From: Candidatus Collierbacteria bacterium GW2011_GWA2_42_17
GTDB taxonomy: Bacteria; Patescibacteriota; Microgenomatia; UBA1400; MFAQ01
Length of the DNA: 44,707 nt
Direction: 5' to 3'
Assembly: GCA_000998275.1 (NCBI GenBank)
Contig: LCDA01000002.1
Span: forward strand, 1 to 44,707
Shown: positions 1-44,707 of the stretch, one piece after another
Position numbering within the stretch: position 1 is the first letter of the stretch
How the letters are laid out: each line of letters starts with the position of its first letter
Notes under the pieces: generated by a model
What the model was told of the DNA's origin: nothing
What the model saw: only the letters and a program-made list of their open reading frames with translations
The model's database searches: none
Program-made: the position numbers and the translations under genes

Positions 1-1
1 T

Positions 2-1603
2 ACTCAATCTCTCCTCACTCTGTGTGGTGAAAGACCAATCAATAACGCGGTTGATATCACCAACGAACTCACTCTTCTCTACGGTTTACCTGGTCACATT
101 TTTGACCTGGACAAACTGGCCACTCAAAAACTCACTATCCGTGAAAGTAAAAATGGTGAGGAAGTGATTACCCTTGATGGCCAAAATAACAAACTCAAAG
201 GGGGAGACTTGGTAATCGAAGACGGCGCCGGTAGACTTGTTGATCTTTGCGGCGTCATGGGAGGATCTGTCGCCGAAGTCGACGAACACACCAAAAACAT
301 CCTCTTAATTTTTCCGGTTTATCAACCTAGTAAAGTAAGACGCACGTCTCTATATCTTCAAAAAAGAACTCTGGCTTCTCAGATTTATGAGAAACAACCA
401 GACACGGAGCTATGTTTACCGGTGCTTATGAATGCTATTAAACTTTTTGGGGAAAGAACCGGCTCTCGCGTATCTTCCGCCGTTTTCGATAGCAACCCTA
501 CACCACCCAAAACCAAAGAAATTATTCTTGATATCGACTGGGCCAACAATCTCATCGGGATTCAAATTCCACCCAAAACAATTATTTCAATTTTAGAGAG
601 TCTTGGTTTTTCCACCAAAAGCAAAGACCAAAATCAAATTATCTGCACCGTTCCCAGTTGGAGAAGACACGATATCGACATCAAAGAAGACTTAGTTGAG
701 GAGATTGCCAGAGTCTACGGCTACTCCAAACTTCCCCCCACACTTCCTTGTGTAAATCTTCCCCCGGAAGCCAAAAATAATTTACTTAGCACAGAGTCAA
801 AAATAAAAACCCTTCTTTCTTCCCAAGGTTTCAATGAAGTTTACAACAACTCTTTAATTTCCCTGGATCTAATTGAAAAGGCCATGCTCAAAGAAGCATC
901 GCACCTAAAGTTGAACAACGCTCTTTCCAAAGACTACGAATACCTTCGAACCACTCTAGTTCCTTCAGTACTCCAGAACATCAAAAATAATCAAGGAAAA
1001 ACCGAAGAACCCTTTTATTTATACGAGCTCTCTAACGTTTACCTCCCAACAGGAGAAAAACTTCCTCGAGAAAACTCTATGTTGGTAATCGGTACAACTA
1101 TTCCTTTCCGTCTTACCAAGAGCTATCTCACCCTTCTCTTTGAACATTTAAGTCTCAAAAAATACAAGTTCAAGACTTCAACCTCTAGCCCCATCTATTT
1201 TGTCGAAGAAAAAACGGCCACAATTAGCTCCGGTGACTCAACCCTAGGGTTCATCGGCTCCATCAAACCGGCAATCTTGCACAAGTTAGGCATTACCTCA
1301 GATCCCATCATTATTGAACTTGATGCGCAGAAACTTGTCGACTCAATTTCAGAAAACTATATTTATAGCCCCATCTCTGATTTCCCCGATGTCGTCGAAC
1401 AAATAACCATCAGTTCAAACGAAAGAGTAGGGGACATCATCGAAAAAATTCGCTCGGCCAATAAATTAATTAAGGATATTAGCTACCTAGACTCGTTTGA
1501 AAAAAACCATTCCTTCAAAATAACTTTTTCTTCACCCAACAAAAATCTTACCCAATCCGAAGTGAACGACATCAAAAAAACCATTGGGGCACTCTTTAAT
1601 TAA
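2..1603 (+). CDS. pheT: Phenylalanine--tRNA ligase beta subunit (5'-truncated by window edge)
   Basis: Frame is open from base 2 (TQSLLTLCGERPINNAVDITN..HIFDLDKL, B3/4 domain); B5 motif VPSWRRHDIDIKEDLVEEIARVYGY; LRTTLVPSVL. Confidence 0.95.
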   Translation, partial: TQSLLTLCGERPINNAVDITNELTLLYGLPGHIFDLDKLATQKLTIRESKNGEEVITLDGQNNKLKGGDLVIEDGAGRLVDLCGVMGGSVAEVDEHTKNILLIFPVYQPSKVRRTSLYLQKRTLASQIYEKQPDTELCLPVLMNAIKLFGERTGSRVSSAVFDSNPTPPKTKEIILDIDWANNLIGIQIPPKTIISILESLGFSTKSKDQNQIICTVPSWRRHDIDIKEDLVEEIARVYGYSKLPPTLPCVNLPPEAKNNLLSTESKIKTLLSSQGFNEVYNNSLISLDLIEKAMLKEASHLKLNNALSKDYEYLRTTLVPSVLQNIKNNQGKTEEPFYLYELSNVYLPTGEKLPRENSMLVIGTTIPFRLTKSYLTLLFEHLSLKKYKFKTSTSSPIYFVEEKTATISSGDSTLGFIGSIKPAILHKLGITSDPIIIELDAQKLVDSISENYIYSPISDFPDVVEQITISSNERVGDIIEKIRSANKLIKDISYLDSFEKNHSFKITFSSPNKNLTQSEVNDIKKTIGALFN

Positions 1604-1613
1604 ATAAAGTGGG

Positions 1614-4151
1614 TTATGGTGTGGGAGTTGATGTGGGTGTAGGTTCTACCCAGTCGGTATTTACTCCAAAACCATGTGTTTTTGATTCTTCTTTACCTTC
1701 GTTATTTCGGGCACTCACTCTTACTGAATGTTGGCCAGTTGAAAGCGAGATGGCTCTGCTTAAATATGGTTCTTCCGTAAATGTTTGCTCCAATGTGTCA
1801 TCAACGAATAATTTTACTTCCACAATTGGTTTAGAACTAACCACGTTTATTCTAAAGGTTACTGAATCACCATTTACCCTTGAACGGTCACTTGGAGACA
1901 CAATCTGAATATCCATAGAAGCACTTGATCCACAAACCTCCGTTGGTGGTTTATAAAGAGAATCTGTTTGCTTCACAATCCACTCATTAATCCCTTTCTG
2001 CCACAGCCCTTTAGCTGTTAGAGGATCGTTTTCCTTTATTACTACGTACTCTTTTTCATCATAATTTCCCTGAGAAACCGATATCGGATCGGCAAGCTTA
2101 TTTGGATCGGATTTACATACTTTCAATTTTGTGTGAATTGTGTCCGGTCCGCTAGGTATACTACCGTTAATAAACCATTCTTTATAGGAGGCAAATCCAT
2201 CATGTGCCGGGAAACCGGAGATTCTATCTACCTCAACTTGGCTGACTCCATCCGGAGGAGTAAATGGTTTGTCCGGACGTTTAGTTAGAACATCCAGTAT
2301 TTGTCGTCTCCAGATTGGAGCGGCACCGGACACACCGGATGCCACATTTCTCATTTTGTCGTTGTTATTGTTTCCCACCCAAACGCCTACAATGGTGTCC
2401 CTACTCCAACCAACCGTCCAGTTATCACGTAAGTCATTGGTAGTACCGGTCTTCACAGCCACAGCTCTACTTCCCAAATTCAAATAAGAGTTTGGGCCAA
2501 AAGTTAATAGTCTCGCATTATTATCAGACAGTATCGAATTAATCAAAAACCCAACACGCTCATCCAACACTTTTTCTTTTCTTAACTCTTTGTTTTCAAA
2601 TATCACTTTTCCGGCGCTGTCCTCAATTCTCAAAATAGCTACCGGCTCAACTTTTAACCCTCCGTTGACAAAAACACTGTAAGCCGACACCATATCAATA
2701 AGTTTGATATCTGCACCTCCCAAAGCCATTGATAAACCCACACGGGAAAGAGTTTCTTTTGTCGGAGTAAGAGTGGTAAATCCCATTTTGTATCCTTGGC
2801 TTAATACTTCATCGACTCCAACTAAAGCCAACAACTTCACTGCCGGGATATTGATAGAGCTCGCCAGCGCCTCCCGAAGATGAAGTAAACCATGCTCCTT
2901 GCCATCGTAGTTCTTGGGAATGTAGGGTGTATTTTCATCTTTACCGGGAAACTCCGTTATCACGTCTGCCAACACCGAAGCGGGGGAGTATCCTTTGGCA
3001 AAAGCAGTCGCGTAGACCAACGGTTTTATCGACGACCCCGGCTGTCTTTGTCTCATGGTTACGTTTACCTCTCCATCAATTGTTTTATCAAAAAAATCCT
3101 TGGACCCGACCATACTTAAAATCTCACCCGTATTTGTATCCAGTATTATTGAAGCACCATTACTTATATTTAAACTTTTTGATACCTTATCAATTTCTTC
3201 CTTAACAATGGTTTCTGCTTTTTCCTGCAAAGACCAGTCTAGACTGGTAATTACTTTGAGACCTCCAACATCCAGAACATTTGTTCCATATCTTTCTTCA
3301 AGAATTTGTTTTATATACATTACAAAGTGAGGTGCTTTGATTTTTGTTCCCAAACCTCTAAAGACCACTTTGTCCAGCTCGGACACCACCTGCGTTTCTT
3401 GTTCTTTAGTGATTTTTTCATCCTCACGCATTCTTCTGGCCACCTCTTTTGCCCTTGGTACATAAGCCAGTGGTTCACCAATATAGGGTGAGTATCTCGA
3501 GGGAGACTGCGGTAATCCGGCCAAAATAATACTTTCCGTCAAGTTCAAATCTTTTACTTCTTTCCCAAAATACTGTTCTGCTGCTGCCGCAACTCCGGCA
3601 GTACCACCTCCGTAAGGAACCTCATTAAGATACATCTGCAAAATCTCATCTTTGGAGTAAGTTCTCTCAATTCGTACCGACAAGACAAACTCTCTTATTT
3701 TTCTGGAAATCTTTCTTTCATTTGTCAGAAGCACCGTTTTAACCAACTGTTGCGTGATTGTCGATCCACCAATTAATCTTTGGTTCACAATCACGTTTTT
3801 TATAATACGGGGAATTGCCAGGGGATCAAAACCTTTGTGCTTATAAAAATCTTTATCTTCTATGGAAATTGTGGCGTCCTTGAGGCTCTGTGGTACGTCA
3901 GAAAGGGGAGTGAATCGACGATCCTGATCGGTAATCACATCATACAAAACAGTCTCTCCGGTACGATCCAAAATCTCCGTCGAAAAACCAGACTGTCTTT
4001 GTACCTTTCCGGGATCGGGTAATCCCCGAGAATACCAAACGAAAACAATAATCGTCAAAACAGAAACACCCACCAAACTAAAGAAAATAATTTTTCCCCA
4101 GTTATATTTACTTAAAAGAGGGCTTAGATTCAATCGCTTCCTTCTATACAT
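1614..4151 (-). CDS. Class A penicillin-binding protein (transglycosylase + transpeptidase) with C-terminal Ig-like domain and PT tail
   Basis: N-terminal TM; EDKDFYKHKG, GGSTITQQLVK (GT51); GSSIKP (SxxK), SIN (SxN), KTGT. Confidence 0.93.
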   Translation of the reverse strand: MYRRKRLNLSPLLSKYNWGKIIFFSLVGVSVLTIIVFVWYSRGLPDPGKVQRQSGFSTEILDRTGETVLYDVITDQDRRFTPLSDVPQSLKDATISIEDKDFYKHKGFDPLAIPRIIKNVIVNQRLIGGSTITQQLVKTVLLTNERKISRKIREFVLSVRIERTYSKDEILQMYLNEVPYGGGTAGVAAAAEQYFGKEVKDLNLTESIILAGLPQSPSRYSPYIGEPLAYVPRAKEVARRMREDEKITKEQETQVVSELDKVVFRGLGTKIKAPHFVMYIKQILEERYGTNVLDVGGLKVITSLDWSLQEKAETIVKEEIDKVSKSLNISNGASIILDTNTGEILSMVGSKDFFDKTIDGEVNVTMRQRQPGSSIKPLVYATAFAKGYSPASVLADVITEFPGKDENTPYIPKNYDGKEHGLLHLREALASSINIPAVKLLALVGVDEVLSQGYKMGFTTLTPTKETLSRVGLSMALGGADIKLIDMVSAYSVFVNGGLKVEPVAILRIEDSAGKVIFENKELRKEKVLDERVGFLINSILSDNNARLLTFGPNSYLNLGSRAVAVKTGTTNDLRDNWTVGWSRDTIVGVWVGNNNNDKMRNVASGVSGAAPIWRRQILDVLTKRPDKPFTPPDGVSQVEVDRISGFPAHDGFASYKEWFINGSIPSGPDTIHTKLKVCKSDPNKLADPISVSQGNYDEKEYVVIKENDPLTAKGLWQKGINEWIVKQTDSLYKPPTEVCGSSASMDIQIVSPSDRSRVNGDSVTFRINVVSSKPIVEVKLFVDDTLEQTFTEEPYLSRAISLSTGQHSVRVSARNNEGKEESKTHGFGVNTDWVEPTPTSTPTP

Positions 4152-4201
4152 ATTTTATTTGGATACAATAATATTATAATAACTTATATTCACCAAAACA
4201 T

Positions 4202-4297
4202 ATGACTAAAAGAAAAAGAAAAATATATACTGCCATTATTTTTATCGGCTCACTGGCTTTAGTTCTTACCACTTTCATCTCCGCTTTCATCTACTAA
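4202..4297 (+). CDS. 31-aa small single-pass membrane protein (MTKRKRKIYTAIIFIGSLALVLTTFISAFIY)
   Basis: Read manually; basic N-terminus plus ~22-residue hydrophobic stretch; ends TAA TAA directly before the recG ATG. Confidence 0.6.
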   Translation: MTKRKRKIYTAIIFIGSLALVLTTFISAFIY

Positions 4298-4300
4298 TAA

Positions 4301-6286
4301 ATGAGTAGTCTTTACCACCCCGAAGATACCGTTACCACGATTAAGGGGGTAGGGGAAAGCACGGCAGAAAAACTCACTCGTTTAGGCATAGATACCGTTT
4401 GTGATCTTCTCAACCACTATCCTTCCCGTTACTTCGATTTTTCAGAACCGATTCCGATAAAACAATTAGTGGTAGGCAAAACCCAGTCCTTTATCGGCAC
4501 CATCGGTAAGGTTAGCACCTTTTTTACAAAATCCGGAAAACTTCTCACTCAAAGTGCCATCAAGGACTCCTCCGGCAAAATTACTCTCACCTGGTTCAAC
4601 AACCCCTATATCAAACGTCTCATTAAAGAAAATACCGTCTATACCGTAGCGGGTAAAGTTTCATTTTGGGGTAAAAGTCTCACGGTTGTCGCCCCCATTA
4701 TCGAAGAAGGAAACACTCCTTCAATCAATACTTCCGGTCTAGTACCTATCTACCCACTCACCGAAGGTATTACTTCCAAATTTCTCAGAACCAAAATTCA
4801 CACGATTCTTTCGTCAATTAAACTCACGGACCCGTTAGATCCGCAGGTTTTAAACTCCCTTGATTTAATCCCAGAATCCGCTGCTTACCAAAACATTCAT
4901 TTTCCCCAATCTAAAGAACTTCGTTATCGTGCAGACAAGCGTCTTTCTTTTAACGAACATTTACGTATTAACATTAATAATCAGCTGGAGCTACAAAATT
5001 TAGGAGAGTCCATTTCTATCGTTATCAAAAACAGCCTTACTAAGGAAACAACCAATAAATTTCCCTTCAAGCTTACCCCAGATCAAGAAAAAACCGTTAC
5101 TGCAATTTACAAAGATCTCAAAAGCAATGAGTTCACTCACCGTCTAATTCAAGGGGATACAGGCTCTGGGAAAACCGCCACTATTATTTTTGCCGCCAAT
5201 CAGTGTCTGGGAAATAATTTAAGCTGTGCTATCCTAGCTCCCACGGAAATTTTGGCCACCCAACACTTCAAAACCTTGCAATCCTTGTCTCTTTTTCCCC
5301 AACAGATTCAGCTCATTACCGGCTCATCCAAACAAGCCCCCAAGCTCAACAAGCCTTCAATCTTCATCGGCACCCACTCTTTACTTACCAGTCTTCCTCC
5401 AAAACTCAAATATCCTCTTGCCTTTGTCGCCATCGACGAACAGCACAAGTTTGGTGTCAAACAAAGAAACGAACTTCTCAATCGTACTCCGGTTCCTCAT
5501 TTGTTCAATCTTTCAGCCACTCCTATTCCCAGAACGGTCGCTCTTGGTCTTCTCGGAGACATCAATATCAGCAACATCACTCACCGGCCGATAAACCGTT
5601 TACCGACCAAAACCTTTGTTATTTCACCCACACACTTCAAAAAAAGTCCCGCTTGGCTAACGGAACAACTAACCAAAGGTAGCCAAATTTTTGTCGTCTG
5701 TCCCAATATCCAAGACCATGAAACCGGAGTCGCTTCGGTCGATAAAATCTCCAAACTATATCAAAAAATAATTCCTGCTAAGTATCCCGTCCTCACTATT
5801 CATGGAAAAATGAAGCCGGAAATCCAAAACGAAGTTCTTTCAACCTTTCAAAAACAGGGGGGTGGTGTTCTGGTGGCCACCTCTCTCATTGAAGTTGGTA
5901 TCGACATCCCCTCGGCTAATATTATGATCATTCACTCAGCCGAACGTTTTGGTCTGGCCAGTTTGCATCAACTTAGGGGTCGTGTTGGTCGGGGAGAAAC
6001 ACAAGGCTACTGTTTTCTCGTTCCTTCTGCCGACGACGAAGAAGAATCGGAAAGACTTCAACTTCTTCAAAAATATAACTCCGGTTTAATTCTTGCCCAG
6101 AAAGATCTTCGTTTAAGGGGAGCTGGAGAAGTCTTTGGAATCAAGCAACACGGAACTTTACCCACAACACTTAAGTACTTTTGGTCAAAGCAGCTCTTTT
6201 TAAATGCCAAACACATCGCTAAGACTCTTGTCAGGAAAAACCCCAAAATGGCCCTGCAGATTGCAAGCAGGCTCGAAACTTGCTAA
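4301..6286 (+). CDS. recG: ATP-dependent DNA helicase RecG
   Basis: IKGVG HhH start; RLIQGDTGSGKT, APTEILATQH, DEQHKFGVKQR, SATPIPRT, LHQLRGRVGRG, DLRLRGAGE. Confidence 0.96.
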   Translation: MSSLYHPEDTVTTIKGVGESTAEKLTRLGIDTVCDLLNHYPSRYFDFSEPIPIKQLVVGKTQSFIGTIGKVSTFFTKSGKLLTQSAIKDSSGKITLTWFNNPYIKRLIKENTVYTVAGKVSFWGKSLTVVAPIIEEGNTPSINTSGLVPIYPLTEGITSKFLRTKIHTILSSIKLTDPLDPQVLNSLDLIPESAAYQNIHFPQSKELRYRADKRLSFNEHLRININNQLELQNLGESISIVIKNSLTKETTNKFPFKLTPDQEKTVTAIYKDLKSNEFTHRLIQGDTGSGKTATIIFAANQCLGNNLSCAILAPTEILATQHFKTLQSLSLFPQQIQLITGSSKQAPKLNKPSIFIGTHSLLTSLPPKLKYPLAFVAIDEQHKFGVKQRNELLNRTPVPHLFNLSATPIPRTVALGLLGDINISNITHRPINRLPTKTFVISPTHFKKSPAWLTEQLTKGSQIFVVCPNIQDHETGVASVDKISKLYQKIIPAKYPVLTIHGKMKPEIQNEVLSTFQKQGGGVLVATSLIEVGIDIPSANIMIIHSAERFGLASLHQLRGRVGRGETQGYCFLVPSADDEEESERLQLLQKYNSGLILAQKDLRLRGAGEVFGIKQHGTLPTTLKYFWSKQLFLNAKHIAKTLVRKNPKMALQIASRLETC

Positions 6287-6321
6287 AATAGGGCAAGTAA
6301 CATTAATAATCACTAAACAAC

Positions 6322-6474
6322 ATGGCCGCTACACCAAAAAGAAAAATATCTACAGCCAGACAAGGAGCCAGACGTTCTCAAATTCATCTCATTGAACCTA
6401 TGATGATCACATGTAAAAAATGTGGTAACTTGAAAAAGTCTCACTTCGCCTGTCCCGTTTGTAAAGCTAAATAA
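6322..6474 (+). CDS. rpmF: 50S ribosomal protein L32 (zinc-ribbon type), absent from the ORF track
   Basis: MAATPKRKISTARQGARRSQ...CKKCG...SHFACPVC; position upstream of nusB/rnc. Confidence 0.93.
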   Translation: MAATPKRKISTARQGARRSQIHLIEPMMITCKKCGNLKKSHFACPVCKAK

Positions 6475-6480
6475 TCTACT

Positions 6481-6870
6481 GTGAAATCTGCCCAAGATCC
6501 CAGACACCTTAAACGAATTGCTGTTTTTAAATCGCTTTTTGCCGGAAGTTTTACTACCCAGCCGGAACATCCGACTAGGGTAGATAAAATTCAGGCTAAC
6601 ATCGAAAGGATCGACGACATTGTCCAAAAATGTGCCCCCGAATGGCCCATCTCCCAAATTAACCGTGTTGATCTGGCAGTACTAAGACAAGCAATTTATG
6701 AATTATTAGTTAAAACCGAGACTCCTACAAAAGTTATCATTGACGAAGCCGTAGAGATTGCCAAACGTTACGGAGGAAAAACCAGTTCCAGTTTCGTCAA
6801 CGGTGCTCTTGCTTCGGCCATTAATCTAACCGGCAGATCCGAAACCTCCGATGACCACTCAAAACCTTAA
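6481..6870 (+). CDS. nusB: Transcription antitermination factor NusB
   Basis: W.ISQINRVDLAVLRQAIYEL, PTKVIIDEAVEIAKRYG, FVNGAL. Confidence 0.93.
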   Translation: MKSAQDPRHLKRIAVFKSLFAGSFTTQPEHPTRVDKIQANIERIDDIVQKCAPEWPISQINRVDLAVLRQAIYELLVKTETPTKVIIDEAVEIAKRYGGKTSSSFVNGALASAINLTGRSETSDDHSKP

Positions 6871-7534
6871 ACCTCTACAAAATCTTTTAGGCTACACCTT
6901 TAAGAATGAGAAACTTCTCCAAATCGCGCTCACTCACCGTTCCTGTCTCAACGAACCAGGTGTTACTGAGAGTTACGAACGATTGGAATTTTTGGGCGAC
7001 GCCGTCCTCGAGATGATTATCTCGGTTTACCTCTTCAACAAATACCCCGACAAAATGGAAGGTTATCTCACCGCGGCTAGATCGGCTACCGTCAGAACCG
7101 AGTCTCTCTCCAAAATCTCCAAGGATCACGGCATCGACACTTACATCATCATGAGCAAGGGAGAAGAGTCTACCGGCGGCCGAAACAACCCCTCAATCCT
7201 CGAAGACGTCATTGAAAGCCTAATCGGTGCCCTCTACTGCGATGGTGGTCTTGATGCCGCAAACCAGTTTTTTAAGAACTTTATTCTCCCCAACGCGGAG
7301 AGTATTATCAACGAAAACCAGCTCAAAGACGCCAAATCTCTTCTTCAGGAAAAGGCCCAAAGTAAGGGTTTTGTCTCTCCACTTTATAAAACAGTCAAAG
7401 AATCCGGACCTGACCACAACAAGACGTTTGAGGTGGTTGTTCTGGTAAATGATAAAGAAATTACTACTGGATCAGGCAAAAGTAAGCAGGAAGCCGAACA
7501 AAATGCTGCTAAAAAAGCCGTTGAACTGATATAA
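6851..7534 (+). CDS. rnc: Ribonuclease III
   Basis: ALTHRS, ERLEFLGDAVL signature, C-terminal dsRBD (GPDHNKTF..GKSKQEAEQNAA). Confidence 0.97.
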   Translation: MTTQNLKPLQNLLGYTFKNEKLLQIALTHRSCLNEPGVTESYERLEFLGDAVLEMIISVYLFNKYPDKMEGYLTAARSATVRTESLSKISKDHGIDTYIIMSKGEESTGGRNNPSILEDVIESLIGALYCDGGLDAANQFFKNFILPNAESIINENQLKDAKSLLQEKAQSKGFVSPLYKTVKESGPDHNKTFEVVVLVNDKEITTGSGKSKQEAEQNAAKKAVELI

Positions 7535-7535
7535 T
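7527..7535 (+). promoter_or_regulatory. Extended -10 promoter (TGaTATAAT) 6 nt before the rpsP ATG (leaderless-type)
   Basis: TGATATAAT-atcgct-ATG. Confidence 0.6.
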
Positions 7536-7541
7536 ATCGCT

Positions 7542-7766
7542 ATGCTAAAAATCAAACTACAACCGACCGGTAAAAGACACCAACGCTTCTATCGTATCGT
7601 GGTGGCCGAAGGTAAATCCAAGTTATCAGGTAAAGTTATCGACACCCTAGGTACCTACAATCCACACGACCCCGAAAACAAAATTGAAATTAATAAAGAA
7701 AGTTATCAATTATGGCTGAACAAGGGAGCCCAACCGACAGGCACCATTAGAAAATTAGTTAAATAA
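7542..7766 (+). CDS. rpsP: 30S ribosomal protein S16
   Basis: MLKIKLQ..GKRHQRFYRIVV, LGTYNP, WLNKGAQPT. Confidence 0.96.
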   Translation: MLKIKLQPTGKRHQRFYRIVVAEGKSKLSGKVIDTLGTYNPHDPENKIEINKESYQLWLNKGAQPTGTIRKLVK

Positions 7767-7767
7767 A

Positions 7768-8163
7768 ATGAAACAACTAATCGAGTACATCGTCAGTAAC
7801 ATCGTTAACCATCCAGAAAGTGTCACCATCACCGAAGAACAAACCGAAGACAAAGAAGCCACCAAATACCTAATTAAGGTTGATCCCGAAGATGTTGGTC
7901 GAGTTATCGGAAAAGAAGGTAAAGTAATCAAATCCATTCGTCAAATTGTCAGAATCGCCGCTATCCAAAAAGGTACCCGGGCTATTGTTGACCTTCTCGA
8001 GGATGATACTTCCAGACCCGAAGCCCCTGAAGAAGTAATCGAAGAAAAAGTGGAGGAACTTGAAAAAGAAGCCCCTGAGGAGCTAACCGAAAAGAAAGAG
8101 GAAGCACTAGAGGAAGTTGCCGAAGTTATTGAAGAAAAGAAAGAAGAAGCTTCCGAGGAATAA
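7768..8163 (+). CDS. khpA: KH-domain RNA-binding protein KhpA with acidic C-terminal tail
   Basis: LIEYIVSNIVNHPE, DVGRVIGKEGKVIKSIR; directly follows rpsP. Confidence 0.88.
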   Translation: MKQLIEYIVSNIVNHPESVTITEEQTEDKEATKYLIKVDPEDVGRVIGKEGKVIKSIRQIVRIAAIQKGTRAIVDLLEDDTSRPEAPEEVIEEKVEELEKEAPEELTEKKEEALEEVAEVIEEKKEEASEE

Positions 8164-8193
8164 TTAAACAGGGAACCGTTTTTTTAAATTTTT

Positions 8194-9000
8194 TTAAAAT
8201 CCAAACAGTTTCTCCGACGTATTAGTTGCTATCGGTACTTCGGCCCCTCCTGTTTGACTGAATGAAGAGAACCCCGAAATTTGCTTCACTAAAGCCATGT
8301 CTGCGTCCGTAAAAGGTAGCATTTTAGAGATGTCCACTTTTTTGAGAATCGCTTGATAGTACTTAATCTCCAGATCCATTGTTATCGACTTGTCACCTTG
8401 CGTTGACTGTGAAAGTTTACTTACCTCCTGCATTCCCAAATCTGACACAATTCCAATCGGCAACGAAGTCTCCGCTTTATCAATAAAGCTCAGTATTTTA
8501 TCTACGGGAGCCGAAACAGATAATTTAATTGGATAACTGATGAAGTTTGCCATACTATCATTAGTTTCACCTCCTTTACCCGTCTCAGCCTTATCATCAC
8601 CAAATAATACTCCGGACGGTAATGAATAAGACACAATCGACATCCCGGTTATTTCATTGGCTATATTTCGCAACAAAAATACGGCATTTTCCGGAGAATA
8701 GGTCTGGGGAATCGCCTGTAAAACCAAGTTTTGAGTCGTTTCTGGTATCTGGTCATTAAGCTTGTCAAAACCCGCCTTAGAGTTCTTTAGAGACTCCAGA
8801 TCGATTTGTTTAGCCTCCACGCGTGACCTCAAAAGATTAACGCTCTCAAATTTTGGCCAAATCGCAAAAATTAATACGAAAAGCATCACTGCCGAGGCTA
8901 GCAAAAAAGTCGCCATTGTCCGAATTGTTCCTTCATCCACCCAATCAGGTAATACAAAGCCGAAGATGTTCTTATATCCAACAATTTTATTTTCAGCCAT
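8194..9000 (-). CDS. PilO-like type IV pilus alignment protein
   Basis: One N-terminal TM, coiled coil, then soluble domain; third gene after pilM and pilN-like. Confidence 0.6.
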   Translation of the reverse strand: MAENKIVGYKNIFGFVLPDWVDEGTIRTMATFLLASAVMLFVLIFAIWPKFESVNLLRSRVEAKQIDLESLKNSKAGFDKLNDQIPETTQNLVLQAIPQTYSPENAVFLLRNIANEITGMSIVSYSLPSGVLFGDDKAETGKGGETNDSMANFISYPIKLSVSAPVDKILSFIDKAETSLPIGIVSDLGMQEVSKLSQSTQGDKSITMDLEIKYYQAILKKVDISKMLPFTDADMALVKQISGFSSFSQTGGAEVPIATNTSEKLFGF

Positions 9001-9547
9001 TTCCTTTTAACTCAAGTTGTAAACTGGTATTGTACGCACCGCTTTTATCCTTAGCCACTTCTTCAATAAAAGCTCCGGAAAAAAACTTGCTTTCCTTCCA
9101 CATATCAGTATTTAACAGAACCTTTTCCAGGGCCTGTTGGGCAAAAATATCATCCGCCGTTACAGTCAAAGAAATCCAACCCGCCTGTTTAAAATCAATA
9201 CCTGCCAAAGTGGCGTTTGGGGGTAGTAATAAAGCTATCTGATCGAGATAATCTTTATAGCGAAACTTGTTCTTATTAATTCTTTCAAACTCGGTTACTA
9301 TTAACTTTGTTAAAACGAATCGACTCAGCCTTTCATTATTACTCAGCATGGCACTGGAGATACTTGCAGACTCACCCTCTACATTTTTTAATTTATTATT
9401 CAAAATGATTGTGGAAATCACCACATACATTGTTGCTCCCACAAAATATGCCGAAAACAATCCAAACAACGAAAAGGTCACTATCTTTGTCCAGTTTCTA
9501 CCGGTATAAGCCTTTCGTTTTTTGCTAATTAAATTTACCTTAATCAT
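8993..9547 (-). CDS. PilN-like type IV pilus alignment protein
   Basis: N-terminal VNLI (INLL-like) motif, TM, coiled coil; downstream of pilM. Confidence 0.7.
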   Translation of the reverse strand: MIKVNLISKKRKAYTGRNWTKIVTFSLFGLFSAYFVGATMYVVISTIILNNKLKNVEGESASISSAMLSNNERLSRFVLTKLIVTEFERINKNKFRYKDYLDQIALLLPPNATLAGIDFKQAGWISLTVTADDIFAQQALEKVLLNTDMWKESKFFSGAFIEEVAKDKSGAYNTSLQLELKGNG

Positions 9548-10557
9548 GAATTTTCAGTCGCTAAACCATAAGCTATCGCAAAAACCGGTCCCAAAGCTGA
9601 ATTCTTTTGATCAATACTCATCCCCGAAAAAGGGTTACCCATCACGATTTCAACTCCAGAAAGGGACTCTGACAAATAGGGGATTAGACCAAGTAGATAT
9701 GCTCCTCCCCCTGTCAAAATTATTCTATTTACTGTTGACTCGGGGTGTTCATTTTGATAAGCGATGGTCAGTTTCTTCAATTCACCGGCCAAGTTGTCAA
9801 TCACCGGCTTCAAAACAGTAAACATCTTACCCTCAAGCTGATCCTTTACCATTCCGTACGTCCTCTTGTAACTTTCGGCCTGGTCTAGGGGCAGTCCAAA
9901 GGCGTCTGCAATCAACTTAGTCATCACCAAGCCTCCAAACGGTAGGTAATAATTTCCAAAGATCTGTTCTTTACCGGCCAAAACCAACCCCGTACCACTG
10001 GACCCAATATTTACCAGAATAGAAGGGTTTTCATCACTCATAACTGATGAAAAAGACCTCATCAAAGCGGGAATCTCATTTTCCAGCCTCAAAGGTGATA
10101 ACTCAACCAGCTCCAGTAGTTGAACATAAGCATCCGACACCGGTGTTGGTACCGCCACTACATAAACCGAAATTTTTTCATCACCCTTTATCTTATTTGG
10201 TTTATTCAAAACTGCCCATGACGTCTCCACCTCATTAGGGGGAAAGGGGACAGATTGATCCAGCTCCCATTTTATTGCCGTTGCCAGTTCTGGTGAAGAC
10301 ATAATCGGCAACTGCATTAACTTGGAAAACACCAACGACTCGGAAATAGAAGCAACAACTTGTTTACCCTTAAGACCGGCACTCTTAATTAACTCTTTCA
10401 AGTGATCGGCCAGGGCAATTTTCTCGGCGTTATTCATCGCCATTAGATTCTTATTGGAAGGATTAGCGGCCACAACTACCGCCGAGATTTTTTTCCCGTC
10501 AATCTTAAGAATTTTAATACTTGTAGAACCAATATCTAAACCAAAATGGGCAGCCAT
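9544..10557 (-). CDS. pilM: Type IV pilus assembly protein PilM
   Basis: FGLDIGSTSIK, actin-like fold, IILTGGGAYL, GNPF, AIAYGLA. Confidence 0.92.
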   Translation of the reverse strand: MAAHFGLDIGSTSIKILKIDGKKISAVVVAANPSNKNLMAMNNAEKIALADHLKELIKSAGLKGKQVVASISESLVFSKLMQLPIMSSPELATAIKWELDQSVPFPPNEVETSWAVLNKPNKIKGDEKISVYVVAVPTPVSDAYVQLLELVELSPLRLENEIPALMRSFSSVMSDENPSILVNIGSSGTGLVLAGKEQIFGNYYLPFGGLVMTKLIADAFGLPLDQAESYKRTYGMVKDQLEGKMFTVLKPVIDNLAGELKKLTIAYQNEHPESTVNRIILTGGGAYLLGLIPYLSESLSGVEIVMGNPFSGMSIDQKNSALGPVFAIAYGLATENS

Positions 10558-10611
10558 ACTGTACTCAGTATACCTTAATTTACAATATCAAAACATCATC
10601 AATTACCAAAA

Positions 10612-11361
10612 TTACTGAACAATACTTCCTCCGGAGAACAGGGCATAATCAAAAACCGACGGTATACTATCAGCAGCCGACTCATCATACTGCAGTCCGT
10701 ACTTTACCGTTTGACTTCCAGACTGCACTGACCCGGTCGACTTTATTGACTTTATCTGTGAAGGAAATTCTGCACCGACAGGCAATACCCTTAATAAAGC
10801 CGGAGAACCTAAGACAGTAATTCTCACCTTAACCACGTTGATATTCAGAGCAATATTGGGTGTTCTTTTTGCATAACCTCCAGAACCGGCTGTCGCAACG
10901 GTAAACCCATTTAAACCGTCATAATCATAGGCATAATCGGTGACAGTTCCGGAACTCGTTATCACGGAAATAAAAACTGCTGGTTTATTACTTGGATTAT
11001 CATTGTCCGGCCCCCAGTAAACAATAAAACTCGTTAAAGCGGCATTTGCCGGTTGCAAATTAAGCTCTACAGTACTCCCAATATCCATTGATCCCAAGTC
11101 CACACTACTCTTACCGATATCGGATTTTTCTGCATAATAATCCGTCCCCATTAGCCCGGCCGTGCTTCCCGACGGATTCATAATTAACTGTTCTAAACCA
11201 GTCTGGGCAAAAAGTAATGCTTGAACTCCCTCAGACTCCGACTGTTGAATTTTTGTGTCGACTGTCGAACGAGAAGCTAAAGACACCGCCAAAGTACTCA
11301 CAACCGTCATTATCAGCACCAGCACCAAAGCTACCTGTCCTTTGTGTTCACCTTTTATCAT
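10612..11361 (-). CDS. PilX-like minor pilin
   Basis: KG|QVALVLVLIM prepilin-like N-terminus lacking Glu5; AQTGLEQ motif. Confidence 0.75.
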   Translation of the reverse strand: MIKGEHKGQVALVLVLIMTVVSTLAVSLASRSTVDTKIQQSESEGVQALLFAQTGLEQLIMNPSGSTAGLMGTDYYAEKSDIGKSSVDLGSMDIGSTVELNLQPANAALTSFIVYWGPDNDNPSNKPAVFISVITSSGTVTDYAYDYDGLNGFTVATAGSGGYAKRTPNIALNINVVKVRITVLGSPALLRVLPVGAEFPSQIKSIKSTGSVQSGSQTVKYGLQYDESAADSIPSVFDYALFSGGSIVQ

Positions 11362-11362
11362 T

Positions 11363-11887
11363 TCAGTTTATACCGCTATTAAGCAAATTTATGTCCTTGT
11401 TAAAAACACCCGTAGCCACTTCACCGGATTTTCCGCTGGCATTGGCTTCAATCACCATTTTTATCTTATCATTAACCCCGGATCTACAATACCAAGTAAA
11501 CTCCATTTTTGTTACCTCGATCTCCGGGTTACTAATAGGTACGGCTGAGTCCGAAGACACCACTCCTCCCGAAAGAGAATAGGTTGCTTTTCCACCGGCA
11601 AGATCCATCACCACTAGAGTACTCCCGCTAACACCACTAGTTCCGGCTGCTACACAGCTTAGTCTGTCACTGGTACCAACGCGGACGACCTCACCATAAC
11701 GCAAACTCCTCTCAATCATTTCATCCAAAGACCTCAAACTATTATTTAACGCCGTCTGAATATCACTGATACCACTCGAACGGAAACTCCGATAAAAAAT
11801 TGCTGTCCCACCCGCTAACACGATAACTAAAAGCGATACTGCCACCACCAACTCAACCAACGTATATCCCCTTAATCTGTTTTTCAT
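11363..11887 (-). CDS. Minor pilin (PilW/PulJ-like)
   Basis: MKNRLRG|YTLVELVVAV; start reassigned to 11887, an ATGA overlap with the upstream stop. Confidence 0.8.
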   Translation of the reverse strand: MKNRLRGYTLVELVVAVSLLVIVLAGGTAIFYRSFRSSGISDIQTALNNSLRSLDEMIERSLRYGEVVRVGTSDRLSCVAAGTSGVSGSTLVVMDLAGGKATYSLSGGVVSSDSAVPISNPEIEVTKMEFTWYCRSGVNDKIKMVIEANASGKSGEVATGVFNKDINLLNSGIN

Positions 11888-12297
11888 TTTGTCAATTTTG
11901 CTAATATCTGAGAAAACTCGGTCGTAATCTCTTTGTCTGCATCCTTCCACACGATCTTCACCGTCATCTTCGTACCATTCGGAATACCGGTACTGTCATA
12001 AGTAATCGTACATACATACTTAACTGGATCAGGATTATCCACACAGGTGCTATAACCACCTTGCGGGTTAGGACTCTGAAAAAATAATGTTGGTTCCAAA
12101 TCTCTTGCCTGACGATAGTAATTCAACTGATTCTGAGCAATATTTGTCGCCGCATTTTTACCAGCCTGGAAGCTGGCCAAGCTTAAAGATCTAGAAATAA
12201 GATCCGATACCCCCACCAAAACTACGGCAATAATTCCCACGGCTACTACAATCTCAATCAGTGACTGCCCTTTGTTGTTTTTAAGGATATGTTTCAT
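11884..12297 (-). CDS. Minor pilin (PilV-like)
   Basis: KG|QSLIEIVVAVGII; AATNIAQNQLNYYR. Confidence 0.8.
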   Translation of the reverse strand: MKHILKNNKGQSLIEIVVAVGIIAVVLVGVSDLISRSLSLASFQAGKNAATNIAQNQLNYYRQARDLEPTLFFQSPNPQGGYSTCVDNPDPVKYVCTITYDSTGIPNGTKMTVKIVWKDADKEITTEFSQILAKLTK

Positions 12298-12778
12298 ACT
12301 CTTTTGTACTGATATTTCCGTTTGCGTCTGTTTTTACTACCACAGTGTAGGGATCATTGGAATTTTGAATAGGAAACTCTCCAACTTGACTGATAGCTCC
12401 CGTTCCTGCCCCAAAATAGATATCTACTGTGTCCGTAAAAAATACTTTCGTCAATACTTCCTCATTAGCTTTCACCAATATTTCTACGCCGTTACAAAAT
12501 GCGGAAGTGGTCATGGTCACACAACCCTCTCCTGCGCAATCTGCTTTTAAACGATACCTTTCCAATTTGGAACCGCAACCTGCAGGATAAACCAAGTTTT
12601 TTGCCATTGCTTGTACTTTCCTCATCTCTGTTGCAAAATTCCTGGCATCATTCATCGCTGCCTGCCTTTGACTAAAACGAAAATAAGCAGCTATTGACAT
12701 ACCCGACATTAAGATAATAATGGCAATCACCACTATCAACTCGATCAATGTAAAACCACTATGTTTTATTATCCTCAT
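12281..12778 (-). CDS. Minor pilin (FimT/FimU/PulH-like)
   Basis: SG|FTLIELIVVIAII. Confidence 0.8.
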   Translation of the reverse strand: MRIIKHSGFTLIELIVVIAIIILMSGMSIAAYFRFSQRQAAMNDARNFATEMRKVQAMAKNLVYPAGCGSKLERYRLKADCAGEGCVTMTTSAFCNGVEILVKANEEVLTKVFFTDTVDIYFGAGTGAISQVGEFPIQNSNDPYTVVVKTDANGNISTKEYETYP

Positions 12779-13143
12779 GGATTGGTGACCGATTTTGCTC
12801 CACCTTCATAACAACTTGCTGTCAGAGTATACCCACCACCTGCCGGTGCGTAAGTATAAGTCGTGGTTGGGCAAGGTTTTGGATCAAGTGGGGTAGTTGT
12901 TAAAGTAACTACCGTAGTTGTCAAAGGACAGGTAACAGAGGGGTAAATTAAAGCCGGATACTCTCCATCGATTGATCGGCACATCTCCAAAGCTTGTCGA
13001 ATAGCCTCCATATCGGAGCTTCTTCTAGCATTCCTGGAATTTTTGCTTATCGTCGTATAAGACACCACCCCGGCCGCAAAAATCACCGCAATTATTGTAA
13101 TTACTACCAAGAGCTCAATAAAAGTAAAGCCGTTTCTTTTCAT
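12775..13143 (-). CDS. GspG-like type IV pilin
   Basis: NG|FTFIELLVV; SRNARRSSDMEAIRQALE..DGEYP. Confidence 0.85.
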   Translation of the reverse strand: MKRNGFTFIELLVVITIIAVIFAAGVVSYTTISKNSRNARRSSDMEAIRQALEMCRSIDGEYPALIYPSVTCPLTTTVVTLTTTPLDPKPCPTTTYTYAPAGGGYTLTASCYEGGAKSVTNP

Positions 13144-13550
13144 TGTAAATTAGCTACACAATAATGAGTTTTTCCTGCCCAAGTACACCCCGAACCGGAG
13201 TTCCCTGAGGTGTCTTTTTCCATCAACGCACAGATACAGTAGCTCGTAGTGGTTGCGCAGGTTGTGTTTTCAACATATTTATAAGTAGCATCATTTATGG
13301 GGTCTACCGGCCAAGAACTTTTCAAATACGAAGCAGCCGTCGAACACGTCGCCGGATATTTGTAACTGTTCGCAGAATAATACTGTTCCAAGGCATTCTG
13401 CATGGCTACTAAGTCCTGTTTTCTTCTTGAGTCTCGTCCACTTTTTTGAGTTGCCGAGTACGACACCGTTGCCAAAGCAACGAGAATTCCGATAATCCCG
13501 ATTACTACCAACAACTCCAATAGGGTGAAGGCGTTTTTAATTTTATCCAT
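13140..13550 (-). CDS. GspG-like type IV pilin
   Basis: MDKIKNA|FTLLELLVV; GRDSRRKQDL..ALEQY; start reassigned to ATG 13550. Confidence 0.85.
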   Translation of the reverse strand: MDKIKNAFTLLELLVVIGIIGILVALATVSYSATQKSGRDSRRKQDLVAMQNALEQYYSANSYKYPATCSTAASYLKSSWPVDPINDATYKYVENTTCATTTSYCICALMEKDTSGNSGSGCTWAGKTHYCVANLQ

Positions 13551-13551
13551 T

Positions 13552-13986
13552 TTATTGATTATTAACTTGATAAATAACTCCGGTGTTTGTAGTTCCTCCA
13601 CAAGCAACGACAGGAACTAATTTCGTTGAATCTGCTGTATTTTCCAAACAGGCAGTAATTGAATAACTCAGATTTGAATTTAACGCCGTATAAACATAAT
13701 TTGCCCAAGTACTTCCCTTGGGATCAAGAAATACAACCGTGGAATAACCTCCGTTTATCAAATATGTTGTTTGATCGGCAGTCGAAAGAGTTGCTGGATA
13801 TTTTCCGTTGTTGTCGTTTCGATATAATTCCAAAGCCTTCTGAAGCTGACTGAGATCGCTTTTTCTTTGCACGTCTCTGGCTCTGGCTCTGGCTTGATTG
13901 AAGTTAAAAATTGCCATTCCGGTAAGAACGGCAATAATCCCCATGGTGACCAATAGCTCGATTAAGGTAAATCCGTTTTTTTTCAT
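13552..13986 (-). CDS. GspG-like type IV pilin
   Basis: NG|FTLIELLV; ARDVQRKSDLSQLQKALELY..GKYP. Confidence 0.87.
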   Translation of the reverse strand: MKKNGFTLIELLVTMGIIAVLTGMAIFNFNQARARARDVQRKSDLSQLQKALELYRNDNNGKYPATLSTADQTTYLINGGYSTVVFLDPKGSTWANYVYTALNSNLSYSITACLENTADSTKLVPVVACGGTTNTGVIYQVNNQ

Positions 13987-13988
13987 TA

Positions 13989-14534
13989 TTATTTTGCTTT
14001 TATTAATCCAGTTTCGGTAATCTTATAATTACATGGAGAAGAACCGCAATCGGCTCCATCTGATGCCCAATCGGTTTTTGTGGTGGTTCCGGATATCACT
14101 ACGACATCTTTGTCTTCAAGATTTTCCAGAGAAGTGTAATAAGCAAAACTACTCAAAGAGGCGTCTGGTTTGTAGTAATATTTTCTTGCGTTATCCGCAT
14201 CAACCGGTAGTTTGTCTAAATAAATCGTCGATTTTCCATTAAAACAATATGTAAATTTAGTCGTGCAGGCTGCGGGAGAACTGCAGGTGTCAGGTGCAGA
14301 GGTAGAACTACACATAATTTGACCGCTTCCGTTACTGCTCGGGTATGAACCCGCATCGTTGTAGTAAAGCTCAAGTGCCTTAGCTATCTGATTTAGGTCA
14401 TTTTTTCTCTGTGTGTCTTTGGACTTAACGGTTGCTTGAGTAAACGAACCAATTCCAATAACGGACAATATACCGATAATCGCCATCACCAAAATTAACT
14501 CAATCAAAGTAAATCCTCCCATTTGTCTTCTCAC
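13989..14534 (-). CDS. GspG-like type IV pilin
   Basis: GG|FTLIELILV; SKDTQRKNDLNQIAKALELYYNDAGSYP. Confidence 0.87.
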   Translation of the reverse strand: MRRQMGGFTLIELILVMAIIGILSVIGIGSFTQATVKSKDTQRKNDLNQIAKALELYYNDAGSYPSSNGSGQIMCSSTSAPDTCSSPAACTTKFTYCFNGKSTIYLDKLPVDADNARKYYYKPDASLSSFAYYTSLENLEDKDVVVISGTTTKTDWASDGADCGSSPCNYKITETGLIKAK

Positions 14535-14565
14535 AAATTCATTGTGCTTTAAACCTAATCAAATG

Positions 14566-15381
14566 TCAAACAAGTAGCCCCATATACCAACTCCAAACCG
14601 ATCCGCCCCATACCAGAGCAATAACTGTTCCGGCAATCAAAAACGGTCCGAATGGTAAATACTGACCTAGCTTTTTCTTTCCGAACACTATCAAGGTCAT
14701 CCCTACAACCGCCCCCAAAACGAAAGAGAAGAACACACCTGGAACTATTTTCGGCCACCCTAGCAGTAGCCCAAGAGCGGGTGCCAAATAAATATCACCC
14801 ATTCCAAAACCGTCAACCTTTTTAATCATTTTAGTTAGCATTTGAATAATCAAAAAAAGTAAGCACAGACCCAGTCCAGATAGAAGAGCTTGCACAAAGT
14901 CCGTGACCTGCATAATACCAAAGCCGGTTAATCCCACGCGATAAAACAGAGCCAAAGAAAAAAGTAATAGGTTAAGACTAAACGGGATTACCATATATAG
15001 TAAATCCGTCATAAATATGGCCAACATCACCATTCCGACAGTTAGCCAGAACACCGGCTGAATAAAACTCCAAGGAGACCCAACTAGCTTAAAAAAATTA
15101 AAACCCACCAAAAACCACCACACAAACATTACCCCGGTCAAAACTTCAATCAGAGGATAACGGATCGAGATCTTTTTATGACAATAAGCACATCTTCCCC
15201 TGAGCCACAAAAAAGAAAACAAGGGAATATTATAAAACCATGCCAGCTGATGTTTGCATTTTGGGCACATGGATCTACCGGATAGGGGAGAGGAACCATG
15301 AGACACGCGAAAAATTACCACATTCAAAAAAGATCCCCAAATCATGCCCATCACAAATATAAATAAAACTATCAAAACCAT
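14566..15381 (-). CDS. pilD: Prepilin peptidase (A24)
   Basis: GSFLNVVIFR, RSMCPKC...GRCAYC, TDL, GMGD, PFGPFL; start reassigned to 15381, downstream of the terminator. Confidence 0.93.
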   Translation of the reverse strand: MVLIVLFIFVMGMIWGSFLNVVIFRVSHGSSPLSGRSMCPKCKHQLAWFYNIPLFSFLWLRGRCAYCHKKISIRYPLIEVLTGVMFVWWFLVGFNFFKLVGSPWSFIQPVFWLTVGMVMLAIFMTDLLYMVIPFSLNLLLFSLALFYRVGLTGFGIMQVTDFVQALLSGLGLCLLFLIIQMLTKMIKKVDGFGMGDIYLAPALGLLLGWPKIVPGVFFSFVLGAVVGMTLIVFGKKKLGQYLPFGPFLIAGTVIALVWGGSVWSWYMGLLV

Positions 15382-15420
15382 AGAACAATGATACATCAAA
15401 TTCCTTCGTTCCAGAGCACA

Positions 15421-15447
15421 AAAAAGAGGGGGCACACCCCTCTTTTT
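15421..15447. terminator. Intrinsic terminator after the major pilin (bidirectional geometry)
   Basis: AAAAAGAGGGG-gcaca-CCCCTCTTTTT. Confidence 0.85.
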
Positions 15448-15464
15448 CAAGTAATACTAAATTC

Positions 15465-16049
15465 TTACTGGAAACACTGGACGCACTGTCCGGCGTCTCT
15501 TTGGTCAACTGTACAACCCGCGGTGACTACACCTGCTGTTGCGATGTTATAGATTGTTTGAGCGTCAGATCTGTTTGACTTACTCTCGGGGGGAAAACAA
15601 ACTCCCACTCTGGTCGTACTACCCGAAGTCAAATACAAGGTAGTTGATAGTCCGTCAAAGAAGGTGTCCTTTATCTCGCCATCAACACTTAGAGTGTTAT
15701 CGATACAAGTTTTCATTAAGGCATCATGACCAGGCGACCCAGCCTTATTAACAAGGACAGCTGGGAAAGGATAGGCCGTTGTCGGAGTCCTTAAAGTATC
15801 AATTGTTGCTGATGTGCAGTCATACACAGCACCAGTCATTTTGTACCAAGGTAGATAGCCATGTGTTGCGTAATATCTCTGTGAGGAACCAAGCATCTCA
15901 ATCGCCGCACTCCTGTTGTTCGTGTCACGAGCTTTTTTCAACTGTTCAAACGGGTCGATTGCGGCTAGTAATCCAGCAGCCAAAATTCCCAAAACACCGA
16001 TGACAATCAAAAGTTCCATCAATGTGAAACCTTTATTTGTTTTATTCAT
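15465..16049 (-). CDS. Probable major type IV pilin
   Basis: KG|FTLMELLIVIGVLGILAAGLLAAIDPFEQLKKARD; C-terminal Cys residues; own terminator. Confidence 0.85.
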   Translation of the reverse strand: MNKTNKGFTLMELLIVIGVLGILAAGLLAAIDPFEQLKKARDTNNRSAAIEMLGSSQRYYATHGYLPWYKMTGAVYDCTSATIDTLRTPTTAYPFPAVLVNKAGSPGHDALMKTCIDNTLSVDGEIKDTFFDGLSTTLYLTSGSTTRVGVCFPPESKSNRSDAQTIYNIATAGVVTAGCTVDQRDAGQCVQCFQ

Positions 16050-16096
16050 TTTTTATTATTTTTTATAATTGCAACAACTAATATCACTATGAATGA

Positions 16097-17299
16097 TTAA
16101 AACTGACTTGTCAAGTTATATATAGGCATGATCACGGCTATCACCAAAAAACCAACACCTATACCCATAACAATCATAATCATCGGTTCAATAGCCGTTG
16201 TTAGTGCCTTAATTTTTGTCTCACTTTCACCCTCATAAAAGGTCGCTAGTTTTGCCAACACTTCATCCAGTTTTCCGGTTTCTTCACCAACAGAAATCAT
16301 CTGCCCTAAAATAGGAGGAAAGACCTCCAAGGACTGAATGGCTTCGGCCAAACTTACTCCCTTTTCAACCAAAACCGCCGCTTGTCTTACTTCCGCCCCG
16401 TATACCTTACTCCCCAAAGTCTCCGAAACAATTTGCAAAGTATCCAAAATTGGAATTCCAGCTCCTAGCAAAACACTCACCGTTCTGGCAAACTCCGTCA
16501 AAATAATATCCTTTCGTAGTTTTCCCCAAATAGGGATTCGAAACGTTAACTGCTCGACAATCAGAGAACCTACTTCTGTTTTTGCCCAGTTTCCGATCAA
16601 AACTGACGCCAAAGCAACAACTATCGCAATTCCGTACCAAAACCTCACCACAATATCGCTAATTCCCATTAAAATCCTCGTGGGTGTTGGCAACTCGGCT
16701 CCAAAATCCTTATACATCGCGGTGAGTTTTGGCACTACAAACACCATCATGATTGCTCCGATGACTACCATACCGATAGATACGATCATGGGGTATACCA
16801 TTGCTCCTTTTGTTTTACTCCTAAACTCTCTCTGTTTATCCAAAGCGTCGGCCAATTTCTTTAGAACCTGATCAAGCACCCCGGCCGACTCACCGGCCCG
16901 AACCATGGCGATATACACCGTAGTAAAACCACCTCCGGAACCCTGAAGGGCCTCAGCCAAACTCGAACCCGCCTCAACTTCCGTCAAAACCTTCTCTATC
17001 ACTGTTTTCAGTGCCGGTGTCGACTGCATCTTCAATATTTTTAAGGCATTGACCAAGGGCAATCCGGCACCCACCATCGTCGCCAGTTGTCTAGTAAAGT
17101 TGGTTATCTCATCCTGTTTGGGTTTGGAAAATTTACCAAAAATGGAATCAAAATTGAGTTGGTCTGCTTCCGTAAGCGAAGTAATAATCATTCCCTTACC
17201 ACGCAAGATTGAAACCACTTGTTTTTGATCAGTTGCCTCCATCACACCACTAGAGGCGTTTCCTTTTTGATCTCTTACTTTGTAATTGAAAGCTTTCAT
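16097..17299 (-). CDS. pilC: Type IV pilus platform protein PilC (T2SS F family)
   Basis: FTRQLATMVGAGLPL, GESAGVLD, GAMVYP, GEETGKLD, IEP...MPIY. Confidence 0.95.
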   Translation of the reverse strand: MKAFNYKVRDQKGNASSGVMEATDQKQVVSILRGKGMIITSLTEADQLNFDSIFGKFSKPKQDEITNFTRQLATMVGAGLPLVNALKILKMQSTPALKTVIEKVLTEVEAGSSLAEALQGSGGGFTTVYIAMVRAGESAGVLDQVLKKLADALDKQREFRSKTKGAMVYPMIVSIGMVVIGAIMMVFVVPKLTAMYKDFGAELPTPTRILMGISDIVVRFWYGIAIVVALASVLIGNWAKTEVGSLIVEQLTFRIPIWGKLRKDIILTEFARTVSVLLGAGIPILDTLQIVSETLGSKVYGAEVRQAAVLVEKGVSLAEAIQSLEVFPPILGQMISVGEETGKLDEVLAKLATFYEGESETKIKALTTAIEPMIMIVMGIGVGFLVIAVIMPIYNLTSQF

Positions 17300-17301
17300 T
17301 A

Positions 17302-18375
17302 CTATTTATTTCCCAACAATTTGTCTAATACCGACGGTCGAATGGCATACTCCATCGCCACTGTTTTATCAACGACACTTCGGTTGACCAAATCAGACAA
17401 ACTTTGCTCCAGTAAGCTCATTCCCAAATTTCCGCTCGTTTGAATTACATTATCAATCTGGAAACTCTTGCCTTCGCGGATATTATTACGCACTGCTGGG
17501 GTTGCGATCAATATCTCGGTCGCCACAGCTCGTTTACCATCAACAGTTGGGACTAATCGTTGAGCCAATACTGCCTCCAACACCATCGAAAGCTGCAATA
17601 CAATCTGGGGTTGTTGTTCTTCAGGGAAACTATCCACGATTCTCTCTATTGTTTGCGAAGCCGAGTTTGTATGTAACGTTGCAAATACCAGATGTCCCGT
17701 CTCTGCCATAGTCATCGCTGCCGCCATAGTTTCGGCGTCTCTCATTTCTCCGATGTATATCACGTTTGGATCTTGGCGCAAAACCGACTTCAAGGCATTA
17801 TCCCAAGATCGGGTATCCGATCCCAGCTCACGCTGACTTACTATTGATTTTTTATTTACATGAATAAACTCCACCGGATCCTCAATCGATACTATATGTT
17901 CCGTTCTGGTACTGTTAATTTCATCTAAAACAGACGCTACTGTTGTCGACTTGCCGGAACCGGTCGGGCCAGTCACAATTACGAATCCTTGTTTCAACTT
18001 AGCAAATGCATGACAAATACCTGGTAAGCGCAACTCGTCAATTGCTGGAATCTTATCCGGAATAAAACGCAAGGAAATTGCCGCCGATCCCTTTTGATAA
18101 TAGGCATTGGCTCTAAACCTGGCTTTTCCTGCTACAGAAACAGAAAAATCTATTTCCAGATCCTTTAGGAATTTTTCTTTCTGGGTTTGATTCATCAAGT
18201 TGCTGATATATCCCAAAAGAACTGAGGCACTCATCAATCCGGCTGCTTCATAAAGAACCAGCTTTCCCATGAATCTAAAAATTGGGTAGGAATCGGCCAT
18301 CAAATGCAAATCAGATGCATTTTTTTCGGCAGCCATTATCAACAGATCCTGAATGACGTTGTCGTTTTTTTCCAT
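17302..18375 (-). CDS. pilT: Pilus retraction ATPase PilT
   Basis: ASDLHL, GPTGSGKSTT, IEDPVEF, LRQDP, GEMRD, AETGHLVFATLHTN, AVRNNIRE (AIRNLIRE-like). Confidence 0.93.
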   Translation of the reverse strand: MEKNDNVIQDLLIMAAEKNASDLHLMADSYPIFRFMGKLVLYEAAGLMSASVLLGYISNLMNQTQKEKFLKDLEIDFSVSVAGKARFRANAYYQKGSAAISLRFIPDKIPAIDELRLPGICHAFAKLKQGFVIVTGPTGSGKSTTVASVLDEINSTRTEHIVSIEDPVEFIHVNKKSIVSQRELGSDTRSWDNALKSVLRQDPNVIYIGEMRDAETMAAAMTMAETGHLVFATLHTNSASQTIERIVDSFPEEQQPQIVLQLSMVLEAVLAQRLVPTVDGKRAVATEILIATPAVRNNIREGKSFQIDNVIQTSGNLGMSLLEQSLSDLVNRSVVDKTVAMEYAIRPSVLDKLLGNK

Positions 18376-20135
18376 TAAACTTGAGCTACTCTAATAACTT
18401 CTTCAAGGGAGGTTACTCCATCCAATACCTTCAGGTAACCATCTTGTTTCATAATAATCATGCCGTCTTCTCTGGCTGCGTTTTCGACCGTAGTCGCATC
18501 GGCCCTCTCCATAATCAGTCTGGCAATTTTGTCGGTTACTCGCAACACTTCATAAATACCGATACGTCCATAATATCCCGACCCACCGCACTTATCACAT
18601 CCTGCTCCTTTATAAAGCATAAAGGGGGTGTTATTTTTTTGTGCCTCAGCCGCTTTAATAGGGTTTGATTTAATCCACCCGTCAAGTAACTTTCCCAGTA
18701 CTTCTTGTATATCGGCAGCCACCTCCGCTTCCGGTACATAAGCAGTTTTGCACTTATCACACACCGTACGCAAAACACGCTGACCGATAACTGCCGTCAT
18801 TGAACTAGACAATAAAAATGGCTCTGCTCCCATATCCAAAAGACGAGGAAGGGCTCCGGCGGCTGAGTTTGTATGAACGGTTGAAAACACTAGGTGACCT
18901 GTAAGGGACGCTTGCACTGCCAACTGAGCCGTTTCCTCATCACGAATTTCACCCACCATAATAATGTTCGGGTCTTGGCGAAGAAAAGAGCGCAGTCCGG
19001 AAGCAAATGTCAGACCAGCCTGAGGATTAATCTGAACCTGGTTCACCCCACCAATTTGGTACTCTACCGGATCTTCCAACGCTACAATGTTAACCTTTGG
19101 CGAGTTTACCATGGTCAGAATCGAGTAAAGCGTGGTCGTTTTACCTGAACCCGTAGGACCAGTCGCCAAGATGATACCATGAGGAATTCGTATTGCCTCT
19201 TCTAAGGTAGTTAGGGCTTTCCCACGAAGACCCAACTCCGACAAGGAAGGTACTTTATCGGTTTTCTTCAAAAGACGCATCACGATCTTCTCACCGTTCA
19301 CGGTAGGTAGGGAAGAGATACGTAAATCTACTTCACCCCACTCGGACTGAAAATTAAAACGACCATCCTGTGGAATTCTTTTTTCATCAATTTTCATGCC
19401 GGCCAAAATTTTAATACGGGAAATCAATGAGGCATGATAATCTTTATCCAAGGTTAGTTTCTCCTCAAGAATACCGTCAATACGGTAGCGCACTCTTGTG
19501 ATATTTTCCATTGGCTCGATGTGAATATCCGAAGCTCTTAAACGAATGGCATGTTCCAAAATTTTCCTCACAATTTCAACAATCTTTGGTTCTTTGATGA
19601 TCTGTGAAATAGTGTCTGACGTCACCAAGCGCACACCCTCCTCATCGGTTACTTCCTTGCCTCTCTTCAAAACACTCGAGATCTCCCCAGACAAACTTTG
19701 ACTATATACATTGGCGATTAAGGTATCCAAGTTTTCCTTGGATGTCAGCAATGACTTTATTGTGTAGCCTGTTCTTTTTTGAAAAAAATCAACCGTCGAA
19801 AGCTCTTCCGGCTTCACCATGATCAAGCTCAAGGTTTTGTTCTGTTTATCCAAAGTGTACGGCACCACTTGATAGGTTCTGGCCAAATCCACTGAAATTA
19901 AACCAATCAGATCCGGCTCGACCGAAATTTTGCTCTCCGCAAAATAGGGGATACCCAGTACTTTTGCTTTTGCCTCAGCCAATCCTCGCTCATCCACTAG
20001 CCTCTTTTCGACCAATAGTGTGGTTAGTGATTTTCCTGAAGTTACTGCCTCGATTTTCAAGGTGTCAATCATCGCTTCCGTCAGTTTACCTGTCGAAAGA
20101 AGATAATCCAGTAGGGCAGTTTCCTGATAATCCAT
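18375..20135 (-). CDS. pilB: Pilus assembly ATPase PilB (GspE/PulE family)
   Basis: ASDIHIEP, PQDGR, GPTGSGKTTTLY, LRQDPNIIMVGEIRD, tetracysteine CDKC..CDKC. Confidence 0.95.
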   Translation of the reverse strand: MDYQETALLDYLLSTGKLTEAMIDTLKIEAVTSGKSLTTLLVEKRLVDERGLAEAKAKVLGIPYFAESKISVEPDLIGLISVDLARTYQVVPYTLDKQNKTLSLIMVKPEELSTVDFFQKRTGYTIKSLLTSKENLDTLIANVYSQSLSGEISSVLKRGKEVTDEEGVRLVTSDTISQIIKEPKIVEIVRKILEHAIRLRASDIHIEPMENITRVRYRIDGILEEKLTLDKDYHASLISRIKILAGMKIDEKRIPQDGRFNFQSEWGEVDLRISSLPTVNGEKIVMRLLKKTDKVPSLSELGLRGKALTTLEEAIRIPHGIILATGPTGSGKTTTLYSILTMVNSPKVNIVALEDPVEYQIGGVNQVQINPQAGLTFASGLRSFLRQDPNIIMVGEIRDEETAQLAVQASLTGHLVFSTVHTNSAAGALPRLLDMGAEPFLLSSSMTAVIGQRVLRTVCDKCKTAYVPEAEVAADIQEVLGKLLDGWIKSNPIKAAEAQKNNTPFMLYKGAGCDKCGGSGYYGRIGIYEVLRVTDKIARLIMERADATTVENAAREDGMIIMKQDGYLKVLDGVTSLEEVIRVAQV

Positions 20136-20157
20136 ACCTTAACTATAGCAAATTTAT

Positions 20158-20787
20158 CTATGTCTTAACCAGTTTCCACGAGCTTATTAGAAAATTTCCA
20201 AATGTCAGTTTTACATTCACATTCGTGAAGCGGATTTTAGACAAGGAATCAATCGCAAGTTTCAATATTTTTAATCTATTTTTATTTACCGACTGTTCCA
20301 AACCAAATCTAAGTTTTACTATCACTTCTTCCAAACAATTTTCTACCTCCTCTTTCTCCATCTCGTCCGCAAAAGCTAAACACTTTGCAGGACCCTTGGC
20401 AAAACACTCCAGAATACTTTTCCAATAAACTCCCTCCGTTTCTTTTTTTTTCATTTGATTTACAATCACACAGCGAGAAAGTATTGTTGGCAAAAGACCA
20501 TTCTCATTTCCGGCCACAAGGAATAAACACATCGACTCACTCGATTCCTCCAGTGGTTTCAAAAGAACGGCCTGACACTCGGGTGAAAGTTTATCTGCAT
20601 CCCAAATAACTAAACTCATTCCGATAGATCCGGTAGAAACATTTCTTCCAAAGTTGATAAAACGTCGCAAATCGTCTATCTTACCTTCACTACCTTCATA
20701 GCCCATCGTCGAAACAATAGACAAACCCAAAGAAGAAAGCAATGTCTCCCGTTCGTACGTGCCGGCCACTATAATCTTTGGTAACAT
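20158..20787 (-). CDS. Short DNA polymerase III delta-prime-like (HolB-like) protein
   Basis: ADKLSPECQAVLLKPLEE and LLPTILSRC motifs; start set at ATG 20787, 6 nt after TACAAT. Confidence 0.7.
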   Translation of the reverse strand: MLPKIIVAGTYERETLLSSLGLSIVSTMGYEGSEGKIDDLRRFINFGRNVSTGSIGMSLVIWDADKLSPECQAVLLKPLEESSESMCLFLVAGNENGLLPTILSRCVIVNQMKKKETEGVYWKSILECFAKGPAKCLAFADEMEKEEVENCLEEVIVKLRFGLEQSVNKNRLKILKLAIDSLSKIRFTNVNVKLTFGNFLISSWKLVKT

Positions 20788-20864
20788 TAGCTTATTGTAC
20801 AAACAGATGTACTTGATGTGTTAGTGGTTAACCATTAAAATGAACCCGCAGCGCTAAAACTTAA

Positions 20865-22850
<1,986 letters not shown>

Positions 22851-22852
22851 TT

Positions 22853-23389
22853 ATGAACCTACTTCACTCAATTAAAGCGCATAAAACAGACTCTTTGATC
22901 AATGTTGTTATCGAGATTCCTAGTGGCTCTCAATCAAAAATTGAATACGATACCGACAAAGAAGAGTTCGTCGTCGATAGAATTTTATCTACAAAACTTT
23001 CCTTTCCTTTTAATTATGGTTTTGTACCAGAAACGTGGAGTAACGATAACGACCCTTTGGATGCAGTTGTCCTAAGTTCGAAGCCCCAAAATACAGGTGC
23101 CGTCATCGAATCAAGAATTATCGGTTTATTAGCCACCAAAGACGAGAAGGGTACTGATGCCAAACTAATCACCGTCCCAAGCTCCGAGACAAATCCTATA
23201 TTTACCAAGATTAATACCATTGAAGATCTTGACGAACAAACACTCAACAACATTCAATATTTCTACAAAAACTATAAAATAATTGAGCCGGGAAAATGGG
23301 TAGACATCGATGGTTATGCTTCCAAAGAAGAAGCCGAGTCAAAACTTAAAATAGCTATTGAGGAATACCATCAACATTTTCAAAAATAA
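22853..23389 (+). CDS. ppa: Family I inorganic pyrophosphatase
   Basis: VIEIPSGS.SKIEYD, NYGFVPET, DNDPLD, DAKL, YK..EPGKW. Confidence 0.93.
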   Translation: MNLLHSIKAHKTDSLINVVIEIPSGSQSKIEYDTDKEEFVVDRILSTKLSFPFNYGFVPETWSNDNDPLDAVVLSSKPQNTGAVIESRIIGLLATKDEKGTDAKLITVPSSETNPIFTKINTIEDLDEQTLNNIQYFYKNYKIIEPGKWVDIDGYASKEEAESKLKIAIEEYHQHFQK

Positions 23390-23392
23390 AAT

Positions 23393-26041
23393 ATGGAAGA
23401 CCAAAACGAAGAAAACCAAACAAATAATACTGTCGTCTCCTCCGACGATCAAATTACTCCCGTCGTAATAGAAGACAAAAATACAGAGTGGGGCATCATA
23501 AAAAATGCTCCCATCGTCGAAGAAATGGAGCGCAGTTATCTAGACTACGCCATGTCCGTTATTGTTTCCCGTGCTCTTCCGGACATTCGTGACGGTTTAA
23601 AACCAGTTCATCGCCGTATCCTTTTTGCCATGAGAGATATGGGCATTACTCATAAAAGTGCCTACAAAAAATCAGCTCGTATTGTCGGTGAAGTACTAGG
23701 CAAATATCATCCACATGGTGACACTGCCGTTTACCAAACAATGGTTCGTTTGGCTCAAGACTTTTCCATGCGTTATCCCTTAGTCGATGGCCAAGGAAAC
23801 TTTGGTAGCATTGATGGCGACTCTGCTGCCGCTATGCGTTACACCGAAGCTCGTCTCTCCAAGATTGCTAGTGAACTTCTCGAAGACATCGACAAAAACA
23901 CGGTTGATTTTGTTGATAATTTTGATGGCTCACAACAAGAACCCCTTGTCCTTCCAGCCAAACTTCCCAATCTCTTGCTCATGGGCTCGGATGGTATCGC
24001 TGTTGGTATGGCCACCAAAATTCCTCCGCACAATTTACTTGAAGTTGTAAGCGCCATCAACGCCTTGATAGATAAAAGCAAAGTCTCCACAACAACTCCA
24101 GTTGAAGATGACAATCTCCACACAACAAGTTATAAAAATCTCATTGGCACTCTGGAATCCGACATTGAAATAGACGAGCTGTGTCAGCACATCAAAGGAC
24201 CGGACTTTCCAACTTCCGGTATCATCTACGACACTAAAGAAATCAAAAAAATGTATGACACTGGTAAAGCCAGTATCACCGTTAGGGGAGTGGCCGAGAT
24301 AGTTGAAAAGAAAAATGGTCGTTTCCAAATCCTCATTACTGAGCTGCCATACCAAGTAAACAAAGCTAAATTAATTACCGATATTGCCGAGCTAGTCAAA
24401 AAGAAAAGGGTCGATGGCATCTCCGATCTTCGTGACGAATCCGATAGAAAAGGTATGACTGTTGCCGTCGATCTCAAAAAAGACGCCAAGCCCAAGAGTG
24501 TTCTCAATAATCTCTACAAATACACTGAGTTGCAAACCAGTTTCCCTGCCAATGTTGTCGCTTTGACTTCTGATGGTACTCCACATCTTCTAAATCTCAA
24601 GCAAATTCTTATGGAGTTCACCGCTCACCGTCAAATGGTTGTTGTTCGCCGTTCTCAGTTTGAGTTAAAGTCCGCCAAAGACCGTGCCCATATTTTGAAA
24701 GGCTTGCTCATCGCCCTAGCCAACATCGATGACGTCATTGAAACAATTAAAAAGAGTCCCGACTCAGACACTGCTAGAACAAACCTAATGACAAAGTTTG
24801 GTCTTGACGAAATTCAGGCCAACGCCATCTTGGAAATGCAGCTTCGCCGCTTGGCCGCTCTCGAACGCCAAAAAATTGAGGCCGAGTACCAAGAACTCAT
24901 GAAAACGATTGAAAAATTAGTCGCCGTTCTCAAGGATCCCAAAAAAGTCTTCCAGATCATTAAAGATGAACTCATTAAACTAGCCCTAGACTATCCAGAG
25001 AAGAGAAGAACTAAGATTGTCGCTACGGCACCCGGTTCTCTCTCCGAGGAAGATCTCATTCCTTCCGAAGAAACTATCGTTACCCTTACCAAATCCGGAT
25101 ATATCAAACGCATGCCACTTTCTACTTTCCGAACTCAGAAAAGGGGGGGAAAGGGGGTTTCCGGAATGACCATCAAAGACACCGATGAGATTCAGCTTTT
25201 AACCAACGCCAATACTCACGACCGACTTCTAGTCTTTACCAGCAAAGGAAAAGTATTTGCCCTTAAAGTCTGGGAACTACCCGAAGGCAGTCGTATCAGC
25301 AAAGGACAAGCCATTATCAATCTTATAAACATCGAGACTGACGAAACCATCAAGAGTATTCTGCCAATGCCCAGACAGGTCGAGAAAAATCGTTTCCTTT
25401 TCTTCACTACCAAAGCTGGCGTCGTCAAACGGACAGCTCTTCTCAAATATGAAAATATTAAAAGTAATGGACTAATTGCTATTAAGCTCCAAAACGATGA
25501 CAACTTGGTCTGGGTAAATCAAACCTCCGGTTCCGACCATATACTACTTGTTTCCAAGGATGGCAAGTCGATTCGTTTCCACGAATCTGATGTCCGCCCA
25601 ACCGACAGAGACACTCAGGGTGTCAGAGGTATTTTACTGAAGAACGACGACTATGTTATCTCTATGGACGTTTTCGGACCGGAAGAACCAGTATCTACAG
25701 ATAAACGTGTCAAGCTGTTCAGAGACCTTCTCATCGTCACCGAAAAAGGAATGGGTAAACGCACTCCGCTTCCTGAATACCCTGTGCAAAATCGTTCCGG
25801 TCAAGGACTTAAAGTATGTGAGACAACAGACAAAACAGGTAAGCTTGCCGGTGCACTTCTGGTCGACCAAGACTCCGAAGTACTACTAATCACCACCTCT
25901 CAGGGTCAAGCTATCAAACTCCCTATAAAAAATATCCCCAGACTCGGTCGAGCCACCCAAGGGGTTATTCTTATGCGCTTTGCTAAAGATGGGGACTCTG
26001 TAGCTGCCGTGACCACCGTATCCGACTCCGAAGGGGAATAG
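23393..26041 (+). CDS. gyrA: DNA gyrase subunit A
   Basis: [22 protein letters not shown]; GyrA-box QKRGGKG. Confidence 0.97.
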
Positions 26042-26074
26042 TCACACCCGTACGTCCAGGCCTATATCCTATAG

Positions 26075-26103
26075 TTGATATTTTCGTGGTTAAATGCTAT
26101 AAT
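26075..26103 (+). promoter_or_regulatory. Sigma70-type promoter TTGATA-N17-TATAAT (with TG extension)
   Basis: Direct read; SD GGAGGAG at 26137-26143. Confidence 0.75.
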
Positions 26104-26145
26104 CTTCAACGTACTTTCAATCTATAGACAAGACATGGAGGAGCC

Positions 26146-26379
26146 ATGGAAAAGAAGAAAATGCCGGTTATTGAAAACGGTTTTTTTGTCATAATCCCGG
26201 TAGGGGTGCAGGGTGGTGTTTACGAAAACGCCACACTCCTTACCAACCTTCTCAATAAATGGTGCGAGGAAAATCCGGGGAAAAAGATTGTTGGAAACCC
26301 AAATTTCCACATTACTCCGTCATCCGGCGGAAGAAACATCTCAATTGACTCCATCTCTTTCTCATTCACCTGGAAGTGA
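26146..26379 (+). CDS. Small hypothetical protein (77 aa), possibly Cse60/DUF2758-like
   Basis: Own promoter, strong SD and terminator. Confidence 0.7.
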   Translation: MEKKKMPVIENGFFVIIPVGVQGGVYENATLLTNLLNKWCEENPGKKIVGNPNFHITPSSGGRNISIDSISFSFTWK

Positions 26380-26385
26380 TTTCCC

Positions 26386-26410
26386 AAGTCCCGCATCGCG
26401 GGACTTTTTT
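26386..26410 (+). terminator. Intrinsic terminator
   Basis: AAGTCCCGC-atc-GCGGGACTT followed by T-run. Confidence 0.85.
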
Positions 26411-26435
26411 GTAACTAATTTATCTACTAATTATT

Positions 26436-28022
26436 CTACTGATCAAACTCTTTTCCTCTTCCTGAAACCGGAGTCGCGCTCACCGTCGCCGTTTGAGAAA
26501 CTGCTCCAAGCCGAAGAGCCAACAGGGTGGGTTCCTTACCCATACCAACTGGGAAAATTATGGTATCGCCCTTAACTGCTGGCCACCCATTAATACCACC
26601 ACTGGCTTGATACTCCCAAACTTTTTTTCCAGACACTTTATCAAAGGCATAAATTTTTCCATCTAAGGTGGAAGTAAAAACAAGATTATTTACCACGGTA
26701 GCCGCACCCACATTCATCGACAAGAAGTCATACTTCCAAATAATTTTTCCGTCTGTGACATCAAGAGCCACCAACTCTCCCTTAGCCTTACCAAGATCAA
26801 AAGACTTGGCTACAAACTCGGTCGGGGTGTACTGTACTTCCATGTTGACAACCGGCACATAAACAACCCCCTCGGAATATGCCATATTGGTTTCCACCCC
26901 TCCCAAAGGTCCGGGGGAAACTCTCGTCACCCCACCTGGTAAAACCTTTAAGGTATCGTTTAAGTGAGTCCCAACACTTGTCTCCCAAATCTTATCTCCA
27001 GTATTTTTATCAAAGGCATACACCTTACCCATCTTTCCCGCTCCAACAATAATATCTCTAATTTTCCCATTGGCCTTCATAGTTGATAGAATAGGGGAGA
27101 TCTGAAAATCATAGTCAAATAAATCATGGGGTAGAACTTGGTTATACCAAAGAAGTTTCCCTGTTTTCTGCTCCAGAGCAACGATACTATTGGTATACAA
27201 ATTCTTACCCAAACGACTAGTTCCGTTAGGGAACTCTGCCGTTCCCGGCCAGGGAGCCGGATTCCCAATTCCCCAGTACATAATATTCCTTGTGGTATCA
27301 ATAGCTGGAGGGTACCATGCTCCACCACCGCTATTTACTTCAATATTTCCCCAAATATCCTTGCTGTCTACTGTATCAAAACTCCATAAAATTTTACCTG
27401 TTTTCTGATCCAACGCATAAATAATCCCGGTAGATCCACCTTTGTAAAAGTTTTCGTTACTTACACCCGGAACTGTTGATACATAAACCATGCCCTTATA
27501 CGCCGTTGTCTGTATATCAATACCGCTGTTTGGATTATCGGACAAAGTTGTTGTCCAAAGTTCCTCACCTTGTAAATTTAAACCAACAACGCCATAACGT
27601 CCTTTAACTGCAAAAATCATTCCGGAATCAAAAGATACACCGTTTGGCCCAGCGTTGTCCAGGTTATACTCTTTCATCCAAATCTGTTTCCCGGTCTTAA
27701 AATCCACTGCGTATACGTTACTCTTCAAATCCTGAAAATACACCACGTTCCCGATAATCAGTGGATTGGTTGCCATCGCCCCCCATTCACTTACTCCTTC
27801 AACAGGTAAAGACCAAGCCACTCCAAGACTAGAGACGTTATCCACAACAATCCCAGAATTTACTGCCTCTCTCGTATTGGATAAATTTTGATTCGCGCTT
27901 GGCCAATCACCAACGGTACTTTTTATTCCCCAAGTAAAGAAACTATATACTCCCAAAAGAATAGCCACCAATAACAACACAATAGTATTTCCTTTTTTAG
28001 AACTCACCTTCTTAGTTATCAC
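26436..28022 (-). CDS. Membrane-anchored PQQ-dependent dehydrogenase-like beta-propeller protein
   Basis: Repeated A.D..TGK..W blades; GGGAWYPPAID, GIGNPAPW, NLYTNSIVAL, PHDLFDYD; start uncertain (GTG 28022 or 28049). Confidence 0.85.
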   Translation of the reverse strand: MITKKVSSKKGNTIVLLLVAILLGVYSFFTWGIKSTVGDWPSANQNLSNTREAVNSGIVVDNVSSLGVAWSLPVEGVSEWGAMATNPLIIGNVVYFQDLKSNVYAVDFKTGKQIWMKEYNLDNAGPNGVSFDSGMIFAVKGRYGVVGLNLQGEELWTTTLSDNPNSGIDIQTTAYKGMVYVSTVPGVSNENFYKGGSTGIIYALDQKTGKILWSFDTVDSKDIWGNIEVNSGGGAWYPPAIDTTRNIMYWGIGNPAPWPGTAEFPNGTSRLGKNLYTNSIVALEQKTGKLLWYNQVLPHDLFDYDFQISPILSTMKANGKIRDIIVGAGKMGKVYAFDKNTGDKIWETSVGTHLNDTLKVLPGGVTRVSPGPLGGVETNMAYSEGVVYVPVVNMEVQYTPTEFVAKSFDLGKAKGELVALDVTDGKIIWKYDFLSMNVGAATVVNNLVFTSTLDGKIYAFDKVSGKKVWEYQASGGINGWPAVKGDTIIFPVGMGKEPTLLALRLGAVSQTATVSATPVSGRGKEFDQ

Positions 28023-28023
28023 G

Positions 28024-28422
28024 TTATTTAGTGACAATGATAGTCGCACGCATAAAAGGATGGATTGAACATATATATGTATATGTTCCTTCTTTTGTAA
28101 AGGTAAAACTATATCTTTGGCCTGTCGCCATTTTTGGGCTTACAAAAGTTCCATCATCGCTTACCACATCATGAAGATAACTTTCCTGATTTACCCAAGT
28201 AACCGTTTCACCCACTTTTATAGTCATCGTCTCAGGGACAAATGTATTTTGTCTAATCAATACTTCGCCCACAGCCGGCACCGTTGGAGTAATAACGGTT
28301 TCCACTACCTGAGGTGATACCTCGTTCGGCCTAGGGTACATTTTTATATACCAATACCAACCGACAATCATCAATATTAAAATAACTACCGCAAACATCA
28401 AACCGTCTTTTCTTACCGCCAT
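28024..28422 (-). CDS. Membrane-anchored cupredoxin (plastocyanin/amicyanin-like)
   Basis: TM; GETVTWVN..HDV; YICSIHPFM (His, Cys, His, Met type-1 Cu ligands). Confidence 0.9.
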   Translation of the reverse strand: MAVRKDGLMFAVVILILMIVGWYWYIKMYPRPNEVSPQVVETVITPTVPAVGEVLIRQNTFVPETMTIKVGETVTWVNQESYLHDVVSDDGTFVSPKMATGQRYSFTFTKEGTYTYICSIHPFMRATIIVTK

Positions 28423-28511
28423 ATATTTTTGTTATTTATTAATGTTGTCCAATATAATAATAACACCATTTTTGTAATATTTTGTAAGAATTCTTATACT
28501 TTCTCGAGTGA

Positions 28512-29459
28512 CTACTTCAAATATTTATCGTGAATCTGTTTCAGTTGAGGGTTAGTTACATGAGTGTATATCTGAGTCGTAGCCACATTTTTATGACCTA
28601 ACATTTCTTGAACGCTTCGCAAATCCGCACCCTGTTGAAGTAAGGTAGTGGCAAATGAGTGTCGTAAAATATGAGGGCTTACTTTGATAGGCAAGCCAGC
28701 CATTCGTCGATATTTCTCTACAATTCGCTGAACCCCTCTAATCGACAATCTAGCTCTTTCACCACCCATTCCCGGATCCCACTCACCATTTTTCGGAATT
28801 CTAATCCAAAGTGCTCTGTATGGATCCGTTCTTGTTGAAAGGTATTTATCCAGCCATCCCGCACATCGATCTGTCAAAAACACCACTCGAGCCCGTCTTC
28901 CTTTTCCGATTATTCCAAATTCTCTCTGTTTCAAATCAATCTTATCAATATCCAACTTGGCGAGTTCGGACACACGTAACCCTGTACTAAATAGTACTTC
29001 CAGTATCGCCCTATCTCGCAACCCGGCCATGGTTGAGGTGTCCGGAGACGTCAGCAACCGCTCCACCTGATCTCTGTCTAAAAATTTAATTTGATGCTCT
29101 TCACCTTTGGGTAAATCCACTTTCTCCGGAGACAAGGTCTTGATACCTTTTTTTGCGCAATATTTTAGAAAAGCACGTAAGGCGATCACGTAATAAGCCT
29201 GAGTAGTAGGGGATAACCGTTTTCCATGAATATCCTCGAAACGGGCTAAATACAATCTATATCTACGTACCATCTCGCTCGTCAATTTCTCAATGTATTC
29301 TTGAGCATAATGTTTTTCAAACCAATCGCGAAACATCTTAAGATAGTGGGAGTAGTTACGGATGGTGAACTTACTATAGTTCTTTTCCACTTCGATATAG
29401 CTCAGATACCTTCTGATATGAACTCTCAAAGTAAGATCCGGAGCCTGTTTCTTAGCCAT
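28512..29459 (-). CDS. XerC/XerD-family tyrosine recombinase
   Basis: N-terminal SAM-like domain; TGLRVSEL, GKG, HILRHSFAT, LGH, TQIYTH. Confidence 0.93.
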   Translation of the reverse strand: MAKKQAPDLTLRVHIRRYLSYIEVEKNYSKFTIRNYSHYLKMFRDWFEKHYAQEYIEKLTSEMVRRYRLYLARFEDIHGKRLSPTTQAYYVIALRAFLKYCAKKGIKTLSPEKVDLPKGEEHQIKFLDRDQVERLLTSPDTSTMAGLRDRAILEVLFSTGLRVSELAKLDIDKIDLKQREFGIIGKGRRARVVFLTDRCAGWLDKYLSTRTDPYRALWIRIPKNGEWDPGMGGERARLSIRGVQRIVEKYRRMAGLPIKVSPHILRHSFATTLLQQGADLRSVQEMLGHKNVATTQIYTHVTNPQLKQIHDKYLK

Positions 29460-29478
29460 CTTCTTTCATCATATCAAA

Positions 29479-29493
29479 TTATTGTGCGACATA
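29479..29493. promoter_or_regulatory. Half copy of the dif-like site in the xer promoter region
   Basis: TTATTGTGCGAC identical to 30952-30963 (14/15 when extended). Confidence 0.6.
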
Positions 29494-29575
29494 AACTTCA
29501 ATACTTGATTTCTATAAAAAAATGAATACAATATAGGGCAATCGCACCTTAACACCACGCTTCAGAGGAGGAGTC

Positions 29576-30214
29576 ATGGTCTTTCAATTTCTACTATTGG
29601 GTATTCCTGTTTCTGTACACTGGACTACCATTTTTCTGTTTCTTATAATCTTTTGCGACTCTTTTTTATATCTAAGAATGAACCTAAAGGGGAAGAGTAC
29701 CAGAGGATACATTATCGCCGGCATCTTTTCCGTGGTTTTGATTATTCTATCTGTTCTAGTTCACGAAACCGGACACGCTGTTGTAGCTGGAAGTTACGGA
29801 TTTAAAATGACAAGTGCTGGAATTAATGGGGCTTTTGCCTATGTTTCGAACGGATTCAGCATGAACACCATCGAACCATACAAAGAGTTTTTGATAGCTC
29901 TGGCCGGACCAGCCTCAAACTTTTTGCTCGCCTTGCTTGGTGTTCCATTTATATATTTACTCGGACGCTCTCTACCCGAGAGTACTATCCGGTACTTTAC
30001 GATTGTGAACATCAGACTGGGAAGAATAAACCTTTGGCCGGTAGCTTTACTTGATGGCGGTCGGATTCTAAACTCTATTATTCGTTACACCGCCGGTACT
30101 GCCAATTGGACAAGCTACATTCCCTACCTAGTCTCGGTAATCTTTATCATATACATATTCAGCAAGAAAAGGGGGCATTTCGAACTCGAACATCTCATCG
30201 AAAAAATACCCTAA
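29576..30214 (+). CDS. M50-family (site-2/SpoIVFB-like) membrane metalloprotease
   Basis: HETGH (HExxH), IALAGPASN, NLWPVALLDGGR; SD GAGGAGGAG 29565-29573. Confidence 0.88.
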   Translation: MVFQFLLLGIPVSVHWTTIFLFLIIFCDSFLYLRMNLKGKSTRGYIIAGIFSVVLIILSVLVHETGHAVVAGSYGFKMTSAGINGAFAYVSNGFSMNTIEPYKEFLIALAGPASNFLLALLGVPFIYLLGRSLPESTIRYFTIVNIRLGRINLWPVALLDGGRILNSIIRYTAGTANWTSYIPYLVSVIFIIYIFSKKRGHFELEHLIEKIP

Positions 30215-30232
30215 ACAAGCACGCATCTTCTT

Positions 30233-30260
30233 ACACCCTGGAAACAGGGTGTTTTTATTT
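30233..30260 (+). terminator. Intrinsic terminator
   Basis: ACACCCTG-GAAA-CAGGGTGT followed by T-rich tail. Confidence 0.85.
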
Positions 30261-30275
30261 ATCAATACCTTTGTA

Positions 30276-30303
30276 TGTAATGGGTGTGTAATGGGTGTGT
30301 AAT
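30276..30303. repeat. Tandem 11-bp repeat (TGTAATGGGTG x2.5)
   Basis: TGTAATGGGTG TGTAATGGGTG TGTAAT. Confidence 0.85.
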
Positions 30304-30320
30304 AGAATAGTCAATCTCAG

Positions 30321-30345
30321 TCCCCGCAAAATAGCGGGGATTTTT
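30321..30345 (+). terminator. Second terminator-like hairpin
   Basis: TCCCCGC-aaaata-GCGGGGA-TTTTT. Confidence 0.7.
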
Positions 30346-30448
30346 ATTATTTCGAAATAAAAAAGTAAAAATATTTTCACACCGTGGAAAATAGGGGATA
30401 AGAAGTAGGGGAGACTTAAAACAATTTTTCAATAACATCATCAAAAAG

Positions 30449-30457
30449 TTATCCACA
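30449..30457 (+). promoter_or_regulatory. Perfect DnaA box
   Basis: TTATCCACA, followed directly by a ~180-bp very AT-rich tract. Confidence 0.65.
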
Positions 30458-30708
30458 ATCAAAAATAAAAATTAGTTGCGGTAAAACAAAACTTTAACAA
30501 AAAAATATTATTTAATAAAAAAATTTACGGAAAAATAAGTAATTAATAATCAATGACATAAAACAATATTTATTCATAAAAATGAATTCAAATTTAATTA
30601 ATTAAAGTCTACATATCAAAAATTTAAGTTCAAATTTACCATTACTTCGTTACACTAAAGAACAAATTAAAACAACAGAAATCGTTAAAAATGCCGGTCC
30701 GTACAATG

Positions 30709-30852
30709 CCCCTAAAACGGCTTCTGGAACTTTTTGTGGGTACTTTATCATGGGCCATTAGCCTTGTATTTTCGGGTTTATATATGGATAAGCTCAAAAT
30801 GAGGCTAATAGGCACAAACCCCAAAAGAATGACCAGAAAAGTACCATAGGGG
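30709..30852 (+). other. Long imperfect inverted repeat (rod-like structure); ncRNA or ssDNA element candidate
   Basis: Nested complementary blocks CCCCTA/TAGGGG, TTCTGG/CCAGAA, ATTAGCCT/AGGCTAAT, ATTTT/AAAAT, GGGTTTAT/ATAAGCTC. Confidence 0.55.
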
Positions 30853-30937
30853 AGCCCGAACCGAAAACTCTTCGGGATTATGTACAAAACTTGATGATGG
30901 GTGAATATATATCATCCGGTGCACAACTATCTGAGTT

Positions 30938-30965
30938 ACGTCGCAAAAGTGTTATTGTGCGACGT
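30938..30965. other. dif-like tyrosine recombinase site (11-6-11)
   Basis: ACGTCGCAAAA-GTGTTA-TTGTGCGACGT; arms are inverted repeats with 1 mismatch; CGCAnAA resembles the XerC arm of E. coli dif; ~1.5 kb from the xer gene. Confidence 0.7.
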
Positions 30966-31181
30966 ATCATAAATCATTCTTCTCTACCACTACTAAAAAC
31001 AAAAACAGGGAAGTGCAGAAGAATAACATTATCCTATCTCCCAATCAATGCCACAAGATTCATCAACAATAAATGTTTAATTATTATTAATTAATGATTT
31101 CGTCGAACCCTCTTTCCAGACAGACCTGTCGTGTTTTCTTCATTCTTTTGCCAACTGTATCAAACCCACTCACCTAGCAAG

Positions 31182-31190
31182 TTATCCACA
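31182..31190 (+). promoter_or_regulatory. Perfect DnaA box
   Basis: TTATCCACA. Confidence 0.6.
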
Positions 31191-31350
31191 TGACTGCCAA
31201 ATTTCGTGAAAACTTCCCTATTTTGTGAAAACTATTATAGGCTGATAGTTATAGGATATATTATAGGGCTTTATGTTCCTCTCCCTCTCCCCTTTTTCCA
31301 TGGCAACGAAATATTTTTTACAACACCAGTATATAAAGAATAATATTTAT

Positions 31351-32175
31351 CTACCCCACCCAGGACGTCGTCAGAAATCCTACTACAATAATGATTAATA
31401 CTGTCACTCCATACTCCAGCAGGCTTTCTAGATATACCCTATTAGACAGTCGTTGTTCCAGGATGCCAAATAAAGCGTAAAGCCCAGAGGTTAATATCAA
31501 GCCGCCCATAAATGGTTTAATCGGCCAAAAAGAAAGCACTCCGGACAGAATGGCAATTACAAAACTAGACGATACTGCATATCTCCAAACTTGAGGACCA
31601 AAATCGTTCTTTAGATCAACACTCCACAGACTCGGATAAGCCAACACAAAAGACACCACAAACGATATCGGAACCACCCACCAAAAAGCAAGTTTCAAAC
31701 TCAAAGCAACGGTAAAGAAAAATAAAGAGGTTACCAGGGTCAAAATAAAGTTAACCGAACGAGCGGCACGGAATAACTGGATTGTCCTAATTGAAGCCAC
31801 TGAAAAAATATTTTCAATCAACAATATGCTGTACAAACCCAACCCTACCAACAAAAAATATACGACTTTGAAAATTCCCGCCAAAAGCTGTGACGTTTCA
31901 ATAGATAAGGTTCGTCCAAACATACCGGGAAATGCAGTTGGTAAAAAATTTGAGAATAATCCGCTTCCCAAAGTAAACATCATTGGTAAAACAATCAAGG
32001 TAATCCACTCAATACCCTTCAGGTCGTCAAACAAGACCCAAACGGACAAGATGTATGAAACCGCCGCCACAGCCAGAACCAAGCCAAATCTATAGTCTAC
32101 TTGAGCCAAACTGGTTAACCATAAAAAAAACGCAATCAATGTACTAATCAAAATAAATTTTGTTCTTTTAGACAT
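31351..32175 (-). CDS. Multi-pass membrane protein of unknown function
   Basis: About 8-9 hydrophobic segments; follows yebC on the same strand. Confidence 0.8.
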   Translation of the reverse strand: MSKRTKFILISTLIAFFLWLTSLAQVDYRFGLVLAVAAVSYILSVWVLFDDLKGIEWITLIVLPMMFTLGSGLFSNFLPTAFPGMFGRTLSIETSQLLAGIFKVVYFLLVGLGLYSILLIENIFSVASIRTIQLFRAARSVNFILTLVTSLFFFTVALSLKLAFWWVVPISFVVSFVLAYPSLWSVDLKNDFGPQVWRYAVSSSFVIAILSGVLSFWPIKPFMGGLILTSGLYALFGILEQRLSNRVYLESLLEYGVTVLIIIVVGFLTTSWVG

Positions 32176-32177
32176 AG

Positions 32178-32702
32178 TTACTCAAGATTTGACCAAATAT
32201 CAACCACATCATCAAGGTCTTCCAAAGCCTCTAGCAGCTCTTCCACTCTAATTTTAGACTCTTCATCGAGTTTAATCATCGGTATCGGCGAAAGAGACCT
32301 CATATACGAGACGGATCCCGGTCCTCCCATTTTTGCTTCGTGCTTATTCAAAACAGAGTTTATTTCCGCTGCCGTTCTATTTCGATTATCAGACACAGCC
32401 GTGATCAAAATTCCCACACCTTCACGACTATATGCCTCGTAGACTACCTCTTCGGAAATATTTTCCCCACCAACACCCAAACCTTTTTCAATTGCCCGCT
32501 TAATATTTTCCATCGGCATATTAACTGCTCTAGCTTCGTCAACACAGGCTCTCAAAAAAGGATTGCCGTTAATATCACCAGAACCACCCTTTTTGACGGC
32601 TATGTGAATCTTTTTTGCGATTTTTGTAAAAACAGCACCGCGTTTATTATCTTCAATCGCCTTTTGATGTTTTATGGTGGACCACTTGGAATGACCGGAC
32701 AT
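32178..32702 (-). CDS. yebC: YebC/PmpR family protein (short form)
   Basis: MSGHSKWSTIKHQK, NMPMENIKRAI, SDNRNRT, LEDLDDV. Confidence 0.93.
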   Translation of the reverse strand: MSGHSKWSTIKHQKAIEDNKRGAVFTKIAKKIHIAVKKGGSGDINGNPFLRACVDEARAVNMPMENIKRAIEKGLGVGGENISEEVVYEAYSREGVGILITAVSDNRNRTAAEINSVLNKHEAKMGGPGSVSYMRSLSPIPMIKLDEESKIRVEELLEALEDLDDVVDIWSNLE

Positions 32703-32730
32703 GTCTCAATTCTACCAAACAATCTGCAGC

Positions 32731-32759
32731 TTGACATTAGACATATTTATCTTTAATAT
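32731..32759 (+). promoter_or_regulatory. Sigma70-type promoter TTGACA-N17-TAATAT
   Basis: Direct read upstream of the TPR gene. Confidence 0.6.
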
Positions 32760-32769
32760 GGCTTCCAGC

Positions 32770-33477
32770 ATGAACAATGACTCTACGCACGATTTAACAC
32801 AGGAAGCAATAAAAGCCGCAGTCAGCAAAAACTGGAACGAAGCTATCAGCCTGAACACCAAAATTTTAGAAACCTATCCCGATGATATCTCAACTCTAAA
32901 TCGCCTTGGTATCTCCTACTCCATGATTGGCAAAAACAAAAAGGCAGAAGAAAACTTTAATAAAGTTCTCAAAATCGACATCCACAACCCCATCGCTAAA
33001 AATAATTTAGTCCGCTTAAAAGCCAACAAAACTACCGGTCTTTTAAACCCCTTCACTCAAACCGTTAGTTTCATTGAAGAGCCGGGTAAATCCAAGGTTG
33101 TTCCCCTTGTCAACCAAGCTGAACCAAAGATTTTTTCCGCTCTTAATATTGGTGAGCCCGTTGAGCTGGAAAACTGCAAACATAAAGTAAAGGTGTCCGA
33201 TATGAAAAACATCTTCATTGGCTATCTTCCTGATAATATCTCCCATCGACTTCTTCAGCTTCTAAAATCCGGTTACAAATATAAAACCGTCATGAAGTCC
33301 GTCAACCCCAAAACTCCTCAGGTGTTCATTCAGGAAATGCACGCCGCCAAACGCCTTAAGGGTGTTCCTTCTTTTCCTCTTGACGACAATGAAATTCTTC
33401 CCTCACTCTCCGCCGGAGAATCAAGTGAACTTCCTCCTCTGGAAATCTACGATCCTCTTATGGGTGAAGAAAGTTAA
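32770..33477 (+). CDS. TPR-repeat protein with HIRAN-like C-terminal domain
   Basis: TPR helices (LNRLGISY..AEENFNKVLKID..NPIA); IGYLPDNISHRLLQLLKSG; start 32770 or 32758. Confidence 0.75.
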   Translation: MNNDSTHDLTQEAIKAAVSKNWNEAISLNTKILETYPDDISTLNRLGISYSMIGKNKKAEENFNKVLKIDIHNPIAKNNLVRLKANKTTGLLNPFTQTVSFIEEPGKSKVVPLVNQAEPKIFSALNIGEPVELENCKHKVKVSDMKNIFIGYLPDNISHRLLQLLKSGYKYKTVMKSVNPKTPQVFIQEMHAAKRLKGVPSFPLDDNEILPSLSAGESSELPPLEIYDPLMGEES

Positions 33478-33479
33478 AT

Positions 33480-34367
33480 TTATTTTATCCAAATCCTCAT
33501 TTTTTCGTCTTTATCTACAACAAACTCTGGTTGAGCAATTTTTGTACAGCCGACTTGTTCCCTCAATACTTTTTCGGTCATCTCGTATCTCCTGTCCGTA
33601 CTATATACACAACCCCTTCCTTCAACACTTTCCTCCGCATCAGCCTTCAACTCAATTACATGCATTCCGGCTGACTCTAATTGATTAGCCAAAATACTCC
33701 CCAACCCGGGAATTCCTGATACATTATTGATTGATACATCAGCGTTTTCATCAAGTATAGGTTCGATTACAAACTTATTTTTTGTCCACAAACTCATCGT
33801 TTGATTGAACTCTTTAAACTCTTTCCCGTCAGGATCCGTTACACTATCAAACACTGACCCTGGCACTGTCATTTCCAATACTTTTTTTGACTTTACCGCA
33901 TCAGCCATAAACTGCCTGATAAGTACTCTGTCACGAATACTTAAATCAGTTTTTAAACCTACCGAAAACATTTTTCCCAATACATTCTCTATCGTCGAAA
34001 CATCATCAATTTTAATGGTTCTCGAGATTACTACTCCCATCGCTTGACCCAAAGACTTCTCCATATTTTCGTAAGGTTTTTTTTCGGAGACTCCGTAGCT
34101 CCACACCGACACTAGTGGATAATGAGCTTCGGAATTAAATACTTTTATTCGAATGTTTTTTGGCATATTTATCCAACCTACCATTCCTTCCTCGGGTCGA
34201 ACTAACAACACGCTTACACTTTCCTCTCCCACGATCACCATGTTAAGACCCATTTTTGAACTATAAACTCCCCTTCTGGTCACATCATAAACAAGCAGTC
34301 CCAAAAGCACTATCAAAAATGCGCTTCCCAGAATTAATAAGATTTTGTCTTTAATACTCGCCTTCAT
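33480..34367 (-). CDS. Membrane-anchored protein with LytR-C/LCP-like features
   Basis: N-terminal TM; C-terminal VSINNVSGIPGLGSILANQLESAG resembles LytR_C. Confidence 0.6.
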   Translation of the reverse strand: MKASIKDKILLILGSAFLIVLLGLLVYDVTRRGVYSSKMGLNMVIVGEESVSVLLVRPEEGMVGWINMPKNIRIKVFNSEAHYPLVSVWSYGVSEKKPYENMEKSLGQAMGVVISRTIKIDDVSTIENVLGKMFSVGLKTDLSIRDRVLIRQFMADAVKSKKVLEMTVPGSVFDSVTDPDGKEFKEFNQTMSLWTKNKFVIEPILDENADVSINNVSGIPGLGSILANQLESAGMHVIELKADAEESVEGRGCVYSTDRRYEMTEKVLREQVGCTKIAQPEFVVDKDEKMRIWIK

Positions 34368-36033
34368 AGGTACTCCTTAAAACACCATCCTGTTTCTTTT
34401 TATACTTAGCTAAAATATCCTTATCTATTCCATATTTCTTAATCACTTGCCCCATGTGCCAGCCGCTAACAAAATGCGGAAAGATCACATAAGCCACCCC
34501 GGCTTGATAAAGTTCCTTTGCTTGAGCCAAACTTTCCGCATCCGCAATTACCGGTACTTCAATCTTCCGATTCCTTAACTCTGAAATTAAAGATAGTGAA
34601 TCGTTTAGACTTTTTATGGTTGAGATTACCAGCTTGGCTTGTGCGATGTTTGCCAATTCCAAAACATCTGGGTCAGTCGCATCGGCAAAAATAACCATCT
34701 CCCCCTTCTTTTTTAGATCGGTTATCACCTGTGGGTTAAAATCTACCACCACAGTTTCCTCACCGATTTTCTTCAAAAATGCCAGAATACTCTTTCCGGT
34801 TCTATCTCCTCCAAAAAGAACAATATGATTCTTGTGTTCAACTTTTATTTGCTTATTTTTCCCGCTGAATTTAAACAGTAATTTCGATATTTTACTTATT
34901 TTAATACTTAGTTTTTCGGAATTACTTATTAAAATAGTCGACAGTGCCATCGAAAACAAACCGGCTAGGGTTACTGCCCTAACTAACGGTTCATTCCACA
35001 ATCCCGTAGCAAGTCCGGCTGACATAATCACCAAAGAAAACTCCGACACCTGTGTCATGTTTATACCCAACATTAATGCATTTCTGCCGCTCAGACCAAC
35101 AAGTCTCGACACCATATGGGTCACCAAAAACTTTACCAAAACGATCATCGGAACAAGCACCAACAATAACTTCCAATCCACACCCCCTAACCCAACTTGA
35201 AATCCAAGCAGTACAAAAAACATCGTTAGGAACACGTCCCGTAAAACCCTGATCTTACTAATAATTTGAAAATGCCCCCAACTTGTGGACAGTGATAACC
35301 CGGCAAGGAGTCCTCCAATCTCCGGAGACAAACCCAAAAGCTTCACCGAGCCAAAGATGACCAAAGCAAACCAAGACAGACTGAACAACACTAAATCCTC
35401 AGCCGTTTTAATCACGTATCTCATTAACTGCGAAATCAAAAAGTGACCAACAACATTCACCGCCAAAACCAACGACAAAAGTTTCGCCAATAGTGTTCCC
35501 AAACCAAAGGCATCCGTCCCTCCTCCTGCACTTGGTAAAAATACCAGTATTCCAATAGCCAGAATATCTTGAAGAAGCAAAATACCCAAAGTCAGTCTCC
35601 CCGAATAACTTTCAAGCTCCCTTTTTTCAGACAGCACCTTGACCGCGACAATGGTACTGCTAAAAGTCATCGCGATTGCAAAAAACACGGCCGCCAAGGG
35701 AGAAAAGCCTACAGCAAACAAACCAAACACCACGTAAACCGCAGTCAATAATAATGTTTGACCCACAAAGATAAACACCGCTTCTTTACCTACCTTTCGG
35801 ATCTCCGTCCAGTTCATTTCCAAACCCACCAAAAATAGCAACAAGGTCACCCCTAAAGTCCCCAAGAGTTCCAACACCTCTACGCTCGGCGAACTAATGA
35901 GTCCGGACAAACCGATAACAAATCCGGACAAAACATGACCAATAATCGAAGGTAAACCAAGATAACGAAAGACAATTCCCACCAAAACAGCGATGACAAA
36001 AACCGCAACCAACTCGACAACAAATAAATCCAT
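34351..36033 (-). CDS. Cation:proton antiporter (CPA2/KefC-like) with TrkA-N domain
   Basis: LLLFLVGLE, FSSTIVAVK, LLLQD, QVSEFS; C-terminal VVVDFNP..FADATD. Confidence 0.9.
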   Translation of the reverse strand: MDLFVVELVAVFVIAVLVGIVFRYLGLPSIIGHVLSGFVIGLSGLISSPSVEVLELLGTLGVTLLLFLVGLEMNWTEIRKVGKEAVFIFVGQTLLLTAVYVVFGLFAVGFSPLAAVFFAIAMTFSSTIVAVKVLSEKRELESYSGRLTLGILLLQDILAIGILVFLPSAGGGTDAFGLGTLLAKLLSLVLAVNVVGHFLISQLMRYVIKTAEDLVLFSLSWFALVIFGSVKLLGLSPEIGGLLAGLSLSTSWGHFQIISKIRVLRDVFLTMFFVLLGFQVGLGGVDWKLLLVLVPMIVLVKFLVTHMVSRLVGLSGRNALMLGINMTQVSEFSLVIMSAGLATGLWNEPLVRAVTLAGLFSMALSTILISNSEKLSIKISKISKLLFKFSGKNKQIKVEHKNHIVLFGGDRTGKSILAFLKKIGEETVVVDFNPQVITDLKKKGEMVIFADATDPDVLELANIAQAKLVISTIKSLNDSLSLISELRNRKIEVPVIADAESLAQAKELYQAGVAYVIFPHFVSGWHMGQVIKKYGIDKDILAKYKKKQDGVLRSTYEGEY

Positions 36034-36042
36034 TACTTCATT

Positions 36043-36774
36043 CTAATCGGAAACCATCCCCTTAAGCAATACTTCACAGTCAGTGGGTAAAGGAGCCACC
36101 ATCTCCAGCTCCTTGCCTGAAAAGCTTTTAAAGATAATTCTTTCGGCATGTAAAAAATGATGGCTCAAAAACTCTCGATCCCTCTCAGCCAGCTCCTTGT
36201 TTAAATACTTCTCATCCGCAAAGATCGGCCAACCTAAAAAGGACAAATGCACTCTTATTTGATGGGTTCTTCCTGTTTTTAGATTCAAACGAAGATAAGT
36301 TAGTGCGTTCTTCCAGTGTTCCGAGTTTTCGTATCGGAATCGTTTCAATACCTTCCATGAAGTCACTGCTTTCTTTCCCTCATAGTGAACCTGCCATTTT
36401 TCCCGATCAAACAAACTTCGTTTCATTGGTAAAATCACCGTTCCCTCACTCGGTTCCACCCTCCCATGGACCAAGGCCACATACTCTTTAGTGAGTTTTC
36501 TCTCCTTAAATAATTTCAGGTAGTATCGCAAAGCATCCGGATTCTTGGCAATCACCAAACAGCCACTCGTTTCCTTATCCAGTCGATGGCAAAAACCACT
36601 TCTCTGACGAAAAAGTTTATCGGTATACTGAAAAAATTTCTCCCCTTGCCTCTCCTCAATCCAGTCCTGTACCGTTGGTGCGGCTACCGAGTCGGCGCGA
36701 TTCACCACCAAACCCACCGGTTTATTGATTACCAGTGTTTCTTTGTCTTCGTAGAGTACTTCTATTTCCATCAA
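36043..36774 (-). CDS. RluA-family pseudouridine synthase
   Basis: INKPVGLVV, HRLDKETSG, TGRTHQIRVHL, FLHA. Confidence 0.93.
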   Translation of the reverse strand: MMEIEVLYEDKETLVINKPVGLVVNRADSVAAPTVQDWIEERQGEKFFQYTDKLFRQRSGFCHRLDKETSGCLVIAKNPDALRYYLKLFKERKLTKEYVALVHGRVEPSEGTVILPMKRSLFDREKWQVHYEGKKAVTSWKVLKRFRYENSEHWKNALTYLRLNLKTGRTHQIRVHLSFLGWPIFADEKYLNKELAERDREFLSHHFLHAERIIFKSFSGKELEMVAPLPTDCEVLLKGMVSD

Positions 36775-37132
36775 CTCCCAGTATATACGACACCACCCCC
36801 AAACTAATAAGAACGTCGCTTAAATTAAAACAAAAAGGTAAGAAGGGTAAGCAGATATAATCCCACACGCTTCCCCAAATAAATCTATAGAAGATATTCC
36901 CCAATCCCCCCAAAGCAATCAAAAATAAAGACCGTCTAAACTTCCTGAACTTAATTAACTCGAACAAAAACCATCCGATAAACAAACTAAGGGCTATAAA
37001 AGAAACAATATTTCCGATTTCCGAAGCCATCCCAAAGGACACTCCCCTATTCTCCAATCCCAAGCCAGATGCACGAAACATCGTCTGAAAAACCAAATCC
37101 ATTAACAGAATAAAAATACCTCCAAAAATCAC
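36722..37132 (-). CDS. lspA: Signal peptidase II-like protein
   Basis: NRGVSFG, GGLGN, VWDY, FNLSD; next to an rluA-family gene. Confidence 0.8.
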   Translation of the reverse strand: MIFGGIFILLMDLVFQTMFRASGLGLENRGVSFGMASEIGNIVSFIALSLFIGWFLFELIKFRKFRRSLFLIALGGLGNIFYRFIWGSVWDYICLPFLPFCFNLSDVLISLGVVSYILGVDGNRSTLRRQRNTGNQ

Positions 37133-37518
37133 TCTCCAGACTTCTTTTCCATCTTTCTAGCACACTCCATACAGTACTCGGCCGTTGGTGTTACCGCCAG
37201 CCTGTCGGTATCAATCATTTTTCCGCAGTTGCTGCAAATGCCGTATTTCCCCAGCTTAATTCTCGTCAATGTTTTTCGAATTGCTACCAAAGACTTAGAC
37301 ACTTGCAACCTCATCGCAAAAGATCTATCGTGTTGAACGTTCTCGGCCACATCAGAGTCCACCGAGTTGTCGGCATCCCTATTTCCGATCACAAAAGGGT
37401 CAACCTTTTTAAGCTCCTCTTTTGTTTCCTTTAGTTTCTTTTGTTCTCCCTTCAAGTAAGCCACCAAAGGCTTCAATAGCTTAGTGGGAAACGATATTTT
37501 TTTATTGTCTTTTTCCAT
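37129..37518 (-). CDS. TraR/DksA C4-type zinc finger protein
   Basis: GKYGICSNCGKMI..DRL..TPTAEYCMEC. Confidence 0.88.
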   Translation of the reverse strand: MEKDNKKISFPTKLLKPLVAYLKGEQKKLKETKEELKKVDPFVIGNRDADNSVDSDVAENVQHDRSFAMRLQVSKSLVAIRKTLTRIKLGKYGICSNCGKMIDTDRLAVTPTAEYCMECARKMEKKSGE

Positions 37519-38239
37519 TTTTAAGAATATTTTTTAAATCCTCCGTTATTGTCCTGCCAGACCTAATATACACTAAAACCAACCCTCCAACAAACAACAT
37601 TCCCGACCACAATCCTACCGTCCAAAAATAGTTCCCAGTCATAATTTTTTCGGCAAGAAATAATAAACCCCACCAGGAAATCGAAAACCCGGCGACAAAC
37701 CCGGATCTCGCCGATGTCTTATTGTTTCGATACCAAGCAAAAGTTCTATATCTCTCTTCGACGTTCCAAAAATATATAAAAACAAGTAGATATATCAATG
37801 CCAAAACAATATACTGCCACATGAAGGCAAGAATAGCCAAACCAGCAAGAAAAATTGCTGTACCGGCCGAAATTCCTAGAGTGGTCAAATCAAACCAATC
37901 CATAAACTTAACTTTAATTTTCCGTAAACAAAGCCAGAGACCAAAAGCAATTCCGAGTATAACGCCAAAACGGTCTAGTCCCGGGTAGTTCGTCAGTAAA
38001 AATAGCCTTGGTAAATGATTCCAAAACATTCCTATATTCAAGATCGCAAAAACTATTCTTCCGATAATAAACCCCCAAAAGGCTGAAAGCACCACACTAT
38101 CTAAGATTGATCTATTCTCAAAATGAGACTCGTTGGCTTTCTTAAAAAAAATAAATGACCCCCACAAATAAGCAATGACGGCCAACAGCCCAAAGCCGTA
38201 AACCGGAATGTTATTTATACGTATTATTGCTTCGTTCAT
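37502..38239 (-). CDS. Divergent Lgt-like membrane protein
   Basis: Lgt-like N-terminus (IPVYGF.., IIGRIVF); context with lspA; catalytic motifs not recognisable. Confidence 0.55.
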   Translation of the reverse strand: MNEAIIRINNIPVYGFGLLAVIAYLWGSFIFFKKANESHFENRSILDSVVLSAFWGFIIGRIVFAILNIGMFWNHLPRLFLLTNYPGLDRFGVILGIAFGLWLCLRKIKVKFMDWFDLTTLGISAGTAIFLAGLAILAFMWQYIVLALIYLLVFIYFWNVEERYRTFAWYRNNKTSARSGFVAGFSISWWGLLFLAEKIMTGNYFWTVGLWSGMLFVGGLVLVYIRSGRTITEDLKNILKNGKRQ

Positions 38240-38267
38240 TCAGATTTATTGTATACTAAAATTCACC

Positions 38268-38714
38268 ATGCTTTCTATTGCCCACGGCGCAACTGGCGCT
38301 TTCATAGCCTCAAAAATTCCGAATCCCCTGATAAGCATCCCCCTAGTTCTCCTCTCTCACTATATCGAAGACAGAATTCCTCACTGGGACGTAGGTCAAG
38401 GTCTCACGGCCAAGAAAAAATCCCGCAAAGCCGCCTTCCTCCAAGAACTGTTTTTTGATTTTCCCCTCTCCATCATCATTGTTTACTTTATTTTTCAGGC
38501 TGGGCATCCATTTGATTGGCGTGTCTGGATGGGGTGGTTTGTTGGACTTACTCCTGATTTTCTGGAATTTCCCTATCTCTTTATGGACGCGCGGTTCTTT
38601 CCCATCAAACAACTGGCCGCTTTTCATGGTCTGGTTCACCGTTCCACTCCCCACAAACTCTGGGGTCTTCTTCCCCAGCTACTCGTCATCCTCCTTGTCA
38701 TACTTCTAAAATAG
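38268..38714 (+). CDS. Membrane-bound metal-dependent hydrolase-like protein
   Basis: MLSIAHGATG, SHYIEDRIPHWD, TPD, FHGLVH; start reassigned to 38268. Confidence 0.65.
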   Translation: MLSIAHGATGAFIASKIPNPLISIPLVLLSHYIEDRIPHWDVGQGLTAKKKSRKAAFLQELFFDFPLSIIIVYFIFQAGHPFDWRVWMGWFVGLTPDFLEFPYLFMDARFFPIKQLAAFHGLVHRSTPHKLWGLLPQLLVILLVILLK

Positions 38715-38761
38715 TGTAAAATAATCCACAAAGTTCGTCGCATCTTTAAAAGGAGGCCTCC

Positions 38762-38962
38762 GTGGCAAACAAAGAACCTAAGTTTAAGACGTTTTCAACC
38801 AATCCAAACTACTCAAGTACGCGAGATCTTCAAGACCAAGTCGACTCATTTTTCAGAGATTACGTCAATGTAGAAATCCTCAGCACAGCTCAAAGCCAAG
38901 TTGGCGGCTTTATCAACTTGTCCGTCTTTTTCAGGGGAGACAAGAAAAATCCAAAAGAATAG
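38762..38962 (+). CDS. Small hypothetical protein (66 aa), Cse60/DUF2758-like pattern
   Basis: Promoter TTGTCA-N16-TAAAAT (38695-38722), SD AGGAGG 38751-38756, GTG start, terminator. Confidence 0.72.
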   Translation: MANKEPKFKTFSTNPNYSSTRDLQDQVDSFFRDYVNVEILSTAQSQVGGFINLSVFFRGDKKNPKE

Positions 38963-38973
38963 AACAATACCCC

Positions 38974-39001
38974 GACCTCGCTAATAACGAGGTCTTTTTT
39001 T
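38974..39001 (+). terminator. Intrinsic terminator
   Basis: GACCTCG-ctaataa-CGAGGTC-TTTTTTT. Confidence 0.85.
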
Positions 39002-39009
39002 CACTTTTG

Positions 39010-39570
39010 TTAATTCGCTCTCGCTGTATACTGCCCCGTCTCGGTATTTACTTTAATTTTATCTCCAACACCGATAAACAAGGGTACCATCACAATAAGT
39101 CCAGAAGCGGTCGTTGCAGGTTTAAGAACATTACTTACTGTGTTTCCACGAGCACCAGGCTCGGTCTCAATAATCTCCATAATAACGCTGGCTTGCAGCT
39201 CCACACCCAAGATTTTTTCATTCCAGAAAAGCACCCAGGCTTTTTCACCCTCCACCAAAAACTTTACGTCATCTCCCAAAACAGCCAAGGGAATTTCATA
39301 TTGTTCAAAAGACACTGGGTCCATAAAATATGCTTTTTCGTCATCTTTGTACAAGTACTGGAGGTGTTTCTTTTCCAGAAGAATATCTTCCACCATGTTG
39401 CCGGAAATATATCCCTTTGTTACAATCGAACCATTAAAAAGGTTCTTTGCCTTCACTTTTATTGTTGCATTTCCCCTACCCATCTTGGTAAAGTCATACT
39501 TCATTACCCGAAAAGGATTACCCTCTTCGGTAAAAGTAACTCCCACTTTAAGCTTGTTTACATCAATCAT
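39010..39570 (-). CDS. efp: Elongation factor P (Arg at the loop tip)
   Basis: KMGRGNA loop, QYLYKD, TEPGARGNT, KPAT, VPLFI, VNTETGQY. Confidence 0.95.
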   Translation of the reverse strand: MIDVNKLKVGVTFTEEGNPFRVMKYDFTKMGRGNATIKVKAKNLFNGSIVTKGYISGNMVEDILLEKKHLQYLYKDDEKAYFMDPVSFEQYEIPLAVLGDDVKFLVEGEKAWVLFWNEKILGVELQASVIMEIIETEPGARGNTVSNVLKPATTASGLIVMVPLFIGVGDKIKVNTETGQYTARAN

Positions 39571-39607
39571 TTGCGTATTCTACTCCCCTTTTGGGGAATT
39601 AATAAAG

Positions 39608-39690
39608 TGCCGAGAGAGGGGATCGAACCCTCACGGGATTGCTCCCACAGGTTTTTGAGACCTGAGCGTATACCATTCCGCCATCTCGGC
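39608..39690 (-). tRNA. tRNA-Leu(CAA), CCA not encoded
   Basis: GCCGAGA acceptor stem; anticodon arm CAGGT-CTCAAAA-ACCTG; long variable arm; GGTTCGATCC T-loop. Confidence 0.95.
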
Positions 39691-39804
39691 AACATCTGAT
39701 ATTTTACCACGCACCGCCCCTTCATAACTTTTTTACCGGTACACCCTCGCCGCCAATAAAACTCAAAATAAACTCGTTTAAGACCCATATTCATGGGTCT
39801 TTTT

Positions 39805-40392
39805 CTATCTCTTCCCTACCCACTCCCAATTCACCACCTTCCACCAACTACCCACATACTCTGCTCTTCTATTTTGATATCTCAAATAGTACGCATGTTC
39901 CCAAACATCTATTCCCAAAAGAGGTTTTTTCCCCAAAGAAAGTGGATTGTCTTGATTTGCCGTAGACATAATTTCCAACTCCCCTTCGTTATCTTCCACC
40001 AACCACCCCCATCCGCTTCCAAACCTTCCCAAGGCATTTTTTTCAAACAAAGCTTTAAACTCTACCAAGCTACCGAACTTCTTTTCAATTCTCTTTCCCA
40101 AATCGACCGATATCTCTCCTTCTTCCCCACCCTTCATTTCTTGCCAATAAAAATTATGATTCCATACTCCTCCGGCATTATTTTTAATCGCCGCCACCTC
40201 ACTGTTCATTAATTCCTCCAAGGTTTTGTTTTGTAAATATGGCATTCCCTCCAGTATTTTATTAAGATTATCGACATAACTCTGGTGATGTTTTCCATAA
40301 TGGATCTCTACTGTCTGTCGGTCTATTACCGACTCGAGAGCGTCATATTTATAGGGCAGCTCTGCCAATACAAACGGGTAATGGTTACTCAT
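39805..40392 (-). CDS. sodA: Fe/Mn superoxide dismutase (Mn/cambialistic-type motifs)
   Basis: HYGKHH, NNAGGVWNH, FGSGWGWL, NQDNP, DVWEHAYY. Confidence 0.92.
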   Translation of the reverse strand: MSNHYPFVLAELPYKYDALESVIDRQTVEIHYGKHHQSYVDNLNKILEGMPYLQNKTLEELMNSEVAAIKNNAGGVWNHNFYWQEMKGGEEGEISVDLGKRIEKKFGSLVEFKALFEKNALGRFGSGWGWLVEDNEGELEIMSTANQDNPLSLGKKPLLGIDVWEHAYYLRYQNRRAEYVGSWWKVVNWEWVGKR

Positions 40393-40434
40393 ATTTAAGT
40401 AATAATTAATACACTATCAATTTATCACAAAAAA

Positions 40435-41745
40435 CTATCTTCCCCTATCCACTCCATAAAACTTGACCCGGTCGCCTCTAAACTTCAAATCGATTGTCCC
40501 TGACGCACCGTTACGGTGTTTAGCAATCGACAACTTCACATCTTCCAGGTTATTTTCATCGTTGCGGTAAAGGAACATCACTACGTCGGCATCCTGCTCA
40601 ATCGAACCCGACTCCCGCAAGTCGGCCAAAACCGGTGTTTTATCTGTTCTACTTTCCACTCCTCGGTTAAGCTGGGATAGTGCCAAGACCGGAATTTTTA
40701 ATTCACGAGCCAGGTTTTTTAAGCCCTGAGAAATTGCGCCCACCTCTTGCACCCGACTTTCGTAATTTTTGTCACCCACACACAGCTGTAAATAGTCGAC
40801 CACCAGCAACTTCACACCTACCTGGGAGTGCAAACGACGGGCTTTTGTTCTAAGTTCCAAAATCGACTGACCCGGAGTGTCATCAATGTACAAAGGTGAC
40901 TCTGCCAATACTCCCATTCCCTCTGATAGCTTGGCAAAATCATCGTCCTTAAGATTTCCCGTTTTTAACTTCCACGCGTCAATATTTGCCTGAGATACCA
41001 ACATTCTATCGACCATTTCCAAGTTACTCATTTCCAGTGCAAAATAACCAACCGGCATCTTCTTTTCTACCGCCACATACTGAGCCACATTGGTTGCAAA
41101 AGCGGTCTTTCCTATACCTGGCCTGGCCGCCAAAATAATCAGGTTAGAGTCTTGCATTCCAGCTAGCATTTTATCCAAGTCCGAAAACCCGGTTGGGACA
41201 CCACGGAGACCATCAGCAGAGTTTTGCAGCGTGTCCAGTCGATCGAAGCTTTCCGCCAAGGCATCCTTAATCGGAATAAAAGATCTCCGCATATTCGTCT
41301 GAGACAACGAATAAATTTCTTGCTCTGCTTTATCCAAAACTTCATTCAATGGTTTACTGTCATCAAATCCCATCTCCCCCATCGTCGCCCCTGCAGAAAT
41401 CAACTTTCTCTTTATGTATGTTTCGCGAACGATCTGAGCATATTTTCCGACATGTGAAGCCACCGGCACTTCATTTGATAGCTCAGATAAATATGATTTT
41501 CCTCCTACCCTATCCAGTAATTTTGCCTTTTTCAGCCAGTCGGCAACCGTCAAAACATCAATCGGATCGCGATTTTCATAAAGAGTCACCATTGCCTCAA
41601 AAACCGACCCGTTGTTTTCACTATAAAACATCTCCGGTCGTAAAAGTACTGCGATATCGACGATTGCGTCCTTGTCAATTAGAATCGCTCCCAGAATAGA
41701 TTTTTCCGCCTCATCTGAATGGGGCGGTATCCTTGTGTTAGGCAT
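40435..41745 (-). CDS. dnaB: Replicative DNA helicase
   Basis: PPHSDEAE, AARPGIGKT, VDYLQL, LSQLNR, DLRESGSIEQDAD, KHRNG. Confidence 0.97.
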   Translation of the reverse strand: MPNTRIPPHSDEAEKSILGAILIDKDAIVDIAVLLRPEMFYSENNGSVFEAMVTLYENRDPIDVLTVADWLKKAKLLDRVGGKSYLSELSNEVPVASHVGKYAQIVRETYIKRKLISAGATMGEMGFDDSKPLNEVLDKAEQEIYSLSQTNMRRSFIPIKDALAESFDRLDTLQNSADGLRGVPTGFSDLDKMLAGMQDSNLIILAARPGIGKTAFATNVAQYVAVEKKMPVGYFALEMSNLEMVDRMLVSQANIDAWKLKTGNLKDDDFAKLSEGMGVLAESPLYIDDTPGQSILELRTKARRLHSQVGVKLLVVDYLQLCVGDKNYESRVQEVGAISQGLKNLARELKIPVLALSQLNRGVESRTDKTPVLADLRESGSIEQDADVVMFLYRNDENNLEDVKLSIAKHRNGASGTIDLKFRGDRVKFYGVDRGR

Positions 41746-42403
41746 TCATTATTAATACTTGAGTATCGTCGGGCAGACTTCCTTCGTCTACTTTTATTTT
41801 ATGCACCGGTTCTCCAGCTACTAAAAATTTATTCTTATCCAAAAACTCTTCCAGTGTGTGTTTCTCTGACCAGGCTTCCGTCATTCCGGCAACCTTGTAG
41901 TGCATGGGAATTACATAAGATGGCTGGATATCCTTAATCAGATCCATCACTTCATTTGTCTCCAAAGCCGTCACCCCACCAACACCCACCATCAATACAT
42001 CCACCGATCCAATCTTTTCAATCTGTGCCTCGGAAAGTTTGTGTCCCAAATCTCCTAAATGCAAAATGTTCAGTCCATCCATTCTTACATTCACAATTAA
42101 GTTTTTTCCTCTTTCGGCTCCCTCTACTTTATCGTGATACATTTTGGTCGCTGCTATCTCTACCCCTCCGATTTCATACTCCCCTTCCTTGTCAATTACA
42201 AAAGTATCTTGACGAGTGACCGGGCCGGTTATATTTTCCAAAGCATTATGGTCATCATGACCATGAGAGACCGTCACTATATCGGCTACCTCTTTCGCAA
42301 AAGGCAGACCAACCATCTCACTTTTAAAAGGATCCATGATGACTGTCATCCCTTCTTTATTTTTTAACTTAAAACACGAGTGGCCAAGATATGTGATTTC
42401 CAT
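41738..42403 (-). CDS. MBL-fold metallo-hydrolase
   Basis: MEITYLGHSCF, SHGHDDH, HLGDLG, IPMHY; start reassigned to 42403. Confidence 0.9.
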   Translation of the reverse strand: MEITYLGHSCFKLKNKEGMTVIMDPFKSEMVGLPFAKEVADIVTVSHGHDDHNALENITGPVTRQDTFVIDKEGEYEIGGVEIAATKMYHDKVEGAERGKNLIVNVRMDGLNILHLGDLGHKLSEAQIEKIGSVDVLMVGVGGVTALETNEVMDLIKDIQPSYVIPMHYKVAGMTEAWSEKHTLEEFLDKNKFLVAGEPVHKIKVDEGSLPDDTQVLIMNA

Positions 42404-42513
42404 GAAACAATAATACCACAGCGGCCACACAAGAACCCGAAAGAATTGTGGTGGCCACACCCACAAAACTTGCAAATGTGCTTCCAAACTGTTATCCTTT
42501 CACTCGAAAGCCT

Positions 42514-42948
42514 ATGCGCAAAGAAGTCATTCTAGCCGTAATCATTGGGATAATCCTCGGAGGAGTCATCCTCTACGGTATTAACCTAGCAAATACCTCT
42601 TCCAAAATTAATCAGGGTGACACTGAGACAGAAAAAAGTAGCACAAAGGTCACTCCCTCATCCTCAAAAAAACCAGATAGTCTAATCTCTATCCTCTTTC
42701 CTACAAACAACTCTGTCGTCACCGAAAACCAGCTTACCATCAAAGGCACGACCAAACCCAACTCCAACATCGCCATCATCTCCGAAAGTGATGATATCCT
42801 CACCATGTCTGATAAATCGGGTAATTTTTCGGAAGATATTAACTTAATTCCAGGAGAAAACACCATTACCATCACCATTGTTGACGAAAAGCAGGCTACT
42901 TCTTCTTCCATTATTACTGTTATTCGCACCACCACTCTACCGGAATAA
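42514..42948 (+). CDS. Membrane-anchored Ig-like domain protein
   Basis: MRKE + TM; GNFSEDINLIPGENTITI Ig-like motif. Confidence 0.75.
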   Translation: MRKEVILAVIIGIILGGVILYGINLANTSSKINQGDTETEKSSTKVTPSSSKKPDSLISILFPTNNSVVTENQLTIKGTTKPNSNIAIISESDDILTMSDKSGNFSEDINLIPGENTITITIVDEKQATSSSIITVIRTTTLPE

Positions 42949-42949
42949 A

Positions 42950-43585
42950 ATGAAAAAACTATTTTTGTCTCTCACCACTATTTTTCTCAGTCTCGTCTTT
43001 GTTCAGCCTGTAATGGCTATTACAGCCACCCCTTCGGCTACCCCAACTCCAGATATAGAGGAAAAATATAAATTGATTGTCCAGGAAAATGTCTCCAGTA
43101 TTGCCGCCAAACTACAAGAAAAGGTTAATCTTATGTCTCTTGTTGGCTACGTTGGTAAAATCACTACCATTAGCTCGGGAAACTTAACCGTGGACTCACA
43201 CGGTGTCCTTCTTCAGGTTACTTCTACAGCCAAAACAGTCTACCTAAAAAACAATTCCACCATCAAAGTCACCTCTCTCGCCATAGATGACAAAGTCATT
43301 ATTATCGGTACTTCTATTAAAGACGGTATCATTCAAGCCAAAAGAGTTTCGGTTATCAAAGACGAGCCGATACTTGTAAAAACAACCGCGGTGATTGCCA
43401 AAGTTGTCTCCGTAGACATCAAAAAGAAAACCCTTACTCTCACTATTAATGGTGCTGACCAAGTTCTGACTCTCTCCAAAAAATCCACCGTCAAACTGGA
43501 CCAGTTCAGTGCCGGTCAAACCATTCTGGGTATTGTTAAAGAATACGATGGTAACCTCTCCATTTCCCGTGCCAAAACCCTTTAG
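42950..43585 (+). CDS. Secreted protein with two OB-like (DUF5666-like) repeats
   Basis: MKKLF signal peptide, ATPSATPTP linker, two G/A-K-I/V...T...L..D/G..V/I...G repeats. Confidence 0.7.
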   Translation: MKKLFLSLTTIFLSLVFVQPVMAITATPSATPTPDIEEKYKLIVQENVSSIAAKLQEKVNLMSLVGYVGKITTISSGNLTVDSHGVLLQVTSTAKTVYLKNNSTIKVTSLAIDDKVIIIGTSIKDGIIQAKRVSVIKDEPILVKTTAVIAKVVSVDIKKKTLTLTINGADQVLTLSKKSTVKLDQFSAGQTILGIVKEYDGNLSISRAKTL

Positions 43586-43604
43586 TTTAGGCTAGAATGG
43601 ATTA

Positions 43605-44477
43605 ATGCCCCGGTCCAACAACCGCACTCTCGCTTACGCTATTCTTTTGTTAAATACTGCACTCTGGGGTTTTTCTGCACCCATTATCAAGTATTCTTTC
43701 CAGTTTACCTCCCCATCCCTCTTTCTTTTCTATCGCTACCTTATTGCCGCGATTCTTTTTCTCCCCATCTTTCTCCTCTACCGCTCCCAAAAATACCACC
43801 ACATCGATCACCCCAAAACGCTCGTCATTGCCCTTCTCGGCACCCCTCTTTGTTTACTTCCCCTTTTTTATGGTCTTAACCAAACTTCTGCAATTGAAGC
43901 TTCTATTCTAGAATCCAGCAGCCCCATTTTCACCATCATAATGGCCATTCTTTTCCTTGGCGAAAGACTAAAACCAAGAGAAACAAAGGGTCTTTTAATT
44001 GCTCTAATCGGAACCGCCGTGATTGCTTTCGAACCACTTATCACCGGCTATAACCATGTCCAGCTATCTCTTCAAGGCAACCTCTTAATCATCTTAAGTA
44101 ATATTATCTGGACTTCTTTTCTCCTCTTATCCAAAAAATTCAAGACCGATCCCGTCTACCTTTCCTTTTACTCTTTTGTTGTCAGCATTCCTTTTTTCTT
44201 CCTCATCCATTCTTCCCAACGTCTTTCTTTCGCTCTCAATACCGAAGCCCTTCCCGGCATTCTTTACATGGCCGTTGGTGGCTCCATCATCGCTTTCTGG
44301 GCCTATCAAGAAGGCCAGAGACGTATCGAAGCATCCGAAGCAGCTATCTTCACCTATCTCAAACCGGCCTTCGCCATCCCTCTTTCCATATTATGGCTAA
44401 AGGAAGCCTTCTCCCCTGTAGCTATCGTGGCTACACTCCTCATTGTCATAGGTGTCTTTATCTCCGAAAAACGATGA
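43605..44477 (+). CDS. EamA/DMT family transporter
   Basis: About 10 TM; LWG, two EamA repeats, LFLGERL, LWLKE. Confidence 0.9.
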   Translation: MPRSNNRTLAYAILLLNTALWGFSAPIIKYSFQFTSPSLFLFYRYLIAAILFLPIFLLYRSQKYHHIDHPKTLVIALLGTPLCLLPLFYGLNQTSAIEASILESSSPIFTIIMAILFLGERLKPRETKGLLIALIGTAVIAFEPLITGYNHVQLSLQGNLLIILSNIIWTSFLLLSKKFKTDPVYLSFYSFVVSIPFFFLIHSSQRLSFALNTEALPGILYMAVGGSIIAFWAYQEGQRRIEASEAAIFTYLKPAFAIPLSILWLKEAFSPVAIVATLLIVIGVFISEKR

Positions 44478-44542
44478 TTAAATAAAGGACTGATATAATA
44501 CCTCCCAAACAGCACGTTTCAATTACCACATAAGGAGGAAGA

Positions 44543-44659
44543 ATGCTTGTCAAACGGAAACCAATTCGTATTTTTCCACTCCGTAAAACGGGGTCCTATC
44601 CATCTATCGCCAATCGTCAGATAAAAATATTCCGCATTCCCAAACCTCACATTCGTTAA
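44543..44659 (+). CDS. 38-aa basic peptide (MLVKRKPIRIFPLRKTGSYPSIANRQIKIFRIPKPHIR)
   Basis: Extended -10 TGaTATAAT 44491-44499, SD TAAGGAGG 44531-44538, downstream hairpin. Confidence 0.6.
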   Translation: MLVKRKPIRIFPLRKTGSYPSIANRQIKIFRIPKPHIR

Positions 44660-44690
44660 GGAAGTGACATGTTTAAGATGCCTCTCTCTG

Positions 44691-44707
44691 AGCCCCTTTT
44701 CGGGGCT
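44691..44707 (+). terminator. Terminator-like hairpin (tail beyond the window)
   Basis: AGCCCC-ttttc-GGGGCT. Confidence 0.55.

Follow-up and report, generated by a model that had tools for sequence, protein, structure and literature searches.

A candidate dif site with accompanying DnaA boxes in the probable terminus region of a Candidatus Collierbacteria chromosome with one-signed GC skew

The window analysed here is a stretch of 44,707 nucleotides from the 730,827-bp assembly of a member of Candidatus Collierbacteria, an ultra-small groundwater bacterium belonging to the CPR. The initial annotation of this DNA had described positions 30215-31350 as its only long non-coding stretch, and within the window this is indeed the sole gap of ≥ 600 bp between ORF calls. 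To the left lies a gene for a Xer-family tyrosine recombinase of 315 aa (28512-29459, minus strand; Pfam Phage_integrase, 2.5e-42, plus a SAM-like N-domain), whose product scored 250.7 bits against the NCBIfam model for XerC and 239.9 bits against that for XerD, both under the equivalog cut-offs. An M50-type peptidase-like gene follows (29576-30214, plus strand; Pfam Peptidase_M50, 7.1e-17), and after it come two terminator-like hairpins (30233-30252 and 30319-30342, plus strand) from a consensus scan only, in which 2 were found against 1.3 expected. The stretch holding the M50 gene has a counterpart in one relative (G009) and none in three others (G001, G004 and G002), in which the xer gene directly abuts the conserved non-coding region; from this comparison, the M50-type gene appears to be a lineage-specific insertion between xer and that region. 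On the right the region is bounded by a gene for a DUF5656 membrane protein (31351-32175, minus strand; Pfam DUF5656, 8.3e-07), which is a conserved neighbour of the site described below.

A minus-strand ORF at 30642-30887 was rejected as coding, as it contains stops in relatives and lacks periodicity, and the plus-strand frames of the region showed no codon periodicity either. A scan of 29400-31500 against Rfam at E ≤ 1 returned two sub-threshold chance matches only, no tRNA or tmRNA was found in the region, and a promoter consensus scan of the region gave 7 matches against 7.5 expected, no excess over chance. The region does contain a conserved non-coding block (30687-30757), with 82-99% column identity in the genus and also found in other genera; none of its frames shows codon periodicity, and stops interrupt it in relatives. 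Across 30680-30935 none of the 28 predicted base pairs covaried in an alignment of 10 sequences, giving no sign of a structured RNA.

An inverted-repeat search identified a 28-bp dif-like site at 30938-30965, consisting of an 11-bp arm, a 6-bp spacer and an 11-bp arm, and the earlier claim of a dif-like site at this position near a Xer gene was borne out. The arms are palindromic at 10 of 11 positions (30937-30948 and 30955-30966 are 92% complementary, with 6 nt between them). The site is single-copy in this genome (G000) and in two complete relatives (G001 and G013), and no other dif was found; among five distant genomes, the exact dif pattern had one match in four and two in the fifth (G045). 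We recovered related loci using the DUF5656 gene as an anchor (n = 29) and found a dif-like site at ≤ 7 mismatches in 25 of them, other families of the order included. The site had ≤ 3 mismatches in 22 of these 25, with the variation concentrated in the spacer, and it lay ~360-440 bp beyond the DUF5656 stop in 19. It should be noted that these relatives are kin, so counts across loci are not independent.

A generic dif core pattern had no match at the 30938 site at ≤ 4 mismatches. The best conserved match of the generic pattern (C6:5083, G001:266252) was dropped because it reads as a −35/−10 promoter upstream of a gene. The pattern also matched G001 at 536.35-536.39 kb, within a 106-bp spacer. 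As the 30938 site is unlike the bacterial dif consensus, its assignment to dif is based on architecture and position, not on sequence.

The genome contains two Xer-like genes, both under equivalog cut-offs, of which the second lies on another contig (C4) and scored 166 bits to XerC. The product of the gene beside the site reached 123.9 bits against the XerS model (cut-off 267) and 215.7 bits against the XerA model (cut-off 220). FtsK is also encoded (FtsK_SpoIIIE, 203.4 bits; FtsK_gamma, 87.3 bits against a cut-off of 30.6). The site thus has the expected architecture, occurs once, lies where motif polarity converges roughly opposite the candidate oriC (see below) and is found in a genome encoding both Xer and FtsK-gamma; what it lacks is likeness to the bacterial dif consensus. 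From this we infer that Xer acts at the 30938 site.

Systems combining Xer/dif, FtsK and polar motifs of the KOPS or SRS type are known from E. coli (XerCD-dif-FtsK-KOPS) and B. subtilis (RipX/CodV-dif-SpoIIIE/SftA). The Collierbacteria locus resembles these in its unique 28-bp site, built of two inverted 11-bp arms around a 6-bp spacer, in a G-rich polar motif that converges from both arms together with a skew step at the site, and in the presence of genes for Xer-family recombinases and for a gamma-domain FtsK. Unlike in E. coli and B. subtilis, the arms are palindromic at 10 of 11 positions and differ from the proteobacterial and firmicute consensus, the recombinase gene adjoins the site, the motif core is AGGGGA, a DnaA box lies 213-224 bp from the site, and the skew changes in magnitude and not in sign. 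Xer modules that work with a single recombinase, encoded beside its site, are represented by XerS/difSL of streptococci, XerH/difH of Helicobacter and the archaeal XerA/dif. Their recombinase gene is likewise adjacent to a near-palindromic site; however, the Collierbacteria genome has the second Xer-like gene on C4, and the XerS and XerA models remained under their cut-offs.

It is very improbable that the locus is an artefact, whether a misassembly, a recent rearrangement or the remnant of an integrated element. In run X7, the match of one contig is confined to positions right of 30936, the contig otherwise continuing as unlike sequence, and the apparent lineage-specific insertion of the M50 gene could also point this way. 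However, the whole region is bridged by contigs from two other studies, X6 record 21 (29248-35058, with 1 difference) and X11 record 3 (28870-31449), which excludes the misassembly that had been proposed as an alternative. A recent rearrangement or an element remnant, which had been proposed alongside it, is unlikely, since the order DUF5656, box, dif, xer is maintained across the family and the window yielded neither a second dif-like site nor an element border, its 2 weak matches equalling the shuffled expectation of 0-4. An IMEX or other element remnant was dropped for want of that second site.

Two perfect DnaA boxes (TTATCCACA) are present where they had been claimed, at 30449-30457 and 31182-31190, both on the plus strand and 733 bp apart, and they share a 12-nt context (AAGTTATCCACA). 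The assembly contains 11 perfect boxes, so that 0.017 are expected per 1136 bp (P(≥ 2) = 1.45e-4 for one region). The initial annotation had also listed several one-mismatch boxes; that at 30783-30791 (minus strand; TATGGATAA on the plus strand) was confirmed and is the only one in the region, but that at 30383 has 2 mismatches. Boxes with ≤ 2 mismatches numbered 11 in the 1136 bp, against 4.16 per kb genome-wide, a modest density that forms no cluster when boxes are counted up to 2 mismatches. When the sequence was read by eye, no run of NAN trios was seen within 16 bp of either perfect box.

The box at 31182 is conserved family-wide at a fixed distance from dif: a perfect box on the same strand was found 213-224 bp from the dif-like site in 20 of the 25 loci (at 819097 in G013). 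We know of no precedent for a DnaA box held at a fixed distance from dif. The most conserved block of the locus (31140-31260) contains two 19-nt direct repeats (…TTTYGTGAAA; 31193-31230, plus strand). The box at 30449 is conserved in the genus only; 8 of the 25 loci have a perfect counterpart in the corresponding position (+496 to +534 relative to dif). Directly after it begins the AT-rich tract of ~180 bp that had been reported at 30458-30640; at 15% GC it exceeds in AT content every other real 183-bp stretch of the assembly, the one further match being a run of N. AT-richness is maintained in the genus (8-24% GC bins) and is weaker or absent in other genera, and the sequence itself is only 40-65% conserved.

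These DnaA boxes and the AT tract flanking dif are real, conserved accessory elements. The locus nevertheless lacks the hallmarks of an origin, as its perfect boxes lie 733 bp apart and no trio run was seen near either: the one origin-like feature found is an AT-rich element adjoining boxes, within the genus only, while there is no box cluster, no trios of the kind that define a BUS (see below) were seen by eye, and gene orientation, motifs and skew converge here where an origin would have them diverge. We infer that the boxes bind DnaA in a regulatory or architectural capacity and do not constitute an unwinding origin.

One alternative is that the boxes serve DnaA titration or DnaA-regulated transcription (of xer or of an unannotated transcript) and are beside dif by chance. 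This is compatible with our preferred explanation, of which it is really a sub-hypothesis, and taken by itself we regard it as quite unlikely. Where relatives lack the M50 insertion, ~245 bp separate the xer start from the 30449-type box upstream of it, and the other perfect box conserved in three genomes sits just upstream of dnaA. Against this, the family-wide box at 31182 is separated from xer by dif and lies beyond the 3′ end of the DUF5656 gene, the promoter scan was at the level of chance (7 against 7.5 expected), the region has no Rfam match, covariation or coding signal, and two boxes are few for titration.

We found that the hexamer AGGGGA changes strand at this locus. In unbiased scans it was the top strand-flipping hexamer among 1674 pairs on contig C2 of G000, 2011 pairs in G013 and 1983 pairs in G001. 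On the window's contig the plus:minus counts were 20:3 to the left of dif and 6:51 to the right (Fisher p = 8.5e-11), with the polarity switch falling between 30848 and 31288. Two tandem copies pointing towards dif lie at 30393 and 30407 (30393-30412, plus strand), inside a conserved block (30380-30415, 82-91% column identity); the last plus-strand copy ahead of the switch (30848-30853) is invariant in the 10-sequence alignment, and a motif scan placed the first minus-strand copy past it at 31288-31293. The switch brackets dif in both complete relatives, lying from 90086 to 90527 in G001 (dif at 90415) and between 818317 and 818959 in G013 (dif at 818859). Summed across the 25 related loci, the counts were 98:4 on the left and 6:76 on the right. 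The polarity of AGGGGA is independent of gene orientation and opposes base composition on the low-skew arm, and the motif may be read by FtsK.

At the other end of the chromosome, the cumulative minimum of AGGGGA in G001 is at 571400, beside dnaA, with polarity being weak on the C1 arm left of dnaA. Gene orientation in G001 converges at 111 kb, 21 kb away from dif, and diverges over 496-647 kb. Gene orientation and AGGGGA thus both show two arms, which diverge near dnaA and converge at or near the dif locus. The inference in the initial annotation that replication is unidirectional is not supported by this two-armed arrangement.

A search for an oriC elsewhere found a candidate in the spacer between dnaA and dnaN (C1:169408-169711; 304 bp, 26% GC), on another contig than the window; both genes score above their NCBIfam equivalog cut-offs. 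The spacer contains 5 one-mismatch and 3 two-mismatch boxes (8 in 304 bp), the positions of which are common to G000, G001 and G013. After two weak tandem boxes comes a run reading 3′-AAT GAT GAT GAC AAT GAT-5′ on the opposite strand, and after that AT-rich DNA. A run of trios with ≥ 2 exact 3′-GAT-5′ is present in G000 and G013 and is, by eye, only partial in G001. By definition, a basal unwinding system (BUS) comprises a DnaA box and, no more than 16 bp after it, three or more DnaA-trios with a central A and the consensus 3′-GAT-5′ (PMC8287927), and the spacer fits this definition. It resembles the Bacillus-type oriC and its BUS (PMC8287927) in having a box cluster with tandem boxes, a gap of ≤ 16 bp, at least 3 central-A trios (3′-GAT-5′ three times) and then AT-rich DNA; the dif locus in the window is without this architecture. 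The spacer is of oriC-type architecture, a canonical-looking and conserved oriC.

Apart from the box beside dif, one perfect box alone is conserved across the three genomes; it lies just upstream of dnaA, which is the classic position of an autoregulatory box. Around the circle, the dnaA-dnaN spacer and dif divide the chromosome 46:54 and 42:58 in the two complete relatives (G001 and G013). Of the co-location of origin and terminus that had been claimed for the window, the terminus and dif are strongly supported, but the oriC-type element lies in the dnaA-dnaN spacer instead.

GC skew is negative in each of the window's 44 one-kb bins, and the spot counts given earlier (18 C/6 G at 23401-23460 and 22 C/3 G at 43681-43740) are exact. 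The initial annotation saw no skew flip; the sign is indeed constant, but the magnitude steps at the dif locus, from about −0.17 on the left to −0.30 on the right (5-kb bins). The best change point in orientation-corrected GC3 skew falls between 30214 and 31351, with a likelihood profile that is flat from ~16 to 34 kb. We followed its proposal to examine cumulative skew on complete genomes, and found the skew to be one-signed in every contig of G000 and round both complete relatives. After detrending, the cumulative skew maximum of G013 is at 818945, 86 bp from dif, and that of G001 is 20 kb from dif. Among the 25 related loci the sign was the same on both sides of dif in 24, and skew was lower on one side in all 25.

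Regression of gene GC3 skew separated an offset of 0.34 in G001 and 0.25 in G013 from an arm term of ±0.08 and ±0.07, respectively. The arms differ in orientation-corrected GC3 skew by ~0.14-0.16, and the arm ratio of ~0.71 is the same in two genera. A sawtooth model with a single discontinuity was rejected, since a square wave gave the better fit to either complete genome (RSS 2967.7 against 3042.2, and 3146.0 against 3282.6); adding a linear gradient to the square wave brought little gain (2951.2 against 2967.7, and 3143.1 against 3146.0). In either arm, the strand rich in G proves rich in A as well when four-fold sites are considered. A sharp break in skew was found at dif alone, with no sharp step at the dnaA-dnaN spacer; a second transition lies ~40-135 kb into the low-skew arm, away from that spacer. 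The offset is common to several families and hence old. A link between the DnaA box at dif and one-signed skew was considered and is not clean, as G043 lacks a perfect box within 1 kb of dif and yet its skew is strong and one-signed; skew is weak in G041 and G044.

With a skew step at dif, a two-arm chromosome and an oriC opposite, the skew can be read as the sum of two parts, an ordinary two-arm component and a large purine offset that spans the chromosome. To our knowledge, such an offset is shown by no bacterial chromosome with two-armed architecture. One-signed skew, near-linear cumulative skew and strand G/C disparity were published for the order UBA1400 in the available text of Kadnikov et al. 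2020 (PMC7143001), where an origin close beside the terminus was proposed. Our genomes belong to the same lineage and show the same near-linear cumulative skew and disparity; that text locates neither oriC nor dif, and where it proposes that the two are close, we place them ~42-46% of the circle apart.

If origin and terminus were co-located, replication would start at the DnaA box and AT tract, run one way round and end at dif, and the dnaA-dnaN boxes would be regulatory only. One-directional replication is most simply what produces a chromosome-wide one-signed skew, and we have no other explanation for the offset. In line with it are the one-signed skew in all G000 contigs and round the two complete relatives, the purine offset in both arms at four-fold sites, the perfect DnaA box adjoining the assembly's most AT-rich tract, and the confinement of the sharp skew discontinuity to dif, with none at the dnaA-dnaN spacer. 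Unidirectional replicons with ter beside ori do exist: in the Pseudoalteromonas chromids ter2 is beside ori2 and the mode was shown by coverage, according to the available text of Xie et al. 2021 (PMC7858055). Like the present chromosome, those chromids have GC skew of one sign and bring signals of terminus and origin type near each other; unlike it, they are described in that text as plasmid-derived, with a plasmid-type origin (PMC7858055). The Collierbacteria chromosome has a trio-bearing DnaA/oriC-type origin roughly opposite dif, and a two-armed gene orientation and motif.

We therefore consider a co-located origin unlikely. Gene orientation and AGGGGA are two-armed, diverging near dnaA, and a fork running one way would meet about half of the genes head-on, up to 100% per 20-kb bin on one arm. 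The dnaA-dnaN spacer has kept trios and tandem boxes, elements known only from unwinding, whereas the dif locus has neither a box cluster nor trios, and its second box (30449) and extreme AT tract are found at genus level only. G043 is strongly one-signed without a perfect box within 1 kb of dif, and a pure one-way model predicts uniform skew, when the arms differ by ~0.14-0.16. Of the marks of a unidirectional replicon, the one-signed skew is present, but an adjacent origin and terminus with a single polarity are not, the two being 42-46% of the circle apart.

It is also conceivable, though quite unlikely, that two modes coexist, with a bidirectional oriC at dnaA-dnaN and a one-directional process from or near the dif locus that produces the offset. 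Forks that routinely run through dif into the other arm would be one candidate for such a process; others are secondary DnaA-dependent initiation and a round of rolling-circle or strand-displacement replication. This would fit a skew made of a large constant and a smaller two-arm term (arm ratio ~0.71 in two genera), the sharp step at dif and the conserved DnaA box or boxes flanking it. However, the offset does not require the box (G043), the linear gradient barely betters a square wave, and a second dif-like site or element border was not found in the window. In particular, there is little likelihood that the DnaA box and AT tract form a second, one-directional initiation site (or a rolling-circle or strand-displacement start) beside a conventional oriC in Collierbacteria and relatives; if this were true, the chromosome would be copied by two modes, the one-way mode writing the purine offset.

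We consider it likely, on the whole of this evidence, that the locus is the terminus and dif region, with the main oriC at dnaA-dnaN, two-armed replication, a superimposed purine offset and accessory DnaA boxes. The gene-free kilobase is then most likely where replication ends and chromosome copies are untangled, not where replication starts. In this explanation the 1.1-kb stretch would be a terminus-side control region of the Candidatus Collierbacteria chromosome, with a chromosome-dimer resolution site (dif, 30938-30965) at its centre that would be served by the adjacent Xer recombinase. The FtsK translocase with its gamma domain would probably be guided to dif by AGGGGA pointing towards it from both arms. 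Replication would start at the main origin in the dnaA-dnaN spacer and be conventionally two-armed, that is, bidirectional. A leading/lagging component that switches at the dif locus would overlie the order-wide purine offset; because the whole order carries this large strand-wide offset, the plus strand is C-rich on both sides. The DnaA boxes may control xer or a dif-proximal promoter, act as an accessory site for the recombination synapse, or titrate DnaA.

Since 2020 the one-signed skew of UBA1400 has had one proposed explanation, an origin beside the terminus or one-way replication. The literature searched yielded no report of where dif or oriC lies in this lineage, and as far as it shows, no candidate for either, or for the polar motif, preceded those given here. 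The work also brings to attention a DnaA box at a fixed distance from dif, family-wide. The dif, polar motif and oriC candidates may be useful for checking and orienting CPR assemblies for which cumulative skew fails. With a dif, a KOPS-like motif and a trio-bearing oriC mapped, the chromosome would appear to be built as an ordinary two-armed one, which makes its purine offset harder to explain.

The source assembly (G000) comprises 730,827 bp in 15 contigs (97% complete, 42% GC); its contig C2 (129 kb) begins with the 44.7 kb of the window. The gene-free gap is bordered on the left by an M50-peptidase-like gene (29576–30214, + strand) and on the right by a DUF5656 gene (31351–32175, − strand), with a Xer-family recombinase gene (xer) at 28512–29459 (− strand). 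Together with two terminator-like hairpins, the M50-peptidase-like gene forms an insertion (29576–30342) that separates xer from the conserved region in G000 and G009 and is absent from G001, G002 and G004. gyrB and gyrA (20868–26041) are transcribed towards the dif-like site and lie 5–10 kb from it, whereas in many bacteria they are found in the vicinity of dnaA. The whole region was bridged by contigs of two other studies and gene order around the locus is kept across the family, which rules out the misassembly considered in the initial annotation. In one sequencing run (X11) there was a 26-bp deletion at 30272, inside a short GTGTAATGG-type tandem repeat. A contig from an independent groundwater run (X7) matched the window only on the right, starting where the dif-like site starts (30936–30938); its left part, more than 255 letters long, is unlike the window and richer in GC. 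This single contig, with a depth of about 5, could be from a relative sharing only the conserved site or could represent DNA joined at the site.

The dif-like site (30938–30965) was borne out by its inverted-repeat architecture, its single copy per genome and its deep conservation. As an inverted repeat it has the form 12/6/12 with 92% complementarity; read as an 11-6-11 dif site, its arms agree at 10 of 11 positions. It is single-copy in G000 and in two complete relatives, the congener G001 (905,201 bp, one contig) and G013 (another genus, 1,089,434 bp). Among 29 related loci anchored on DUF5656, 25 contained the site with ≤ 7 mismatches and 22 with ≤ 3; variation was mostly in the spacer, and some of the four misses were truncated loci. 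The exact degenerate dif pattern occurred once in each of four distant genomes and twice in a fifth. The Beckwithbacteria-type genome G045 carries two exact dif-like copies on separate contigs (C26:55139 and C35:3942); three perfect DnaA boxes lie no more than 600 bp from the one on C26. A further candidate dif core (C6:5083–5110 of G000, G001:266252) was rejected, being a conserved sequence that resembles a strong promoter (TTGACA, 17 nt with TGTG, TAGCAT).

Oligomers were scanned in G001 for a strand preference which flips between the putative arms, and those found were G-rich words with the common core AGGGGA. The strand preference of this core does not depend on gene orientation and opposes base composition on the low-skew arm of G001. 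Top:bottom counts in G001 were 31:1 at 40–90 kb and 5:40 at 90–160 kb, with dif (90415) lying between the last top-strand copy (90086) and the first bottom-strand copy (90527). On C2 of G000 the counts were 20:3 to the left of the dif-like site and 6:51 to the right, switching between 30848 and 31288, and in G013 dif (818859) falls between the cumulative maximum (818317) and the next copy, which is on the opposite strand (818959). AGGGGA ranked first in unbiased scans of all hexamer pairs in all three genomes (p = 8.5e−11, 1.9e−14 and 1.2e−30). Summed over the 25 related loci in which the site occurs, counts on the two sides of dif were 98:4 and 6:76, and motif and gene orientation converge likewise in five distant lineages, although these loci and lineages are kin and counts across them are not independent trials. 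A gamma-domain FtsK is among the encoded proteins, and by analogy with the polar motifs KOPS and SRS it would be the reader to be expected for AGGGGA.

The initial annotation had proposed a possible origin beside this site. This was not supported, as a trio-bearing dnaA-dnaN spacer and the two-armed polarity point to an origin elsewhere. Both dnaA and dnaN are on contig C1 of G000 and scored above NCBIfam equivalog cut-offs. The spacer between them (C1:169408–169711, outside the window; 304 bp, 26% GC) contains five one-mismatch and three two-mismatch DnaA boxes, including two weak tandem boxes followed after 3–4 bp by the complementary-strand run 3′-AAT GAT GAT GAC AAT GAT-5′ and then AT-rich DNA. 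This fits the definition of a basal unwinding system, namely a box separated by a spacer of ≤ 16 bp from three or more NAN trios (consensus 3′-GAT-5′; PMC8287927), and the architecture of box cluster, tandem weak boxes, trio run and AT-rich DNA is that of a Bacillus-type origin. Box positions are kept in G000, G001 and G013. In G000 and G013 the trio run is clear, whereas G001 has it only in part; the clearest tandem pair, together with three exact trios, is that of the G013 spacer. In G001 the reversal of AGGGGA polarity lies next to dnaA (cumulative minimum 571400) and in G013 it is no more than about 8 kb from dnaA; the spacer and dif split the circle 46:54 in G001 and 42:58 in G013. On these sequence features, we consider the dnaA-dnaN spacer a candidate oriC for this CPR lineage. 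Some points do not fit: the transition from low to high skew lies not at the spacer but 40–135 kb into the low-skew arm, genes of both orientations are intermingled across some 150 kb around dnaA in G001, and AGGGGA polarity is weak to the left of dnaA on C1.

Both perfect DnaA boxes in the gap (30449 and 31182) are present, 733 bp apart and with a common 12-nt context. There are 11 perfect boxes in the whole assembly and two in these 1136 bp vs 0.017 expected, which is unlikely by chance. Of the two one-mismatch boxes named in the initial annotation, that at 30783 is the only such box, while that at 30383 has two mismatches. The AT tract (30458–30640; 15% GC) exceeds every other 183-bp stretch of the assembly in AT content, the sole other match being a run of N. 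On inspection by eye, no trios follow the 30449 or the 31182 box. The 31182-type box is perfect, on the same strand and 213–224 bp from dif in 20 of the 25 loci, a fixed spacing suggestive of an accessory site with an architectural role. Conservation of the 30449 box and of the extreme AT tract is confined to the genus; in relatives that lack the M50 insertion, the box of the 30449 type lies upstream of xer at a distance of about 245 bp and may therefore have a regulatory role. We infer both roles from position. Since G043 has strong one-signed skew with no perfect box within 1 kb of dif, the box is dispensable for the skew offset. The conserved blocks between the boxes gave no coding signal, RNA covariation or Rfam match. 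From one of them, block A (30687–30729), 28 nt recur exactly at G001:848192–848219, within the 5′ portion of the coding sequence of a giant gene (842454–848333, − strand); a second copy was not found in G000.

The earlier spot counts of C over G were exact on recount, and skew is negative in every 1-kb bin of the window. The reported lack of a skew flip holds for sign but not for magnitude, which on C2 steps from about −0.17 to about −0.30 near 30 kb. Throughout G000 the sign is constant within each contig, with contigs clustering at about |0.1| or |0.3|; skew is positive all round G001 (about +0.25 in one half and +0.09 in the other) and negative all round G013. A G001 island of about 20 kb (620–640 kb) has skew near zero or negative (−0.04, −0.01; GC3 mean +0.05) within the strongly positive arm, possibly a recent inversion or acquired DNA. 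The anomaly is genome-wide, lineage-wide and already published: Kadnikov et al. 2020 described near-linear cumulative skew in Ch65, a Collierbacteria and a Beckwithbacteria genome and proposed an origin close to the terminus or unidirectional theta replication, a hypothesis that the initial annotation reached independently, with neither origin nor terminus mapped in the excerpted text of that paper (PMC7143001).

After subtraction of the mean, cumulative skew peaks at 818945 in G013, 86 bp from dif, and at 110855 in G001, 20 kb from dif and next to the convergence of gene orientation (111420). Both dif flanks have the same skew sign in 24 of the 25 related loci, and the xer-side flank is lower in all 25. 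Regression of third-position skew per gene, with gene orientation as covariate, gave constants of 0.34 (G001) and 0.25 (G013) and arm terms of ±0.08 and ±0.07, respectively. The better fit came from a square wave stepping at dif and the dnaA-dnaN spacer, not from a sawtooth broken only at dif, and an added gradient helps little. Four-fold degenerate sites show the G-rich strand to be A-rich as well, in each arm by about 0.15. This double bias of one physical strand was seen in G000, G001 and G013 for both arms and for either gene orientation, and the ratio of the GC term between the arms is about 0.71 in each of the two complete genomes. The offset therefore amounts to a purine excess along one whole strand, and none of the features found in this analysis accounts for it.

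The locus is most likely a dif/terminus region of a known kind, unusual in its near-palindromic dif-like site, its conserved DnaA box at fixed spacing and its genus-level AT tract, and replication starting there is not supported and of low probability. The chromosome on which it lies carries the published strand-wide skew offset. Chromosome architecture argues against a one-directional process as the sole mode; however, a strand distinction all round a circle calls for a process running one way round, and because the distinction holds right round the circle, some one-directional process running round the chromosome remains a live idea.
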